Shown here: positions 1 through 64,000 of the stretch, piece after piece
How the letters are laid out: every line of letters starts with the position of its first letter
How positions within the stretch are numbered: the stretch's first letter is position 1
IMG/VR virus record: IMGVR_UViG_3300033049_000041
Coordinates: 1 to 64,000 of that record
Strand: one strand, 5' to 3'
DNA: 64,000 nucleotides
Source of the DNA: a virus
Notes under the pieces: model-generated
Told to the model about the DNA's origin: nothing
Seen by the model: the letters and a program-made list of their open reading frames with translations, nothing else
Databases searched by the model: none
Translations under genes and position numbers: made by a program

Positions 1-321
1 ATCATCAGCTTCTATTCCATTTATTATCTGAAAGTTATAGGTATCTTGCAACTCCTGCTTTATCTTATAGAAATAAGGAAACTTATCTAGGATGTTGTCT
101 TTATTTCTATTCCCTTTGTATGGTGCAGTAACAGCTACTTGATAGCGATAATTACCTTTACCATCAATAAATCCAATATATCTATCTGTGTTTAGATTCT
201 CCAAAGTACCAGCAATATGGTCTTTTAGTGACCTTTTATAATCAGGATTATTACCGTGAATATAAAGGAAACATGAAGCATCAAATAATACGATTGGTTT
301 ATTTACTAAATGTATTTGCAT
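1..321 (-). CDS. 5'-3' exonuclease (T7 gp6/FEN-like), partial, runs off the window start
   Basis: Manual translation from ATG 321: MQIHLVNKPIVLFDAS...NYRYQVAVTAPYKGNR...GIEADD; YKGNR and EADD are FEN/5'-nuclease motifs. Confidence 0.85.
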   Translation of the reverse strand, partial: MQIHLVNKPIVLFDASCFLYIHGNNPDYKRSLKDHIAGTLENLNTDRYIGFIDGKGNYRYQVAVTAPYKGNRNKDNILDKFPYFYKIKQELQDTYNFQIINGIEADD

Positions 322-344
322 TATAAATGTTAATACGTTATTTT

Positions 345-1034
345 CTAATTAAGCAAGTCTAGATATTGTTCTGATGACAATCTAGTCCAACCTAAAGCTC
401 TTTCTTTTAAAGTTTTCTCTGTAAGCCAATAGCTCTTTGGAGTAAACGTATTTGCAAACAATCCTTTAGTTTTCTCAAAGGGCATACATTTATTTACATA
501 TATTTTATGCAATAAGTATGTTAGCTTCTGCAGTAAAGGAAATTTAACTGCTGTACTATTTTGTCTTGATGCGAATGTACCTTTAATCTCAATGCACGTA
601 AATATAGTAGATACAGGAATACCATCCTCCGTATCATCTATTAGTAATCGTTCACCTAAGAACATCCTTCGTCTAGTCTCATTAAAATTGGCAGTTAGTT
701 TACTACCTCCTATAATTGCAAATTTATCTAATGCTTTCTCATGCCATAATACATTAAAATCAGGTGTGTAATGCATACCTTTCATTATACTGTATTGGGT
801 AGGTTTGATACTTACAGTCTTTACCTTAGTCTTTTTATGTACTTTAGTAATAACTTTATCGAACTCCATGAAAACACTGTCAGTCAAATCATACTGAGGT
901 TGCATCTCTATGGCATATATATAACCAGCTTCTTTTAATTCAAGAAGCCAGTCATAGAAATACCCTTCTTCTTTAGAGATTTTCGTCTCATCATAGCCCA
1001 ATTCTTTGAATTTAAGCCTTAGTTGCTTCATCAC
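345..1034 (-). CDS. PD-(D/E)xK nuclease (DUF1064-like, possible resolvase)
   Basis: QPQYDL, YTPDF and IEIKG motifs. Confidence 0.65.
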   Translation of the reverse strand: MMKQLRLKFKELGYDETKISKEEGYFYDWLLELKEAGYIYAIEMQPQYDLTDSVFMEFDKVITKVHKKTKVKTVSIKPTQYSIMKGMHYTPDFNVLWHEKALDKFAIIGGSKLTANFNETRRRMFLGERLLIDDTEDGIPVSTIFTCIEIKGTFASRQNSTAVKFPLLQKLTYLLHKIYVNKCMPFEKTKGLFANTFTPKSYWLTEKTLKERALGWTRLSSEQYLDLLN

Positions 1035-1890
1035 TTGTGTATTTGATGATATTTTGAGTACGTAACTCAGGGGAATCCCCTTCTATTTCTTTCGTAAACA
1101 CATCACCGTCAAAGCTAATGTCTATACAAGTAGCTAATGTACCTGTAGTTTCCAATACAATTGCATCAGAATAATAGTTATTAGTGTATACGTATGCTTG
1201 CTTTGGAGTAAATCCAGGTAAGTATAACGAGTCTTTATGTATTAACACAATATCCTCTTTATCTTTACAATACTCTTCTAATTCTTCTTGAGTATTAATT
1301 AGAGTAGGAGATACCACATCAACTATACCTTCTAACTCTGTCAATAGTCTTTGACGTATCTCGTAAGGAGTATCTAATAGTAGTACATCATGCACTATAA
1401 TAGTTTCCTTATTAAGGTAGCAGTTAAACGGATTTCTTAACACTTTAAATATCTCTACAGCTTGCTTAGAGAACTTACCACTAGGTAGATGTTTTACACC
1501 TCTATATGACCCATTAAAGAACACGTTTTCAAAACCTTTTGGCTCTTCATGTGCATATAATGGATAGGTTAAGTTTTCTATAGAATCAATACCTTGGTTG
1601 ATTTTACAGGTCATCAGTGTACCATCTTTATAAGTATTGAACTTATTTTCGATAGCCTTATAGTAGTCTGTTTTCCAACCACGTTTAGTTAAAGCAGAGG
1701 TTATACCACTAATGAAATTGATATAGTCTTTAGCAGAATCATAAATAGTGGTATGAATAATAGCACCATCATCTTCAAATCCTACGACACCTCTAGATAC
1801 TACTAACTTAACCTGTTTGTCTATTTTAGTAGCATAGAAGGTTAAGTCTCTTATTCTACCATTATTGTTTTTTTTAAAGAATATTTTCAT
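1012..1890 (-). CDS. ATP-dependent DNA ligase-like protein, apparently catalytically degenerate
   Basis: Collinear similarity to the ligase at 22313-23467, but motif I reads YAHEEPKG instead of KxDG; start taken at ATG 1890. Confidence 0.5.
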   Translation of the reverse strand: MKIFFKKNNNGRIRDLTFYATKIDKQVKLVVSRGVVGFEDDGAIIHTTIYDSAKDYINFISGITSALTKRGWKTDYYKAIENKFNTYKDGTLMTCKINQGIDSIENLTYPLYAHEEPKGFENVFFNGSYRGVKHLPSGKFSKQAVEIFKVLRNPFNCYLNKETIIVHDVLLLDTPYEIRQRLLTELEGIVDVVSPTLINTQEELEEYCKDKEDIVLIHKDSLYLPGFTPKQAYVYTNNYYSDAIVLETTGTLATCIDISFDGDVFTKEIEGDSPELRTQNIIKYTSDEATKA

Positions 1891-1981
1891 ATTTACTTGT
1901 GTTAAGATATTGTTTTGCCACATAAAATAAGCAACAAAAACCAGTTGTCTTTGTTGCTTACATTATTTTTAAATAGGTTAT

Positions 1982-3259
1982 TTATTTACCGAATCCAATA
2001 CTTTTGGATTTTTCCTTAATTTGTTTCCCAAGTTTACTTTCGTAGTTTAATACGTCTGCTAGAGTCATATCACAACAACCGTTCTCTGTGCCTAACAATT
2101 TATCTACTTTAGTAGCTTCAAGTTCTGTAAACTCATACTCCAGAATTAGTCTTCCTTTTCTTGTTAGTGCATCGTCTATATTAGTAAGCTTAGTATTAAG
2201 TGTAATAATAATCTGAATATTCAGACAATCGGACAACAGTCCATCACTTAAATTTAATAAAGTAGACACAGCACTATTATCAGAGTTACTATCTCGTTTC
2301 TTTACAATCTTCTCACCATCTTCTACAATTAGAATACTGTTTGGATTGTTCATCAATAACTCAATGAATCCAGGTTCTCCCAATCTAATAGCTAACGCCA
2401 AGGGTATAAATATAAACTTCTTATTAATAACATCACCTAACGTAGTAAGATGACGAATGTAAGATGTTTTACCCGAGCCTTTAATACCATGTAGAATTAA
2501 TATACCTTTAGACTTCTCTTTGGATAGAGCTTCTACTATTAATTCATGTACTGGTTTAAAGTTATCATTATAGTAATCGAAGTTTAGCTCATTAGGACTT
2601 AAGTTAAAAGACCTAATATCAAAACCATTTGAAGTAGCTATAACTAAATTTAATTTCCCTTGCGTAGGAGATACCTTATCTATTACAGTTTTAGTAGCTA
2701 ACAATTGCTCCTTTAACCAACATTGCTCCTCAATAGTATCGCATGCAAAAAAACCATCTAATAATGGTAAGTAACGTATATATTTGATATTACTGTTCCT
2801 CTTCTGTAACTCTTTTTCTTCTTCTTCGTCTATAATAACTTGATGTACCTCAACCGAACTAACTTGGTAATAAATATTTTTACTTCTATGCTTTAGTAGC
2901 ATTGAACTATGTAAATAGTATCTATCCTTTTCAATTAAAGATATACTGTCTTTACCTTGGTAATCTTCTAATTTAACAGTTAGATTACTATATGATGCTA
3001 CTCCTTCAAATCCAAAGTTAATTAAATCTGATACTAATATACCATTACTATTAATAATAATACGATTATTAGTAAGTATAATTAATGCTACTATTGGTTC
3101 ATGGCTACCCTTAGCAGCAAAGTATTCCATAGAATAATTTAAGTCACTAGGTTTAGTAGCTGATATGGTATGAATGCCTAACGGAGATTCAACCATTTCT
3201 CTATTAACATAGACTGATGCCTTTAAGTTCTCTTCTTTTCCCTTTTCCACTATTTCCAT
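1982..3259 (-). CDS. AAA+ ATPase
   Basis: Walker A GIKGSGKT, Walker B LIVEDGE, LLNLSDGLL, Arg finger TRKGRL. Confidence 0.85.
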   Translation of the reverse strand: MEIVEKGKEENLKASVYVNREMVESPLGIHTISATKPSDLNYSMEYFAAKGSHEPIVALIILTNNRIIINSNGILVSDLINFGFEGVASYSNLTVKLEDYQGKDSISLIEKDRYYLHSSMLLKHRSKNIYYQVSSVEVHQVIIDEEEEKELQKRNSNIKYIRYLPLLDGFFACDTIEEQCWLKEQLLATKTVIDKVSPTQGKLNLVIATSNGFDIRSFNLSPNELNFDYYNDNFKPVHELIVEALSKEKSKGILILHGIKGSGKTSYIRHLTTLGDVINKKFIFIPLALAIRLGEPGFIELLMNNPNSILIVEDGEKIVKKRDSNSDNSAVSTLLNLSDGLLSDCLNIQIIITLNTKLTNIDDALTRKGRLILEYEFTELEATKVDKLLGTENGCCDMTLADVLNYESKLGKQIKEKSKSIGFGK

Positions 3260-4349
3260 TACTTATAGGAGTATTAAATAAATTGTTTACAAATGTTTTA
3301 AACTCTACACCTAAATGTTCTTTATACTCTGCAAAGTCTTTTAATTTATCTTCCACATCAGTTTCTAATTTAGGTAGCATTTTATATTTCAAGTCATGTA
3401 ACTCACTGTAACGTTTAGACCACCTTTTACCAGCAGTATCTCTATCATAGCAATATACAATCTTCTTAAATCGTTTCTTTATATCATTCATTATATATCC
3501 AGGAATATCCATTCCTTCACCTTGAGGTGCTATTGCATTGATACCATTAGCTACTAATACTAATAAATCTTTCATAGAGGATGCAATAACTAATAAATTA
3601 CCCGTTGCAGGTAATTGGTCATAACCTTGTACATTACAATCTTTGATATTTGATTCCCATTTCTCAGCTTTGTTAATTGTTAATGGTTTATATATCTTTA
3701 CTGCTATTATACCTTTACATTCAAATTGATAGCAGTAACATGGATTACTAGGATTGCCTTGGAAGTTATAAGATTCTTGAAAGGTAATTCTATCCCATTT
3801 CCTTTTGAAGTATGAGTTAACTGGGTAAATTTTGTACCTCATCAGTAGATTTAGACTTATACCAAACCGTTTAGTCCAGTAGTCATAATCTATTTGCAAC
3901 CATTTCCTAGTTTTTACTTTATAATGGAATCGTTGCAACTTCAATTTATCTTTAGCTTTTAACACTTGTTTATCTTTCTCAGATAATGTGTTCTTCTTAC
4001 CCTTAATCTTTTGAATATAGTCAGCACGCAATGGAGTGACTCTACTACTTGTTTTAAGCTCTAATCCAAAATCATTATTAATTTGAACTAATGTATTTCT
4101 AAAATCTTTTCCCAATCCTAACATGGCTATCTTAAAGCAGTCTCCGCCATACTCAGGAAAAGAGTTATCAAAAAATATTAAATTACCTTTACTACTGTAT
4201 GCAAAATAACAACCACGTTTACTATCGACTCTAAATGGATTGAAATACTTACTTCTAAATTCAACAGAACTAGGAAAGTATCGTTCCATTATCATTCTCT
4301 GGTCGATTAATCTTAATATATTCTTGGTAGTTAAAGTAAACTCATTCAC
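3204..4349 (-). CDS. DNA primase (TOPRIM, Crassvirales-like)
   Basis: NPFRVD...GGDCF N-terminus, SSMKD, APQGE and YDRDTAG TOPRIM motifs. Confidence 0.8.
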   Translation of the reverse strand: MNEFTLTTKNILRLIDQRMIMERYFPSSVEFRSKYFNPFRVDSKRGCYFAYSSKGNLIFFDNSFPEYGGDCFKIAMLGLGKDFRNTLVQINNDFGLELKTSSRVTPLRADYIQKIKGKKNTLSEKDKQVLKAKDKLKLQRFHYKVKTRKWLQIDYDYWTKRFGISLNLLMRYKIYPVNSYFKRKWDRITFQESYNFQGNPSNPCYCYQFECKGIIAVKIYKPLTINKAEKWESNIKDCNVQGYDQLPATGNLLVIASSMKDLLVLVANGINAIAPQGEGMDIPGYIMNDIKKRFKKIVYCYDRDTAGKRWSKRYSELHDLKYKMLPKLETDVEDKLKDFAEYKEHLGVEFKTFVNNLFNTPISNGNSGKGKRRELKGISLC

Positions 4350-4372
4350 ACTACTATATTTAGATAGTAAAC

Positions 4373-4404
4373 AAAAAGCAAGGGGTAATTAATACCCCTT
4401 GCTT
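4373..4404 (-). terminator. Rho-independent terminator
   Basis: Minus strand AAGCAAGGGGTA-TTAAT-TACCCCTTGCTT followed by a T run. Confidence 0.75.
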
Positions 4405-4412
4405 ATATCTTT

Positions 4413-5459
4413 TTATCCGAAATCTCCATCTCCAAATGCAGCTCCAAAATCTTCACTTTCTAAGTCTGCTTCCATTTCTTCGGTATCAACAGATGTTTCT
4501 TCAACATTTGCCATAGCGTCAATAGCAGCTTGTGCAGCTTTAATCGGATCATACACTTGGAACTGTGTACTTTCTTGAGTTGCAGCACGGAAACCTTCTC
4601 CTAAAAGAGATTCCTTAGCATCTTTAGACAAGTCACGTCCTTCTTTACCAAAGCAGTTGTTTACGTATTGATTAGTAAATACTTCTTGGTTGTAGTAAGG
4701 ATTACCTTCACTATCTGTAGCTTCAGATTCTCTAACACCTAGCATGATAGCAATCTTACGAGAACGACCATCTTCATGTGAGAAGAATTTGAATGACTTA
4801 GACTCAGGGTCTAACAAATCATTCAATGGAGTCATATCGCCATTGACAATATCACAGAATGTTTCGGTTGGATCTTCTCCTAGTTTAAATCCAGTAATAG
4901 GATTTTCTTTTGTACCTGACAACTTAAACATTGCATAAAGCAAGTTGTATAGTAGTACTTCTCCAATCTTAGCTGGACGAGCAGTTTCAGTATCAAACCA
5001 ATCCATCTTAGTGTTAGACTTGATAACATCTAAGTTATCTGCCCAAGTAGACTGCAAGCTTTGATTAATAAAACGATGTTTACCACTCTTAGAAATCTCA
5101 TCTTTATCTGAGATTGCGAAATCTAAACTAATATATTTGTCGTCAACATATTCTTTCTTTATAACATTCCCATCTTCGTCTTTATCACAAAGTAATTCAT
5201 TTGGATGAATCTTCATTAAGAGTTCCAACTTAGTTTGTGGACTTTTATCTTTAAAGTCTTTATACACACCAAGATATTTTGGTTCTCTTTCCTTTGCTTG
5301 ACGTGCAGGTGGAATGTCCTTAATCTCTATGATTTGTTGTTTTGTTGGGTTAAATGCCAACGGTGTAGCGTCTACAATTCCTGTAAATGCTGCCTTGTAA
5401 TTGATACCTCCACCTTCTGGTGCGGTAAATACTTCTCCTCCTTGTGGATTGAAATCCAT
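4413..5459 (-). CDS. Putative single-stranded DNA-binding protein
   Basis: Position in the replication module and acidic, Phe-containing C-terminal tail (EDFGAAFGDGDFG). Confidence 0.45.
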   Translation of the reverse strand: MDFNPQGGEVFTAPEGGGINYKAAFTGIVDATPLAFNPTKQQIIEIKDIPPARQAKEREPKYLGVYKDFKDKSPQTKLELLMKIHPNELLCDKDEDGNVIKKEYVDDKYISLDFAISDKDEISKSGKHRFINQSLQSTWADNLDVIKSNTKMDWFDTETARPAKIGEVLLYNLLYAMFKLSGTKENPITGFKLGEDPTETFCDIVNGDMTPLNDLLDPESKSFKFFSHEDGRSRKIAIMLGVRESEATDSEGNPYYNQEVFTNQYVNNCFGKEGRDLSKDAKESLLGEGFRAATQESTQFQVYDPIKAAQAAIDAMANVEETSVDTEEMEADLESEDFGAAFGDGDFG

Positions 5460-5481
5460 AGTATAAACTTATTGAAAGTTT

Positions 5482-5514
5482 AAACACAAAGGCACACCAT
5501 TTTAGATGTGCCTT
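5482..5514 (-). terminator. Rho-independent terminator
   Basis: AAGGCACA/TGTGCCTT hairpin with T-rich tail on the minus strand. Confidence 0.55.
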
Positions 5515-5547
5515 GTCTATTTTTTATGTAATATTTCTATTACGGTA

Positions 5548-6291
5548 CTATCTGTTCTTCTCGTTAGTATTGATAGTAATACCACTTCCAGCCTCAGCCA
5601 CACGAGCATGGTTATTAAGAATATCCTGAGTTCTCTGGTCTGACTTAACAAGTTGATTCTCTAAGAATACAATTTGATTCTGAAGTTGTGTAATCTCTGC
5701 TACATTAGAAGATTGCTCTTTCTCATGAGTCAACTTAAGCGTAGTGATTTCAGCATCTTTATCACGTGCTACACGATGCTCAGTCATTTTCTTAGCTTTA
5801 GCCACTTCACCTTTCAATACTTCTGCAGCATTGGTAAGTTCAGCTTCCATCTCTAGCTTCTCTTCTGAAGACAAGTAAGCTAAATCAAATTCATTAAGCA
5901 AACCTTGCAATGTAACTTCTTTAGACGCTTTAATAGCCAAATCAAATGTAACTTGGAAATCATTTACTGCAACTGTATGGTCTTTATCCAATTGGGCAAG
6001 TTTATCTTCCAGCTCCTTAATTTTAGCTGTACGAGACTCTAACTCAGTAGCTTCTAATTCTTTTAGCTCTTTAGTTTTCTCTTGAATTTCGTAGTACTTA
6101 GCAGTAAGCAATTCATTCATTGAAACTGAAGCTTTATCGAAACCAGCCAAAGTATCTACTAATTTCTTTTCTGCTCCATTTAGTGCAGCTACTTGCTTCT
6201 CTAATAAAGACTTTGCTTGTTGTTCTCCAGATTGAGCTGTTGCTCTATTTGTACTTGTTGTTGCTCTCTTAGCCATTCTTATAAAAATCAT
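5548..6291 (-). CDS. Coiled-coil hypothetical protein
   Basis: 247 aa, heptad-rich in K/E/L/A. Confidence 0.7.
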   Translation of the reverse strand: MIFIRMAKRATTSTNRATAQSGEQQAKSLLEKQVAALNGAEKKLVDTLAGFDKASVSMNELLTAKYYEIQEKTKELKELEATELESRTAKIKELEDKLAQLDKDHTVAVNDFQVTFDLAIKASKEVTLQGLLNEFDLAYLSSEEKLEMEAELTNAAEVLKGEVAKAKKMTEHRVARDKDAEITTLKLTHEKEQSSNVAEITQLQNQIVFLENQLVKSDQRTQDILNNHARVAEAGSGITINTNEKNR

Positions 6292-6363
6292 TGTATGGAT
6301 AACGTATTATCCATTGTAAAAGGGTGTGGGTAACTTAATACCCACTCTATTTTTTTATACTTA

Positions 6364-6924
6364 TTAATCTAAAGTAACTTCAGCAGTTTCACCTGCATGC
6401 TCAAGGTTAACTTCCTCATCCTCACTTGGTGGACTAATAATGGTAGTTTCCTCATTGCCTTCAGAAGGTGTATATTCTTCTAATAACCAGTATGTTTCAT
6501 CATACTGAGATGCTAGTGTAAACATTTTCTCACAGTTTTCTGCTGCTTTAGAATGAAATACACTAATATAATTATGATACTTTGAACTCATAGCACGTCT
6601 AGTATTAAGATTGATACTAGCAGTATCTAACTTAATAGCCTTAGTGTTCACTTGTCGAACATAAGGGACTGTCTTTGCTAAGGTCTTATAAATAAATAAA
6701 GCTTCTTGTGTTTGCTCTTCATCTTTATAACCTTTAATAATACCAATACGATTTTCTTCTTCTGTCAACCCTAATGCTTTAATAGCTTGAGGTGATAAAG
6801 TAATCATACGACTTTCTTTTTCTTCTACTTTATTCAATGAAATGATTGACATTTCAGGATAAAGGTCAACTGGTGCTTTTACTTTAAAAGTAGTTTCCTT
6901 TGCTTGTACAGGACTAAATTTCAT
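6364..6924 (-). CDS. Hypothetical protein
   Basis: 186 aa ORF in co-oriented array, acidic tail. Confidence 0.7.
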   Translation of the reverse strand: MKFSPVQAKETTFKVKAPVDLYPEMSIISLNKVEEKESRMITLSPQAIKALGLTEEENRIGIIKGYKDEEQTQEALFIYKTLAKTVPYVRQVNTKAIKLDTASINLNTRRAMSSKYHNYISVFHSKAAENCEKMFTLASQYDETYWLLEEYTPSEGNEETTIISPPSEDEEVNLEHAGETAEVTLD

Positions 6925-6970
6925 TATTTATCTTTTGATAAATGTATCTCTTTGTAGCATTGCTACTCTA

Positions 6971-7822
6971 TTATTTGTCATCAATGTAAATATCATCCCA
7001 GTGAGTTTCTGTAATGTTAAAGTCGCTGTCTTCTTCCATCATTAGAACATCTCTACCTTTTAAATGACTACATCTTGAACCACAGGTATCATCCGTGGAT
7101 TTGAAATTAATATAAGTTTTATTCTTCTTACGATATACATATCCAATTGCATCTGAACTTGCAGAAACAATTTGTGCAATTCTACCAGTAAGATATAAGT
7201 CATGTGATGTGGTTTCCTTACCAGCCTTATCAACTAACTTATCTTTTAAATGGGCAATTAAAATAATATCAGGCGCTAGCTCATCAATCAATTTCAACCA
7301 ATCCGAAAATGCTAATCTAAGCCATAAATAACCAGCTCCTTGAGCTAATGTCAATACTGACTCCCATTTGTTCCTTGGTAGCATATTTCCATCCTTACGA
7401 CCTCCTTCACGGTTAAAGGATTTACCTTGTACCGACTGCATATACTTCATTGTTGCAAAATCCTCGCACCATTCTTCTAACTGAGTAGCAGTATCAACTA
7501 CAACTCTTTTATATGGATATTTACCAGTCTTAGTTTTGACTTTCTTAATCTCTACTATAATCTCACTCAAGTAAAACTTACGAGCATTTAAACGTTTTTC
7601 CTTTACTGCTGCAGTTTCTTTAAATGGTTGTAATCCAATTATATCCACTGACATAATATTACTCAGATGGTCAGTACCACCCTTTTCCATATTGAGTATT
7701 AAAGTATTATTTAGCTGACCCACTAATGTAGTTTTACCACATTTAGGTTTTCCATAAATAATTAATCTCTTTGGATTCAAACGAAGCGGCTCCGTTCTTA
7801 CTTCTGTTGGCAAAATATTCAT
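6971..7822 (-). CDS. AAA_24 / Sak4-like ATPase
   Basis: IYGKPKCGKTT Walker A, VVVDT, ILIAH, SDAIGY. Confidence 0.8.
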   Translation of the reverse strand: MNILPTEVRTEPLRLNPKRLIIYGKPKCGKTTLVGQLNNTLILNMEKGGTDHLSNIMSVDIIGLQPFKETAAVKEKRLNARKFYLSEIIVEIKKVKTKTGKYPYKRVVVDTATQLEEWCEDFATMKYMQSVQGKSFNREGGRKDGNMLPRNKWESVLTLAQGAGYLWLRLAFSDWLKLIDELAPDIILIAHLKDKLVDKAGKETTSHDLYLTGRIAQIVSASSDAIGYVYRKKNKTYINFKSTDDTCGSRCSHLKGRDVLMMEEDSDFNITETHWDDIYIDDK

Positions 7823-7915
7823 CTACTTCCTATTCTATCCTCTACCCTATTCCCTCTCTTTCTTTATACAAATATACGATATTCTATCGTCAAATACACC
7901 TACGTATTACAGACA

Positions 7916-9136
7916 TTAAGCACTGTTCTTCAATAAGTTAGCTGAAATCTTTTTATAAATTTCAGGATTATATTTGTTTATTTGTTTCATCACTTCTATG
8001 GTCTTAATATGCATTGCACCTCGTAAATCTAATATACGTTGATAGTCCAATGTAGTCATATTTCTGACTAAGTTAAGTTCCTCAAAGTGAGCATTCTCTC
8101 CAATATATAAAAGACCTACTCTCTTATTAACTGCACCATGTCGATTCTTCAATACTCCAATACATCTAAATCGTTCACCTAATCTAAGGATGTCATATCC
8201 CATAAACTTGTTTAAAGCTGACACTGCAGCAATATGATTCATAGGATTAAAGATAGTTAATACAACAGAGCTATCTTGCTCTAACATACCAGTCTCTTTA
8301 ATATCACTCATTTTAGGGAATACTTCTCCCATCTTAGCTCTATTCATATCCGACATACCTCTATTAGCATGACTAATATTAATAGGGCTATAGTTAAGTA
8401 AATCTCTATATCTATATCGACAATTAGCTGAATGGTCATCAATAGTAGATTTTGTACTAGACTTTCCATTAATGGGCATCACTTTGATATTACCTACAGT
8501 ATCGAATATAGGAATAACAAATTCATTAGGATTATTAGGCTTATACCTATCTTCTCCATTCTTATCTTTACTAAAAGTACCATTCGCTTTAGCAAATAAG
8601 TCTATGTCTCTAGCTATATCAGCAGAAGACCTAGGTGAATCTACTATTACCAAGTTACCATCCGCTTCCAATTTATCAAAGTAATTCTTATAACTTCTAA
8701 TCAAGTAAGCGATTGGTTTACTAACTTTATATCCTTCTATTCTATTATAGATATAATCAGGACTAATGATGATTTTATAATCTTTATAAATCTTGAAACA
8801 AATCATCTTAGCTATAACGTCACGCTTTACAACCTCTAAACTATATAACAATATCTTAACAGATATTCGATTTATTTTCTTTGCAGGTTCTTTCATCGAA
8901 GTATCTTCATCTACTTTCTTATTATGTGCAATCATATGATCTAACGTATTGATTACAAATGTACTCCAAACAAATGAAGATTTTCCTGTACCACCTTCAG
9001 AGAATAAAGTATAATACCTACCTCTATGAATACCATTTAGTATTCGTTCCAATCTAGGAAATCCAATCGGTAAACCTCGGTTTCTACCAGCTAAACCTTC
9101 TTGAAATGTTTCCCAAAAATCATCATAAAATCCCAT
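7916..9136 (-). CDS. dnaB: DnaB-like replicative helicase
   Basis: GLPIGFPRLE, GGTGKSS, YSLE, ISHANR, DIKETGMLEQD, KNRHG motifs. Confidence 0.85.
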   Translation of the reverse strand: MGFYDDFWETFQEGLAGRNRGLPIGFPRLERILNGIHRGRYYTLFSEGGTGKSSFVWSTFVINTLDHMIAHNKKVDEDTSMKEPAKKINRISVKILLYSLEVVKRDVIAKMICFKIYKDYKIIISPDYIYNRIEGYKVSKPIAYLIRSYKNYFDKLEADGNLVIVDSPRSSADIARDIDLFAKANGTFSKDKNGEDRYKPNNPNEFVIPIFDTVGNIKVMPINGKSSTKSTIDDHSANCRYRYRDLLNYSPINISHANRGMSDMNRAKMGEVFPKMSDIKETGMLEQDSSVVLTIFNPMNHIAAVSALNKFMGYDILRLGERFRCIGVLKNRHGAVNKRVGLLYIGENAHFEELNLVRNMTTLDYQRILDLRGAMHIKTIEVMKQINKYNPEIYKKISANLLKNSA

Positions 9137-9682
9137 CTAAATATCTTCAAAGACACTAAAAGTATCAGATGTTTCCTCTAATCCAAACTCATCATCCAAT
9201 AAAACTTCTTCACAATAAGTTAACAAAGTTCTTCTAGTCTCTACTTTACCTTCGTCATTAATGACTCTCTTTTTTATAAAATAGTCAGCTTGTTCTAAGT
9301 AAGTCATATCACCTTTTAGTGATTCAAAATACTTGTCTCTAGCTCTAAATACGTGTTCTTTAGTATAACTCGGTTGCAGCTTAAAGAATTCATCCATATT
9401 ATTGATGCATTTCTCTTTACTACCCATAGCTTTTGCTCGTTTACCTCGCCATTTCTTACGCCAAAGCATAATCCAATCTTCTACAGTCTCATTACTTTTA
9501 CTTGCTACGTCTACTTTATCTAGTTTAGAAAGAATTTCACCTTCTTTTACTTGTACTTCTACATCTTTATTAAACTGAGTAAGAGGATTATACAATGTAA
9601 TAATAAAGCCATCCCCTAAAGGAGATACAATTCTACTTTTGATTAATTCATCTAGCTCCTCTTTAGTGGTCACTAATACCAT
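9137..9682 (-). CDS. Hypothetical protein, possible replication accessory factor
   Basis: 181 aa, abuts dnaB. Confidence 0.7.
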   Translation of the reverse strand: MVLVTTKEELDELIKSRIVSPLGDGFIITLYNPLTQFNKDVEVQVKEGEILSKLDKVDVASKSNETVEDWIMLWRKKWRGKRAKAMGSKEKCINNMDEFFKLQPSYTKEHVFRARDKYFESLKGDMTYLEQADYFIKKRVINDEGKVETRRTLLTYCEEVLLDDEFGLEETSDTFSVFEDI

Positions 9683-9746
9683 TCTAAAATCTTTTTTTAC
9701 TTACTATCTTGGTGCTTAATTTTTAATAGAAATCAAGCTCTTTTTC

Positions 9747-11741
9747 TTAATGTGCCCAGTAATCTCCAATTACACCTTCAGCATTCATTTGTACTGTAGT
9801 ACACCATAAATCTGCAGCACGTTTCATACATTCTTCCATTACCTCTTTGCATTCATCTACACAGTCTTCTCTAGCTTCACAATTAATTTCATCATGTACT
9901 ATATTAGTAATCTGAAATCTATCAAAAGCATTGTGTTTTACTAGATATTCTCTAATATAAATAACTGCTAATTTGGTCATTGAGCCTGCACATCCTTGAA
10001 TTGGATAATTCAAACTTGCCCTTTCCAGCTTACCCTTCAACTTATTATAAGCTTTGAAATCACCTATATTATAAGAATCAGTCATTTGTTGAGTATATGG
10101 AAAGAAATACTTCCTGTTAGTATGCTTATCAATAACGATATATCCATTCTTAACAGCTTCAGCTTTACACTTATCGAAATAATCTCTTAGTCCTGGGAAT
10201 GCTTTAAAGTAAGCATCATATACAAAATCACCTTGTTTTTGTGGTATTCCTAAATTCTTTGCAATTGTGAATCCTGAACCACCATATTGAATTGCAAATC
10301 CTGCTGCTTTAGCATTCTGTCTATATTCTAATAGTGTGTGCTCATAATCAGTCAGTTCATTATATCCTACTTCGGATTTACGTTCCTTAGCAGCTAATAT
10401 ATCCTCCATAGGAACACTATAGATTTTACTAGCCACAAACGAATGCATATCAGATGAACCTGACTCATAGAATTCCAATAGATTTGGATCTAAAGTTTTA
10501 TTAGCAAATATCACTGATTCTTGACCCGAATAATCTGCATTAACAATCTTATATCCTTTAGGAGCATCGAATGCCATACGATAAATAGGTAAAGCAGGTA
10601 TATTCTGAAGATTAGGACTCGTACTACTAATACGACCAGTCTTCATAATTTGCTTATAATTGCTATGTAATCGTCCTGTAATAGGATTCACATACTTAAA
10701 GAATTTAATCCCAAAAGTAGAGATAGCTTGACTAGAACCTGCTAATTTTAAGTAAGTTTTAATTAACCATCTATTCTCATCTGTTAACGTATCATCTGTA
10801 AGTACTACTTGAAGTTCTTTAGCTTCTACAGTTTTACGCATTAACTTAGTACTTTTACTCTCAGCTTCTGGACATATACCTAAGTGGTCAAAGAATGCCA
10901 CTACTTGTTTAGCAGAAGTCCATTTAATACCACAAGACATTTCACTACTAAATAAATCCAGTTGCTTATTGGTAAACTTAGGATAGTACTTAACTATGTG
11001 TGCATCTAATGTTATTTTTAATTTCTTAAATCGTACCAATGCATCCTGATAAGCTCTCTCCCATACTATCGTATTAAAGTGCAATCCTTTAGCTTCAATA
11101 TCACCTGCAGCTATTAAGAATCTCATTTCCAGAAACATACAATTCATCAAACCTTTCTCTCGAAGTAAGCCAATTTGTTGTTCTTTTATTAGCAACGGAT
11201 AGATTATATCTTCAGCACCATACTCTATTTGTCTCTTAGTGAATGGTTTCTTACCAATAGTTAAGAACTCTAATCGAGTACTCTTATCTACAGTAATTCC
11301 TAAGTACCTATGATTTAAGTCTTTTAAACTAAACCTCATCCAATAATATCCATTATGGAGTATCTGTTCACCAATCATGGTGTCATATACTCTATGTAAT
11401 CGAATACCAAAATGTACTAAGAAAAACTTATACTCGAATTTTATGTTATGCCCTAATATAATCTTAGTAGCAAGCAGTTTCATTAATTTAGTCACATCTA
11501 CAACTCGTGTATCTATAACAAATTGTTTGTTAACATCACCTACTTGTAGCATTACAATATCAGATAAGTGAGGATTCAAACCCTCAGCTTTGCCGTACTT
11601 GCCTTTAAATTTCCTAGTAGTCTCAATATCCACACCAACTAAGGTAAGCGCTTCAATGTACCGTATACACTCTTCTATGGTATTGTTCCTTAATCCTCGT
11701 ACTTCATACGGAGCAACTAATACACAATTTATTTTTTTCAT
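9747..11741 (-). CDS. polA: DNA polymerase family A with 3'-5' exonuclease domain
   Basis: GVDIET, GHNIKFE, YGAED exonuclease motifs; TGRISS, PNLQNIP, ADYSGQE, RQNAKAAGFAIQYG, NYPIQG, VHDEI polymerase motifs. Confidence 0.95.
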   Translation of the reverse strand: MKKINCVLVAPYEVRGLRNNTIEECIRYIEALTLVGVDIETTRKFKGKYGKAEGLNPHLSDIVMLQVGDVNKQFVIDTRVVDVTKLMKLLATKIILGHNIKFEYKFFLVHFGIRLHRVYDTMIGEQILHNGYYWMRFSLKDLNHRYLGITVDKSTRLEFLTIGKKPFTKRQIEYGAEDIIYPLLIKEQQIGLLREKGLMNCMFLEMRFLIAAGDIEAKGLHFNTIVWERAYQDALVRFKKLKITLDAHIVKYYPKFTNKQLDLFSSEMSCGIKWTSAKQVVAFFDHLGICPEAESKSTKLMRKTVEAKELQVVLTDDTLTDENRWLIKTYLKLAGSSQAISTFGIKFFKYVNPITGRLHSNYKQIMKTGRISSTSPNLQNIPALPIYRMAFDAPKGYKIVNADYSGQESVIFANKTLDPNLLEFYESGSSDMHSFVASKIYSVPMEDILAAKERKSEVGYNELTDYEHTLLEYRQNAKAAGFAIQYGGSGFTIAKNLGIPQKQGDFVYDAYFKAFPGLRDYFDKCKAEAVKNGYIVIDKHTNRKYFFPYTQQMTDSYNIGDFKAYNKLKGKLERASLNYPIQGCAGSMTKLAVIYIREYLVKHNAFDRFQITNIVHDEINCEAREDCVDECKEVMEECMKRAADLWCTTVQMNAEGVIGDYWAH

Positions 11742-11753
11742 ACTTAGTTTATA

Positions 11754-12554
11754 CTAAGTTAAGAAGAATTGACAATATTTTTCAAAGACTTTCATATACT
11801 TAGCAGCCTCTTCATTTGGTGTCCCTAATTCCTTATCAGTTAAGGAATTAAAGTCTTTTTCTGATCTAGATAACCACTTATCCGCAACATTTTTCGGAAT
11901 AGTGTAACTACCATCTTCGTTCTCTGTACAACGTCCAAATGTATACTTAATCAATGATGCCATCGAATAGTGTGATACTGTAGTCAACTCCTTAGTTAAC
12001 TTATTTTGGATATGTTCTTTTACAATGAAATAAGTATCTTTCAACCACAGTGCATCTCCTAATGCATTATGTGCTTTCCCTATTAACGGAGATACTCTTA
12101 GAATGTCTCGTTTAGACCATCCTAAGCAATCATGTGCTAAGGTTTTTATATCAGTATAGTACCAAAATTTAGTTGCTTGCATAGCTTCTTGCATATTACC
12201 AAACAACTCCATACAGAATACCCACCAGTCATAAGCCGACCAAAAACCTATTAATTGAGGATTAGGGTCATCTTTAATAACATCTAGTATGCCTTGTTTA
12301 ATTTGCTCTCTATTCATCTTACAGCCTTCACCCATTAGATTGGGTAATACATGTTCTTTCAAGAACACATGTTTATTGGCTGCTTTCTTATTAAACCAAT
12401 TGGCTTCACCGTAAAAATATGATTTCTTACTATCTTCAGGTACTAATGCAATAGAAATAAGTTCTGTTGTATTAACCTTATTATCAATAGGTAATCCAAA
12501 TAACTTTGGTTGTTTTGTGAACTCTAAAAATTCACAGTCAATGAAATATTTCAT
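11754..12554 (-). CDS. DEDDh 3'-5' exo(ribo)nuclease (Rv2179c/RNase AS-like) with extra C-terminal domain
   Basis: FIDCEF, ISIALV, AYDW, HNALGDA motifs. Confidence 0.75.
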   Translation of the reverse strand: MKYFIDCEFLEFTKQPKLFGLPIDNKVNTTELISIALVPEDSKKSYFYGEANWFNKKAANKHVFLKEHVLPNLMGEGCKMNREQIKQGILDVIKDDPNPQLIGFWSAYDWWVFCMELFGNMQEAMQATKFWYYTDIKTLAHDCLGWSKRDILRVSPLIGKAHNALGDALWLKDTYFIVKEHIQNKLTKELTTVSHYSMASLIKYTFGRCTENEDGSYTIPKNVADKWLSRSEKDFNSLTDKELGTPNEEAAKYMKVFEKYCQFFLT

Positions 12555-12578
12555 TGTAATTATTTTATAAGTAAAACT

Positions 12579-13448
12579 CTATTCATCATCATCCGCATCA
12601 TCTTCTTCCTCGAATAAATCTAAATCGTCTATTTCTTCATAGTCTACATCAAGCTGAACGTCAAGTGCTTGTTCTTCATGTATAAACTCCAATTCATCTT
12701 CATTAAAGATAACATCTTCATCTTCAAACTTTAATTCTAATTCTTCTAGTCTAATTTCTTTTCTATCTGCATTACTGATTATAGAATTACCTTTAGTAAT
12801 ATAATGTAATATTCCACTATTTTGACCTTCTTCATTAGGAGATATACAGACGAGCGTCCTAATACTCCTAGTAGTTCTAAATGGACTACTATATCCATCC
12901 GACGGATATTGTACAATCCATTTCTCTATTCTCCATATAGAGTGTGCCCATTTATTTAGACACGTTTGTTGTATAAAACGAATGATAGTAGTATTATCAA
13001 ATTCTTCAAAGAAATCTCTCTTACTACCCCATTTAGTTTTATACTGAGTTATAATATCTTTAAGTACATTAGGATTATTAATATCAGTAGTAACAATAGT
13101 AGATAAATGTTGATACATAGTATTCATATCAGCATCAACGTGATGTACTCCACTTCGTTTAATGCCTTGTAAGTGAATACTTAATTTAGCAAATACTCTA
13201 TTACGATACAATTGCTCTTTATCTAAAGGCAAATGACCTTCATGTCCTTGTTCTCCTATGACTCTATCTTCTAATTTTGTAAACAATTTCTCGTTATAAA
13301 TAATAAAAGATAATCCTTTCTCTACCCTCTCAATAAGTTTTACTTTAGTATCAGGTCTAGTCTGTAACTTATAGTCTTTATAGATAGTAATAGCTTCTCC
13401 AGTATTACTAATATTTTCTAATTCTGCACTAGTTCTAAATGTATCCAT
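12579..13448 (-). CDS. Hypothetical protein with acidic C-terminus
   Basis: 289 aa ORF. Confidence 0.7.
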   Translation of the reverse strand: MDTFRTSAELENISNTGEAITIYKDYKLQTRPDTKVKLIERVEKGLSFIIYNEKLFTKLEDRVIGEQGHEGHLPLDKEQLYRNRVFAKLSIHLQGIKRSGVHHVDADMNTMYQHLSTIVTTDINNPNVLKDIITQYKTKWGSKRDFFEEFDNTTIIRFIQQTCLNKWAHSIWRIEKWIVQYPSDGYSSPFRTTRSIRTLVCISPNEEGQNSGILHYITKGNSIISNADRKEIRLEELELKFEDEDVIFNEDELEFIHEEQALDVQLDVDYEEIDDLDLFEEEDDADDDE

Positions 13449-13517
13449 ACAAAAAAAGCAACTAGTAGAAACTAATTGCTTATAGTAATTTTAAAGATTA
13501 AAACTTAAGTCTTTCTT

Positions 13518-14108
13518 TTACGTACTCATAAACCCAATTGGATTTACTTTTTTATTATTAACAATCACTTCATAATGAAGATGCGGGTTAGTAGATGTAC
13601 CAGTACTACCTGAATATCCAATAACTTGCCCTTTGCTTATACGTTGGTTAACTTTAACAGATATATTTTTTAGATGAGCATATAGTGTTTTGTACTTGTT
13701 ACTATGCTCTATGACTATATTATTGCCATAACCCGTTTTACTGTACTGTATTCTAATAACTTTACCACTTGCAGTAGATAAGACATCTGTACCACTAGGG
13801 CATCCTATATCAATTCCTGAGTGGAATTTTAACTTTTTTGATATTGGATGTATTCTAGTACCAAAACCACTACAACTATGTAATGACTTCTTTAACATTT
13901 TATCTTGTACAGGTAATCCACTAGGTATTATTACTGTATCTGCTACTGGAGAAATTATTTTAATTACTTCTTTAATAAGCGTTATAGGCTTATCAACATA
14001 AATAATTTCTTTGCTCTGAGGTTTTTGAAAACTCAAAAAACTAGTAAAAAATATAAAAGCTATTATATTTAGGTATAATCCATATCTCATGATGTGTTTT
14101 TTAATCAA
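13518..14108 (-). CDS. M23 family metallopeptidase (peptidoglycan hydrolase)
   Basis: HSGIDIG, GYGN, TLYAHL, GSTGTSTNPHLHYEV; hydrophobic N-terminus. Confidence 0.92.
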   Translation of the reverse strand: MIKKHIMRYGLYLNIIAFIFFTSFLSFQKPQSKEIIYVDKPITLIKEVIKIISPVADTVIIPSGLPVQDKMLKKSLHSCSGFGTRIHPISKKLKFHSGIDIGCPSGTDVLSTASGKVIRIQYSKTGYGNNIVIEHSNKYKTLYAHLKNISVKVNQRISKGQVIGYSGSTGTSTNPHLHYEVIVNNKKVNPIGFMST

Positions 14109-14114
14109 ACAATA

Positions 14115-14837
14115 CTACTCTTTGGTAGCTCTACTTTTAACAACAAATGCTTGTTGTAGTATTTCATGCATAATAAATGGAGTCAGCCTATAGGATAGAT
14201 GTATAAACTCTATAGTTGAACATCTAGTATTTTCAATAACTACTCCTTTATCAATATCAATAAATTCTATTAATTTAGCTACTACTCCATTTGATTGCAT
14301 GCCCAAAGATATAGGTTTAGTAAGTTTAAACGGTTCAATCTTAGACAATTCTACAAGTAGTAGTTTTTCATACTCTGATTGAGCTTCTGAAATATTATTT
14401 CTATATTTCTCTGCTCTAGTCAGTGGATGTCCAAAGGTATCATAATACTTCATAGTATCCTTAAGTGCTTCATACAACTTTATGTTGTTATCCTTTCCCC
14501 AAATCTTATACACTTTTGTACTCAAGATATTAGAGCTTAATGCTTTTAAAGCAGGTTTACTATAACTTTTTAAAGTTTCTGCAAATGATAATACAACACC
14601 TTGTTCACTAAACATAGGATACTTAATAATAAATCCACCATTCTCTATGATACTAATCGCACTATTAGTCAATTCGTAGTAACCATCTGGCATTAAAGTA
14701 AGTAACTTCAAGCCTAGTAATCTATCTTTTTCTTCAACATCAAATAAGGATACTGGAATATCCTTAGATTTCATCTTATTAGAATACAGAAGTCTTAATA
14801 CTAATTCTTCATTATTCGTAAGTTTATCTTTTCCCAT
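14115..14837 (-). CDS. Hypothetical protein
   Basis: 240 aa ORF. Confidence 0.65.
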   Translation of the reverse strand: MGKDKLTNNEELVLRLLYSNKMKSKDIPVSLFDVEEKDRLLGLKLLTLMPDGYYELTNSAISIIENGGFIIKYPMFSEQGVVLSFAETLKSYSKPALKALSSNILSTKVYKIWGKDNNIKLYEALKDTMKYYDTFGHPLTRAEKYRNNISEAQSEYEKLLLVELSKIEPFKLTKPISLGMQSNGVVAKLIEFIDIDKGVVIENTRCSTIEFIHLSYRLTPFIMHEILQQAFVVKSRATKE

Positions 14838-14929
14838 GAAATATGAGTTATTTACTTTGATTCTTCTCTTTTTCTATAAAAACTTTATAATTAAGGAGCC
14901 TGTATTAACCCCCTTAATTATAAAGTTTT

Positions 14930-15508
14930 TTACTCAGAGTACCATACGAATGGAACATCATCTAACACAGTTAGGATATTAGTACCATCGTTAAAAGTTT
15001 CATTTTCAAATTTCTCTTTTATTATAGTTTCTCTAATGGAATCATACGCATTCTTAAACGCATCTTTTCCATAGCTGAAGTTATCAGCAAGTTCTTCTTT
15101 GGTATATTCTGGATACTTCTTCAATAACTTATTATCAAAGTCTGAGTACTCCAGTAATAAAATCTTATCATGCCTATATAAGGCATTAATACGATATTTT
15201 GTTGCTTTCAATATAGAAGAACGTAAGTCAAAAAACTTAGCTTGACGTTCTTTTATTGTGGACTCCGTTAAAGGTTTCTTATTAACATCCAAAGTTAACT
15301 TATATTTTGGATCTTTACCTTCAAATATTAATTTACGGACTAAATAAGGTGGATTCTTTCTAGAACATCTTATCTTATCAGCAGGAAATTCTAAGAATGC
15401 AGCTAGTGCTTCTTTACCTAATTCCTTAGTATACGCACGTACAAAGTGTGTTTGTACATCTTTCTCCCCTCTTACCTTAACAGTATATTTAAATACTATT
15501 TTTTTCAT
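14930..15508 (-). CDS. Hypothetical protein
   Basis: 192 aa ORF. Confidence 0.65.
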   Translation of the reverse strand: MKKIVFKYTVKVRGEKDVQTHFVRAYTKELGKEALAAFLEFPADKIRCSRKNPPYLVRKLIFEGKDPKYKLTLDVNKKPLTESTIKERQAKFFDLRSSILKATKYRINALYRHDKILLLEYSDFDNKLLKKYPEYTKEELADNFSYGKDAFKNAYDSIRETIIKEKFENETFNDGTNILTVLDDVPFVWYSE

Positions 15509-15560
15509 TCACACGGTTCTAATAGGATAAAGTACTTAGTACCTATTATTAATTAATTAA

Positions 15561-16994
15561 TTACACTAAAATAGTTACTTTACTCCTAGCCCTAGTAACA
15601 GAGGTATATAAGCTTTGTAGCTTCTCCTTGTTATCTATAGGGGTTATAGTAATTATGTCTCGTAGATTTACATACACGTTATTATAAGTTGCACCCTGTA
15701 CAATATAAGTATTTACAGAGTAAGCATACCCAAATTCACAGAAGAATTCATAAAAACCAAAGTAACTTATCCAATCTCTAACTTGTAGACTCCTAGATGC
15801 TTTGTTTTTTAAGTTTGTTCTGTACTTAAAGTATGTTGGATCCTTCTCATTCTGCAATACTACTACATTAAAGTGGACTTTTCCATATTCATCCACTAAA
15901 TCTAATAGATATACAGGAATAGTTGCAATAGATTCTCCATCTTGTTGCATCATGAACTCTGAAAAGGCATCTTCTAGCATTATTTTCTTAAAGTAACCAT
16001 ACTTAGTAGATACTAATGCATTAGATTCCTTAACTTTCTGTATTCTAAACACCTTATGGGTAGTAATAGTATTCTCTAAGTCCTCTTTTGGTCCTCGTTT
16101 ACATACTATGACCTCCCCTTCTACATACTTACGCTTAGTATCTACTAGGATATTACGTACCTTATTAGCTAAGTACTTAGTAGTATTCTTACGATAGTTA
16201 ATTAGTACAGCGTGTTTAAGCTCTGTAGAAGTATTATAGTCATCTATAAATTGTTGATAGAAAGCTTCTGGATTTCTACTAAATGAGTAATCCTTATCTT
16301 TATCTTTCACAAAGTCCATCAAGAACTTAAAATTATGGTTATTAGGTTTGTCAATCTCATCAGCAATAGCTGAAGCTAACAACTCTATATCACCTTCATA
16401 TCTAAAAGGTATATTCAACTTAATTCCTGGTAACTTACATGTAAATCGTTAAACACTACAGCAATATTATCAGGGATACATGCTACTTGTTTTTCAAAAA
16501 GCTCGTGAATTGTTATGTTTTGAGGATAAGATGCTACTGTGTTATTGAAATCAAGCATGGTTTGAAAGCAAGTCTAACTGCTTTATAGGAGGATATACTA
16601 TCTCTTTATTACCAGTTTTCTTTTGCTTATGGTCTGGTAAAAATAGAATCTCTCCTGTCTTGGTAATAGTTCTCTTTAACTTCAATAAAGCAGCAATAGT
16701 AAAAAACTTAGGAAATATCTTTTCGATTTTTGCTAACTTAATTCTATCTCCTAGCACTGTTTTAGCTCCATGAGATATAGCAGCTCCACCTACTTTAATA
16801 TTACCAATATGACAACTCCTATCATCTGACATCAACTCAGCAATTCGTTGAATTAATTCAATAGCTAACTGAGTCTTACCTGTCCCTGCTTTTCCTGCTA
16901 CAGTCAACTCTTTCTCACCTGCCTCATACAAAGCAACAAGTTCATTTAACTTAACTTTTTGGTCTGCAGCGGCTCTTTTTTGTTGTTCCGTCAT
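15561..16994 (-). pseudogene. Dda/RecD-like SF1B helicase interrupted by a foreign segment
   Basis: N-part 16551-16994 has GKAGTGKT; C-part 15561-16418 has YAYSVNTYIVQGATY and LYTSVTRA; the Walker B/motif III region is replaced by unrelated sequence. Confidence 0.75.
16421..16564 (-). other. Fragment resembling the start of an NRPS adenylation domain
   Basis: Translates from 16558 as MLDFNNTVASYPQNITIHELFEKQVACIPDNIAVVFNDLHVSYQEL. Confidence 0.75.
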
Positions 16995-17080
16995 TGTATA
17001 AACAATAAAAGAGAACCGAAGTTCCCTTATTTAACTTATCTAGCTAACTAGACATATCTTTCTTTTACGGCAACACTGTA

Positions 17081-17461
17081 TTACCTTTTGCTTCGGTTTA
17101 TAAATTCCTCAGCATTGTATCTCTTACGAGGTCTATTTTTACCTATTTCTTCTTTAGGTGTATTGTCCTTTTTTATAGTCCTGGACATAATAGTTGCATT
17201 ATATAAATTACCATTATAATTAGCAGCAATTTCACTATCAGTTGCATTACATGCTGGACTTATATTAATGATACGGATTCCTTCAGTAGGATACTTCTTC
17301 AAAACAGTATTACCATCTTCGTCTATAGACTCTGAGTTTTTCAAAGTACCATGATATAACTTAACTGTTCTAGTTAACTTAGCATTAATATCCTTCGTAG
17401 AGATTTTTGTAGCTTTATTTCTACTTGCACTAATAGCTTCCTTATATGTTTTCTTAGACAT
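17081..17461 (-). CDS. Basic hypothetical protein
   Basis: 126 aa ORF. Confidence 0.65.
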   Translation of the reverse strand: MSKKTYKEAISASRNKATKISTKDINAKLTRTVKLYHGTLKNSESIDEDGNTVLKKYPTEGIRIINISPACNATDSEIAANYNGNLYNATIMSRTIKKDNTPKEEIGKNRPRKRYNAEEFINRSKR

Positions 17462-17478
17462 TTTGTGTTTGTTTTTAA

Positions 17479-18267
17479 TTACTTAATCTTCAATCGCACG
17501 TAGTGATCTCCTCTAAAGTCTCCTTTAGTTGTAGTAAACATCAATCCTTTTTCTTTAAGTCTCAATGTACCATTATTATCTTTAGGTATCTTCACTTTCA
17601 CATTGTCATCTAAAGTCGGGATGACAACCTCCTCACTATCTTTTGTAATTAATACTGTACTTACAACAACTGGATAAGCTTTATCCTTTCTATATTCTAA
17701 CTTAAATATAGATTTAGTTGCAACATTTAACTTAAGAATTAAATCTGCATCTTCATAAGTACTATCACCTAGACCTTTATAAATAATTTCATTATCGCTA
17801 TTCATCAAAGTTGAATGAATATATAAGTCTACTGATAACTTTTGTGTAGACAATTCACCAGCACAAATACTACAAGCAGCACCTAAACACACTGCACAAG
17901 CTTTCTTACGAGTATAATGAACCACTTGATTTAATCCATCATGTAGTTCTTTCACACTCACATTTATAGTTACAATTGCATCTTTAGGCACAGGAGTACT
18001 ATTTTGCTCTGTACGAGCAGTTCTCTTGTTCCCGAACGGATTACGTTGGTTACGTGTAGTATCTTCTTTAGGCACTATTTTAACCTTACTCAATAAGGTA
18101 TAGGCAGAGGTAATTTGCTTAAACTTAAGTTCATCACCTCCTGTATCAGGATGATATTTCTTAGCAAGTACTCTATAATTCTTCTTCAATTTAGCCTTGA
18201 AGTTATTAGGTTCTAATCCTAGTAAACTACAAGCATTGGTAAATTTTAATCTATTCATTTTTTCCAT
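17479..18267 (-). CDS. dnaJ: DnaJ-like co-chaperone
   Basis: J domain with KKYHPD, reduced CxxC zinc finger, C-terminal LRLKEKGL...RGDHYV. Confidence 0.85.
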   Translation of the reverse strand: MEKMNRLKFTNACSLLGLEPNNFKAKLKKNYRVLAKKYHPDTGGDELKFKQITSAYTLLSKVKIVPKEDTTRNQRNPFGNKRTARTEQNSTPVPKDAIVTINVSVKELHDGLNQVVHYTRKKACAVCLGAACSICAGELSTQKLSVDLYIHSTLMNSDNEIIYKGLGDSTYEDADLILKLNVATKSIFKLEYRKDKAYPVVVSTVLITKDSEEVVIPTLDDNVKVKIPKDNNGTLRLKEKGLMFTTTKGDFRGDHYVRLKIK

Positions 18268-18348
18268 TATTTTTACTAAAGATAATTAACCTCATAGTCT
18301 AAGTAAAAACAATCGTTCATTATGCAAATTAGTCTATCCCGCTTCTTA

Positions 18349-18699
18349 TTATTTTAGGTTTTTATAAATTAACTCAAGTTTGTCAGCTAGCACATCTTTT
18401 TGTGTACAGTACTCTTTAAGTTTTCTCTTATACGCTTCTTCAAGCTTAACTAATTTAGTATAATCAAAGAAACCACCAATACCACTACTAAAATATCTGT
18501 CTAGTTTATATCTTACTGCCATTAGTTTCTTAGTAACATTACGTTCTTTATAATAAGTATCAAGTACTTTATTACCTAAAGATTTACGTTCTTTGTCAAC
18601 TTGTCCTTCTATTGTGCCGTCTATCACATAATTAAGAAAAGCTAGAGAAACAATATCCCTAGCTTTTCTTGTGACAACTTCTTCAATGGATGCAACCAT
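18349..18699 (-). CDS. Hypothetical protein
   Basis: 116 aa ORF. Confidence 0.6.
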   Translation of the reverse strand: MVASIEEVVTRKARDIVSLAFLNYVIDGTIEGQVDKERKSLGNKVLDTYYKERNVTKKLMAVRYKLDRYFSSGIGGFFDYTKLVKLEEAYKRKLKEYCTQKDVLADKLELIYKNLK

Positions 18700-19097
18700 T
18701 ATACTAATTTACCTAATGCTGCATAAGCACTACATATCTCTTGATAGTTACTATCATCAGCAGCTAAGTTCAAGCATTTTATTACAGCATTATCCATTTT
18801 ACTGAATTTCTGTTTTGCTTCTAATCTAGATTTCTGACGTTTACTAGTATAACCTGCTGGTCTTAATATTTCACCTTGTTCAGATACTACTGACTCAGTA
18901 TCAGGTTTAATTTCTTTATACGCTTTCTTTAATTCTTTCAACTTACTAAAAGCTTTAGTTAAAGTACTAGCAAATTCCTTTACTTCTTTTCCTGCAGCTT
19001 CATCAACTACTCGTTCTGTAGATGAAATATGTTGCTGTACTACACTTGCTTTTAATGCTGCATTTAACGTTTCTAACGCTGTTCCCTTACTTTCCAT
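18699..19097 (-). CDS. Hypothetical protein
   Basis: 132 aa ORF, stop overlaps next start. Confidence 0.65.
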   Translation of the reverse strand: MESKGTALETLNAALKASVVQQHISSTERVVDEAAGKEVKEFASTLTKAFSKLKELKKAYKEIKPDTESVVSEQGEILRPAGYTSKRQKSRLEAKQKFSKMDNAVIKCLNLAADDSNYQEICSAYAALGKLV

Positions 19098-19117
19098 TCT
19101 TCCTCGATTCTTAACTA

Positions 19118-19888
19118 TTATCTCCCCTTCTCTTCAGGATACAGTGTCTTAACTTTTTTAGATTGCCAAACTTCCTTAGTATCAATATCCATTGCACTAA
19201 GTTTGCCTGACCATCCAGCACCCGTATCCATATTGTATAGATTATATATAATCATTGGAGTTGTTACACCCCAAGCTACAGTAGACGTATGTCCTATGTA
19301 TATCTCTTTATATAATAATAATCTATCATCCTTAACATTATACTCTTTCTTGTCGATAGACTTACGTATTAAGGTTCTATCCCAAACCACATTAGTAACA
19401 CTAGCTCTCAAATCCTCTTGAATGCCTAACGGTGAATGAAATCCACCATGTACAAACAATCTATTCTCACTATCAATATAATGATAATGACAATCACCTA
19501 AGAACTCTATCAACTCATCTGCAAAGCCTGGATTATCTTCAAACTCATCAGTGAGCTTAACACAAGTGATTCTACCACCATTCTGTAACCAAGAATCTCC
19601 AGGAGTTCCAGTCTTCAACCAACCTTCCAATCCCCATCTACAATCATGGTTTCCCATCAAGAAAATACAATTGTACTTTCTCTTGAATTCTATTAGATAG
19701 TTCATGGTTCTAACTACATCAGACCAACCATCTACATAATCTCCTAAGAATATAAAAGTATCCTCTGTAGTTGGTTTAACCTTCTTCATTAGTTCTACTA
19801 CTGCTAGATAAGAACTATGAATATCTCCAATTACAATAGTTCTACCTTTCTTTTCTTTCTCCTCTTTCTCCTTATTCTCCTTCCCCAC
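19118..19888 (-). CDS. Calcineurin-like metallophosphoesterase (PPP/NinI-like)
   Basis: GDIH, GDYVD, GNHD, FVHGG, GHT, DTGAG. Confidence 0.9.
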   Translation of the reverse strand: MGKENKEKEEKEKKGRTIVIGDIHSSYLAVVELMKKVKPTTEDTFIFLGDYVDGWSDVVRTMNYLIEFKRKYNCIFLMGNHDCRWGLEGWLKTGTPGDSWLQNGGRITCVKLTDEFEDNPGFADELIEFLGDCHYHYIDSENRLFVHGGFHSPLGIQEDLRASVTNVVWDRTLIRKSIDKKEYNVKDDRLLLYKEIYIGHTSTVAWGVTTPMIIYNLYNMDTGAGWSGKLSAMDIDTKEVWQSKKVKTLYPEEKGR

Positions 19889-19900
19889 TTTATTTTCACT

Positions 19901-20827
19901 TTAAATGAAAACTCCTAAGATTGCTAAGGCTGCTATTGCTATCATAGTAATAAGCGCACCTATAAATCTTCTTCTCTCTTTCTGCAAATACTTTAAAGAT
20001 TCGAAATTACTATTTCCTACTTTAATTATTTGATTTATTAGTTCATCATCCATTTCACCGAGATTAAATTCATCTCGATATAGATTGATTGTACCATTAT
20101 TAACTTCTAAGGTAGTAGTTTTACTAGCTTTAAGTCTCTTTATTTGTAATTCTAATCTATCCTTATCATTAAGAATACGTGCATTCCATTCGTCAGCTTT
20201 AAGTTTACTTAACTGTAAAGTTTCATTACTAACATATAACTTATTGTATTCCTTATGTATTTTTTTATTCTTAGTTTGTAACGATTCTACAGTAAGACCT
20301 CCATTACCAAAAAGACGTACTCTATGTTCTTTCTCTAAACTACGCTCTAGAGATGTAACTCTACCTTCTAAGCGAGCAACATCTAGTTTATATTGCTTTA
20401 TTCTACTAGATTCTCTAGCTGCAATCACAGTTAAGCTAGCTAAAGTAATAGAAATAGACTTCAACGAAGCTTCATTAACAAACCTTTGTTGTAAGTTATT
20501 ATTTTGAATTGGTTTACCATGATGAATAAATAAGTGAGCACAGTCTACTTCTCTTATACTTCGTACTTTGGTATTCTTAATTCTAACCTGTTCAATATCT
20601 GCCTGATTACTCATTTCTTGTAATCTTACTTGATGATTAGCTTCCTTTATGAAAGTAATTGTACTCTGTAAAGCTTCTACTTTATTCTCTAAGTACCTAT
20701 TATCTGTTAGTACTTGCTTAATTTCAATTGGTATCCTAATACCATTTATTTCTTTTACTACAGTTTTCCTACTACCTAAATAAGTTACAGCAGGTTCAAC
20801 ATCTTTAAAATTTATGCGTCGGCTCAT
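19901..20827 (-). CDS. Coiled-coil protein with C-terminal membrane anchor
   Basis: Heptads plus terminal FIGALITMIAIAALAILGVFI. Confidence 0.7.
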   Translation of the reverse strand: MSRRINFKDVEPAVTYLGSRKTVVKEINGIRIPIEIKQVLTDNRYLENKVEALQSTITFIKEANHQVRLQEMSNQADIEQVRIKNTKVRSIREVDCAHLFIHHGKPIQNNNLQQRFVNEASLKSISITLASLTVIAARESSRIKQYKLDVARLEGRVTSLERSLEKEHRVRLFGNGGLTVESLQTKNKKIHKEYNKLYVSNETLQLSKLKADEWNARILNDKDRLELQIKRLKASKTTTLEVNNGTINLYRDEFNLGEMDDELINQIIKVGNSNFESLKYLQKERRRFIGALITMIAIAALAILGVFI

Positions 20828-20850
20828 AGGTTTGTAGTTTTTGTAGTAAA

Positions 20851-29285: not shown

Positions 29286-29436
29286 TGAAGAACATGGGAT
29301 TCGAACCCACAACCCTTCGAAGCAGGTGTCTAGCCATCAGAATATCCCAATTTGGAATGTTCTAGTGGAATATATGAGAGTTGAACTCACGTTACCCGAC
29401 TAATACCGAATGCTCTACCATTGAAGCTACTTCCTC
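29286..29436 (-). ncRNA. Tandem double tRNA-like RNA with cross-paired acceptor stems
   Basis: Two T arms; GAGGAAG pairs with distal GTTCTTC and internal ATATTCC pairs with GGGATAT. Confidence 0.6.
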
Positions 29437-29441
29437 AGTTG

Positions 29442-29514
29442 TGGAGAAGATGAGACTCGAACTCATATCCTTTTCGTTGCAAACGAAATGCTCAACCAAT
29501 TGAGCTACTTCCCC
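29442..29514 (-). tRNA. tRNA-Ala(TGC)
   Basis: GGGGAAG/CTTCTCC with G3-U70, AC TTTCG-TTTGCAA-CGAAA. Confidence 0.93.
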
Positions 29515-29697
29515 ATAAAATCATCATCCATTTCCAAGTGGAATACTTAGTAAGGCATCAAACATCCTTACACCCTATTTAATAAGTAACTTGATTATCT
29601 TTATCAATTACTATGTTTTAAGTAGCTTACAATAATTAAATGTTCCTTGGCAAACCCTACCTTGGTCGTAGTAATCATCTTCAGTAATGACTATCTC

Positions 29698-30291
29698 TTA
29701 ACTTATAAGTTCTTTATAAGTCATCATTTTTCTTTCATCAAAGTTAAAACTTTTCCTCTTGGACAATAATAGGTAATTGTGTGTACTATAGATAATATGC
29801 CCGTATCCTGCAAAATTAATAATTATATTTTTCAGTTTTAATTGCATTTTATAATCCAATGTTCTATCTATTTCATCTAGTAGAATGATGTTATTCTTTG
29901 TATTTGATTCTTTGAGTTTCGTTAATAATCTCATTAATTGAATTAGAGTAGATTCTCCTTGAGATTTATTACTTCGTTCCATACCACCTAACTTTAGAAA
30001 TGAAGACATATCCATCATAGCAGCTCCATGTGAATCATCTTCAGCAGCAAAGAAACTGTAGAAATTATAATCACCATCTATTTCAAGACAACCTTTAAGT
30101 TCAGTTCTACTAATTAAAAAGTTATTATTTTCTTCCTTATCAAGCATTCTAATTGCAGTTAATAATGTAGTCTTTCCACTACCATTAGTACCACTAATCA
30201 AATTAATCAAGCTATTAAATTCGAATACTTCATCCTTCTTTAGTATTAATTTATCATCGTAAATAACATCTTTAAGAATTGTAATCTTCAT
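29698..30291 (-). CDS. Stand-alone ABC-type ATPase (AAA_21-like)
   Basis: GTNGSGKTT, SQGES, ILLDEID, STH. Confidence 0.8.
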   Translation of the reverse strand: MKITILKDVIYDDKLILKKDEVFEFNSLINLISGTNGSGKTTLLTAIRMLDKEENNNFLISRTELKGCLEIDGDYNFYSFFAAEDDSHGAAMMDMSSFLKLGGMERSNKSQGESTLIQLMRLLTKLKESNTKNNIILLDEIDRTLDYKMQLKLKNIIINFAGYGHIIYSTHNYLLLSKRKSFNFDERKMMTYKELIS

Positions 30292-30477
30292 TTAATCTTT
30301 ATTTAGTTTGTTTAGTAATTAGTTTAACTGCTTTATCATCCTGTAAATCCAATAGTGCTTCCTTAATGTCAGGATGTGTTAAATCATTCTTAGCTAATAT
30401 TCTAGCAAGATAGATTATAGAATCTATAAATCCTATCAACATTCCTTCATCACTTTTACAATCTATTGGTTTATTCA

Positions 30478-30729
30478 TTATGCTATCCTTACGGTACTCT
30501 CTTTCAAGGATTTAATATAAAATCTTTTAAGCATTGTTGCGTATTCCTCATCTTTAAATTCACCACCATTAGCATCTGCTATAGGTATTGGAAATTCATA
30601 CTTTACTTCATTGACTTTAAATGAGTAGAAAAGATTTTCATCTTTAAATCTCATAAACTTAGCCATTCTCTTAGTTCTATCTGCTTCATAAGCAAATTCT
30701 TTTACACTTGGAAATTCTACATTTTCCAT
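30478..30729 (-). CDS. Hypothetical protein
   Basis: 83 aa ORF. Confidence 0.6.
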   Translation of the reverse strand: MENVEFPSVKEFAYEADRTKRMAKFMRFKDENLFYSFKVNEVKYEFPIPIADANGGEFKDEEYATMLKRFYIKSLKESTVRIA

Positions 30730-30774
30730 TACTCTACTCTTTAATAATTCCTTACTTATCTTTCTTTTGTATTG

Positions 30775-30847
30775 TGCGAGTGACAGGTCTCGAACCTGCA
30801 GCCTTCAGATTGGAAATCTATTGCGCTACCAATTGCGCCACACTCGC
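30775..30847 (-). tRNA. tRNA-Gly(TCC)
   Basis: GCGAGTG/CACTCGC, AC ATAGA-TTTCCAA-TCTGA. Confidence 0.9.
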
Positions 30848-30925
30848 TTAATAAGGAGGAGAAAGTAACTTAATCATTATATAGACACGTATTGCATCCT
30901 CCTCCGTTAACTTGAACTATAGTAG

Positions 30926-31010
30926 TACTCCCAGTGGGAGTTGAACCCACACGAACCAATCGGTCCACTGGATTTTAAGTCCAGCATGTCTACCATTCCA
31001 TCATGAGAGC
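30926..31010 (-). tRNA. tRNA-Leu(TAA)
   Basis: AC CTGGA-CTTAAAA-TCCAG, long variable arm, A73. Confidence 0.93.
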
Positions 31011-31017
31011 ATTTGTA

Positions 31018-31470
31018 TTACATTCTATTGTAATAATCTAACCAAAATTCTATATCTTCAAAATCTATAACTGTCAATCTATCTGATTTATTTCCCATTT
31101 TAAAACCAATCTTAAACTGTTCATTTTCAAAGATAACAAATGTAAATCCTTTTAACCAACTATATAAATCTTGTTGTACGAATCCTTTTCTTTTAAAGAA
31201 TGATTCTGCTTTATTTAAGCGAGAAGTTATGTTATGTTGAGGAGAAATTTCCTTAATATTAGGTAAACCACCAACTACTACGTAATGCTCACAACCTTTA
31301 ATCTTCTTTAGTTTAGCAAATCCTTTATCAGGATATGGATGAAACTTATTGTAAATATAGCCATTAGGACTAAGTGATATAGGACCTATTATACTAGCAC
31401 TACCAGCACTTTGTACTATGTAATTGCCCGCTTTATCTAAATCATCATTATCAGTTTTAATTCTACGCAT
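31018..31470 (-). CDS. Hypothetical protein
   Basis: 150 aa ORF. Confidence 0.6.
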   Translation of the reverse strand: MRRIKTDNDDLDKAGNYIVQSAGSASIIGPISLSPNGYIYNKFHPYPDKGFAKLKKIKGCEHYVVVGGLPNIKEISPQHNITSRLNKAESFFKRKGFVQQDLYSWLKGFTFVIFENEQFKIGFKMGNKSDRLTVIDFEDIEFWLDYYNRM

Positions 31471-31820
31471 TATTTCATTTGATTATTATTACCACCCAAT
31501 ATACTATTATTATTTCCTATTAGTATGTTATTATTACCATGTACAGTACAGCTATAACCAGTAACTTTATTGTTATTTCCACTAACATCAATATCATTAC
31601 CTGATACCTTATTATTATTGCCAATAACATGAACATTATTACCTGAGAATGTAGAATTATTCATCTTAACAGTCCTCTTAGACCATTTTCCTAGTTTAAC
31701 GACAGATAACTCCACTTTCTTCTTTAAAGGCTTCTTAGCGTAATTTGTACCACAATAATCACACGTAGTAGCATCTTCTAAGATAGGTGCTGTACAAGCT
31801 AAACATTTTAATATTTCCAT
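31470..31820 (-). CDS. Zinc-ribbon protein with GNNN beta-solenoid repeats
   Basis: CLAC...CDYCG followed by ~7-residue GNNN repeats; start taken at ATG 31820. Confidence 0.7.
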   Translation of the reverse strand: MEILKCLACTAPILEDATTCDYCGTNYAKKPLKKKVELSVVKLGKWSKRTVKMNNSTFSGNNVHVIGNNNKVSGNDIDVSGNNNKVTGYSCTVHGNNNILIGNNNSILGGNNNQMK

Positions 31821-31835
31821 GATTATTATTTTTAG

Positions 31836-31932
31836 TACCAAAAGAAGGACTCGAACCCCCAGTCACTTTACAATCAATTACTAGCACATTGAGTGTTTCA
31901 TAAAGCCGCTTTGCCAATTAGCGTATTTCGGT
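31836..31932 (-). ncRNA. tRNA-like RNA with extended non-canonical anticodon arm
   Basis: ACCGAAA/TTTTGGT-A-CTA, D arm CGCT/AGCG, T arm GGGGG-TTCGAGT-CCTTC, AC stem CTTTA/TAAAG capped by an extra hairpin. Confidence 0.6.
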
Positions 31933-31976
31933 ATGAATTAGAAGGAATCGTATATCCTAGATTCCCTCTAATTTTT

Positions 31977-32230
31977 GTAACTACTAGTATTCAATAGATC
32001 TTTAGCTAAGAGACTCTTGTTCTACCACTGAACTACACGTCCATAGCAAGTAATGAGATGCTTCTAGGCAGTCATTACTCGATTGGTTTCACCCATTTGG
32101 AGCAATCCAATTGAGGACGTGGTGGGAATCGAACCCACGACGTAGAGATTAAGGTATCTATTGACGTTCATAAATGCTTCAATCTAAAGCTTGACTCACA
32201 AAACTAAATCTAAAAGGCTAGTGTTGCTAC
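31977..32230 (-). ncRNA. Circularly permuted tRNA-Lys(CTT)-like RNA opened at the anticodon loop
   Basis: 3' half (32114-32153) precedes 5' half (32007-32042); GGACGTG/CACGTCC acceptor; flanks pair via TCAATAGAT/ATCTATTGA. Confidence 0.78.
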
Positions 32231-32260
32231 ATCTAATGCTAAAGCTTAAAAGTCATATTT

Positions 32261-33058
32261 TTAAAGACCAGCATGAAGGTAATCAAATACCTTCAAACCT
32301 AAGTCTGATTTTTTAATTTCTACTGAGTTAGCTGATTCTAATGCCTCTATTACAGCAGTATATAGAGTATTAAAATTCGTAATAACTCTGGCTCTCAATT
32401 GAATTGAAATCTCACCTGAGAACTTCTGTTCAGTATAAGTACCTGTTTGAACAAGTTCCTTACGAGCAGACTTCACTGGTGTTCTATTTTGCCCAGGATT
32501 GTTATCTTCTAGAATATACTCTGTTGTATTAGTAGTTCTAGTTACACCTTCGTACAACTCATTCTCATAAACACCAGTACGTGCAAAATCCTCATTTTCT
32601 GAAACTTTCCACATTTCATTTTGTTCTCTAACAGGTAAAACCGCATAGATGTCTCTCAACTTAGATTTCTCTAAAGTTGATTTCAATCTCAATAATTCCA
32701 AAGAACTGTATTCACCCCAAGACTTTCCTTCAACTATCAATTCTGCTTTTACAACTCCAGAAGCATTAGTTTTCTCAATAGAGAAAACAATTTCCATGTA
32801 ATTTTCAGCAGATTTAGCCATGTAATCTAGTTGCTCCTTTACAGTAGCTGATACATATTTAGTAGCAATTCTATTCTCTTCAGGTAAATATGGCTCAATC
32901 GCCTTATGAGTTTTCTTTACTCCTAGGTACAATCCTTGCTTATTCTTTAAATTAGATAAAGCATTACTTGTGTTGTTTTTAAATTCACCTTCTCCTCGCT
33001 CTCTAAGTCCAATATATGTACCTAGAGTTTGTTTTCTAATTGGGTTATTATCTGACAT
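32261..33058 (-). CDS. Conserved uncharacterised protein (resembles the family recalled as DUF7873)
   Basis: TNA...A.LIVEG, ELLRLKS.L, LPV, GTYTEQKFSG, ALESAN, GLKVFDYL pattern; family name from memory, needs HMM check. Confidence 0.6.
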   Translation of the reverse strand: MSDNNPIRKQTLGTYIGLRERGEGEFKNNTSNALSNLKNKQGLYLGVKKTHKAIEPYLPEENRIATKYVSATVKEQLDYMAKSAENYMEIVFSIEKTNASGVVKAELIVEGKSWGEYSSLELLRLKSTLEKSKLRDIYAVLPVREQNEMWKVSENEDFARTGVYENELYEGVTRTTNTTEYILEDNNPGQNRTPVKSARKELVQTGTYTEQKFSGEISIQLRARVITNFNTLYTAVIEALESANSVEIKKSDLGLKVFDYLHAGL

Positions 33059-33101
33059 GTTTTTTTACTTTTCCTTTTTACTAAATCTAATTCTAAAATT
33101 G

Positions 33102-33248
33102 GGTGGGTGATCGGACTCGAACCGACGACCTTTCATTTAACAGATGATAATGCGAAGTAACTTATGAAAATCAGTACTACCGTAGTAAACAAATGTATTC
33201 TAAGTATAAAAATGCATAAATGCTCTAACCAACTGAGCTACACCCACC
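33102..33248 (-). ncRNA. Module-bearing tRNA-like RNA 3 (module between D and anticodon arms; His-like acceptor, GTT loop)
   Basis: GGTGGGTG/CACCCACC, D arm GCTC/GAGC, ~70 nt insert with TACTGA...TAAGT-TACTTCG, TCAT-CTGTTAA-ATGA, T arm GTCGG-TTCGAGT-CCGAT. Confidence 0.8.
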
Positions 33249-33253
33249 GTTTG

Positions 33254-33721
33254 TTATTTTAAATATCCAAAATCAATTAACCATTCATCAATCTTCTTAT
33301 ATAAATCTCTAGGTATTTTAATCCTATTATATCTCCATTCTATGTTATTATGAAATGATACAGTATTATCATCAGTGTGAAATGATAAGTAAGGTCTATA
33401 TTCACCATCCAATGCAACATAAGAACGAAATCTAATAATACTACCATTAAAACCAACGTAAGTTTGATTATTACTACCTGACTTAACTTCCGTTACAGTT
33501 CTATTCATACATACTAATTGGGCATGACCAAAACTAGTTAAAGGTTTTCTCTGGTCTGAACAGCAACATAATAATAGTATATAATCCTTTAAGTACATTG
33601 CAGGTATAAAATGCTTAACATGTACAGGTATCTGATACTTATTAAACAATTCTGCACGTTTCTTTATAGAGAAATCTTGATAATTAACAACCGCTATTAA
33701 TTCTGATACTATCTTATTCAT
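33254..33721 (-). CDS. Hypothetical protein
   Basis: 155 aa ORF. Confidence 0.6.
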   Translation of the reverse strand: MNKIVSELIAVVNYQDFSIKKRAELFNKYQIPVHVKHFIPAMYLKDYILLLCCCSDQRKPLTSFGHAQLVCMNRTVTEVKSGSNNQTYVGFNGSIIRFRSYVALDGEYRPYLSFHTDDNTVSFHNNIEWRYNRIKIPRDLYKKIDEWLIDFGYLK

Positions 33722-33734
33722 TTGATGTATTTAG

Positions 33735-33880
33735 CGGAACTATCGGGATTTGAACCCGATAATCTCTGAGTAGACAACCCAGAAAAATTACGAAGTAACA
33801 TAATTAATTAATATTCCGTTGAAAGGAAATGAAGGCAAACTATGACTATACGTAACGCTCAACCATTGAGCATTAGTTCC
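33735..33880 (-). ncRNA. Module-bearing tRNA-like RNA 4 (module between D and anticodon arms; Asp-like)
   Basis: GGAACTA/TAGTTCC-G, insert TTACG...GGAA-TATTAA-TT-AATTATGT-TACTTCGTAA, AC CTGGG-TTGTCTA-CTCAG. Confidence 0.8.
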
Positions 33881-33887
33881 ATATTAG

Positions 33888-33960
33888 TGATCCCGCAAGG
33901 ACTTGAACCTTGAACCTCCGTGTTAAAAGCACGATGCTCTACCAGTTGAGCTACGAAATC
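33888..33960 (-). tRNA. tRNA-Lys(TTT)
   Basis: AC TCGTG-CTTTTAA-CACGG. Confidence 0.92.
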
Positions 33961-34061
33961 ATTTAGTCCTTTGTTAATATATTATAGTTTTTACCTGCTA
34001 TGTACACTACAGGCTTTAATATACTCACTTAACTCCACAAGGACTAGATGGATGCTTTTAA

Positions 34062-34147
34062 TGGGTCACATAACGAGATTCGAACTCGCTAATCTTTCGA
34101 TACTGGTACCACAAACCAGCCCAACTCTCCAACTTTGGCGTATGTGA
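34062..34147 (-). tRNA. tRNA-His(GTG), atypical, with long variable arm
   Basis: TCACATA/TATGTGA-C-CCA, AC CTGGT-TTGTGGT-ACCAG, variable hairpin ATC-GAAA-GAT. Confidence 0.75.
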
Positions 34148-34172
34148 AATCTTAAATATCTTGATAATTGTA

Positions 34173-34382
34173 TTAATCTTCTTCTTCTTCTTCGTAGTAG
34201 TCAGTAATAACATCAGTTATACTTAACGACTCTTTTACTAATGGCGCTCCTCCAACACTTAAATGGTAGAAATCATCTAATTTCTCTAAAGCTCTCTTCT
34301 CAGCTTCTTCCTCACTAAGTCCAGTAGTATCAATGCTAAAATTGAAGGTAATTGTTCCTTCAGTATAGTATTCCTTTTTCAT
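34173..34382 (-). CDS. Small acidic hypothetical protein
   Basis: 69 aa ORF. Confidence 0.55.
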   Translation of the reverse strand: MKKEYYTEGTITFNFSIDTTGLSEEEAEKRALEKLDDFYHLSVGGAPLVKESLSITDVITDYYEEEEED

Positions 34383-34492
34383 AATTCTTCTTTAAAAGGA
34401 GGATAGACTAACTACTTCCTATCCTCCATACTTTCCTAAACATATACTTCCTATGAAAAAGTATAAAAACATCATAATAATAACAATGCTTG

Positions 34493-34564
34493 CGTCCCAG
34501 GAGGGATTTGAACCCACGACCATTCGGTTAACAGCCGAGCGCTCTACCACTGAGCTACTAAGAC
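34493..34564 (-). tRNA. tRNA-Asn(GTT)
   Basis: AC CTCGG-CTGTTAA-CCGAA, G73. Confidence 0.92.
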
Positions 34565-34688
34565 GTAAATGAGAGTACCCTAACAATACTCCCGTTGGTG
34601 TACACCTTGATACTAAACCCTATGTCATCTGCTAATTAGGATAGCATAGTCTTCGTTTTGTATACCCAATTCCGAAGAATTTTTTATA

Positions 34689-35315
34689 CTATTCGGAAGA
34701 CAATATGGCTTGCATCAGTTTCTTTTCGTTATCACTAAAGTACTCAGGAAATTTCTTAAGTATCATACTATATGACTTCTTAAAATCTCCAGCAATAACT
34801 ATACTTATTTTATTATACAACTTTAAAGTGATGTAATGATATACATCCTCTTTCAATAAGTGTTTGTAGTTATGTTCCTTAATTCTAAATGTTCTTTCGA
34901 ACTTTCTTCTCTTATTCTTACTCCATGCAGAAAGTAATTCATCTGCTAAATCTTTTCTTCCTCTGAAATAAAAGGTAAATAAGTTTAACATTTCATCTGT
35001 AATATTGTTTACTCTTAGGCTTACCATATTATAATTTTCAAAGAAGTTAACAATTTTAGTTTTACCATGAAATCCAGCTAACATAATTAATTCAAATAAT
35101 TCAGCTTGCTCTAGTATATCACTTTTTAATGCTTTTACTAAATCTATTACAAAACTCTTATCTGTATAATCATAGTATCCTAGATGAAATCGTTCTTCAT
35201 CTTTTCTAAAGGTAACATATCCTGCAAACATAAATCCAAAACCACCAATTCTATGATGAGGATAGTAAATAGTACCCCTTTTAATATAGGGATATAATAT
35301 GGAGTCTGGTTGCAT
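34689..35315 (-). CDS. Hypothetical protein
   Basis: 208 aa ORF. Confidence 0.65.
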   Translation of the reverse strand: MQPDSILYPYIKRGTIYYPHHRIGGFGFMFAGYVTFRKDEERFHLGYYDYTDKSFVIDLVKALKSDILEQAELFELIMLAGFHGKTKIVNFFENYNMVSLRVNNITDEMLNLFTFYFRGRKDLADELLSAWSKNKRRKFERTFRIKEHNYKHLLKEDVYHYITLKLYNKISIVIAGDFKKSYSMILKKFPEYFSDNEKKLMQAILSSE

Positions 35316-35373
35316 GATATGGATTTGAATTGTGTAATAAATTGAGTGGTCGGGGTAGCAAGATTCGAACTTG

Positions 35374-35760
35374 CTATAAAGAATTTATAAATTCAGCATG
35401 ATAAGAAGTAACTTCATCTTCAATAAGATGTTTAAATCTACTATGCCAGTATTTATGATGAGTAGGACATAAGGGTATTAAATTTTCTATAGAATTATTA
35501 GTGTGATTTCCATCAAAATGATGTACTTCTACAATATTAGATTCTTTACAAATTACACATGATTTTTCATGTTGTAGAAAACAAGTACTACGATAGCGAG
35601 ATTCTTTCCAATTAGGATTATTCTTACCACTTCTAAAATATGTATTTGAACATGAATGTGAACAAGTAGTTTTCTCTCTTGGAGACCCTTGTTTAGTTTC
35701 AAATTCGTTATCGCATACAGGACAACTTTTAATTATCCTGTTATATACCTTTCTACTCAC
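35374..35760 (-). CDS. HNH endonuclease with N-terminal zinc finger
   Basis: CPVC...TCSHSC, NNPNWK, CVIC...VHHFDGNHTNN...NLIPLCPTHH; likely GTG start 35760 because the listed TTG lies inside the tRNA. Confidence 0.85.
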   Translation of the reverse strand: MSRKVYNRIIKSCPVCDNEFETKQGSPREKTTCSHSCSNTYFRSGKNNPNWKESRYRSTCFLQHEKSCVICKESNIVEVHHFDGNHTNNSIENLIPLCPTHHKYWHSRFKHLIEDEVTSYHAEFINSL

Positions 35761-35774
35761 AACTTGTAATTGAG

Positions 35775-35849
35775 TATGGGTGTCCAGATTCGAACTGGAA
35801 ATCTCTTGCTCCCAAAGCAAGTGCCTTAACCTGATTAGGCTACACCCAT
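35775..35849 (-). tRNA. tRNA-Pro(TGG)
   Basis: ATGGGTG/CACCCAT, AC CTTGC-TTTGGGA-GCAAG. Confidence 0.9.
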
Positions 35850-35937
35850 ATATCCCTTATGTCTTATTCTTTCTTTTACTAACTCATTAACTGAGCTATA
35901 CCCCGAAATGTCGAATTTAATCGACTATATTGTAAAT

Positions 35938-36489
35938 TTATGCTATACTTATATCTATCTCTAGATTATAAGCATCAACATGAAAGTGATACTTTTCTAT
36001 GATGAATTGTAACATTGATTTGTATATTCTTTTATTATCCATTAAAATGTATGAATTATCATCAAAGTAAGCATACAGATTTTCTAATGTACTAATATAG
36101 AATGTCTTACATCCTATACTTAAAAGTTTCTCTTCTACACTAACAACCCAATCATTTCCTAATGTATACGGTGAACATAAAGCAGCACTGTGTATATGTG
36201 CATAAGCTTTATCTAGCCGTTTCTCAGTATGAATATTTCTTAGTGTTGCAGAATCACTAGGTCTCCAATTACTACCAAAACAAATAAGATATTCATACTT
36301 ATAGCTAACTGAAGATACTACTGCAGTTTTAGATTGCTCTGTTCTTATAGCATAATCCAAATAGCATTTTCTATGGAACTCTTTAATCTCTGTAGTACTA
36401 CCTTTATAATAGTAATAGAACTTCTTATGTGCTCTACTAATGTGTTTCTTAATCTCCTTCTTCCTCGCTCTCTCCTCCTCCTTTGTCAT
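35938..36489 (-). CDS. Hypothetical protein
   Basis: 183 aa ORF. Confidence 0.6.
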   Translation of the reverse strand: MTKEEERARKKEIKKHISRAHKKFYYYYKGSTTEIKEFHRKCYLDYAIRTEQSKTAVVSSVSYKYEYLICFGSNWRPSDSATLRNIHTEKRLDKAYAHIHSAALCSPYTLGNDWVVSVEEKLLSIGCKTFYISTLENLYAYFDDNSYILMDNKRIYKSMLQFIIEKYHFHVDAYNLEIDISIA

Positions 36490-36491
36490 TC

Positions 36492-36635
36492 TTAATCTTT
36501 TTTATCACATACAGTACAGGTAAACTTTGGTGAACCTGTTTTTACATTAGTAGCCGTAGCGTATCTTTTTCCTTTACCGTAATTCTTATCTTGGAACTCA
36601 TGTTCACAATCACACTTAATAATCTTTCCTGCCAT
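36492..36635 (-). CDS. Small putative zinc-binding protein (47 aa, not in ORF track)
   Basis: MAGKIIKCDCEHEFQDKNYGKGKRYATATNVKTGSPKFTCTVCDKKD fills the gap between neighbours. Confidence 0.6.
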   Translation of the reverse strand: MAGKIIKCDCEHEFQDKNYGKGKRYATATNVKTGSPKFTCTVCDKKD

Positions 36636-36646
36636 TTTATTTTGTT

Positions 36647-36931
36647 TTAAGCGGGTTTATAGGCTGAACCATATACTTGTCTAGTCCAACCATTTACATG
36701 ACCTTTATTGTTACCTATTTGATACTTATCATCCTTTATAGCTAAAACCTTATGTACCATGAAAGTACCTTTAACTTTACAAAGAACAACATCATCAACT
36801 AAATAACCAGGTCTTTTAACAAACAATAAACGTTCGCCACTCTTGATTCTAGGTAACATTGAGTTACCCTTTGGTTTCCCAAAAGCATAACCTTGTTCTT
36901 TTAGAAAAATAATAGCTAATTGGTAATTCAT
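36647..36931 (-). CDS. Stand-alone S24/S26 peptidase-like protein
   Basis: GNSMLPRIKSG, DVVLCKV, VHKV, IGNNKG. Confidence 0.7.
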   Translation of the reverse strand: MNYQLAIIFLKEQGYAFGKPKGNSMLPRIKSGERLLFVKRPGYLVDDVVLCKVKGTFMVHKVLAIKDDKYQIGNNKGHVNGWTRQVYGSAYKPA

Positions 36932-37111
36932 TCTTTAAACATTTCTGACCAATATTTCCCATTTACTTTAATTTTCTCATAAGGTAAAATAGATTTTATG
37001 GCATTTAGACGTTTTTTTATCTTGTCAATACTTAAACTACAAGGTTTTGATGTAACTAAAGCTGTATGGTCTAACACTCTAATTTTAAATGTACTCTCCA
37101 TAATTATTATT

Positions 37112-37187
37112 TGGTGGTCCCACCTGGACTCGAACCAGGGACCAGCGGGTTATGAGTCCGCTACTCTAACCACTGAGCTATAGGACC
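37112..37187 (-). tRNA. tRNA-Ile2(CAT), lysidine type
   Basis: GGTCCTA/TGGGACC-A-CCA body typical of Ile2, loop CTCATAA. Confidence 0.82.
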
Positions 37188-37286
37188 GAATAAGACCAAG
37201 CCAAGCCTTGTATATCTTGGAGTACGACTTTATAAGTTAAACTAACCGTCGGTGTCCGTATCTTGGTCTATATCTTAAAATTATTT

Positions 37287-37619
37287 TTATAAATTGTCTA
37301 ACCAATTATGAGGTGTCATATTATTGCCACCAAACTCATTAAAATTGGTATGGGTTGGTAATACTTTATGTTGTTTTATCATATCATTAGCAACTTGTTC
37401 AGCAAAAGCTGAATGTATATCTATTTGTGCTTTACTAGCTAGTTCTGCTTCTACCGCATCAGCCACACTAGCTTTAGGCATCGGTTTACTAGAATCTACA
37501 ACTAACGTCCATGCCTCCCAATCAGGAAACATATTTTGAATCTGAAATACAAAAGCTCCTAACATAGAATTACTATTTAGTGTAATAGTCTTCTTATCAA
37601 AATCTAATTCTACTTTCAT
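37287..37619 (-). CDS. Hypothetical protein
   Basis: 110 aa ORF. Confidence 0.6.
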   Translation of the reverse strand: MKVELDFDKKTITLNSNSMLGAFVFQIQNMFPDWEAWTLVVDSSKPMPKASVADAVEAELASKAQIDIHSAFAEQVANDMIKQHKVLPTHTNFNEFGGNNMTPHNWLDNL

Positions 37620-37631
37620 TATATATTAGGT

Positions 37632-37967
37632 TTAAAGATGAAATACCATGGGTTCTTTGAACTTAAATTCTTTAACTTCACCCTTCTCTTTTTCCCTAAG
37701 AATAACTAAGTGTACTTCAATATCTCCATTCGAATCTACTTTTAAGTCAATGATATTAACTTTATCAGTATCTTCATATTGATAGCTACTTCCTTCAGTT
37801 TGCTCTTTAAAGTTTTCTGACTTTAAATGAATATCAACCCTTTCTGTGAAAGTTGCATATAATTCTTCTTTTAAACTTGAGAAGATTTGCACTGCATTTC
37901 TAATCACTTCTACTTTCTGCATCTCTGGTTGAGCTTGCTCCCCGTTCTTTACTTCTAAATTATCCAT
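37632..37967 (-). CDS. Hypothetical protein
   Basis: 111 aa ORF. Confidence 0.6.
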   Translation of the reverse strand: MDNLEVKNGEQAQPEMQKVEVIRNAVQIFSSLKEELYATFTERVDIHLKSENFKEQTEGSSYQYEDTDKVNIIDLKVDSNGDIEVHLVILREKEKGEVKEFKFKEPMVFHL

Positions 37968-38037
37968 TGACTGATTTTAGTCATTACTCTCAAATACATA
38001 GTATGTATTTTCTTTCTTTCTTTTTTTCCCTACTTAG

Positions 38038-38111
38038 CACAGGACATAGGACTTGAACCTACAACCGTCTGGTCTGGAATCAGATGCTCTGCCAAATTGA
38101 GCTAATCCTGT
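38038..38111 (-). tRNA. tRNA-Trp(CCA)
   Basis: AC TCTGA-TTCCAGA-CCAGA, G73. Confidence 0.88.
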
Positions 38112-38119
38112 GTGTATTC

Positions 38120-38521
38120 TTAAATTCTATCCTCTAAGAGTTCTATTTTCTCTTGTATGTGTGTAAACTTCCTTGGGTCTGTACGTTCTACATACTTAAC
38201 ACGTTCGTCCTTTAGAGCAAGTATTTGTAGTCTTATACGGTCTTTTATTGCTTGGTCTTTTAAATAGTTCTGTAACTTGTACAAGAATGGTATTCTTATC
38301 TTTATACTGAATTCTATATCACCATTAATTAATGGTACTGCACCATTCCAAAAATTAAGAAATGCAGTAATAACTAGTATACCCAGTGAAACAACTTCAA
38401 AGATAGTGTTTGGTCCAATTGTTACATCTTCAAACCAAAAACAACTACAGAATACTAAACTATAAACATTAATCAAACCTAATAACCACCATCCAATGTT
38501 CTTATCATTAATCTCTATCAT
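38120..38521 (-). CDS. Membrane protein
   Basis: Two N-terminal hydrophobic segments. Confidence 0.6.
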   Translation of the reverse strand: MIEINDKNIGWWLLGLINVYSLVFCSCFWFEDVTIGPNTIFEVVSLGILVITAFLNFWNGAVPLINGDIEFSIKIRIPFLYKLQNYLKDQAIKDRIRLQILALKDERVKYVERTDPRKFTHIQEKIELLEDRI

Positions 38522-38554
38522 CTCTTACACTTTACCTCACTTAATGAATAATAG

Positions 38555-38628
38555 TAATCTGCACGGGGATCGAACCCGTAACCTCTAGGATGAAAACCTA
38601 GCGTCCTAACCAATTAGACCAGCAGATC
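38555..38628 (-). tRNA. tRNA-Glu(TTC)
   Basis: AC CTAGG-TTTTCAT-CCTAG. Confidence 0.92.
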
Positions 38629-38706
38629 GTAAATAAATAAATAAATAGGTGGCTGCGTGTATACCCAGCTCTTTTCTCTCACACTTACTTAGAGACCTAT
38701 TTAAAA

Positions 38707-38822
38707 TAAGGGGAACTAAAGTAAAGATAGTAATATGGCGGCATCGAAACCGCAACTCTTGAATAAAAATCAAACGCTAAACCAATTAGCACGAAGTAAC
38801 TATCTTAATCAGTATCCCCTTA
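38707..38822 (-). ncRNA. Module-bearing tRNA-like RNA 5 (module replaces the acceptor end)
   Basis: TAAGGGGA-TACTGA-TT-AAGATAGT-TACTTCG, D arm GCTA/TAGC, AC TTGA-TTTTTAT-TCAA, T arm GCGG/CCGC, closed by ACTATCTT and TCCCCTTA. Confidence 0.8.
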
Positions 38823-38835
38823 AATCTTAAATATC

Positions 38836-39168
38836 TTATAAGTCTTGGATAGTTAGTTTATAATTATCCAATTCTTTTCTTCTCTTATTAATAGCTGGTG
38901 GCATACCTAATCCTACAGCTTCAACCGTTTTCTTTGTATTGTAGTACATATCCGCTATCACACGTTCTTTGTACTTATCATCTAACTTTGAGTAAACTTC
39001 TTTACTTGGGAAATCCCATGTTGCTTTACCACTTTTAGGTGTAGTAACTGTAACTCCTGCTTCTGTAGCAGCCTGTGTAATTTCTTTTACTAATTCAGGA
39101 CTATTACCTTTAAAAGATAACAATCGACGTATTGCACTCGAAAATCCAAATCCTACAATTATTTTCAT
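38836..39168 (-). CDS. Hypothetical protein
   Basis: 110 aa ORF, ATGA-coupled to the upstream gene. Confidence 0.65.
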   Translation of the reverse strand: MKIIVGFGFSSAIRRLLSFKGNSPELVKEITQAATEAGVTVTTPKSGKATWDFPSKEVYSKLDDKYKERVIADMYYNTKKTVEAVGLGMPPAINKRRKELDNYKLTIQDL

Positions 39169-39578
39169 CTTTTTCTTCCTTTTATTTGAGGGTTATTTCC
39201 TTCAGCCTTAGCTAGTTGCTGTGCTAAATAAACACTCTCATTGTTCTTTATTAATCCTGCAATCTTTTTAGTAGTCTCTTTATCCATAGAGGATTGTTTC
39301 GTAAATGATTCAGCAAGTTCGTCTGAAACTCTTCCATATCCAGGTGGATTCCAAGAGTCCCATCTAATAGCTTTGCTACCAGCAAATCTAAGTAGGTAAT
39401 ATCCTTTTGTCATAAAGTTAAGAGAAAGTGTGCCTAAGTAGCTTAATATAAACCATCCAGCCTTTATCTCTTCGTCGGTAAGCTTAGTATCATCCAATTC
39501 TAGTAGTTCATCTTCTTCAAGAATTTTTCTAATTAAATCCTTGCGTCCATTTCGGGTAGTATCATTTTTATAGTCCAT
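39165..39578 (-). CDS. Hypothetical protein
   Basis: 137 aa ORF. Confidence 0.65.
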   Translation of the reverse strand: MDYKNDTTRNGRKDLIRKILEEDELLELDDTKLTDEEIKAGWFILSYLGTLSLNFMTKGYYLLRFAGSKAIRWDSWNPPGYGRVSDELAESFTKQSSMDKETTKKIAGLIKNNESVYLAQQLAKAEGNNPQIKGRKR

Positions 39579-39600
39579 GATAAGTATAGATATTGGTTAG

Positions 39601-39658
39601 TTGCGAGAAAAGGAGTCGAACCTCTACAAAACTGCTCTACCAGTTAAGCTACCTCGCA
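39601..39658 (-). ncRNA. Anticodon-less mini-tRNA (58 nt)
   Basis: TGCGAGG/TCTCGCA-A-CTA, D arm GCTT-AACTGGTA-GAGC, short linker, T arm AGAGG-TTCGACT-CCTTT. Confidence 0.72.
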
Positions 39659-39662
39659 ATCA

Positions 39663-39935
39663 TTAACAATCGCCATTACAAGGATACTGACAAGTACCCA
39701 TATAACTGCAGTTTTGTGTCATACCTGTGGGAGAATCTGAATCATCCCAAGGTTCATTTATTAAGTAATTAGGATTATCAATTCGTTTCATTGCAATTCC
39801 TAATCTTATATTACCATTACTATTACGCATAATAACTATGCCTTCTCTATATCTAGCATTACGTTTATCTTTACGTATTTTATTCTTTTTTGCTTTGTAT
39901 TTCTTCTTTCTCTCCTTATCCTGTTCACTTGCCAT
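39663..39935 (-). CDS. Basic hypothetical protein with Cys-rich C-terminus
   Basis: CSYMGTCQYPCNGDC tail. Confidence 0.6.
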   Translation of the reverse strand: MASEQDKERKKKYKAKKNKIRKDKRNARYREGIVIMRNSNGNIRLGIAMKRIDNPNYLINEPWDDSDSPTGMTQNCSYMGTCQYPCNGDC

Positions 39936-39948
39936 TATATAGTTTTAG

Positions 39949-40095
39949 CCGCAAAGATGGGAATCGAACCCATAATCTCCTACTGCGATAGGTATCGTTG
40001 CCTTCTGAATACGTAACTTCTAAGTGAGTAGATGCATCTACTTATATATATAAACGTACTGTAAATAAAGACTTTCCTATTTCGACGACTTTGCT
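39949..40095 (-). ncRNA. tRNA-like RNA with a large insertion in the D loop
   Basis: GCAAAG/CTTTGC, D stem GTCG/CGAT around ~85 nt including palindrome AGTAGATGCATCTACT, CCTA-TCGCAG-TAGG, T arm ATGGG-TTCGATT-CCCAT. Confidence 0.6.
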
Positions 40096-40111
40096 AGAAG
40101 TTATCTTTATC

Positions 40112-40369
40112 TTAAACTAATCTTTCTAAATGTGGAAAGATTTCTAAAAAAGTATCATTATCAATAGTACTTCCATATTCTTCTAAATTACGCCATTGTC
40201 GTAAAGTGAACGCATATTCGGGTTCAAAACCAGTAGTTTCTTCGCTAATATTACAATTTCTTACAGAAAGTAATGCGCCAACTTGTTCTTTAGTAATATC
40301 TGCGTCTTCTAACTTAGAGTTGCTGTCAAATACTTTTTGTAGTTTAGCTACTAGTTCAATTACCTTCAT
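40112..40369 (-). CDS. Hypothetical protein
   Basis: 85 aa ORF. Confidence 0.6.
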   Translation of the reverse strand: MKVIELVAKLQKVFDSNSKLEDADITKEQVGALLSVRNCNISEETTGFEPEYAFTLRQWRNLEEYGSTIDNDTFLEIFPHLERLV

Positions 40370-40397
40370 TTTGTGTTATAGTTTAAATAATATAAAA

Positions 40398-40470
40398 AGA
40401 CTACGACAGGAATCCAACCTGCGTTCTCAGGTTTTGCAGACCTGTGCCTAAAGCATTCAGCCACGTAGTC
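40398..40470 (-). tRNA. tRNA-Cys(GCA)
   Basis: GACTACG/CGTAGTC, U73, AC CAGGT-CTGCAAA-ACCTG; T loop TTGGATT. Confidence 0.88.
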
Positions 40471-40498
40471 ATATTAACTTATCTTGAGCTAACAGATA

Positions 40499-40828
40499 TT
40501 AACATCTCATTAACTCATCTGATCTATTTTTCTTACTATGAAGATGAACAACTGACTCAGCGAATACCTTATTCTGCTTTTCAAGCATATGCTCTATCTT
40601 ATCCTTATAACTCTCATGGATAGTATCTAATGCAGTTACTTCTACTTCACTCAATCCCTTATTAATCTGTGGGTCAATATCATGTTTAAAAGCTAAATTT
40701 AAATGAGCTTGAATACAATCAATTTGACCTGAATTAATTACTCTTGTACTTTCGTTCCATACTCCTCCCTGTGCTTCGGCTATCTCAAAGAATCCTTGTA
40801 GCCAGAAGCAAAAATCTCTTGCATCCAC
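40499..40828 (-). CDS. Hypothetical phage protein
   Basis: FCFWLQGFFE...IQAHLNLAF N-terminal pattern. Confidence 0.65.
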   Translation of the reverse strand: MDARDFCFWLQGFFEIAEAQGGVWNESTRVINSGQIDCIQAHLNLAFKHDIDPQINKGLSEVEVTALDTIHESYKDKIEHMLEKQNKVFAESVVHLHSKKNRSDELMRC

Positions 40829-40834
40829 TTTGTT

Positions 40835-41026
40835 CTAATTTAAAGGTATATTACACGTTAGGTAATAATATAGTTTCGTTACTAACAAATCCCCTGATAT
40901 TAAGAATGTAGCTAAAGCTATTACTAATACCATTATTCCTAAGCTATTTTTTACTTTAACTACACGTAGTATTAATAGTATTATGCCACTAATACATACT
41001 GTAACTATCAAAATTGTTGTTATCAT
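40835..41026 (-). CDS. Small membrane protein
   Basis: Two hydrophobic helices. Confidence 0.55.
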   Translation of the reverse strand: MITTILIVTVCISGIILLILRVVKVKNSLGIMVLVIALATFLISGDLLVTKLYYYLTCNIPLN

Positions 41027-41041
41027 TTTATCTCTTTTTAG

Positions 41042-41114
41042 TGGTACTATTAGGAATTGAACCTAAGACCTTCGGTTTTTCAGACCAACGCTCTACCAAC
41101 TGAGCTATAGTACC
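41042..41114 (-). tRNA. tRNA-Phe(GAA)
   Basis: GGTACTA/TAGTACC, AC TTGGT-CTGAAAA-ACCGA. Confidence 0.92.
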
Positions 41115-41178
41115 TTGCACCATAATGAAGTGTACACTTCCGCAGAGCTTATGGTAAACTATTAGTCTGCTATTATCT

Positions 41179-41439
41179 TTACTTTGTATAATCTTCTTCA
41201 TTAAGTAACACACATCCTGCTTCTTCTAGTACCTTCTCATCTTGAGTCCAAAATGAACCATATGGAAATTGTATGGGGTAATAAGTTTCATACCATATTC
41301 CACCTTTCCATTTACGATACCATTTATAAACATTTGGAGTATAATTATAACCCAAAGTAATTATAAGTAAAAACTTGAATATTAAGTATATTACTACCTT
41401 ATCTAAAAACCAATTTATTTTAGCTTTAAACTGTATCAT
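41179..41439 (-). CDS. Hypothetical protein
   Basis: 86 aa ORF. Confidence 0.5.
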   Translation of the reverse strand: MIQFKAKINWFLDKVVIYLIFKFLLIITLGYNYTPNVYKWYRKWKGGIWYETYYPIQFPYGSFWTQDEKVLEEAGCVLLNEEDYTK

Positions 41440-42253
41440 AAGTCTTCTTGAATATACCAGGCTTACATGGATATAATTCTCCTTCTAAACCTTTGATTAT
41501 ATAATCACCCTTATTAGCTCGCATATCTCCTTCTAAGGTGCGAATTATAGGGTCTGGATTAGGAGGATACAAATTACGAGTACCTTCACTAGATAGCTCT
41601 TTAATTGCTTCCCATGCTTCATTAGTACCATCCCACAATACTGCTTGAATAACTACTGGTTTCTTACGATAGTTTTTAGTCAAACTAAGACTATCTGCAA
41701 AGTCTACTATCTCTTGCTTATCTGCATCAGACGTAGCATCGTAGTGTTTCTTAATAGCTTCTTTGACTAGCTTAATATCCGCTTCAGACCATTCTTTAGG
41801 TAAAATACCCATAGCAGGAACTTCACTTAAACTAGCATAGGGAATATCATCTTTATGGAATATCAAAAAGTGACTAGTTATACTATCTACTATAACAAAT
41901 AATTTTACTACATCTTTAACGTTAGTTTCAAATGACCATCCAGTATATTCAGAACTGGCACCATAAGTACCTTGTATCCAAATTGTTTCTAGTCCAACAT
42001 CATCGAAATTAGGACATGCTGCTTCATTATCGCAATAATTCTTAACTACTCCTTCAGTATTGATGTAGTATTTCTCTTCTCCGTAGACTTCATCATAAAT
42101 AGCTCCATCTAATTCTATACAGTCATCTGAATGACCATACACAATAATTAGACCTTGTTCTTTAGCTAACTCTGTATGTCTATTAAATACTTCTCCAGCT
42201 AACATAATATCCTCAGCTAATGCTACTGCTTCTACTTTACTTTCTGCTTTCAT
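41426..42253 (-). CDS. Two-domain phage protein with C-terminal PGDYG-like domain
   Basis: YRKKPVVIQAV...IRTLEGDM...GDYIIKG..GELYPCKP. Confidence 0.7.
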   Translation of the reverse strand: MKAESKVEAVALAEDIMLAGEVFNRHTELAKEQGLIIVYGHSDDCIELDGAIYDEVYGEEKYYINTEGVVKNYCDNEAACPNFDDVGLETIWIQGTYGASSEYTGWSFETNVKDVVKLFVIVDSITSHFLIFHKDDIPYASLSEVPAMGILPKEWSEADIKLVKEAIKKHYDATSDADKQEIVDFADSLSLTKNYRKKPVVIQAVLWDGTNEAWEAIKELSSEGTRNLYPPNPDPIIRTLEGDMRANKGDYIIKGLEGELYPCKPGIFKKTYDTV

Positions 42254-42264
42254 TCACTTACTAA

Positions 42265-42627
42265 TTAACTAGTTAGTTGCAATCTAAATCTACATTGTAA
42301 ACTTAGAGTATGCGATAACTCTTTCTTTCCTGCTATCTTATCTAAACCAGATTCAATGAAAATAATATCAATTAGATTTATCTTCTTAGACTTAAATAAT
42401 TTCCTATAACCTCTCTTAGTATAATTAAGAGCTGTTCTAAGTTCCTTATTCGAGATATTATTCTCTTTCATGTAATCTTTAATTACACCTAGAAGAATAT
42501 CATAAATACCTACTGTAACTAACCAAGCATTACTATCAGTATCACTCATAGCAGTAGTTGCTTGTACAAATAAGTCCTTTATATCATCCTTATTAATTGG
42601 CTTATTATTCTTAAATTTCTTACTCAT
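42265..42627 (-). CDS. Putative HTH protein
   Basis: IKDYMKENNISNKELRTALN XRE-like pattern. Confidence 0.45.
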   Translation of the reverse strand: MSKKFKNNKPINKDDIKDLFVQATTAMSDTDSNAWLVTVGIYDILLGVIKDYMKENNISNKELRTALNYTKRGYRKLFKSKKINLIDIIFIESGLDKIAGKKELSHTLSLQCRFRLQLTS

Positions 42628-42654
42628 AGATAGTTTATTATTGTTTAGAAATAG

Positions 42655-42740
42655 TGGGAATGGTAGGACTCGAACCTACACCTTTACCGCTAGGGACTAG
42701 ATTTACAGTCTAGCTGCTTGACCAATTTGCATACACGCCC
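42655..42740 (-). tRNA. tRNA-Tyr(GTA)
   Basis: AC CTAGA-CTGTAAA-TCTAG, long variable arm. Confidence 0.9.
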
Positions 42741-42747
42741 ATTTTAT

Positions 42748-42945
42748 TTAATATTCCATTTCTATGGAATCAGGTAGTATACCATAATTAAGATAATTAT
42801 CGTATTCTTTTAAAGTCTTTTGTAACTGCTCCTCATCTTTAATATCTCTATCAAAGTTTGTAACAGTCACTATAATAAAACATAACTGAATAGCTATAAG
42901 CATACTCCATGCCGTAGCAATGAATTGCTTATAGCTAAAATTCAT
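42748..42945 (-). CDS. Small membrane-anchored protein
   Basis: N-terminal hydrophobic helix. Confidence 0.55.
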   Translation of the reverse strand: MNFSYKQFIATAWSMLIAIQLCFIIVTVTNFDRDIKDEEQLQKTLKEYDNYLNYGILPDSIEMEY

Positions 42946-42962
42946 GGGTTTTAGGATTTAGT

Positions 42963-43508
42963 TTAATTAGATTTATTTATTGCTCTGCTCCGAATTAATT
43001 TCTCTACGAAATTATTAGCATGGGATAAAGACCCATTACCATGTAGTATATAACATTGTGCCTCAACTACATTATCAATTTTTCTTTCCCATTTAATAGA
43101 TATAGGCTCTACTATATTTCCATGAATGTCTACTACATCTACTATCCAAAAAGACATTGTGTTAAGTAGTAAATCATTTTTATAGTATTTATCTCTAATG
43201 TATATCTCTTTCTTACTGTCTAGTAATTTAGTATTTATGGTAATTTGATTATCTCTGTAGTAGTACATATCATAAGGCGTACCATCTATGATAATACCAA
43301 TACCATTCTTTTCCACCTTAAATGATGTATGGCTTCGAAATAACTTTTTAGTTGCAGAAGTGTCATAAGGATATATAGTCATATCTGCTACATCACTGCC
43401 TACAATGCATTCTGTAGTAAAAAAATAATTAGGATGTACTTCTCTTACAGTTTGAGCATAAAGAGTAAACGTAAGACTCACTAATAGGAGTATTAATAAA
43501 TGTTTCAT
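42963..43508 (-). CDS. Secreted hypothetical protein
   Basis: Signal peptide MKHLLILLLVSLTFTLYA-Q. Confidence 0.7.
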   Translation of the reverse strand: MKHLLILLLVSLTFTLYAQTVREVHPNYFFTTECIVGSDVADMTIYPYDTSATKKLFRSHTSFKVEKNGIGIIIDGTPYDMYYYRDNQITINTKLLDSKKEIYIRDKYYKNDLLLNTMSFWIVDVVDIHGNIVEPISIKWERKIDNVVEAQCYILHGNGSLSHANNFVEKLIRSRAINKSN

Positions 43509-43542
43509 AATTTTTTAGTTAATGTTTAGAAAATAATTATAG

Positions 43543-43615
43543 AGCTGGAAACAGGACTTGAACCCGCAACATCCTGATTACAACACAGGTGTTCTACCAA
43601 TTGAACTACTCCAGC
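43543..43615 (-). tRNA. tRNA-Thr(TGT)
   Basis: GCTGGAG/TTCCAGC, AC CCTGT-GTTGTAA-TCAGG. Confidence 0.88.
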
Positions 43616-43623
43616 TTTTTTTG

Positions 43624-43697
43624 TACCGTCAATAGGATTCGAACCTATAATCTTTTGATCCGTAATCAAATGCCTTATCCAGTTAGGCTATGTCGGC
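43624..43697 (-). tRNA. tRNA-Arg(ACG)
   Basis: AC TTTGA-TTACGGA-TCAAA, A20 in D loop. Confidence 0.9.
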
Positions 43698-43705
43698 ATA
43701 ATTCT

Positions 43706-44011
43706 TTATACCGTTGGGTATAAGGAATCAATTTTTTGAATTGCTGTATAAGGTGAACCTTTTGATGTTGAAATGTTCGTAAAACCATTTTCTTCATTAA
43801 TTATAGATTCAGCTTCTATAATTGCACCATTATTTTTTACTCCATAACTACCTGTAGTTTTATTAGTAGCAGGGTCTATATCTCCCCATACTGCTCTATA
43901 AGTTACGTTTGGCTTAATAGGTTCAACTAAATATAGTTTACCTGTTCTTGTTGAATATACAGTATGTCTACCGTCTTTTCCCATTTTCTCTCTCCACTTT
44001 TCTCCAGACAT
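43706..44011 (-). CDS. Hypothetical protein
   Basis: 101 aa ORF, WGDIDPAT motif. Confidence 0.65.
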   Translation of the reverse strand: MSGEKWREKMGKDGRHTVYSTRTGKLYLVEPIKPNVTYRAVWGDIDPATNKTTGSYGVKNNGAIIEAESIINEENGFTNISTSKGSPYTAIQKIDSLYPTV

Positions 44012-44033
44012 AATATTAATTTTTAATAATTAG

Positions 44034-44107
44034 TAGCGATGGTAAGATTCGAACTTACGACCCCTTCCGTGTAAAAGAAGTGCTCTAAACCCCTGAGCTA
44101 CACCGCT
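44034..44107 (-). tRNA. tRNA-Val(TAC)
   Basis: AC CTTCT-TTTACAC-GGAAG. Confidence 0.92.
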
Positions 44108-44119
44108 ATATTGTCCACT

Positions 44120-44132
44120 ATGTCAAAAAACT
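44120..44132 (-). promoter_or_regulatory. boxA-like antitermination motif in tRNA spacer
   Basis: AGTTTTTTGACAT resembles TTCTTTGACAT seen in stable-RNA operons. Confidence 0.3.
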
Positions 44133-44198
44133 TTATGTTAAATACTTTCCAGTAAAACCACATAAATCAATGAAATATTAAATACTTTCCATTAATCG

Positions 44199-44280
44199 AG
44201 GCGAGCAGAAGATTCGAACTCCGAAGTTTAACCTACCCATGGCGTTCAAAACCAATTTACTACCGTTAGCGGTACTCGCC
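44199..44280 (-). tRNA. tRNA-Ser(TGA), atypical 8/4 fold
   Basis: 8 bp acceptor GGCGAGTA/TGCTCGCC, 4 bp T stem GGAG/CTTC, loop TTTGAAC, long variable region. Confidence 0.7.
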
Positions 44281-44294
44281 TATCACTTGAATCG

Positions 44295-44379
44295 AGGAAG
44301 ATACAGGACTCGAACCTGTGCAGGTGTTACCCTGACCATTCCTTAGCAGGGAAGTGCGTTACCACTCAGCCAATCTTCC
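44295..44379 (-). tRNA. tRNA-Ser(GCT)
   Basis: GGAAGAT/ATCTTCC, loop CTGCTAA, long variable arm. Confidence 0.92.
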
Positions 44380-44386
44380 TTTAAAA

Positions 44387-44531
44387 ATAACATATCCCTC
44401 GCTTTTACGGGTTCGATTCCGTCCGATGCATTGCTTGATTGTTACAACTAAGTCTCGTCAAAGACAAAGTTTTTTTCACAATCCGAGGAGAAAGCGCCCA
44501 CTGTCATACTACCTTTTATTCGATATGTTAT
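44387..44531 (-). ncRNA. Unknown structured RNA (~145 nt)
   Basis: Nested pairings ATAACATATC/GATATGTTAT, CGCTTT/AAAGCG, GATTGT/ACAATC, GTCT/AGAC; strand assumed from context. Confidence 0.5.
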
Positions 44532-44573
44532 GCTAATCAAAATCAATCAAAATCAAAATCTATGAAAATTTCG

Positions 44574-44647
44574 TGATTCTAGAAGGAGTCGAACCTTCAA
44601 CCCCCGCCTTAGAAGGGCGGTGCTCTATCCAGTTGAGCTATAGAACC
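44574..44647 (-). tRNA. tRNA-Arg(TCT)
   Basis: AC CCGCC-CTTCTAA-GGCGG. Confidence 0.93.
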
Positions 44648-44651
44648 AAAA

Positions 44652-44800
44652 TAACAAGCAAACGAAAATACATAGACTGAAAATTAATGTGCCAGATTTA
44701 CTATCTAGTGCCTTAACCATTTGGCTAATTCGGCATGAAGCCAAATACAGGACTCGAACCTATAATACGAAGTAAGTCTATGTTTTAGTATTGCTTGTTA
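44652..44800 (-). ncRNA. Module-bearing RNA 6: circularly permuted tRNA opened at the variable loop
   Basis: TAACAAGCAA-TACTAA-AA-CATAGACT-TACTTCG, then T arm, closed acceptor ATTTGGC-TTCAT-GCCGAAT, D arm, AC CTAGA-TAGTAAA-TCTGG, closed by AGTCTATG and TTGCTTGTTA. Confidence 0.82.
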
Positions 44801-44805
44801 ACTCT

Positions 44806-45822
44806 TTAAACTACATACAAATCTTTTGCAGTTAGTTTTATTTTGTGTTGTTTTACCACATCTTCCCAATCCTTGTAATTGGATGGTGGTAAATATTTAT
44901 TCTCTTTTCTATTATACTCTCCTCTAACTCCAGTGATTTGCCACATAGAATCTGTTGCTGCAGATTTAACTCCATCATCAGTTCCTCTAGTTAATGAAAA
45001 GAAATCATTTCCTGGAAAAGATACATGATCCCATGCAACTAAACTAAAGAAACTAATACCTTCATCAGGTCTAAATAACTGAGGTCTAGGTTGTTTACTA
45101 TTCAAATAAGGTCTAGATGCAAATAATGTTTTACCTCCAATTACCCAACTCTGGTCAACACCAACAGAATACGGATCGTACCATATCCCGAGTATGTTAG
45201 TCCACTTAGTTTTATAGTCTTCTAGTAACTCTAGTAACGTTGCTAACAGCAAGGTATGAACTTCTGCTTTATGTTTCCCTGCAAACTGACCACATCCAAT
45301 TCCAGGAATAGTCACCATTGCAGGAACTCCTTGCTTATTAGCCTTTTCACTAATGTAAGTAAATACTGGAATAAGCTTTTCTCTAACCAATTCTTTATAC
45401 AACTCAGGTACTACTTTACCGTTCTTAACTATATCATAATCTACTGGAGTAATTGTACCAGCAGCTCTAAGAAGTGGTCCAGGAACGTAAACTAATGTAC
45501 CATGAAAAGGTGTTCCGTGTAATGCTGGATTCTGATGTTTACCATCATCATAAATAGTCACTGGAACAGCAACACTTATATTACCAAGCACTTTTAGTTC
45601 CGCATTAGTCCAATCAGAGCCATCACCTTTAATTTCAGATTCAGCAAACATTTCTGGTTGCTTTGTCTCAAGTAGAAAATCTAACTTAGATTCCTTAGAT
45701 AACGGTATTCTTGCCATGCAGGGAAATAACGTAGTATTAGAAAAATTAGTTCCAGCATCACAAAGACTAAAATTCTCTAATCTTTGCATATTCTTCTTAG
45801 AGGTAATTATTGTATAATTCAT
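44806..45822 (-). CDS. MavL/Larg1-like macrodomain (putative ADP-ribosyl glycohydrolase)
   Basis: PGIGCGQFAG loop and VAWDHVSFPGNDF...TDDGVK match the Legionella MavL-type catalytic region as recalled. Confidence 0.7.
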   Translation of the reverse strand: MNYTIITSKKNMQRLENFSLCDAGTNFSNTTLFPCMARIPLSKESKLDFLLETKQPEMFAESEIKGDGSDWTNAELKVLGNISVAVPVTIYDDGKHQNPALHGTPFHGTLVYVPGPLLRAAGTITPVDYDIVKNGKVVPELYKELVREKLIPVFTYISEKANKQGVPAMVTIPGIGCGQFAGKHKAEVHTLLLATLLELLEDYKTKWTNILGIWYDPYSVGVDQSWVIGGKTLFASRPYLNSKQPRPQLFRPDEGISFFSLVAWDHVSFPGNDFFSLTRGTDDGVKSAATDSMWQITGVRGEYNRKENKYLPPSNYKDWEDVVKQHKIKLTAKDLYVV

Positions 45823-46022
45823 AATGTTTGAAAGTCTTTAATTTCTTCTAAAAATACAACTCCTTCCATCGAAATTTCTTCATCTTCTTGCAGTAACTTA
45901 TCATTACCTTTAGTCAATAGAAAGTTGTTTATTTCATCATTAGTAGGAAAAGTAGGATGTTTTATAAAATACATATAATCATCATTGCTTTCACTGCTAG
46001 TAGTTAATACGAATTTACGCAC
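45819..46022 (-). CDS. Hypothetical protein
   Basis: 67 aa, coupled to neighbours. Confidence 0.6.
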   Translation of the reverse strand: MRKFVLTTSSESNDDYMYFIKHPTFPTNDEINNFLLTKGNDKLLQEDEEISMEGVVFLEEIKDFQTL

Positions 46023-46537
46023 TAAAATAATCTTTTATGAGTTAAGAATGCTCCTTCCTTTTCCATATCAGCAATGACATCATGTCTTTCAATGCAAATG
46101 TGTACGTAATCGTCCGTATAATTCTCTCTACAAGTCTCGCATTCATAAGCTAGCCATTTGCCATACTCAGAAATTAAAGTCTCTAAGAATGGCTTTACAT
46201 AAAGTACTCTATGTCTAGGTGCAGATAGTTCACAAGTAACAATTCCTTTCTTTGTATTAAACTCATTAAATAGAGTTTCTAAAGTTTCTTTAAGGACATT
46301 AGCTATCTCCCATTCCTTATGTAGAGCTTCTAATGCTTTGTTGCGATTTCTTAATTGTGACCTTTCAGTTTTAGATTCAAATGTAAAGTCAAGAACCTTA
46401 CATGTTAAAGTCACATTCTCACTTATTCTAGCAGGTATGGAGGTCATTGAACTCATACGTATATCACCTATATGCCACTCTACTTCATTCTTAGTGAACT
46501 CCTTGAACTTAGGGTCATCTATTTCTTCCATTCCCAT
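46022..46537 (-). CDS. Protein with a release-factor (RF-1) domain-like segment lacking GGQ
   Basis: TERSQLRNRNKALEAL matches the RSQxxNxxxAxxxL helix motif. Confidence 0.5.
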   Translation of the reverse strand: MGMEEIDDPKFKEFTKNEVEWHIGDIRMSSMTSIPARISENVTLTCKVLDFTFESKTERSQLRNRNKALEALHKEWEIANVLKETLETLFNEFNTKKGIVTCELSAPRHRVLYVKPFLETLISEYGKWLAYECETCRENYTDDYVHICIERHDVIADMEKEGAFLTHKRLF

Positions 46538-46654
46538 TCTTTTTTTACTTCATTATAAAAAGGATATTCTACATCCGTACCGTATCTAGATGACTTAGTA
46601 AACTTATCCCAAGCTTTTCGTTTCTCGGTGTTTTCTAAACCGATATGTTTATCC

Positions 46655-47143
46655 TTAATTTGCTCGAATGTGTAAACTTTCATTTCTTTCACTTATCTCT
46701 TTGTTTAGTTTAGTCCAAGGTTTGTTTTTGTAATGACTATTTATTGCATGTTTCATCATAAAAAAGAAAGTATCATAACCAGTTTCAAGTCCTAATTCTA
46801 AACAATTCTTAAAATTATTAACAGCATTAGGATTTAAAGGTACTTTCTGCGTAAGCCTAAACAATTTCTTACCACTAATTACATAAGATAAACTAACTCG
46901 TAAGAATTTACGGAAGTTAGCTATATTATAACTAATACTTATATCTCCTATAATCCATTCATTATTGAAATGTGCTAAATAATCATGTGGTATAAATCCC
47001 CAAGTCTTATTACGAATTAAAGCTTCTATAACGTCATCTAATGGAATATCTCCACTTTTTGCTAATGCAACTATTACATCTATATTTCCTTGTTCTTGAC
47101 TATCTTCTACAACCCATTGAATCTTTTCTACATTAGTTAACAT
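46655..47143 (-). CDS. Hypothetical protein
   Basis: 162 aa ORF. Confidence 0.6.
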   Translation of the reverse strand: MLTNVEKIQWVVEDSQEQGNIDVIVALAKSGDIPLDDVIEALIRNKTWGFIPHDYLAHFNNEWIIGDISISYNIANFRKFLRVSLSYVISGKKLFRLTQKVPLNPNAVNNFKNCLELGLETGYDTFFFMMKHAINSHYKNKPWTKLNKEISERNESLHIRAN

Positions 47144-47537
47144 AAGCTTTCATACATTGCTCTAATGCATCAAGTATTTGCTGCTTAGACTTTTCTATAA
47201 TATCTTCTACTTGTGGGGAAATTTCAGAAATATGTTCAAACACACCTTCTACTTTATGATTGTCTTTAATTTCACCTATTACTTTACTATTAACAGTAAC
47301 AATATCTGCGTATTCAGTAGTTCTATGTAATAGATTAGAAACCCATTCTCTTGCCCATATAATAGTAGTACTTTCAACATTCCAATGTAATGTAGGAAAT
47401 CTAGTTTCTAATGGTATATTACTTATATTTTCTACTTTAGCATGTTGAAATAACAATTCTGCTAATTTTCTTGATTTATTCATTCCCCTTCTTTTCAACA
47501 TATAAACGATAATGCAATTCCCTATGACAATTAGCAC
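47133..47537 (-). CDS. Hypothetical protein (true start probably the downstream MNKSRK)
   Basis: 134 aa ORF overlapping the HNH gene end. Confidence 0.55.
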   Translation of the reverse strand: MLIVIGNCIIVYMLKRRGMNKSRKLAELLFQHAKVENISNIPLETRFPTLHWNVESTTIIWAREWVSNLLHRTTEYADIVTVNSKVIGEIKDNHKVEGVFEHISEISPQVEDIIEKSKQQILDALEQCMKAYVN

Positions 47538-47745
47538 AGAGTAACAGACATTTATCTAACTCTTTCTTTAATTTAGTCCATAAAAAAGAATATCCCTTAC
47601 TAATAGTAAAGGATTTATCTTCAGGATTTAAGTGATGAAACTCGAAAGCCCAGGTACATTTATCGTACCCACAATGTTGACAACTACCACCTTTATAATG
47701 GATGGCTTTCATCTTTGTTTGTTGCTTTTTAAGTTTCTTTTTCAT
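47476..47745 (-). CDS. HNH endonuclease
   Basis: CQHCGY..C...EFHH.NP...KCLLLCANCHRELH; directly downstream of tRNA-Ile. Confidence 0.85.
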   Translation of the reverse strand: MKKKLKKQQTKMKAIHYKGGSCQHCGYDKCTWAFEFHHLNPEDKSFTISKGYSFLWTKLKKELDKCLLLCANCHRELHYRLYVEKKGNE

Positions 47746-47750
47746 TGTTG

Positions 47751-47822
47751 TAGTGATAGATAGATTCGAACTATCAACCTCCTTCGTATCAGAAAGGTGC
47801 TCTGCCGTTGAGCTATACCACT
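47751..47822 (-). tRNA. tRNA-Ile(GAT)
   Basis: AC CCTTT-CTGATAC-GAAGG. Confidence 0.9.
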
Positions 47823-47917
47823 TGGTGGGCTAGGATAGGATTTCAACCTACACATTCCATAATTGGACATCAATCTCACACAATTGACGCAGCTATTTCA
47901 TTCTGCCATCCCGTCCC
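47823..47917 (-). ncRNA. Degenerate class II tRNA-like RNA with 8 nt anticodon loop and encoded CCA
   Basis: D stem GCAG/CTGC, TCAAT-TGTGTGAG-ATTGA, variable TCCA/TGGA, T arm GTAGG-TTGAAAT-CCTAT, ends GCCC-A-CCA. Confidence 0.55.
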
Positions 47918-47927
47918 AGGTAATTAG

Positions 47928-48000
47928 ACGCACAGGACAGATTCGAACTGCCGTACTTCGGATTATGAGTCCGACGCTAAACCATCTCAGCTACCGTGCA
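47928..48000 (-). tRNA. tRNA-Met(CAT), elongator-like
   Basis: AC TCGGA-CTCATAA-TCCGA. Confidence 0.85.
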
Positions 48001-48005
48001 TTCTG

Positions 48006-48479
48006 TTATTTTCTTTTCTTTTTTCTTAATTCAAGTATTTCTTTATACTTTAACTTCCACTCATCATTGAGTAAATCTAATTGAATTTCAATTTCTTCTA
48101 ATGTAAATATACCTAATTCTAGTTGAATTACTAAATGTAAAACTCTAGCCATTGCAATCATACATCTTTCAGGAGTCCAACAGATATACTTATACTTACT
48201 ATTATCCATGTATAAGTTTATCATACACATAAATCCAGCATCATCATTATAAGCTATATTATAAAGGCTCTTAGTACTACAACTACTATTTTTAAATTGC
48301 CAATAGTATTGCATGTCATGCCAGTCATACTTAGGATTTTTAAACAAAAACTTTATTAAAGTAATTACTTCAAAATTCATTAATAATTCTTCATCTACCT
48401 TAATAGCATCTAGTAAAGTAAATGCTAACTCATTTTTATCTTCAGAGTTAATCATTAAAGCTAACTCTGGTTCATTCAT
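48006..48479 (-). CDS. Hypothetical protein
   Basis: 157 aa ORF. Confidence 0.6.
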   Translation of the reverse strand: MNEPELALMINSEDKNELAFTLLDAIKVDEELLMNFEVITLIKFLFKNPKYDWHDMQYYWQFKNSSCSTKSLYNIAYNDDAGFMCMINLYMDNSKYKYICWTPERCMIAMARVLHLVIQLELGIFTLEEIEIQLDLLNDEWKLKYKEILELRKKKRK

Positions 48480-48711
48480 TATTTGTAATTATTATGTTTC
48501 CTGATACTTCTATATACTTTTCTGTAACTTTATCTTTAAAGTAGTAACCATTGTTAGATCTGTAAACTACTCCAGCACTATTCCAAGAGTGAGTAACTAC
48601 ATTGTTATGGTTAAGTAACGTTATCTTAAAAGATTCATTAGATTCAGTTTCTTTTTTATAACTACATGAAATAACTAGAAGTGTAGACAATATAAATAAA
48701 AATTGTTTCAT
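48472..48711 (-). CDS. Lipoprotein
   Basis: MKQFLFILSTLLVIS-C lipobox. Confidence 0.65.
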   Translation of the reverse strand: MKQFLFILSTLLVISCSYKKETESNESFKITLLNHNNVVTHSWNSAGVVYRSNNGYYFKDKVTEKYIEVSGNIIITNNE

Positions 48712-48734
48712 GGTAATTTTTTAGGTTATAAACA

Positions 48735-48898
48735 AAGGGAGCAAACAAAGCGATTCAAACTGTAATGTAATAAGCTAAATCCCAATTCTAGTGTGTCTAC
48801 CAGTTCCACCACCGCCCATTTAATTGACATACTGGTCGGGCGGGAAGGATTCGAACCTCCAAATACGAAGTAAGTTTGAAAATTAGTATTGCTCCCTT
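48735..48898 (-). ncRNA. Module-bearing RNA 7: circularly permuted tRNA with internal ACCA and linker
   Basis: AAGGGAGCAA-TACTAA-TT-TTCAAACT-TACTTCG, T arm GGAGG-TTCGAAT-CCTTC, CCGCCCG-A-CCA, 14 nt linker, TGGGCGG, Leu-type D arm, AC CTAGA-ATTGGGA-TTTAG, closed by AGTTTGAA and TTGCTCCCTT. Confidence 0.82.
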
Positions 48899-48909
48899 AT
48901 ATTGTTATG

Positions 48910-49392
48910 TTACTCTATAATAGTAACTTTTATATTAATTATATCTTTCTTATCAATAGACCTTTTAAGTAATGCTAATAAGCAATTAATATCAGCTTTA
49001 CCTACTATTACACCACCTAATAAATTGGTTCTACCATTAGTTAAGTTAATGAATAATGATTTGAACTCACCTAATTCTTTATTAAAATCATCTGTATCAA
49101 ATACCTGACGTATTTCATTACCTTTATACATAATACTAGTATTACTCAATCTAATAGCTGATAACAAAGCTTTACCTTCTTTAATATCAGTCATAGTATA
49201 ATTGGCTTTTGTAATAGCAAAATTAGATTTATTACATTCATACTCAATTACATAAGCTGGAACCCACCAAATATAACCAAAGAATGATTTCTTCTGTTCT
49301 ACATGATAAGATTTACTTGAATGATTTAAACTATTTATAGCATTAGTTTCTACTAATCTGTATATTGGTTTTAATATACTTAAGTTAAACAT
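48910..49392 (-). CDS. Hypothetical protein
   Basis: 160 aa ORF. Confidence 0.6.
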   Translation of the reverse strand: MFNLSILKPIYRLVETNAINSLNHSSKSYHVEQKKSFFGYIWWVPAYVIEYECNKSNFAITKANYTMTDIKEGKALLSAIRLSNTSIMYKGNEIRQVFDTDDFNKELGEFKSLFINLTNGRTNLLGGVIVGKADINCLLALLKRSIDKKDIINIKVTIIE

Positions 49393-50426
49393 TATTTCCT
49401 TTTAGTTAGTTGTTTCTTTCTATTCAAATTTATCTTTATTATTAGAATTTCTAGTCCTAATCTTATAGACTGATTTTTTAGTGTACTCTCGTTTACATCA
49501 TAGAGTATCTTACTTATATTATCTAACATTCCAAATATCAAAGATGGACCTAATCCTTTATATAAAAGTCTCATCTCCTTTTTAAGGGAGTCAGACATAA
49601 ATATCAAAGTCTCGGTAGCAGCGGATTTAAAGTAAAATAAATCTCTTAGAAACTCTGTAAAGCCGAGGCAGAATTTATCCACCTCAATGGATCTCAACAA
49701 CTTATCTAAAATAAGGAGTGATTTATCTACTTCCGCATCCTTCATGGCAGTAACTAAATTAAAGTACGCTAATTGACTTACCATATTTAGTTTATCAAAC
49801 AACTCGCTCGTACTGCAATTCTCTCTACACATTTCTAATAAACTAATGGCATCTCTAAGCGATCCGTTGGACTGCCTAGCGATTGTAATTAACGCTTCTT
49901 CCTCAAAGTTAATTCCCTCAGTTACGCATATAAACTTCAACCTATCCACTACATCTGACCCCTCAATTTTCTTCAAGTCAAAAAGTTGACAACGAGACTG
50001 TATCGTTGCTATTATCTTATGCTTCTCAGTTGTACACAATATAAACCTACAATAACTTGGTGGCTCTTCAATGACCTTCAATAAAGCATTAAATGCCTGA
50101 CTAGAGTACATATGAGCCTCATCAATGATGTAAGTCTTCACTTTACCTGTAGGATGGACTCTAGTGGTCTTAATTAGATTCCTAGCATCCTCTACACTAT
50201 TATTACTAGCTGCATCAATCTCAAATATATCACAATCTAAGCATTTAGTTTCCTTAGCTATGAGTCTAGCTAAAGTAGTTTTACCAGTACCATGCATCCC
50301 ATTAATTAATATGGAGTGTGACAGTCTATCTTTTGTAATAGCTGCTCTAATAGTACTTATAGCAGTTTCTTGACCTACTACATCATCGAATGATTGTGGT
50401 CTATACGTATTATACAGCATAAGCAC
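49392..50426 (-). CDS. dnaX: Clamp loader subunit (DNA polymerase III gamma/tau-like)
   Basis: YRPQSFDDVVGQ, GMHGTGKTT, EIDAASNNSVE, IIDEAHM, AFNALLK.IEEPP, TIQSRC, GSLRDA. Confidence 0.93.
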   Translation of the reverse strand: MLMLYNTYRPQSFDDVVGQETAISTIRAAITKDRLSHSILINGMHGTGKTTLARLIAKETKCLDCDIFEIDAASNNSVEDARNLIKTTRVHPTGKVKTYIIDEAHMYSSQAFNALLKVIEEPPSYCRFILCTTEKHKIIATIQSRCQLFDLKKIEGSDVVDRLKFICVTEGINFEEEALITIARQSNGSLRDAISLLEMCRENCSTSELFDKLNMVSQLAYFNLVTAMKDAEVDKSLLILDKLLRSIEVDKFCLGFTEFLRDLFYFKSAATETLIFMSDSLKKEMRLLYKGLGPSLIFGMLDNISKILYDVNESTLKNQSIRLGLEILIIKINLNRKKQLTKRK

Positions 50427-50429
50427 AAA

Positions 50430-50804
50430 TTAGCTTAATAGTTTCTTAGTATTCTTTCTTTTTCTTGGATTCAATCCTTTGGTATCTAGCCTGAAATTCT
50501 CTTTACTATAAGGTTCATATTCTAAATCTATATAGTAAGCTTCCCAAATTTCATTAGAATTAGCAATATCACATAACTCCCTTACAGGACTTAGATGACT
50601 AAATGCACTTCTACCTAATGGATACCATAAACCGTATCTTTGTCGTATCCATGATATAGTGTTATTTAATGAAATAGTAGGCTTTCGATTACTATTAGGA
50701 TCACATGCACTGTCTAAATAACAGTAATCAATCCAACCTTCTTTACAATGAATACGATTGAAATGAATCCAACTATCTTTGGGTGTATGTGATTCTATTT
50801 TCAT
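50430..50804 (-). CDS. Hypothetical protein
   Basis: 124 aa ORF. Confidence 0.6.
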   Translation of the reverse strand: MKIESHTPKDSWIHFNRIHCKEGWIDYCYLDSACDPNSNRKPTISLNNTISWIRQRYGLWYPLGRSAFSHLSPVRELCDIANSNEIWEAYYIDLEYEPYSKENFRLDTKGLNPRKRKNTKKLLS

Positions 50805-50819
50805 AGTAGTTTTAAGTTA

Positions 50820-51044
50820 TTATATCCATTGAGTTTTTCTAGTGTGTTTCCAAGTACGATACATTCTACGTTGGTAGCTAAATAATTGCTTTTTTCTTAT
50901 CTTATAAGCTTTAGTACCTCTATTCCGTGAAGGATATGACTTATAATACCAATACATATCATCATAAGGTTCTATGAATGTAACTATAGTTTTATACTCT
51001 TTGTTAGTTACTGCTAAGTCTAATTTACCTCTATTTCTTTTCAT
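50820..51044 (-). CDS. Small basic hypothetical protein
   Basis: 74 aa, ends RTWKHTRKTQW. Confidence 0.6.
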   Translation of the reverse strand: MKRNRGKLDLAVTNKEYKTIVTFIEPYDDMYWYYKSYPSRNRGTKAYKIRKKQLFSYQRRMYRTWKHTRKTQWI

Positions 51045-51100
51045 TTTGCTTTGTATTTTAAATTAATAAAATTACAAAGCATCGAATTTCTTTTTCATAT

Positions 51101-51418
51101 TTAGATCTTATTTTTATTAGATACTCTAGAAATCAATAAGTAAGCCTTATTAGAAATAGTTTGCATACTTATGGCTAATCGCTTATAAGTGTCATACTCT
51201 TTCTTTTTAACACGCTTAAAGTAGTTGATACTATTAAACTCAATTTCTGTAGTATTAATTTTGTAGCTATGAATCCTTACTTTTTCATAATCTTTGTTGA
51301 AAGTGATAGGTACAATGGGTTTTAGTACTATTAGTTTTTTACCTACTAATTTATGTTTTTCACATCGTATCATTACGTGCTTTCCATTATCACTAATATA
51401 CAAGTAATGTTCGTTCAT
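51101..51418 (-). CDS. Hypothetical protein
   Basis: 105 aa ORF. Confidence 0.55.
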   Translation of the reverse strand: MNEHYLYISDNGKHVMIRCEKHKLVGKKLIVLKPIVPITFNKDYEKVRIHSYKINTTEIEFNSINYFKRVKKKEYDTYKRLAISMQTISNKAYLLISRVSNKNKI

Positions 51419-51420
51419 AG

Positions 51421-51609
51421 TTATTTCTTTGCTATTTTCTCATTAATAGCATCAGCTATAAATTTACCTTGTTCATCCTGTAATATAGCAGCTTCAACTA
51501 ATGTGTTAGTTTTCTTAACGAATTGAAGCCAACCTGTTATCTTTGCTACAACTGTATTCTTATTATCTACTATAGTCTTCTCATCCTCACAATATCTCAC
51601 TTTCCTCAT
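51421..51609 (-). CDS. Hypothetical protein
   Basis: 62 aa ORF. Confidence 0.55.
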   Translation of the reverse strand: MRKVRYCEDEKTIVDNKNTVVAKITGWLQFVKKTNTLVEAAILQDEQGKFIADAINEKIAKK

Positions 51610-51634
51610 TTCTACAATAGTTTTTTTGGTTTAG

Positions 51635-51754
51635 GTCAAGGGGTAGGAATCGAACCTACAATCATTTCAATATGCTTTAGTCTAATCGTTGACTAGCCAT
51701 GCTTCTAGAACACACTCCATTAAAATAGGCTTACACTAAACTGCTCTCCCTATC
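51635..51754 (-). ncRNA. Possible tRNA-like RNA with intact T arm and remodelled body
   Basis: GTAGG-TTCGATT-CCTAC-CCCTTGA-C-CTA, 5' AGGG partner, ATTTTAATG/TATTGAAAT stem. Confidence 0.4.
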
Positions 51755-51857
51755 ATTTGTATCTTAAGTTAATAAGCTTTGTTTATACCCAACTTAATGG
51801 TTCCAGGAATAATTTAGACGGGTTTCCTGATTTCTTTACCGTACTTATTAACCATTG

Positions 51858-52241
51858 TGGAGCTGCGGGGAGTCGAACCCCGGTGTTCCCACTTTCAATT
51901 AAAATTTCTACAAGTTTAGTAGTATCTTTAGATAGTTCTTCTCGTTGGGTGATTCTACGTACCTTCCTGAGTATAGTTACTGATATACCATACAAGCCAT
52001 AACTTCTTGTAATCCTTTTCCGAGTAATCGTGTTCGTGTATAACGGAGCAGTAATATCGGAGTCAACAGGCTCTACATTATTTGACGAGTAAGGTTAGTC
52101 GAAACTAATCTTAAGCCGCCATACGAACTGGTGCATAAGCTCCATCTAAGGTTTACCTTCAATATTTATTAATCGCTTATCAAGCCTCAGCGATACTTGC
52201 TTGTTCTAACATCTAAGTGGGAGTCGAATCCAGTCAGCCCC
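51858..52241 (-). ncRNA. ssrA: tmRNA
   Basis: 5' GGGGCTGACTGGATTCGAC, 3' CGGGG-TTCGACT-CCCCG-CAGCTCC-A with G3-U70; tag ORF 52111-52143 encodes (A)GAYAPVRMAA-stop. Confidence 0.93.
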
Positions 52242-52246
52242 AATCC

Positions 52247-52519
52247 TTAAAACTTATCTTGTGAATGTCGTTCTGCCATTTCATATCTATTAGTGGCATT
52301 CTTCAATTCAATTTCTAAGTCATTATACTTATGCTCTAAGTTACCTAATTCTCTTTCCAGATCATCAGCTTTCTCTTCTAAAGCATTAATTATATTATCA
52401 GCACAGTCTTTCATATAACCAGCACCATCTTCAAATGATGTTCTCTGGTCTACGTAAATTGTTGCTCTTTGTTTAGCTCTTTGGCTAATTAGTTTATCGT
52501 TTGGTAATTGTGTGTTCAT
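52247..52519 (-). CDS. Coiled-coil hypothetical protein
   Basis: 90 aa ORF. Confidence 0.6.
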   Translation of the reverse strand: MNTQLPNDKLISQRAKQRATIYVDQRTSFEDGAGYMKDCADNIINALEEKADDLERELGNLEHKYNDLEIELKNATNRYEMAERHSQDKF

Positions 52520-52824
52520 TACTTTAAGTCTTTAAGTCTTTTTTGCTCTGTAACGTATTCTTCCAAATGCTCGAAATTACCTTCATATATATTAATACCT
52601 GCAGATTCTAATTTCTTAAATATAGCATGCCACATTTGAGTTGGTGACATATTCATAACTATTTCTATAGCAGATGAACTAACTAAACTGTTACTTTCCT
52701 CCTGTATGAAGTTAAATCTTAAGTTATTATCAACTGCAACCTTAGTTACATAAGTTAATTCATCCCACGTTTTACTCTCCAATCCTCTCATACTTATTTG
52801 TTCAATTATGTTAATGAAAGACAA
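52519..52824 (-). CDS. Hypothetical protein
   Basis: 101 aa ORF. Confidence 0.6.
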   Translation of the reverse strand: MSFINIIEQISMRGLESKTWDELTYVTKVAVDNNLRFNFIQEESNSLVSSSAIEIVMNMSPTQMWHAIFKKLESAGINIYEGNFEHLEEYVTEQKRLKDLK

Positions 52825-52832
52825 TACTTGTA

Positions 52833-52862
52833 CAAAGATAAATTTCCTTACATTTGTATCAA
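52833..52862 (-). promoter_or_regulatory. Bacteroidota-type housekeeping promoter
   Basis: TTG-N19-TATCTTTG matches the -33/-7 consensus TTG...TAnnTTTG; upstream of the tmRNA/tRNA region. Confidence 0.65.
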
Positions 52863-52977
52863 TTCTTCCGCTATTTCTTCTTAGTTAGTGTCAATCCCTT
52901 GATGCTAACTAATTTTTCCTTACAACTACTTTATAAGGCAATGAGCTTAATGCTTGTTGCCTTTTTCTATTTGTAGT

Positions 52978-53010
52978 AAAAACACTGGACAGACCCAAAT
53001 CTGCCCAGTG
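52978..53010 (-). terminator. Rho-independent terminator after the TROVE gene
   Basis: CACTGGGCAGA-loop-TCTGTCCAGTG followed by TTTTT. Confidence 0.7.
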
Positions 53011-53047
53011 AAAAAAGAATTGCCGATGAAAGCAATCATGGGTATTC

Positions 53048-64000: not shown

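Follow-up and report, generated by a model that had tools for sequence, protein, structure and literature searches.

A candidate two-headed, tRNA-derived RNA with a permuted inner body next to a phage tRNA-Ala gene

Directly downstream of a tRNA-Ala gene, on the minus strand of the window (the 64,000 nt of DNA that were analyzed), there is an element of 151 nt (29436-29286) composed of two tRNA-sized units. From its sequence we read it, with confidence that is about evenly balanced, as one non-decoding, tRNA-derived RNA with two heads, in which a permuted tRNA-like body stands in place of the anticodon loop. The original prediction had described a tandem dimer with swapped acceptors. The two units and the pairing across them hold, but a more fitting description of the arrangement is a tRNA-Ala shell into which the permuted body is inserted where the anticodon loop would be. 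Since it has two tRNA-shaped heads and no anticodon, the element probably imitates a tRNA instead of decoding.

Locus and parts of the element

The DNA comes from a marine phage, and the window is part of an 85-kb record that is 41% complete. The RNA genes at the locus are packed tightly in a row. The tRNA-Ala (UGC, tgc; 29514-29441, minus strand; found by ARAGORN, with a Rfam tRNA score of 71.8 bits) precedes the element with a spacer of 5 nt, and after another 6 nt a further tRNA-shaped RNA follows the element (29279-29118). Re-reading the sequence, we placed unit 1 at 29436-29366 (71 nt) and unit 2 at 29348-29286 (63 nt), both on the minus strand, separated by a linker of 17 nt (CTAGAACATTCCAAATT, 29365-29349, same strand) that closes the inner acceptor stem, starts with a CTA trailer of tRNA type and contains a second copy of ATTCCA. 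A protein-coding role was rejected, the opposite strand having only a 40-codon TTG frame.

The outer head (A) is made of the two ends of the element. Its acceptor 5' strand, GAGGAAG (29430..29436, minus strand), differs from the GGGGAAG of the tRNA-Ala only at position 2 and pairs 6/7 with 29287-29293. It is followed (29406..29429, minus strand) by U8 and A9, by the D arm GCT[T]C AATGGTA GAGC, whose stem contains an additional T, by A26 and by TTCGG, the 5' strand of the anticodon-type stem. In alignments, this outer 5' part closely resembles the 5' halves of two tRNA-Ala genes, the adjacent one and that of Streptomyces phage Bmoc. The 3' part of the same head (29286..29320, minus strand) contains TCGAA, the variable loop GGGTT, the T arm GTGGG TTCGAAT CCCAT, the acceptor strand GTTCTTC and the discriminator A; the CTA after it (29283..29285, minus strand) is the same trailer found behind canonical tRNA genes.

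Between these parts lies the inner head (B), of which the 3' part comes first (29366..29398, minus strand): CGGGT, AAC, the T arm GTGAG TTCAACT CTCAT, ATATTCC and a discriminator A. The T arm (29390-29374) is perfect, and ARAGORN assigns no tRNA to it. After the linker comes the 5' part (29321..29348, minus strand), i.e., GGGATAT, a D-like region that is short and contains GG (TCTGATGGCTAGAC), ACCTG and junction 2 (CT). The D-like region TCTGATGGCTAGAC, with a stem of only 2–3 bp, is similar to GGTAGACAC of a permuted unit at 48,8xx. Junction 1, TATTAGT (29399..29405, minus strand), leads from the outer stem to the inner one; under constraint, the fold pairs the AG of this junction with the CT of the other one and leaves small bulges.

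Pairing across the two units

The swap of the acceptor strands that had been proposed was borne out in the sequence. GAGGAAG pairs with GTTCTTC at 6/7 positions (five Watson-Crick pairs plus G3-T70, with a G7.G66 mismatch) and GGGATAT with ATATTCC at 7/7 (six Watson-Crick pairs plus G3-T70). As the partner of ATATTCC (29342-29348, 7/7) is located downstream of it, the order of the inner head is permuted. The acceptor strands pair poorly within their own units, as had also been claimed: 4/7 in unit 1 and 5/7 in unit 2, three of the latter being G-T, while 6–7/7 is the range for the own stems of the phage's 22 canonical tRNAs. To put a number on chance, we took as a control the 462 ordered cross-combinations of the acceptor strands of these 22 tRNAs; 21 reached 6/7 and none 7/7, compared to 7/7 and 6/7 in the element. 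From base composition, the expectation of a 7/7 match at a fixed register is 0.0015.

G3-U70 and A73 are established identity elements of alanine tRNAs. Both hybrid stems carry G3-U70, A73 and then a CTA trailer, in agreement with the original prediction, so that the combination typical of an alanine acceptor (G3-U70 within a paired stem, plus A73) is found in each of them. The outer head has in addition A2-U71 and the mismatch at 7-66. A T precedes both 5' acceptor strands, and CCA is not encoded at the 3' ends of the element. The trinucleotide CTA has a background frequency of 0.021 on the minus strand and follows the discriminator in 13 of the 25 canonical tRNA genes here. The perfect T arms and tRNA-type C-T-A trailers of both heads, along with the absence of 7/7 pairs in the control, were counted in favor of a nested RNA.

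The strands of the anticodon-type stems also pair across the units, TTCGG with TCGAA (29316-29320) and CGGGT with ACCTG, 5/5 in both cases and at or beside the canonical positions. Unit 2 cannot form an anticodon arm of its own, because from its acceptor strand to position 39 it has 21 nt and a tRNA needs 31. The cross-unit pairing of the acceptors is supported, and in this way it reaches the anticodon-type stems as well. Between the two stems there are junctions of 7 + 2 nt. With only nine junction nucleotides, a 7-nt anticodon loop with U33 cannot be formed before or after any cut-and-join; when the flanks were joined by hand into 7 nt, none of the eight possible ways gave U33. The RNA would therefore be unable to read codons, and a spliceable tRNA-Ala is ruled out. 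ARAGORN in intron mode with default settings found no intron-containing tRNA in the element either.

Relationship to tRNA-Ala

Compared with the adjacent tRNA-Ala, inner pairs 4-69, 5-68 and 7-66 and outer pair 2-71 have changed on both sides, and these four doubly changed pairs stay paired in the cross-unit reading only, while G1-C72 and G3-U70 are kept in both heads. To regard this pattern as compensatory assumes that both heads descend from a tRNA-Ala, and the adjacent gene is the likely source of the two. Aligned to a tRNA-Ala, the two outer halves together score 86, unit 1 71.5 and unit 2 70.5, and by BLAST the outer 3' half matches the 3' ends of tRNA-Ala genes annotated in Streptomyces phages, with 90–93% identity over ~30 nt. 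The T stem of unit 1 (GTGAG/CTCAT) resembles that of the tRNA-Ala (ATGAG/CTCAT), which fits a simple tandem duplication.

Folding energies and tRNA finders

Energy models favor local alternatives. Relative to the minimum free energy, the swapped fold costs 7.6 kcal/mol, and the base-pair probabilities of its cross-unit helices are <0.06, whereas the cloverleaves of the 22 canonical tRNAs of the same phage are within 0–1.9 kcal/mol of the optimum. The folding energy of the whole element is not beyond chance (z = -0.51; 61 of 200 shuffles fold as well). One competing pairing, AGAAC/GTTCT in unit 2, had been foreseen and is indeed present; two further local competitors are a hairpin of GGGAT with the second ATTCCA copy of the linker and the pairing of GAAGGG with TTCTTC. 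When the RNA is treated as two pieces, the predicted heterodimer (-36.7 kcal/mol) includes the inner acceptor helix and greatly exceeds the separate monomers (-26.2) in stability.

Over 29283-29436, Rfam RF00005 produced no match at its 29-bit gathering cut-off nor at E <= 10, ARAGORN with default settings called no tRNA in the element and, when relaxed, it offered three conflicting parses. The G.G at 7-66, the extra T in the outer D stem and the 2–3 bp of the inner D stem could be signs of decay.

Searches for homologues

As no homologue was found in any of the collections searched, there is no between-species covariation for the element. Against GenBank phages, blastn with the region 28700-33500 and with the element alone gave generic tRNA matches only. 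Pattern scans of IMG/VR for the element, for the class-C module and for the tRNA-Ala-plus-element arrangement had 0 matches, a metagenome scan by alignment yielded only weak loci (L010-L012), and a pattern search of genome contigs had one chance match, within coding DNA. A covariance model (R1) matched ordinary tRNAs, skipping the insert, or tRNAs with other inserts. A broader pattern in IMG/VR (an Ala-type D arm with a T loop 90–120 nt further on) retrieved at least 120 loci (1.13 Mb), and among the matches listed the nested architecture appeared only in this window and in three false positives, one with a register shift (L116) and two without D arms (L073 and L081).

Neighboring genes were used in the same way. 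The ATPase ORF next to the element has no relative in IMG/VR, its relatives (P0002-P0004) being found in ENA only, and of four records tested with PolA relatives (46–50% identity, except for L008 with only 23%) none had a tRNA match. Among sequencing runs, only the source seawater run matched the stretch and no RNA run did, and the contigs that cover it have no variants inside the element. A full-text literature search retrieved no description of a two-headed or nested permuted phage tRNA-like RNA.

Other tRNA-like units and genes of the phage

Three more permuted tRNA-like units with 7/7 acceptor stems were found in the window (T arms at 48860, 44763 and 32138), one of them with the same 42-nt offset from T arm to 5' strand as in the element. 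T-arm motifs are concentrated on the minus strand (42 versus 2 on the plus strand), and 15 of them fall outside the called tRNAs (16 counting 5481 and 1646, inside ORFs), indicating that the phage has many non-canonical tRNA-like genes. The unassigned T arm at 35374, near a tRNA-Pro gene, is an example of the split or interrupted tRNA genes of the window. The tRNA-array loci listed from IMG/VR (at least 120) contain 246 T arms without an assigned tRNA, and for 45 of them a 7/7 partner strand lies downstream; on visual inspection, about half of the 45 listed resemble genuine permuted units and the others chance matches.

In the same strand-oriented region of RNA genes, ~23.6 kb from the element, there is a Ro60-like ORF (53048-54880). 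Its TROVE score is 14.8 bits, below the cut-off, and tblastn connects it to a phage “Ro-like RNA binding protein”. No relative was found in IMG/VR by the method used, and the best relative in GenBank (LR745206) has no tRNA nearby. The phage also has an ordinary one-piece tmRNA at 51857-52241, from which a bacterial host can be deduced. A lead to Fem/MprF-type transferases was dropped, with neither the Fem-type domain (PF02388) nor Acetyltransf_6 (PF13480) matched in the 85-kb record (41% complete).

A proposed model of a nested RNA

In the structure that we propose from these pairings, an alanine-type tRNA would be assembled from the outer 5' and 3' parts, which supply its acceptor stem, D arm, T arm and anticodon-type stem. 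The inner body would begin with a stem strand and continue with the T arm and the 3' strand of the acceptor; past the 17-nt linker, the 5' strand of the acceptor, the D-like region and the second stem strand would follow. Stacking of the two anticodon-type stems could give a rod of ~12 bp, interrupted by small bulges, that joins two L-shaped heads. The RNA would be transcribed within the phage tRNA operon, RNase P and the enzymes that mature tRNA 3' ends would trim its outer ends, and the resulting look-alike might bind or divert proteins that recognize tRNAs; AlaRS, the CCA-adding enzyme, modification enzymes and end-attacking host toxins are candidates. Opening of the inner acceptor loop would be possible without being required.

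Clusters of tRNA genes in phages are usually interpreted as codon supply or as spare parts against host defenses, and this window points to another use of the tRNA shape, with ~15 non-canonical tRNA-like genes beside a gene for a Ro60-like protein. The element would be the cleanest case, i.e., two complete acceptor/elbow modules with alanine marks and decoding lost. If real, it would provide a compact and testable substrate for the study of tRNA-shaped decoys in infected cells, where they could be sponges for AlaRS, for the CCA-adding enzyme or for host toxins that attack tRNA ends, or bring alanine to a non-ribosomal reaction. It would also illustrate how heterodimeric or nested RNAs can evolve in a simple way, by a duplication after which the acceptor stems drift in a compensatory manner. 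For annotators it would be a caution, since a single structured RNA may be hidden behind “tandem degenerate tRNAs”. If it is debris, it makes a useful false-positive example for finders of tRNAs and Y RNAs.

Alternative explanations

Functionless debris, either two decaying tandem duplicates of tRNA-Ala or a recombination scar, with a complementarity partly inherited and partly due to chance, is unlikely in our opinion. The 5' half and T stem of unit 1 are like the neighboring tRNA-Ala and the 3' half of unit 2 is like phage tRNA-Ala genes, there are defects (G7.G66, the extra T of the D stem, the 10-nt shortfall of unit 2 and the missing anticodon loop), both units are rejected by the tRNA finders, the collections searched contain no homologue, the swapped fold is not energetically favored and other tRNA genes of the window are split or interrupted (e.g., T arm 35374). 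However, inheritance cannot explain the inner stem, in which 3/7 pairs differ from the tRNA-Ala on both strands and the strands belong to different units, and the 7/7 match has no counterpart in the 462 control cross-pairs. Both T arms and both trailers are intact, and two cross-unit stems of 5 bp would not be expected to survive random decay as well. A second explanation keeps the units apart and lets each of them fold singly as an odd, weak tRNA, unit 1 with a 4/7 stem and a non-standard loop, and unit 2, truncated to 63 nt, with the loop CTTCGAA and a nominal anticodon UCG. With relaxed settings, ARAGORN can interpret unit 1 as a tRNA of 71 nt that has a 4-base anticodon, RNAfold gives it a cloverleaf-like shape (-11.9 kcal/mol) with a local hairpin ATTCGG/TCGGGT, and CTTCGAA has the look of an anticodon loop (C32-U33...A37-A38). 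We find this very improbable given that the own acceptor stems pair at only 4/7 and 5/7, that the stem flanking CTTCGAA has 3/5 pairs and leaves no variable loop, that Rfam has no tRNA match at E <= 10 and that the dimer is predicted to exceed the monomers in stability by ~10 kcal/mol.

The same predicted gain of ~10 kcal/mol favors a more elaborate possibility in which the RNA works in two pieces. RNase P would cut before GGGATAT and the 3' machinery would trim after ATATTCC-A, the linker would be lost, CCA would be added twice, and the two chains, held by four intermolecular helices, would be charged with alanine on both heads by the host AlaRS. The product would be an alanyl carrier without anticodon, e.g., an alanine donor, or a decoy of AlaRS or EF-Tu, not cleavable by anticodon nucleases, and drift of the acceptors would have forced the pairing between chains. 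G3-U70 and A73 on both stems, the C-T-A trailer at both 3' ends and the T before both 5' strands are as expected from it, and the YrlA RNA of M. smegmatis, built alike, is cut by RNase P and CCA-tailed (PMC4201824). Nevertheless, the outer head has A2-U71 and a mismatch at 7-66, the G3-U70 of the inner head may be mere inheritance from tRNA-Ala, and the acceptor stems of the other permuted units are sealed or non-alanine, so that charging is not a general theme in this phage. In addition, no transferase of the PF02388 or PF13480 type matched in the 85-kb record (41% complete). We regard this possibility as speculative and improbable. Least credible of all is a role as a processing signal only, where the tRNA shapes would draw RNase P and RNase Z to the operon transcript (tRNA punctuation) and the excised RNA would have no later function. 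The tight packing, with spacers of 5 and 6 nt around the element, would suit such a role, but the flanking canonical tRNAs already supply these sites and the need for two interlocked heads is left without explanation.

Comparison with known systems

The nested RNA that we prefer has partial likenesses in several known systems. In two-piece tmRNAs, alanine identity is combined with a permuted order, and the linker that connects the 3' strand of the acceptor to the 5' strand is removed. The element shares with them (RF04321, tmRNA_permuted) the G3-U70, the lack of an anticodon and the permuted gene order with a linker, but it has neither tag reading frame nor pseudoknots. Membership in the tmRNA family was discarded, with 10.3 bits for tmRNA_permuted (cut-off 47), 12.2 for beta_tmRNA (cut-off 84) and nothing in the ARAGORN tmRNA search. 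The red alga Cyanidioschyzon merolae and Archaea have permuted and split tRNA genes from which functional tRNAs, with an anticodon loop of 7 nt, arise by means of a bulge-helix-bulge splice site. Like the permuted genes among these, the inner head has the 3' half upstream of the 5' half and a linker between the acceptor ends; in contrast, there is no 3-4-3 bulge-helix-bulge and the 5-bp stems are separated by junctions of 7 + 2 nt.

Within phages, the stable RNAs C and D of T4 (species 1 and 2; NC_000866) are also non-tRNA RNAs of ~120–140 nt placed directly behind a tRNA gene in a tRNA cluster, and rnaC ends in a perfect T arm. Compared by eye, they show neither two heads nor a permuted order, and their sequences are not similar to the element. 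There are also tRNA shells with other inserts, found in IMG/VR loci (e.g., L133, 3713-3871 and 9379-9549) and in this window (33102-33247), which have the complete acceptor/D/T shell with 80–90 nt inserted at the anticodon region. The L133 shells have a second T arm within the insert, but their inner domain is in normal order and the shells are without G3-U70, while in the other shells of this window the insert is another module.

The inner head is like YrlA (RF02553), the tRNA-like Y RNA of bacteria and phages, in which the T arm, a loop-closed acceptor stem and a D arm follow each other in the same order and hang on a stem made by the two ends of the RNA. The corresponding order in the element is the T arm, the 7/7 stem closed by the 17-nt linker plus discriminator and the D-like GG region. 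Assignment to the YrlA family itself was rejected, the best Rfam match being 22.5 bits versus a cut-off of 69 and the ends of the element forming a shell of tRNA-Ala type. That match covers the T arm of the tRNA-Ala plus the D arm of unit 1, and is a case of the “dimeric tRNA” false positives for YrlA against which Chen et al. (2014, PMC4201824) caution. In the same article, M. smegmatis YrlA is a tRNA mimic of permuted order whose acceptor stem, like that of the inner head, has 7 bp; RNase P cuts it in vitro, and in vivo it is cleaved and CCA-tailed. By analogy, it may serve as a precedent for cutting and CCA addition only. YrlA is typically encoded next to a Ro60/Rsr gene; the present phage also encodes a Ro60-like protein, at a distance of ~23.6 kb. 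The base of the element is not a Ro60-binding helix and would instead be the top half of a second tRNA with free acceptor ends.

Results

The element lies on the minus strand (29436-29286, 151 nt), 5 nt past a tRNA-Ala(UGC) gene (29514-29441, minus strand), and is made up of a 71-nt unit 1, a 17-nt linker and a 63-nt unit 2, neither unit being recognized as a tRNA by Rfam (even at E <= 10) or by ARAGORN at default settings. The original prediction held that the units exchange acceptor strands, and this was borne out: across units GAGGAAG pairs with GTTCTTC (6/7) and GGGATAT with ATATTCC (7/7), while own-unit pairing reaches only 4/7 and 5/7. Re-reading the sequence also recovered the alanine marks that had been claimed for both hybrid stems, i.e., G3-T70 (G3-U70 in the RNA) in each, followed by A73 and a CTA tail. 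The element had thus been described accurately, and we confirm the observation. As a control, each 5′ acceptor strand among the phage's 22 canonical tRNAs was matched with the 3′ strand of every other one, 462 wrong combinations in all; 6/7 was reached in 21 and 7/7 in none (0.0015 expected from composition). CTA has a background frequency of 0.021, yet it stands behind the discriminator in 13 of the phage's 25 canonical tRNA genes, so that both 3′ ends of the element resemble those of its tRNAs; position 74 is C in almost all of these genes. Six nucleotides past the element another RNA gene begins (29118-29279, minus strand), with tRNA-type ends (5-bp acceptor, T arm CGGGG TTCGATT CCTTG, A-CTA trailer) round an interior of ~105 nt that includes a 5-bp D-like stem (GTGCC/GGTAC).

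Beyond what had been predicted, the strands at the anticodon-stem positions also pair across units, both 5/5: TTCGG (29410-29406) with TCGAA (29320-29316) and CGGGT (29398-29394) with ACCTG (29327-29323). Unit 2 has 21 nt from the acceptor strand to position 39, where a tRNA needs 31, and an anticodon arm of its own is therefore impossible. From both facts follows a nested order of halves: outer 5′ half, inner 3′ half, linker, inner 5′ half, outer 3′ half. Read in this way, the topology would be that of a tRNA shell in which a circularly permuted tRNA-like body takes the place of the anticodon loop. The junctions between the stems are 7 nt and 2 nt long, and however they are cut and joined, a 7-nt loop with U33 cannot arise. 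This rules out an intron-bearing tRNA as well as a split one, and leaves the element unable to decode.

The outer halves resemble an alanine tRNA. In BLAST against GenBank phages only the outer 3′ half gave matches, with 90-93% identity over ~30 nt to annotated phage tRNA-Ala 3′ ends, and when aligned with tRNA-Ala from Streptomyces phage Bmoc, the joined outer halves scored 86, unit 1 71.5 and unit 2 70.5. Taking the acceptor stem of the neighboring tRNA-Ala (GGGGAAG/CTTCTCC) as reference, the outer stem shows G2-C71 changed to A-T, compensated across units, and G7-C66 changed to G.G, which breaks the pair; in the inner stem positions 4-69, 5-68 and 7-66 are altered on both strands with pairing intact. 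G1-C72 and G3-T70 are unchanged in both stems. If the strands are read within units, all these changes become mismatches. This pattern is the strongest argument for the cross-unit helices having been kept by selection; it assumes that both stems derive from a tRNA-Ala. The inner 3′ part may plausibly have this origin, since its T stem (GTGAG/CTCAT) resembles that of tRNA-Ala (ATGAG/CTCAT); for the inner 5′ part it is unproven.

The RNAfold optimum for 151-154 nt (-39.6 kcal/mol) consists of local alternatives. With the two cross-unit acceptor stems and the two T arms kept, the best fold reached -32.0 kcal/mol, and enforcing all cross-unit helices gave -31.2 kcal/mol; the cross-unit pair probabilities were below 0.06. 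Imposing the cloverleaf on the 22 canonical phage tRNAs cost 0-1.9 kcal/mol (mean 0.37), so the gap found for the element exceeds the usual noise of tRNA folding. Its folding z-score against shuffles was -0.51. Removal of the linker improves the predicted energies of swapped pairing: the two-piece dimer has its optimum at -36.7 kcal/mol with the inner acceptor helix present, full swapping costs 3.2 kcal/mol more, and the monomers folded separately add up to -26.2 kcal/mol.

The parent record is an IMG/VR virus of 85,231 bp (GC 32%, CheckV completeness 41%) with phage-type backbone genes (family A DNA polymerase, DnaB-like helicase, ATP-dependent ligase, clamp loader). Among public runs, only one contains the stretch, a seawater metagenome in which a 172,581-nt Logan contig covers it. 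All RNA genes of the window are on the minus strand. ARAGORN called 25 tRNAs and one tmRNA, and the Rfam scan added three tRNA matches of unusual lengths. One of the tRNAs (26121-26192) has the anticodon UUA and would read the UAA stop codon, and a mini tRNA-like gene of 58-61 nt without anticodon arm (39598-39658) scored 40.9 bits in Rfam. An ORF within the tRNA region (44806-45822, minus strand) strongly matches the MavL macrodomain family (PF24754, E 1.3e-94).

Scanning the window for T arms (5-bp stem, TTCRANN loop) gave 42 on the minus and 2 on the plus strand, 15 of them outside called tRNAs (16 counting 5481 and 1646, inside ORFs), and there were 2 more beyond the window. The T arms at 48860, 44763 and 32138 have a complementary 5′ acceptor strand (7/7) downstream, and their units are therefore permuted; that at 48860 has a 42-nt offset, as in the inner head of the element. 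Two of these units (48735-48898 and 44652-44800, minus strand) comprise T arm, acceptor stem, D arm and anticodon-type arm. They share the flanking motifs AGCAATACTAA ... ACTTACTTCGTATT and a closing stem with compensatory differences; in one the CCA is encoded and the linker, CCA counted, is 17 nt long, and the other has a sealed loop of 5 nt. The third (32034-32170, minus strand), directly downstream of a DUF7873 gene (32261-33058), has a perfect 7/7 acceptor stem (CACGTCC ... ~70 nt ... GGACGTG). Three tRNA shells (33102-33247, 33734-33880 and 31835-31932, minus strand) have inserts at or close to the anticodon region, which the callers count as 23-85 nt long; two of them score 45.2 and 38.4 bits in Rfam, and ARAGORN in intron mode reads the three as Asn, Ile and Ile. 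Beyond the window, on the minus strand of the full record (72140-72402), two shells with long inserts have a AGCAGCAATAC motif in between, and the same mode merges both into a 'tRNA-His' with a 180-nt intron. The permuted units and the shells with inserts thus suggest that the phage carries an entire collection of non-coding RNAs derived from tRNAs, to which the element belongs. The element is without the closing stem common to the others. Just upstream of the tmRNA, an ORF of 610 aa (53048-54880, minus strand) scored 14.8 bits with Pfam TROVE, below the cut-off, and in tblastn showed 21-31% identity to Ro-like or TROVE-annotated proteins of Streptomyces and Vibrio phages; its product is probably a distant Ro60 relative.

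No homologue of the element was found in GenBank phages, IMG/VR scans, one metagenome scan and one prokaryote-genome scan, or among the matches listed when 1.13 Mb of IMG/VR tRNA arrays were searched with a script and with a covariance model. Across at least 120 IMG/VR tRNA-array loci, and among the matches listed, 45 of 246 unassigned T arms had a 7/7 strand downstream; many of these 45 directly follow a CAGCAA-type or TTACTTCG motif, which makes permuted units on a common 'handle' frequent in phage tRNA arrays. In this sample, permuted tRNA-like units as well as insert-bearing tRNA shells proved common in phage tRNA clusters. One comparison locus from an IMG/VR phage (L133) has two paralogous shells (3713-3871 and 9379-9549, minus strand) with an insert of ~86-95 nt instead of the anticodon loop, which contains a second acceptor-like stem (7/7) and a T arm in normal order; an identical C-CTAA junction ends each of the two shells. 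In phage T4, rnaD (species 2 RNA; 2054-2172, minus strand, of its locus) has ACAGCAG near the 3′ end, which recalls the CAGCAA beside permuted units, a likeness that may be coincidence.

Discussion

The sequence itself shows the complementarities and the impossibility of an anticodon loop; it also shows the alanine marks, trailers of the tRNA type and how tightly the element is packed among RNA genes. We class the element as a putative tRNA mimic, an RNA constructed on a permuted tRNA domain, and we hold the chances of a nested two-headed RNA, which rests on one sequence, to be about even. It would be co-transcribed with tRNA-Ala, its outer ends would be trimmed by RNase P and the 3′ machinery, and it would fold into two L-shaped heads on a single rod, acting as a tRNA look-alike. 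That the element is debris seems to us unlikely, though a good deal less so than the original two-piece model; the unfavorable energy of the swapped fold would suit debris, and the changes compensated across units speak for the nested RNA. The original prediction had the linker removed to leave a two-piece, double-headed and doubly charged alanine tRNA mimic. Swapped pairing is predicted to gain from this removal, and no Fem/MprF-type transferase was found within the 85 kb of the record; we regard the model as improbable. For the nested RNA one could speculate that the inner loop is opened, CCA added and both heads alanylated. As a structure the element is striking, and testing it would be easy.

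A search of the full-text literature found no description of such a two-headed or nested permuted tRNA-like RNA. The precedent for the speculative opening of the inner loop and CCA addition is YrlA, a tRNA-like Y RNA, of M. smegmatis: passages of Chen et al. (PMC4201824) report that RNase P cuts it at the predicted site in vitro and that it is cleaved and CCA-tailed in vivo, and ascribe both cutting and CCA addition to its 7-bp acceptor stem. Iyer et al. 2021 (PMC7824862) mention that in some jumbo phages TROVE proteins come with a tRNA-like partner. In its working the element would come closest to YrlA's tRNA-like domain, and also to that of (two-piece) tmRNA, yet by the tests that define these families it belongs to neither.

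What the first reader, a model, noticed from the sequence alone, without database searches (positions are those of the whole stretch)
33102..33880. Class B module RNAs: full tRNAs with the module as a fifth arm, one a His/Asn chimera
Seen: at 33102-33248 and 33735-33880 the module is itself permuted (partner strand first, capped by a loop) and inserted between the D and anticodon arms, leaving acceptor, T and anticodon arms intact. The first has G-1:C73 (His identity) but loop CTGTTAA (Asn); the second has G73 and GTC (Asp). Established: His, Asn, Asp and Tyr are the GUN queuosine family; RNA 6 has a GTA loop. Inference: potentially chargeable, protein-tethered tRNAs or decoys for GUN-specific nucleases or TGT.
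Basis: partly seen in the sequence, partly recalled or inferred. Interest (0 to 1): 0.75.

Follow-up and report, generated by a model that had tools for sequence, protein, structure and literature searches.

The report
Whole tRNAs carrying a Ro60-docking arm
Two RNA genes in the tRNA array of a marine phage are complete tRNAs that carry an extra hairpin arm of the kind that marks "Y RNAs", the small RNA partners of the Ro60 protein this phage also encodes. They look like a new build of a known RNA class rather than tRNAs with introns.

Summary
On the minus strand, 33102-33248 (B1) and 33735-33880 (B2) are full cloverleaves. Each carries a ~70-nt hairpin between nucleotide 26 and the anticodon stem. 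With the arm removed in a script, ARAGORN calls tRNA-Asn(GTT) and tRNA-Asp(GTC).

The arm is a circular permutation of a two-stranded module that closes five other tRNA-like RNAs in the contig. This module belongs to the Y RNAs encoded beside phage Ro60 genes:
- A covariance model built only from 13 such RNAs of other phages finds the three class A copies here (E 1e-7 to 2e-5).
- The same model gives 46 hits in 70 Ro60 loci, all on the Ro60 strand.
- The contig encodes a Ro60 orthologue at 53048-54880.

Best reading (0.6): B1 and B2 are Y RNAs whose effector domain is a whole tRNA with free acceptor ends and a real anticodon loop. Known YrlA RNAs lack both.

Charging, the His/Asn "chimera" function and the decoy role for nucleases that cut GUN-anticodon tRNAs remain untested. 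I found no relative with this build and no RNA data. This is a new variant of a known kind.

The parts
33102..33248 (-). B1: 147-nt tRNA/Y-RNA hybrid. It has G-1:C73, a 7-bp acceptor stem, D arm, inserted module arm, anticodon hairpin with loop CUGUUAA (GUU) and T arm. No CCA is encoded.
   Evidence: Rfam tRNA 45.2 bits with 85 nt skipped; five-arm fold -33.3 against a minimum of -33.4 kcal/mol; ARAGORN tRNA-Asn once the arm is removed.
33148..33220 (-). B1 inserted arm. Basal helix AUGC/GCAU (33217-33214 / 33153-33150). P2 ACUUAGAA/UCAUAAGU with one bulge. loop3 UACAUUUGUU. P1 UACUA/UAGUA capped by CGG. loop5 CUGAUUU. Box UUACUUCG at 33160-33153.
   Evidence: The loops match those of copies A3, C1 and C2.
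33735..33880 (-). B2: 146-nt tRNA/Y-RNA hybrid. It has acceptor GGAACUA/UAGUUCC, G73, D arm, inserted module arm, anticodon arm with loop UUGUCUA (GUC) and T arm. It starts 6 nt after tRNA-Lys (33887-33960).
   Evidence: minimum-energy fold is the five-arm fold, z -5.9; ARAGORN tRNA-Asp once the arm is removed.
33783..33856 (-). B2 inserted arm. Basal helix GUUACG/CGUAAU. P2 CAUAGUU/AAUUAUG (7 of 7 pairs). loop3 UGCCUUCAU. P1 UUCC/GGAA capped by UUUCAAC. loop5 UAUUAAUU. Box UUACUUCG at 33798-33791.
   Evidence: The loops match those of copies A1 and A2.
53048..54880 (-). Ro60/Rsr orthologue (610 aa, TROVE family). It is the proposed partner of the module.
   Evidence: 465 homologues at E <= 0.001; those listed are about 37% identical over 99% of the length, nearly all carry PF05731, and some are named 60 kDa SS-A/Ro; phrog_850, E 5e-20; the family profile hits phage phiLo Ro60 (9KOP/9L5Y, E 1e-30) and human and Xenopus Ro60. 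On its own the protein scores only E 0.0028 against Pfam TROVE.
20852..20977 (-). A1: the module closes a tRNA-like body (D, anticodon-like and T arms) in place of the outer acceptor stem. Loop UUUCAGG.
   Evidence: Model R1: 42.6 bits, E 1.4e-7.
26086..26216 (-). A2: same build as A1. ARAGORN calls the body 'tRNA-Stop (tta)'.
   Evidence: Model R1: 33.9 bits, E 2e-5.
38706..38822 (-). A3: same build as A1. Loop UUUUUAU.
   Evidence: Model R1: 33.8 bits, E 2.1e-5.
44657..44795 (-). The module joins the two ends at the variable-loop position.
48744..48893 (-). C1: permuted tRNA as in C2. It has a 7-bp acceptor stem, an encoded ACCA, a 15-nt closing loop and anticodon loop AUUGGGA.

Best explanation
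B1 and B2 are Y RNAs, the small RNA partners of the Ro60 ring protein, built in a topology not described before.

The body is a complete tRNA of normal strand order, with free 5' and 3' acceptor ends and a 7-nt anticodon loop. The Ro60-docking stem is present as a capped hairpin that leaves the cloverleaf between nucleotide 26 and the anticodon stem. In other Y RNAs that stem is formed by the two ends of the molecule.

Proposed working:
1. The RNAs are transcribed within the phage's tRNA array and cut out by RNase P and the 3'-end enzymes, like their neighbours. They fold into the tRNA L shape.
2. The arm projects from the hinge. This is the region where long variable arms leave class II tRNAs, and where the module leaves the permuted class C RNAs of the same phage.
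3. The phage Ro60 binds the conserved internal loop and bulged helix of the arm.
4. The tRNA body then couples Ro60 to proteins that hold tRNAs: end-processing, charging, modification or repair enzymes, anticodon nucleases, or the ribosome.

Shown here: the architecture, the homology of the module to RNAs encoded beside Ro60 genes, and the Ro60 gene itself.
Inferred: Ro60 binding, processing, absence of splicing, and the effector.
For: 1. The tRNA frames are real.

2. The arms keep every element of the module found in five other RNAs of the contig. The helices differ in sequence and still pair. P2 is different in all seven copies; six pair 7 of 7 and B1 has 8 pairs with one bulge.

3. The module is the stem of RNAs encoded beside Ro60 genes elsewhere.
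- In 13 simple hairpin RNAs from 9 other loci, 13 of 15 predicted pairs show compensatory changes.
- Model R1, built from those 13 alone, finds A1-A3 of the window over its full length at E 1.4e-7 to 2.1e-5.
- In 70 metagenomic Ro60 loci (713 kb, both strands) it gives 46 hits at E <= 0.001. All 46 are on the Ro60 strand, and 8 are its own training sequences.
- 19 of the 23 loci whose Ro60 is at least 33% identical to this one have a hit. 3 of the 4 misses have fewer than 70 nt upstream of the gene.
- In 3 whole phage records, 8 of 9 exact boxes lie within 2.3 kb of the Ro60 gene. The ninth is in coding sequence.

4. In Streptomyces phage Satis, three RNAs with T arm, closed acceptor stem and D arm lie directly upstream of the annotated 'Ro-like RNA binding protein'. 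All three carry GGUUACUUC about 8 nt after a ..GCGA(A/C).. motif. The box therefore corresponds to the conserved YUAY of YrlA (PMC4201824, parts 1-3 read).

5. The contig encodes a Ro60 orthologue on the same strand.

6. There is a precedent for a free acceptor end. M. smegmatis YrlA is cut by RNase P and receives CCA in vivo while bound to Rsr (PMC4201824). That leaves the same parts as B1 and B2, but in two pieces.

7. The module of B2 resembles the A1/A2 subtype, and that of B1 the A3/C1/C2 subtype. The two are therefore not recent copies of each other, yet they share the insertion site.
Against: - There is no RNA data at all. Expression, ends and splicing are unknown.
- I found no second genome with this build: none in 94 Ro60 loci or in 3 whole records. 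The architecture therefore rests on two paralogues in one metagenomic contig.
- The motif tied to Ro60 binding in known Y RNAs (GNCGAAN0-1G, or CGAA) is absent. Its place is taken by AUAYURAUU. Binding is inferred from homology of the whole stem and from gene neighbourhood.
- B1 and B2 lie 19-20 kb from the Ro60 gene, against 4 kb or less for published YrlA.
- Model R1 cannot score a permuted stem. It also missed C1 and C2, so B1 and B2 are tied to the family only through their likeness to A1-A3. The strand-only HMM gives them weak E values of 0.8 and 1.6.
- No Rfam family other than tRNA matched.
- B1 folds no better than shuffles overall (z -1.3). B2 departs from tRNA invariants (A8, U37).
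Confidence: 0.6

Rival explanations
1. The arms are small introns. They are cut out and the halves ligated, giving extra ordinary tRNA-Asn and tRNA-Asp.
For: - In B1 the five bases right after position 26 (UUUAU) can pair with AUGAA. Removing nt 34-105 would then leave a perfect 5-bp anticodon stem, and ARAGORN accepts that product as tRNA-Asn.
- Other tRNA-like genes of the array carry insertions, for example 31836-31932 with 29 extra nt in the anticodon loop region.
Against: - B2 has no such alternative strand.
- The intron-like fold of B1 is 5.3 kcal/mol worse than the five-arm fold.
- The same module closes five RNAs that would have no acceptor stem or no continuity without it.
- It also occurs as cargo-free hairpins beside Ro60 genes.
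- At 72-74 nt the arm is far below group I size, and Rfam reports no intron family.
- I saw no bulge-helix-bulge at the borders (by eye).
- The window already has tRNA-Asn and tRNA-Asp.
Confidence: 0.1
2. B1 and B2 are relics: tRNA genes disrupted by insertion or recombination of a Y-RNA stem, no longer functional.
For: - Only this contig shows the build.
- B2 has A8 and U37. B1 has a weak anticodon stem and a short repeat (UUAU..CAU) on both sides of the insert that looks like an insertion scar.
- Both anticodons are redundant with normal tRNAs of the array.
Against: - Every helix of both tRNA frames is intact: 7, 4 and 5 pairs in the acceptor, D and T stems.
- The conserved loops of the module are kept.
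- The two copies differ in nearly all helices and in module subtype, yet have the same insertion point. This points to selection on the architecture.
Confidence: 0.15
3. The module is real but binds something other than Ro60, such as another phage or host protein, or serves as a processing or stability signal. In that case B1 and B2 are tRNAs tagged for that other factor.
For: - The CGAA-type motif is missing from this phage's modules.
- Most copies lie far from the Ro60 gene, scattered through the tRNA array at 4-32 kb.
- Binding was not tested.
Against: - In other phages the homologous RNAs sit directly beside Ro60 and on its strand only: 46 of 46 hits.
- The build matches published Ro60-bound Y RNAs, with stem, internal loop, bulge and tRNA-like cargo (PMC4201824, parts 1-3 read; PMC12135203, passages read).
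Confidence: 0.1

Closest known systems
YrlA (Y RNA-like A) of bacteria and actinophages; Chen et al. 2014, PMC4201824; structure in Wang et al. 2018, bioRxiv 10.1101/312249
   Same: - A Ro60-linked small RNA made of a docking stem and a tRNA-like domain with canonical D and T arms.
- The conserved YUAY (here UUAC) lies at the junction of stem and tRNA part.
- It is encoded on the Ro60 strand, often several per locus and next to tRNA genes.
- Class C of this contig has the YrlA strand order.
   Different: - YrlA has the T arm 5' of the D arm, a closed acceptor stem, no free CCA end and no anticodon loop (10.1101/312249, passages read). Its docking stem is formed by the RNA's own ends.
- B1 and B2 have normal tRNA order, free acceptor ends and a 7-nt anticodon loop. 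Their docking stem is a capped side arm at position 26/27.
- The GNCGAAN0-1G motif is replaced.
- They lie 19-20 kb from the gene.
[quoted passage not shown]
   Same: In vivo it is a Ro60-bound RNA with an open acceptor stem of 7 bp ending in CCA. This is the nearest functional analogue of B1 and B2, and of C1, which encodes ACCA.
   Different: It is two pieces held together by base pairing and has no anticodon arm. B1 and B2 would be one piece and have an anticodon arm.
Deinococcus radiodurans Yrn1 (PMC4201824)
   Same: The docking stem is at the 5' and 3' ends, followed by a D-like region, an anticodon-like arm and a T arm. This is the order of class A here.
   Different: It has no acceptor stem, so the module is not a side arm.
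Thermus phage phiLo Ro60 with Yrl1 and Yrl2 (PMC12135203, passages read); Bas63 gp130 (PMC11482910, passages read)
   Same: - A phage-encoded Ro60 with phage-encoded Y RNAs upstream.
- phiLo Ro60 and its Y RNAs form complexes with host PNPase.
- The Bas63 authors suggest that some 'tRNA genes' next to a phage Ro60-like gene may be Y RNAs. They report that gp130 counters the Ppl defence.
   Different: The phiLo RNAs are described as stem-bulge-stem RNAs with a CGAA motif, not as tRNAs. For Bas63 no RNA was analysed.
Class II tRNAs (long variable arm), and tRNA genes with introns or permuted order
   Same: An extra helix leaves the hinge of the L. Permuted or interrupted tRNA genes exist.
   Different: The variable arm leaves between positions 44 and 48, not at 26/27, and carries no protein-docking module. 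Known introns are removed. (Recalled knowledge, not tested here.)

Membership tests
Y RNA, YrlA type | Encoded near a Ro60/rsr gene on the same strand | tested here: met
   The Ro60 orthologue is at 53048-54880 on the minus strand, and B1 and B2 are on the same strand. The distance is 19-20 kb, not the 4 kb or less reported by Chen et al. C1 lies 4.2 kb away.
Y RNA, YrlA type | Stem with the Ro60-contact motif (GNCGAAN0-1G / CGAA) | tested here: not met
   The motif is absent. The equivalent position holds AUAYURAUU in this contig and URGUAA in freshwater phages. Equivalence is argued from spacing to the UUAC box in phage Satis.
Y RNA, YrlA type | Conserved YUAY between the stem and the tRNA-like part | tested here: met
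   UUAC lies within the box UUACUUCG in all 7 copies. The same box is in the three Satis RNAs and is invariant in alignment A5.
Y RNA, YrlA type | Homology of the stem to RNAs encoded beside Ro60 genes | tested here: inconclusive
   Met for A1-A3 (model R1, E 1.4e-7 to 2.1e-5). B1 and B2 cannot be scored by that model because their stem is permuted. The link is their likeness to A1-A3, C1 and C2 and weak strand-only HMM hits (E 0.8 and 1.6, ranks 5 and 7 in 85 kb).
Y RNA, YrlA type | T arm 5' of D arm, closed acceptor stem, no anticodon loop | tested here: not met
   B1 and B2 have normal tRNA order, open acceptor ends and a 7-nt anticodon loop. This is the point of difference.
Y RNA, YrlA type | Match to a curated Rfam Y-RNA model | tested here: not met
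   No family other than tRNA and tmRNA reached threshold in the window or at E <= 1 to 10 around B1, B2, C1 and C2. The gathering scan also reported no Y-RNA family in 8 other loci, including Satis, so the miss says little.
Y RNA, YrlA type | Physically bound by Ro60 | not testable with these tools
   This needs pull-down or gel shift.
tRNA | Cloverleaf with 7/4/5/5-bp stems and conserved U8, A14, G18G19, U33, purine 37 and GTPsiC-type T loop | tested here: inconclusive
   B1 meets all of these except a 4-bp anticodon stem (Rfam 45.2 bits). B2 has all stems but A8 and U37, and is found only after the arm is removed. A 70-nt arm at 26/27 is not a tRNA feature.
tRNA-His identity set (bacterial) | G-1 paired with C73; GUG anticodon | tested here: inconclusive
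   B1 has G-1:C73 encoded, but its anticodon is GUU. Whether RNase P keeps G-1 is unknown. The window's own tRNA-His (ARAGORN only) has U at -1 and C73. The identity rule is recalled knowledge.
Ro60 / TROVE protein (the partner) | Full-length similarity to Ro60 proteins with solved structures | tested here: met
   The profile of 27 sequences including the window's protein hits 9KOP/9L5Y at E 1.2e-30 over positions 13-514, and 9NEN and 1YVP at E 3e-10 and 4e-9. No fold was predicted.
Group I or archaeal-type tRNA intron | Group I core of about 200 nt or more, or a bulge-helix-bulge at the exon borders | tested here: not met
   The inserts are 72-74 nt. There is no Rfam intron hit. The borders form plain 4- and 6-bp helices.

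The most novel reading that the evidence does not exclude
B1 and B2 are working adaptors. They are matured and charged like tRNAs: B1 by HisRS through G-1:C73 while showing an Asn anticodon loop, and B2 by AspRS. They carry the Ro60 ring on their hinge arm.

This would bring Ro60, and whatever nuclease it recruits, onto ribosomes or onto enzymes that attack or modify GUN-anticodon tRNAs. Alternatively they would bait such anticodon nucleases during infection.

They would be the first Y RNAs with a functional acceptor end and anticodon. They would also give a direct handle on what the tRNA-like domain of Y RNAs is for.
Probability: 0.2. Interest if true: 0.85.

Novelty: new variant of a known kind. 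Interest (0 to 1): 0.62.

Why it matters
The role of the tRNA-like domain of bacterial Y RNAs has been open since 2014. Known examples lack a free CCA end and an anticodon loop, so they could only be called mimics. Here one phage carries seven Y-type RNAs in three builds, and two of them are entire tRNAs with the Ro60-docking stem as a side arm.

If these RNAs are expressed and bound, several consequences follow:
- Ro60 can be coupled to a molecule that the whole tRNA machinery should accept: RNase P, the CCA enzyme, synthetases, EF-Tu, and anticodon nucleases.
- The effector question becomes testable with standard tRNA assays.
- The docking stem tolerates circular permutation.
- Some odd "tRNA genes" in phage tRNA arrays may be Ro60 partners, as was guessed for phage Bas63.

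For annotation, neither ARAGORN nor Rfam reports B2. The widespread Ro60-linked RNA family seen in the related loci is not reported by the Rfam scan either.

Tried and rejected
- **Exact-pattern scan of IMG/VR** with this phage's own module version. It gave 32 loci, about what chance predicts. Only L006 and L028 had a T-arm-like stretch after the box. Their records (47% GC) have no Ro60 match and no tRNA, so I dropped them.
- **Single-protein scans** for close relatives found nothing: Ro60, the DUF7873 neighbour and P0002. The contigs of the two closest Ro60 proteins (P0002 at 58% and P0003 at 47%) could not be fetched. The one metagenome scan did not return them.
- **Sequencing runs:** no RNA holder listed. 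Only DNA runs of one seawater study were listed, one of which may be the source.
- **blastn of 32000-36000 against named phages** gave only tRNA and HNH pieces.
- **Rfam** gave no Y-RNA family hit anywhere.
- **Script search for capped (class B) modules** in the 94 Ro60 loci, L006, L028 and the contig. Apart from B2, all hits were ends and starts of tandem RNAs or coding sequence. The script also missed B1 because its P2 has a bulge.
- **Other leads checked:** a 114-nt tRNA hit in L103 has no box. A box far from Ro60 in G004 lies in coding sequence.
- **Promoter and terminator scan** of 31500-35000 gave nothing above shuffles.
- **Vibrio phage Va1 Ro60 locus** showed no clear box RNA.
- **MAFFT pairwise alignment of B1 and B2** was out of register and was not used for counts.
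- **Reading the box on the plus strand** as a CGAAG motif was considered and rejected. All tRNA arms and the Ro60 gene are on the minus strand.
- **Papers not held**: Sim et al. 2020 and Sim & Wolin 2018. They may describe further Y-RNA builds. I did not open the supplementary tables of Chen et al. 2014.
Full report
**Setting.** The window is the first 64 kb of an 85-kb virus record.
- It has 32% GC, and nearly all genes are on the minus strand: 137 of 144 predicted ORFs.
- It carries replication genes: a family A DNA polymerase, a DnaB-like helicase, a clamp loader and a ligase.
- ARAGORN finds an array of 25 tRNA genes covering all 20 amino acids, plus a tmRNA.
- The only public run that holds the stretch is a seawater metagenome.

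**The observation.** Read on the minus strand, 33248->33102 (B1) and 33880->33735 (B2) each contain every part of a tRNA in the normal order, with a long insert between nucleotide 26 and the anticodon stem.

B1:
- It has U8, A14, G18G19, a G15:C48-type variable loop and a canonical T loop.
- Rfam's tRNA model scores it 45.2 bits by skipping 85 nt.
- A G precedes position 1 and pairs with C73.
- Its anticodon loop CUGUUAA is identical to that of the window's tRNA-Asn.

B2:
- All four stems are perfect, with G73 and loop UUGUCUA (GUC).
- It has A8 and U37.
- No tRNA finder sees it with the insert in place.

When the insert is removed inside a script, ARAGORN calls tRNA-Asn(gtt) and tRNA-Asp(gtc). 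RNAfold gives the five-arm shape as the minimum for B2 (-45.2 kcal/mol, z -5.9). For B1 the five-arm shape is within 0.1 kcal/mol of the minimum, although B1 as a whole folds no better than shuffles.

**The module.** The 9-mer GTTACTTCG occurs five times exactly, always on the minus strand. Two further copies start with C. All seven share one two-stranded design:
- 5' strand: P1, AUAYURAUU, 7-nt P2, UUACUUCG.
- 3' strand: P2', UANNUUUNU, P1'.
- The P2 helices all differ in sequence and still pair.

The design comes in three builds:
- **Class A** (20852-20977, 26086-26216, 38706-38822): the module replaces the outer acceptor stem of a D/anticodon/T body.
- **Class C** (44657-44795, 48744-48893): the tRNA is circularly permuted. 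The acceptor stem is closed by a loop, and the module joins the ends at the variable-loop position.
- **Class B** (B1, B2): the two strands come in the opposite order, P1 is capped by a 3- or 7-nt loop, and a 4- or 6-bp basal helix joins the arm to the cloverleaf.

**What the module is.** The ORF at 53048-54880, on the same strand, is a Ro60/Rsr orthologue.
- Pfam TROVE alone is weak (E 0.0028).
- PHROG 850 'RNA-binding protein' gives E 5e-20.
- The protein search gives 465 homologues at E <= 0.001. Those listed are about 37% identical over 99% of the length. Nearly all carry PF05731, and some are named 60 kDa SS-A/Ro.
- A profile of 27 of them matches the solved Ro60 of Thermus phage phiLo at E 1e-30, and human and Xenopus Ro60.

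I fetched 94 loci around Ro60 homologues. A generalised form of the module occurs in them again and again: URGUAA, 6-9 nt, GUUAC(U/A)UCG, closed by ...AAACA, P2', AUUCYC, P1'. It is often in tandem, just upstream of Ro60. It appears as bare hairpins, as class A and as class C.

- With loop filters that played no part in detection, 31 of 64 candidates on the Ro60 strand pass, against 0 of 21 on the other strand.
- Thirteen bare hairpins from nine loci align well, and 13 of 15 predicted pairs show compensatory changes.
- A covariance model built from these thirteen contains no window sequence. It finds A1, A2 and A3 over its whole length (42.6, 33.9 and 33.8 bits; E 1.4e-7 to 2.1e-5), treating the tRNA body as an insertion.
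- Over 70 metagenomic Ro60 loci it gives 46 hits at E <= 0.001, all 46 on the Ro60 strand. Eight are its training sequences, and several loci are near-duplicates of each other.
- 19 of the 23 loci with a Ro60 at least 33% identical to this one have a hit. Three of the four without have almost no upstream sequence.
- In three whole phage records of 161-254 kb, 8 of 9 exact boxes lie beside Ro60. The ninth is in coding sequence.
- In Streptomyces phage Satis, the three RNAs directly upstream of the annotated Ro-like protein have T arm, closed acceptor stem and D arm. Each carries GGUUACUUC about 8 nt after a GCGA(A/C) motif.

**Link to the literature.** Chen et al. 2014 (PMC4201824; I read parts 1-3 of the text) define YrlA by four features: a 5' GNCGAAN0-1G motif thought to contact Rsr, a conserved YUAY, a T arm, a closed acceptor stem-loop and a D arm.
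- They show that M. smegmatis YrlA is cut by RNase P and gets CCA in vivo.
- They note that D. radiodurans Yrn1 has the other strand order.
- Phage Ro60 with phage Y RNAs and host PNPase is described for phiLo (PMC12135203, passages read).
- For Bas63 the authors guess that some tRNA genes next to a Ro60-like anti-defence gene may be Y RNAs (PMC11482910, passages read).

Class C here is thus the YrlA build and class A is the Yrn1 build, each with an added anticodon-like arm. The UUAC of the box is the YUAY.

I read passages of the six papers cited in this report (searches cover the two not named above). I found no description of a Y RNA that is a complete tRNA with the docking stem as a side arm. 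Two reviews were not held.

**How B1 and B2 most likely work.**
- In three dimensions, position 26 faces position 44. The arm of class B and the module of class C therefore leave the L from the same hinge, on opposite strands (inference from tRNA structure).
- A class C RNA opened by RNase P, as happens in M. smegmatis, would have the same parts as class B in two pieces. C1 even encodes ACCA after a 7-bp acceptor stem.
- I therefore read B1 and B2 as one-piece versions of an open-ended Y RNA. The tRNA body is matured with the neighbouring tRNAs; B2 starts 6 nt after tRNA-Lys. Ro60 docks on the arm, and the tRNA body engages tRNA-binding proteins.
- Which proteins those are is open. No RtcB, TGT, synthetase or PNPase gene was seen among the 113 predicted ORFs that I gave to Pfam, out of 144 predicted, and the contig is a fragment.

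**The His/Asn and GUN ideas.**
- The sequence facts are right. However, G-1:C73 has roughly a 1 in 16 chance of arising by accident.
- B1 lacks G73, which I recall as the discriminator AsnRS uses; the window's own tRNA-Asn has G73.
- The window's own tRNA-His has U at -1.
- Only 3 of the 7 module RNAs have GUN anticodons. The others are UCA, UUA, UUU and UGG.
- Two of the three GUN loops break tRNA rules: A33 in C2 and U37 in B2.
- These ideas remain possible but are not supported.

**Rivals.**
- *Splicing.* It is suggested only by an alternative 5' strand for the anticodon stem of B1. That fold is 5.3 kcal/mol worse, and B2 has nothing similar. The module is plainly a functional unit elsewhere.
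- *Decay after an insertion.* This cannot be excluded, because no relative with the build was found and no RNA data exist. However, both frames keep all their helices. The two copies also have different module subtypes (B2 like A1/A2, B1 like A3/C1/C2) and the same insertion point.
- *A partner other than Ro60.* This is possible because the canonical contact motif is replaced in this phage.

**Verdict.** This is a new variant of a known kind. Confidence in the main reading is 0.6.

Noticed in passing
window 31836-31932 (-): A tRNA-like gene (Rfam tRNA 38.4 bits) with 29 extra nt in the anticodon-loop region. ARAGORN does not call it.
   Followed up: no
window ~31990-32170 (-): Another circularly permuted tRNA-like unit. 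It has a T arm and an acceptor 3' strand (CACGUCC), then about 70 nt, then the matching 5' strand (GGACGUG) and a D arm. Upstream of the T arm there is a degenerate look-alike of the module box (UACGUCG after AUACCUUAAU). It may be an eighth, decayed member.
   Followed up: partly
window 35340-35820 (-): A T arm plus an acceptor 3' strand ending ACCA (about 35345-35378) lies directly after an HNH endonuclease ORF (35374-35820; Pfam HNH_2/HNH_3). The 3' end of the ORF holds a one-mismatch copy of the box. It may be a tRNA gene split by an endonuclease-bearing insert.
   Followed up: no
window 39601-39658 (-): A 58-nt mini tRNA-like RNA (Rfam tRNA 40.9 bits) with acceptor, D and T arms but no anticodon arm.
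   Followed up: no
window 34062-34147 (-): The only tRNA-His (GUG) is called by ARAGORN alone. It is 86 nt long with a 13-nt variable region and an encoded CCA. It has U at -1 and C73, so no G-1 is encoded.
   Followed up: partly
window 20852-20977 and 26086-26216 (-): Class A bodies carry suppressor-like loops: UCA in A1 and UUA in A2. ARAGORN calls A2 'tRNA-Stop'. ORFs read normally in code 11, so this is unlikely to mean a changed genetic code.
   Followed up: no
window 44806-45822, 46022-46537, 51857-52241 (-); L129 11624-12397: The tRNA and Y-RNA island also holds a MavL-type macrodomain protein (Pfam E 1e-94), a small RF-1-domain protein, a tmRNA and a second macro-domain ORF. Together they look like a translation-maintenance or counter-defence set.
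   Followed up: no
L033 4227-4375, L036 3801-3960, L110 1643-1800: In three other Ro60 phage loci a module 5' strand is followed by a short T-arm hairpin ending ...CCCCACCA or ...GGCACCA. This abuts one or more ordinary tRNA genes directly, and the matching 3' strand was not found. One of these tRNAs (L033) has the same GUC + U37 loop type as B2.
   Followed up: partly
L047 6942-7356; L036 5020-5178: Related Ro60 phage loci carry a GOLLD RNA (286 bits) and a permuted tmRNA inside the same tRNA and Y-RNA arrays.
   Followed up: no
Ro60 loci L033-L126 in general: The Ro60-linked hairpin/tRNA-like RNA family defined here (model R1) is abundant in large freshwater phages. The Rfam gathering scan does not report it. 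It may deserve a family of its own.
   Followed up: partly

What the first reader, a model, noticed from the sequence alone, without database searches (positions are those of the whole stretch)
44652..48898. Class C module RNAs: circularly permuted tRNAs, one poised to become a two-piece CCA-ended tRNA
Seen: at 44652-44800 and 48735-48898 the order is module 5' strand, T arm, acceptor 3' strand, linker, acceptor 5' strand, D arm, anticodon arm, module 3' strand. RNA 6 has a sealed acceptor with a 5 nt loop; RNA 7 has CCGCCCG-A-CCA and a 14 nt linker. Established: YrlA has T-acceptor-D order but no anticodon arm, and two-piece tmRNAs mature by linker removal. Inference: RNA 7 may mature into a chargeable two-piece tRNA with a Leu-type body and TGG loop, carrying the module as its variable arm.
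Basis: partly seen in the sequence, partly recalled or inferred. Interest (0 to 1): 0.78.

Follow-up and report, generated by a model that had tools for sequence, protein, structure and literature searches.

The report
Ro60-linked phage RNAs mimicking whole tRNAs
Two small phage RNAs are rearranged copies of a complete tRNA, anticodon arm included, and belong to a conserved, so far undescribed family found beside the gene for the RNA-binding protein Ro60 in large phages.

Summary
On the minus strand, 44652-44800 (RNA6) and 48735-48898 (RNA7) read: module 5' strand, T arm, 7-bp acceptor stem closed by a loop, D arm, anticodon arm, module 3' strand.

This layout is not peculiar to this window. 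A covariance model built only from four RNAs of other phage contigs finds both at full length (75 and 45 bits). I collected 30 distinct members, in which 97.6% of paired cells form standard pairs and 29 of 31 pairs covary. The tRNA 15:48 tertiary pair also covaries.

In a search that started from the RNA, 18 of 19 viral records carrying it also encode Ro60. The window encodes Ro60 at 53048-54880.

Best reading: a new variant of the YrlA-type Y RNAs. The presumed Ro-binding stem leaves at the variable-arm position, so a canonical 7-nt anticodon loop is kept. That loop changes between otherwise conserved orthologues and often repeats the anticodon of an ordinary tRNA encoded nearby.

The two-piece idea for RNA7 has a published precedent in Mycobacterium smegmatis YrlA (RNase P cleavage plus CCA). 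It also has family support: 12 of 30 members carry N-CCA in the acceptor loop. Charging and decoding are unsupported. No RNA data exist.

The parts
44652..44800 (-). RNA6, a class C module RNA of 149 nt. It is a complete permuted tRNA mimic with a capped acceptor stem.
   Evidence: Sequence read. The minimum-energy fold gives P1, P2, T, acceptor, D and anticodon arms, z -5.46. R1 scores 75.3 bits and R2 116.2 bits.
44768..44800 (-). RNA6 module 5' strand: P1 (44791-44799), a bulged U, a 2-bp AC helix, an internal loop, P2 (44775-44783) and the core UACUUCG (44768-44774).
44692..44763 (-). RNA6 tRNA-like core: T arm 44747-44763, acceptor 3' strand 44740-44746, loop UUCAU 44735-44739, acceptor 5' strand 44728-44734, D arm 44710-44725, anticodon arm 44692-44708 (loop UAGUAAA 44697-44703).
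   Evidence: The anticodon arm resembles the phage tRNA-Tyr arm CUAGA-CUGUAAA-UCUAG.
44652..44678 (-). RNA6 module 3' strand: P2 3' strand 44670-44678, a U-rich loop, GU, and P1 3' strand 44653-44661. The tRNA-Arg(UCU) gene starts 5 nt further on, at 44647.
48735..48898 (-). RNA7, a class C module RNA of 164 nt. It is a permuted tRNA mimic with an internal ACCA and the longest acceptor loop in the family.
   Evidence: Sequence read. R1 scores 44.6 bits and R2 99.2 bits. Folding z is -2.49.
48866..48898 (-). RNA7 module 5' strand: P1 48889-48898, a bulged U, AC, an internal loop, P2 48873-48878 and the core UACUUCG 48866-48872.
48775..48860 (-). RNA7 tRNA-like core: T arm 48844-48860, acceptor 3' strand 48837-48843, A73 at 48836, CCA 48833-48835, 14-nt linker 48819-48832, acceptor 5' strand 48812-48818, Leu-type D arm 48793-48809, anticodon arm 48775-48791 (loop AUUGGGA 48780-48786).
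48735..48761 (-). RNA7 module 3' strand: P2 3' strand 48756-48761, a loop, GU, and P1 3' strand 48735-48744.
53048..54880 (-). Ro60 (TROVE plus vWA) homologue of 610 aa, the presumed protein partner of the module RNAs.
   Evidence: One search found 465 homologues at E <= 0.001. The best non-self hit has 58% identity. Most listed hits carry PF05731 and some are named 60 kDa SS-A/Ro. Direct Pfam is weak: E 0.0028, 17.3 bits, cut-off 23.

Best explanation
RNA6 and RNA7 are members of a conserved family of Ro60-associated non-coding RNAs of large tRNA-rich phages. The family is a variant of the YrlA-type bacterial Y RNAs.

Architecture (shown). The two ends pair into a two-helix module. P1 carries a bulged U followed by a 2-bp helix, then comes an asymmetric internal loop, then P2, then the conserved UUAC(U/A)UCG. 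The same module occurs as stand-alone hairpins and fused to other tRNA pieces next to Ro60 genes. I take it to be the Ro60-binding handle; that step is an inference. The rest folds as a complete class-II-like tRNA. The module stands where the long variable arm would be, the acceptor stem is closed by a loop, and the anticodon arm is intact.

Function (inferred). Ro60 carries the RNA, and the RNA presents a full tRNA shape with a particular anticodon loop to a tRNA-recognising partner. It would act as a tether or decoy rather than as a decoder. The anticodon loop sets the specificity. It is the only part that changes between otherwise conserved orthologues, and it often copies an ordinary tRNA of the same phage.

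Processing (possible). Members with N-CCA and a longer acceptor loop, RNA7 most of all, may be opened by RNase P into two pieces held together by the module, as shown for M. smegmatis YrlA.
For: 1. Family membership. Model R1, built without window sequences, finds both RNAs at full length.
2. Structure. Across 30 distinct members, 97.6% of 929 cells pair and 29 of 31 pairs change on both sides. No shuffle of 500 reaches this, and slid controls pair at 46% or less.
3. tRNA hallmarks: U8 27/30, A14 30/30, T loop UUCGANY 30/30, Levitt 15:48 A:U or G:C in 28/30, anticodon loop U33 27/30 and R37 30/30.
4. Ro60 link, starting from the protein. Ro60-gene flanks yielded class C RNAs in 13 of 68 viral loci and 8 of 67 metagenome loci. 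All lie on the Ro60 strand and 0.1-5.3 kb upstream of the gene.
5. Ro60 link, starting from the RNA. A pattern scan gave 21 viral stretches, 19 of them on records with a class C RNA. Of those 19 records, 18 hold a Ro60 homologue; the exception is a 17%-complete fragment. The 2 stretches without the RNA lie on records without Ro60.
6. Stand-alone module hairpins lie just upstream of Ro60 genes: L034:4049, L046:8421 and L070:9333.
7. The window encodes Ro60 and also has a sub-threshold YrlA match at 31988-32164.
8. Among four orthologues, 9 of 144 columns vary, and 5 of those are anticodon-loop positions 32-36. The flanking DNA is far more diverged.
9. Precedents. YrlA is a tRNA mimic, and M. 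smegmatis YrlA is cut by RNase P and gains CCA (PMC4201824, passages). A phage Ro60 binds phage Y-like RNAs and host PNPase (PMC12135203, passages).
Against: - Binding to Ro60 is inferred from co-occurrence only.
- The published Ro-site motif GNCGAAN0-1G is absent from the module.
- The Rfam YrlA model gives no match to RNA6 or RNA7 even at E <= 10, nor to the orthologue in L011.
- In this window the two RNAs lie 4.2 and 8.3 kb downstream of Ro60. In the other loci the RNA lies upstream.
- Only 21 of the 135 Ro60 loci examined carry class C, so Ro60 does not need it.
- No expression or end-mapping data exist: no RNA holder was listed.
- The alignments used for pair counts were fitted to the model structure, which favours it.
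- No effector partner is known.
Confidence: 0.7

Rival explanations
1. RNA7, and perhaps all N-CCA members, matures through RNase P cleavage and 3' trimming into a two-piece CCA-ended tRNA. That tRNA is aminoacylated and used in translation or another aminoacyl-tRNA-dependent reaction, with the module as its variable arm.
For: - RNA7 has a 7-bp acceptor stem, A73, an encoded CCA and a 14-nt linker. Only 1 of 24 ordinary tRNA genes here encodes CCA.
- 12 of 30 family members have N-CCA at the start of an acceptor loop of 8 nt or more. In 9 of those 12 a U precedes position +1, and in 11 of 12 position +1 is G.
- M. smegmatis YrlA is cleaved by RNase P and ends in CCA in vivo. Its authors name the 7-bp acceptor stem as the determinant (PMC4201824).
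- The anticodon loops are canonical, and RNA7 has G37 with anticodon UGG, as real tRNA-Pro does (that rule is recalled).
- From recall: LeuRS and SerRS ignore the anticodon and read the class II body and the discriminator. One constant body with varying anticodons is therefore not by itself incompatible with charging.
Against: - 18 of 30 members, RNA6 among them, lack CCA, and most of these have acceptor loops of 4-8 nt.
- The body stays constant while the anticodon changes (GAA, GUA, CAU in one clade). If charged, the same amino acid would go to unrelated codons.
- In 15 of 28 scanned cases the anticodon already belongs to an ordinary tRNA nearby, so no decoding gap is filled.
- GUA loops carry A33 in 3 of 3 cases, which breaks the U-turn rule.
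- Class A sisters with the same module have no acceptor stem.
- A variable arm of some 25 bp bound by a 60-kDa ring is hard to fit in a ribosome (inference).
- No CCA-adding enzyme was found in the record, but the record is only 41% complete.
Confidence: 0.12
2. They are permuted tRNA genes in the manner of red algae and some archaea. Leader and trailer pair, the ends are joined into a circle, the acceptor loop is opened, and an ordinary linear tRNA results. On this view the module is only a processing signal.
For: - The 3' half precedes the 5' half and the flanks pair.
- A closed version of the same module sits as an insert inside an otherwise normal tRNA at 33102-33247, much as introns and permuted genes share one motif in those organisms (recalled; one search gave search listings only).
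Against: - By inspection there is no bulge-helix-bulge motif. The junction has loops of 10-13 and 12-15 nt.
- The host should be bacterial, since the phage carries a tmRNA.
- No RtcB or RNA ligase was found in the record, although it is incomplete.
- The module sequence motifs are conserved, and the module also occurs without any tRNA part beside Ro60 genes.
- The tight link to Ro60 is left unexplained.
- The product would duplicate existing tRNAs.
Confidence: 0.04
3. They are chance or decayed remains: the 3' end of one dead tRNA gene followed by the 5' part of another, with fortuitous flank pairing.
For: Tandem tRNAs can imitate the T-acceptor-D order. One such false positive did score 85.5 bits with R2: L038:13573-13717, which is tRNA-Leu followed by tRNA-Arg. 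Chen et al. 2014 warn of this.
Against: - No T arm follows the anticodon arm in RNA6 or RNA7, and ARAGORN calls no tRNA there.
- The acceptor strands of a single unit pair 7 of 7.
- 30 distinct homologues covary in all helices, including P1 and P2.
Confidence: 0.01

Closest known systems
YrlA (Y RNA-like A; Rfam RF02553; Chen et al. 2014, PMC4201824)
   Same: - Encoded near the Ro60 (rsr) gene and on its strand.
- The 5' and 3' ends pair into a stem.
- The order is T arm, closed acceptor stem, D arm.
- tRNA tertiary signatures are present, including Levitt-pair covariation.
- Found in phages as well as bacteria.
   Different: - In YrlA the Ro stem takes the place of the anticodon stem, and a V hairpin precedes the T arm (passages). 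Here the stem takes the variable-arm place and a full 5-bp, 7-nt anticodon arm follows the D arm.
- The GNCGAAN0-1G motif is absent.
- The Rfam model does not match.
M. smegmatis YrlA, processed into two halves
   Same: A 7-bp acceptor stem. The paper reports cleavage at the RNase P site, a CCA tail on the 5' half, and both halves staying with Rsr. This is the direct precedent for the proposed fate of RNA7.
   Different: CCA was completed by addition in M. smegmatis, whereas RNA7 and 11 relatives encode it. The M. smegmatis RNA has no anticodon arm. Nothing has been measured for the phage RNAs.
D. radiodurans Yrn1
   Same: A Ro60-bound Y RNA that its authors could model with a potential anticodon arm with a 5-bp stem.
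   Different: The Yrn1 loop has 6 nt, it has no full D arm and no V arm, and its arm order relative to the ends differs. The phage RNAs have canonical 7-nt loops and all four arms.
Permuted tRNA genes (Cyanidioschyzon merolae, some archaea) and two-piece tmRNA
   Same: The gene order is 3' half, linker, 5' half. In two-piece tmRNA an encoded CCA lies before the linker, which is removed (recalled).
   Different: There is no bulge-helix-bulge motif, no tag reading frame and no pseudoknots. The Rfam permuted-tmRNA models do not match RNA6 or RNA7. Here the flanks are a conserved Ro60-linked module.
Thermus phage phiLo Ro60 with Yrl1 and Yrl2 (PMC12135203)
   Same: A phage-encoded Ro60 with phage-encoded Y-like RNAs upstream of its gene. 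The complex recruits host PNPase (passages).
   Different: Yrl1 and Yrl2 are stem-bulge-stem RNAs with a CGAA motif. The paper does not use the words tRNA-like or anticodon (0 occurrences each).

Membership tests
YrlA-type Y RNA | Encoded close to a Ro60 (TROVE) gene and on its strand | tested here: met
   Ro60 lies at 53048-54880(-). RNA7 is 4.2 kb and RNA6 8.3 kb away on the same strand. Homologues lie 0.1-5.3 kb upstream of Ro60 genes. 18 of 19 records with the RNA hold Ro60.
YrlA-type Y RNA | A tRNA-like domain with T arm, closed acceptor stem and D arm in that order, with tRNA tertiary signatures | tested here: met
YrlA-type Y RNA | The GNCGAAN0-1G motif near the 5' end (presumed Ro site) | tested here: not met
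   The 5' strands read AAUACUAA...UUACUUCG in the window and GUAGUAA...UUAC(U/A)UCG in the family. No CGAA occurs on the RNA strand. The motif definition comes from the passages read.
YrlA-type Y RNA | The Ro stem occupies the anticodon-stem position, with no anticodon loop | tested here: not met
   A 5-bp, 7-nt arm follows the D arm in 30 of 30 members, so the stem sits between that arm and the T arm.
YrlA-type Y RNA | Match to Rfam RF02553 | tested here: not met
   No match at E <= 10 over 44640-48920. The orthologue L011:8426-8569 is not matched either.
YrlA-type Y RNA | Physically bound by Ro60 | not testable with these tools
   Needs a gel-shift or co-precipitation experiment.
Canonical tRNA | Free 5' and 3' ends at the acceptor stem, and recognition by tRNA finders | tested here: not met
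   ARAGORN gives no call. The Rfam tRNA model gives only an 18-bit partial match in RNA6, E 4.4.
Permuted tRNA gene (circular intermediate) | A bulge-helix-bulge motif formed by leader and trailer | tested here: not met
   By inspection of the folds and the alignment. The P2-to-core junction has loops of 10-13 and 12-15 nt, not 3-nt bulges around a 4-bp helix.
Permuted tRNA gene (circular intermediate) | A splicing endonuclease or RNA ligase is available | tested here: inconclusive
   No RtcB (PF01139) or RNA ligase (PF09414) in the 85-kb record, but the record is 41% complete and the host is unknown.
Two-piece (permuted) tmRNA | A tag reading frame and pseudoknots, and a match to the tmRNA models | tested here: not met
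   Each RNA is only 149-164 nt. No Rfam tmRNA-family match falls on RNA6 or RNA7. The phage has an ordinary one-piece tmRNA at 51855-52241.

The most novel reading that the evidence does not exclude
Class C RNAs are programmable anticodon-loop baits. A Ro60 particle carries a full tRNA look-alike whose anticodon loop is exchanged between phage lineages. The loop would match whichever tRNA a host tRNA-targeting factor goes for, such as an anticodon nuclease or a modification enzyme. That would make this an RNA-based counter-defence with a swappable specificity cassette.

The A33 found only with GUA loops would then be a way to bind such a factor without being processed. From recall, the queuosine-inserting enzyme and some anticodon nucleases read U33-G34-U35.

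An even bolder variant: the N-CCA members are opened by RNase P and charged by an anticodon-blind synthetase.
Probability: 0.25. Interest if true: 0.85.

Novelty: new variant of a known kind. Interest (0 to 1): 0.64.

Why it matters
Y RNAs tether Ro60 to other proteins, and what the tRNA-like part of bacterial Y RNAs is for remains open.

This family keeps the one tRNA feature that YrlA lacks, the anticodon arm. It holds the rest of the RNA fixed and varies only the anticodon loop. That points to anticodon-specific recognition as the job of the RNA, and it gives a direct experimental handle: swap the loop and look for the partner.

It also adds an unannotated RNA class to large marine and freshwater phages that carry near-complete tRNA sets. 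Model R2 can find further members in other genomes.

If the loops track host anticodon nucleases, this would be a new kind of phage counter-defence.

Tried and rejected
- Known RNA families: Rfam at gathering and E-value thresholds found nothing on RNA6 or RNA7. Known small ribozymes are therefore not supported.
- Self-splicing or permuted-intron idea, raised by the module insert in the tRNA at 33102-33247: dropped after the Ro60 link and the stand-alone modules appeared.
- Promoter explanation for the conserved 5' strand: dropped because P1 and P2 covary with the 3' strand. The promoter and terminator scan was uninformative, with 14 promoter-like sites against 23 expected.
- First class C pattern scan of viral contigs: 8 stretches, none an RNA homologue.
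- Single-protein locus searches with Ro60 and with the MavL-like protein: no relatives.
- Metagenome scan with the Ro60 subfamily alignment: no relative closer than 39% identity. Conservation of the RNA7 ACCA and linker in close kin could therefore not be tested.
- MAFFT alignments A2-A4 misplaced the acceptor, D and P2 strands, so they were not used for models.
- The automatic P1 finder gave wrong ends for 6 of 11 RNAs. I set the ends by hand.
- L038:13573-13717 was first counted as class C, then removed as a tandem tRNA pair. It and the YrlA-type row L012:8268-8422 are still in alignment A7 and in the seed of R2. The clean count is.
- The genome contigs pattern scan mostly hit tmRNA 3' ends. 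Only two short contigs (L163, L178) held class C.
- Sequencing runs: no RNA holder listed, only one DNA holder that may be the source sample.
- PDB sequence search with Ro60 gave nothing useful. No structure was predicted.
- Supplementary tables of Chen et al. 2014 list their phage YrlA hits. They were not seen and could hold related RNAs.
- Searches for a prior description of a Y RNA with an anticodon arm found none. The 2020 Annual Review (PMC10870794) is not held.

Full report
CONTEXT. The window is the first 64 kb of an 85,231-bp IMG/VR virus record that CheckV rates 41% complete. GC is 32%. The only sequencing run that holds it is a seawater metagenome. All RNA genes lie on the minus strand: 25 tRNA calls by ARAGORN, 28 tRNA matches by Rfam, and a one-piece tmRNA at 51855-52241.

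THE OBSERVATION.
- RNA6: module 5' strand; T arm AUAGG-UUCGAGU-CCUGU; acceptor AUUUGGC / GCCGAAU closed by UUCAU; UA; a class-II-type D arm; anticodon arm CUAGA-UAGUAAA-UCUGG; module 3' strand.
- RNA7: T arm; CCGCCCG-A-CCA; a 14-nt linker; UGGGCGG; a Leu-type D arm; anticodon arm CUAGA-AUUGGGA-UUUAG.
- The minimum-energy fold of RNA6 reproduces every arm, z -5.46. RNA7 folds less distinctly, z -2.49, with 5 of 200 shuffles as good.
- Neither RNA is called by ARAGORN or by Rfam, even at E <= 10.

THE MODULE. Seven minus-strand RNAs in the window carry the exact core UACUUCG in the same setting, at 20947, 26186, 33153, 33791, 38792, 44768 and 48866. Each has P1, an internal loop, P2 and the core. 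The stem sequences differ from copy to copy but stay complementary. In three of them the module replaces the acceptor stem of a tRNA body. In one it is closed as a hairpin inside a tRNA. In RNA6 and RNA7 it flanks the permuted tRNA.

RO60. The 610-aa ORF at 53048-54880(-) has 465 homologues at E <= 0.001. The nearest non-self hit is 58% identical. Most listed hits carry the TROVE family, and several are named 60 kDa SS-A/Ro. The direct Pfam score is below cut-off: 17.3 bits against 23. A sub-threshold Rfam YrlA match lies at 31988-32164 (42.5 bits, gathering score 69).

DO HOMOLOGUES KEEP THE PERMUTATION? An alignment of Ro60 proteins brought in 68 viral loci and 67 metagenome loci.
- A script looking for T arm, acceptor 3' strand, loop, acceptor 5' strand and D arm after a module core found the same layout, with an anticodon arm, in other contigs.
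- I built model R1 from four such RNAs (L010, L011, L012, L068), none from the window, with a hand-set structure.
- Over 1.23 Mb, R1 matched RNA6 at 75.3 bits (E 1.3e-14) and RNA7 at 44.6 bits (E 3.3e-7), both over all 143 positions. All 93 matches at E <= 1 lay on the Ro60 strand.
- Model R2, rebuilt from the aligned hits, separates two score groups. Class C RNAs score 85 bits or more, and other module RNAs 66 bits or less.
- One 85.5-bit hit, L038:13573-13717, turned out to be tRNA-Leu followed by tRNA-Arg, and I removed it.
- The clean set holds 30 distinct RNAs. In it, 97.6% of 929 cells pair and 29 of 31 pairs change on both sides. No shuffle of 500 reaches this, and slid partners pair at 46% or less. 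All six helices are supported. The anticodon stem is 99.3% paired, and all 5 of its pairs change on both sides.
- These alignments are fitted to the model, which favours the structure. The size of the contrast with the slid controls makes that a minor worry.

tRNA SIGNATURES.
- U8 in 27 of 30 and A14 in 30 of 30.
- T loop UUCGANY in 30 of 30.
- The nucleotide just before the T stem pairs with D-loop position 15 as A:U (17) or G:C (11), with 2 exceptions. That is the Levitt-pair covariation Chen et al. used for YrlA. It places the module exactly where a variable arm ends.
- The D arm is of the 3-bp class II kind, which fits a long arm at that site.
- Next to P1 there is a bulged U followed by a 2-bp helix. 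It reads AG/CU in the family and AC/GU in both window RNAs, and 96.9% of its cells pair.

ASSOCIATION WITH RO60, STARTING FROM THE RNA. A pattern for the module core plus T arm hit 21 viral stretches.
- Twelve lie on contigs already fetched through Ro60.
- Of the nine new ones, seven hold class C RNAs at 104 bits or more.
- Six of those seven records encode a Ro60 homologue. The seventh is a 17%-complete fragment.
- The two stretches without the RNA lie on records with no Ro60.
- Stand-alone module hairpins lie just upstream of Ro60 genes in L034, L046 and L070.
- The converse does not hold: class C is present in only 13 of 68 viral and 8 of 67 metagenome Ro60 loci.

THE ANTICODON LOOP.
- All 30 loops have 7 nt. 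U33 is present in 27, R37 in 30 and A38 in 28.
- Fifteen different anticodons occur.
- The only G37 goes with UGG (RNA7).
- A33 occurs only with GUA, in 3 of 3 such loops: RNA6, L011 and L068.
- Among L010, L011, L012 and L068 the RNA is 98% identical. Nine of 144 columns vary, and five of those are loop positions 32-36. The surrounding DNA is much more diverged.
- RNA6 and RNA7 likewise share the stem strand CUAGA while their loops differ.
- ARAGORN was run on the stretches holding 28 of the 30 RNAs. In 15 of those 28, an ordinary tRNA with the same anticodon lies in the same stretch. These include tRNA-Tyr(GUA) and tRNA-Pro(UGG) of this window. The other 13 stretches are partial loci, so absence there means little.

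THE ACCEPTOR LOOP.
- Twelve of 30 begin N-CCA and are 8-18 nt long. These come from about seven lineages.
- The other 18 lack CCA, and most of them have loops of 4-8 nt.
- RNA7 has the longest loop. RNA6 (UUCAU) is of the capped kind.
- Only 1 of 24 ordinary tRNA genes in the window encodes CCA. The RNA7 CCA is therefore not a habit of this genome.

LITERATURE.
- Chen et al. 2014 (PMC4201824; passages read) describe YrlA with T, acceptor, D and V arms, a presumed Ro site GNCGAAN0-1G, and 355 candidates in 254 bacteria and 22 phages. They report that M. smegmatis YrlA is cut at the RNase P site in vitro and in vivo, carries CCA, and stays with Rsr as two halves. They model a 6-nt-loop anticodon arm for D. 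radiodurans Yrn1.
- A 2025 paper on Thermus phage phiLo (PMC12135203; passages read) shows a phage Ro60 binding two CGAA-motif Y-like RNAs and host PNPase.
- Five searches found no description of a Y RNA with a canonical anticodon arm.

READING. Shown:
- a conserved structured RNA family;
- a complete tRNA-like fold permuted at the variable arm;
- tight co-occurrence with Ro60;
- an anticodon loop that alone varies.

Inferred:
- the module is the Ro60 handle;
- the RNA presents a tRNA shape with a chosen anticodon loop to some tRNA-recognising partner.

Possible: RNase P opens the N-CCA members. Unsupported: charging and decoding. No RtcB, RNA ligase or CCA-adding enzyme was found in the incomplete record. 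No RNA data exist.

VERDICT. This is a new variant of a known kind (the YrlA-type Y RNAs). Earlier first-reader notes of this scan on the same genome agree with this reading. I saw no note of it on other DNA.

Noticed in passing
window 31988-32164 (-): A sub-threshold Rfam YrlA match (42.5 bits, gathering score 69) with a 73-nt insert in the acceptor loop. It appears to be a more ordinary YrlA-type RNA in the same phage.
   Followed up: partly
window 20856-20974, 26090-26213, about 38700-38820 (-): Module RNAs in which the module replaces the acceptor stem of a tRNA body. Their anticodon loops read UCA, UUA and UUU. ARAGORN labels the second one tRNA-Stop(tta).
   Followed up: partly
window 33102-33247 (-): A tRNA with an insert of about 75 nt that is the module closed as a hairpin, placed after the D arm. 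The Rfam tRNA match scores 45.2 bits.
   Followed up: partly
window, 24 tRNA genes between 26007 and 48000 (-): Only 1 of 24 encodes CCA after the discriminator. Fourteen have CTA and six have CAA at that place, a regular near-CCA pattern.
   Followed up: partly
window 44806-45822 (-): A 338-aa protein with a strong match to the MavL macrodomain family (PF24754, E 1.3e-94), encoded immediately upstream of RNA6 on the same strand.
   Followed up: no
window 46022-46537 (-): A 171-aa ORF with a weak match to the RF-1 (peptidyl-tRNA hydrolase) domain, E 0.0055, below cut-off.
   Followed up: no
loci L152-L180 (genome contigs): The pattern for the module core plus T arm mostly hits the 3' ends of bacterial tmRNA genes. 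The module-to-T-arm junction therefore resembles the helix 2 to T-arm junction of tmRNA in sequence and spacing.
   Followed up: partly
L038:13573-13717: A tandem tRNA-Leu(CAA) / tRNA-Arg(CCU) pair scores 85.5 bits with the class C model. This is a false positive to guard against in wider scans.
   Followed up: yes
records G002, G004, G005, G006 (Ro60 homologue matches): The Ro60 matches list one TAA inside the match. This may simply be the alignment running past the stop codon.
   Followed up: no
L186:7519-7663 and L186:11417-11562: One 17.7-kb phage contig carries two class C RNAs with different anticodon loops (CAU and GCA) on either side of its Ro60 gene.
   Followed up: partly
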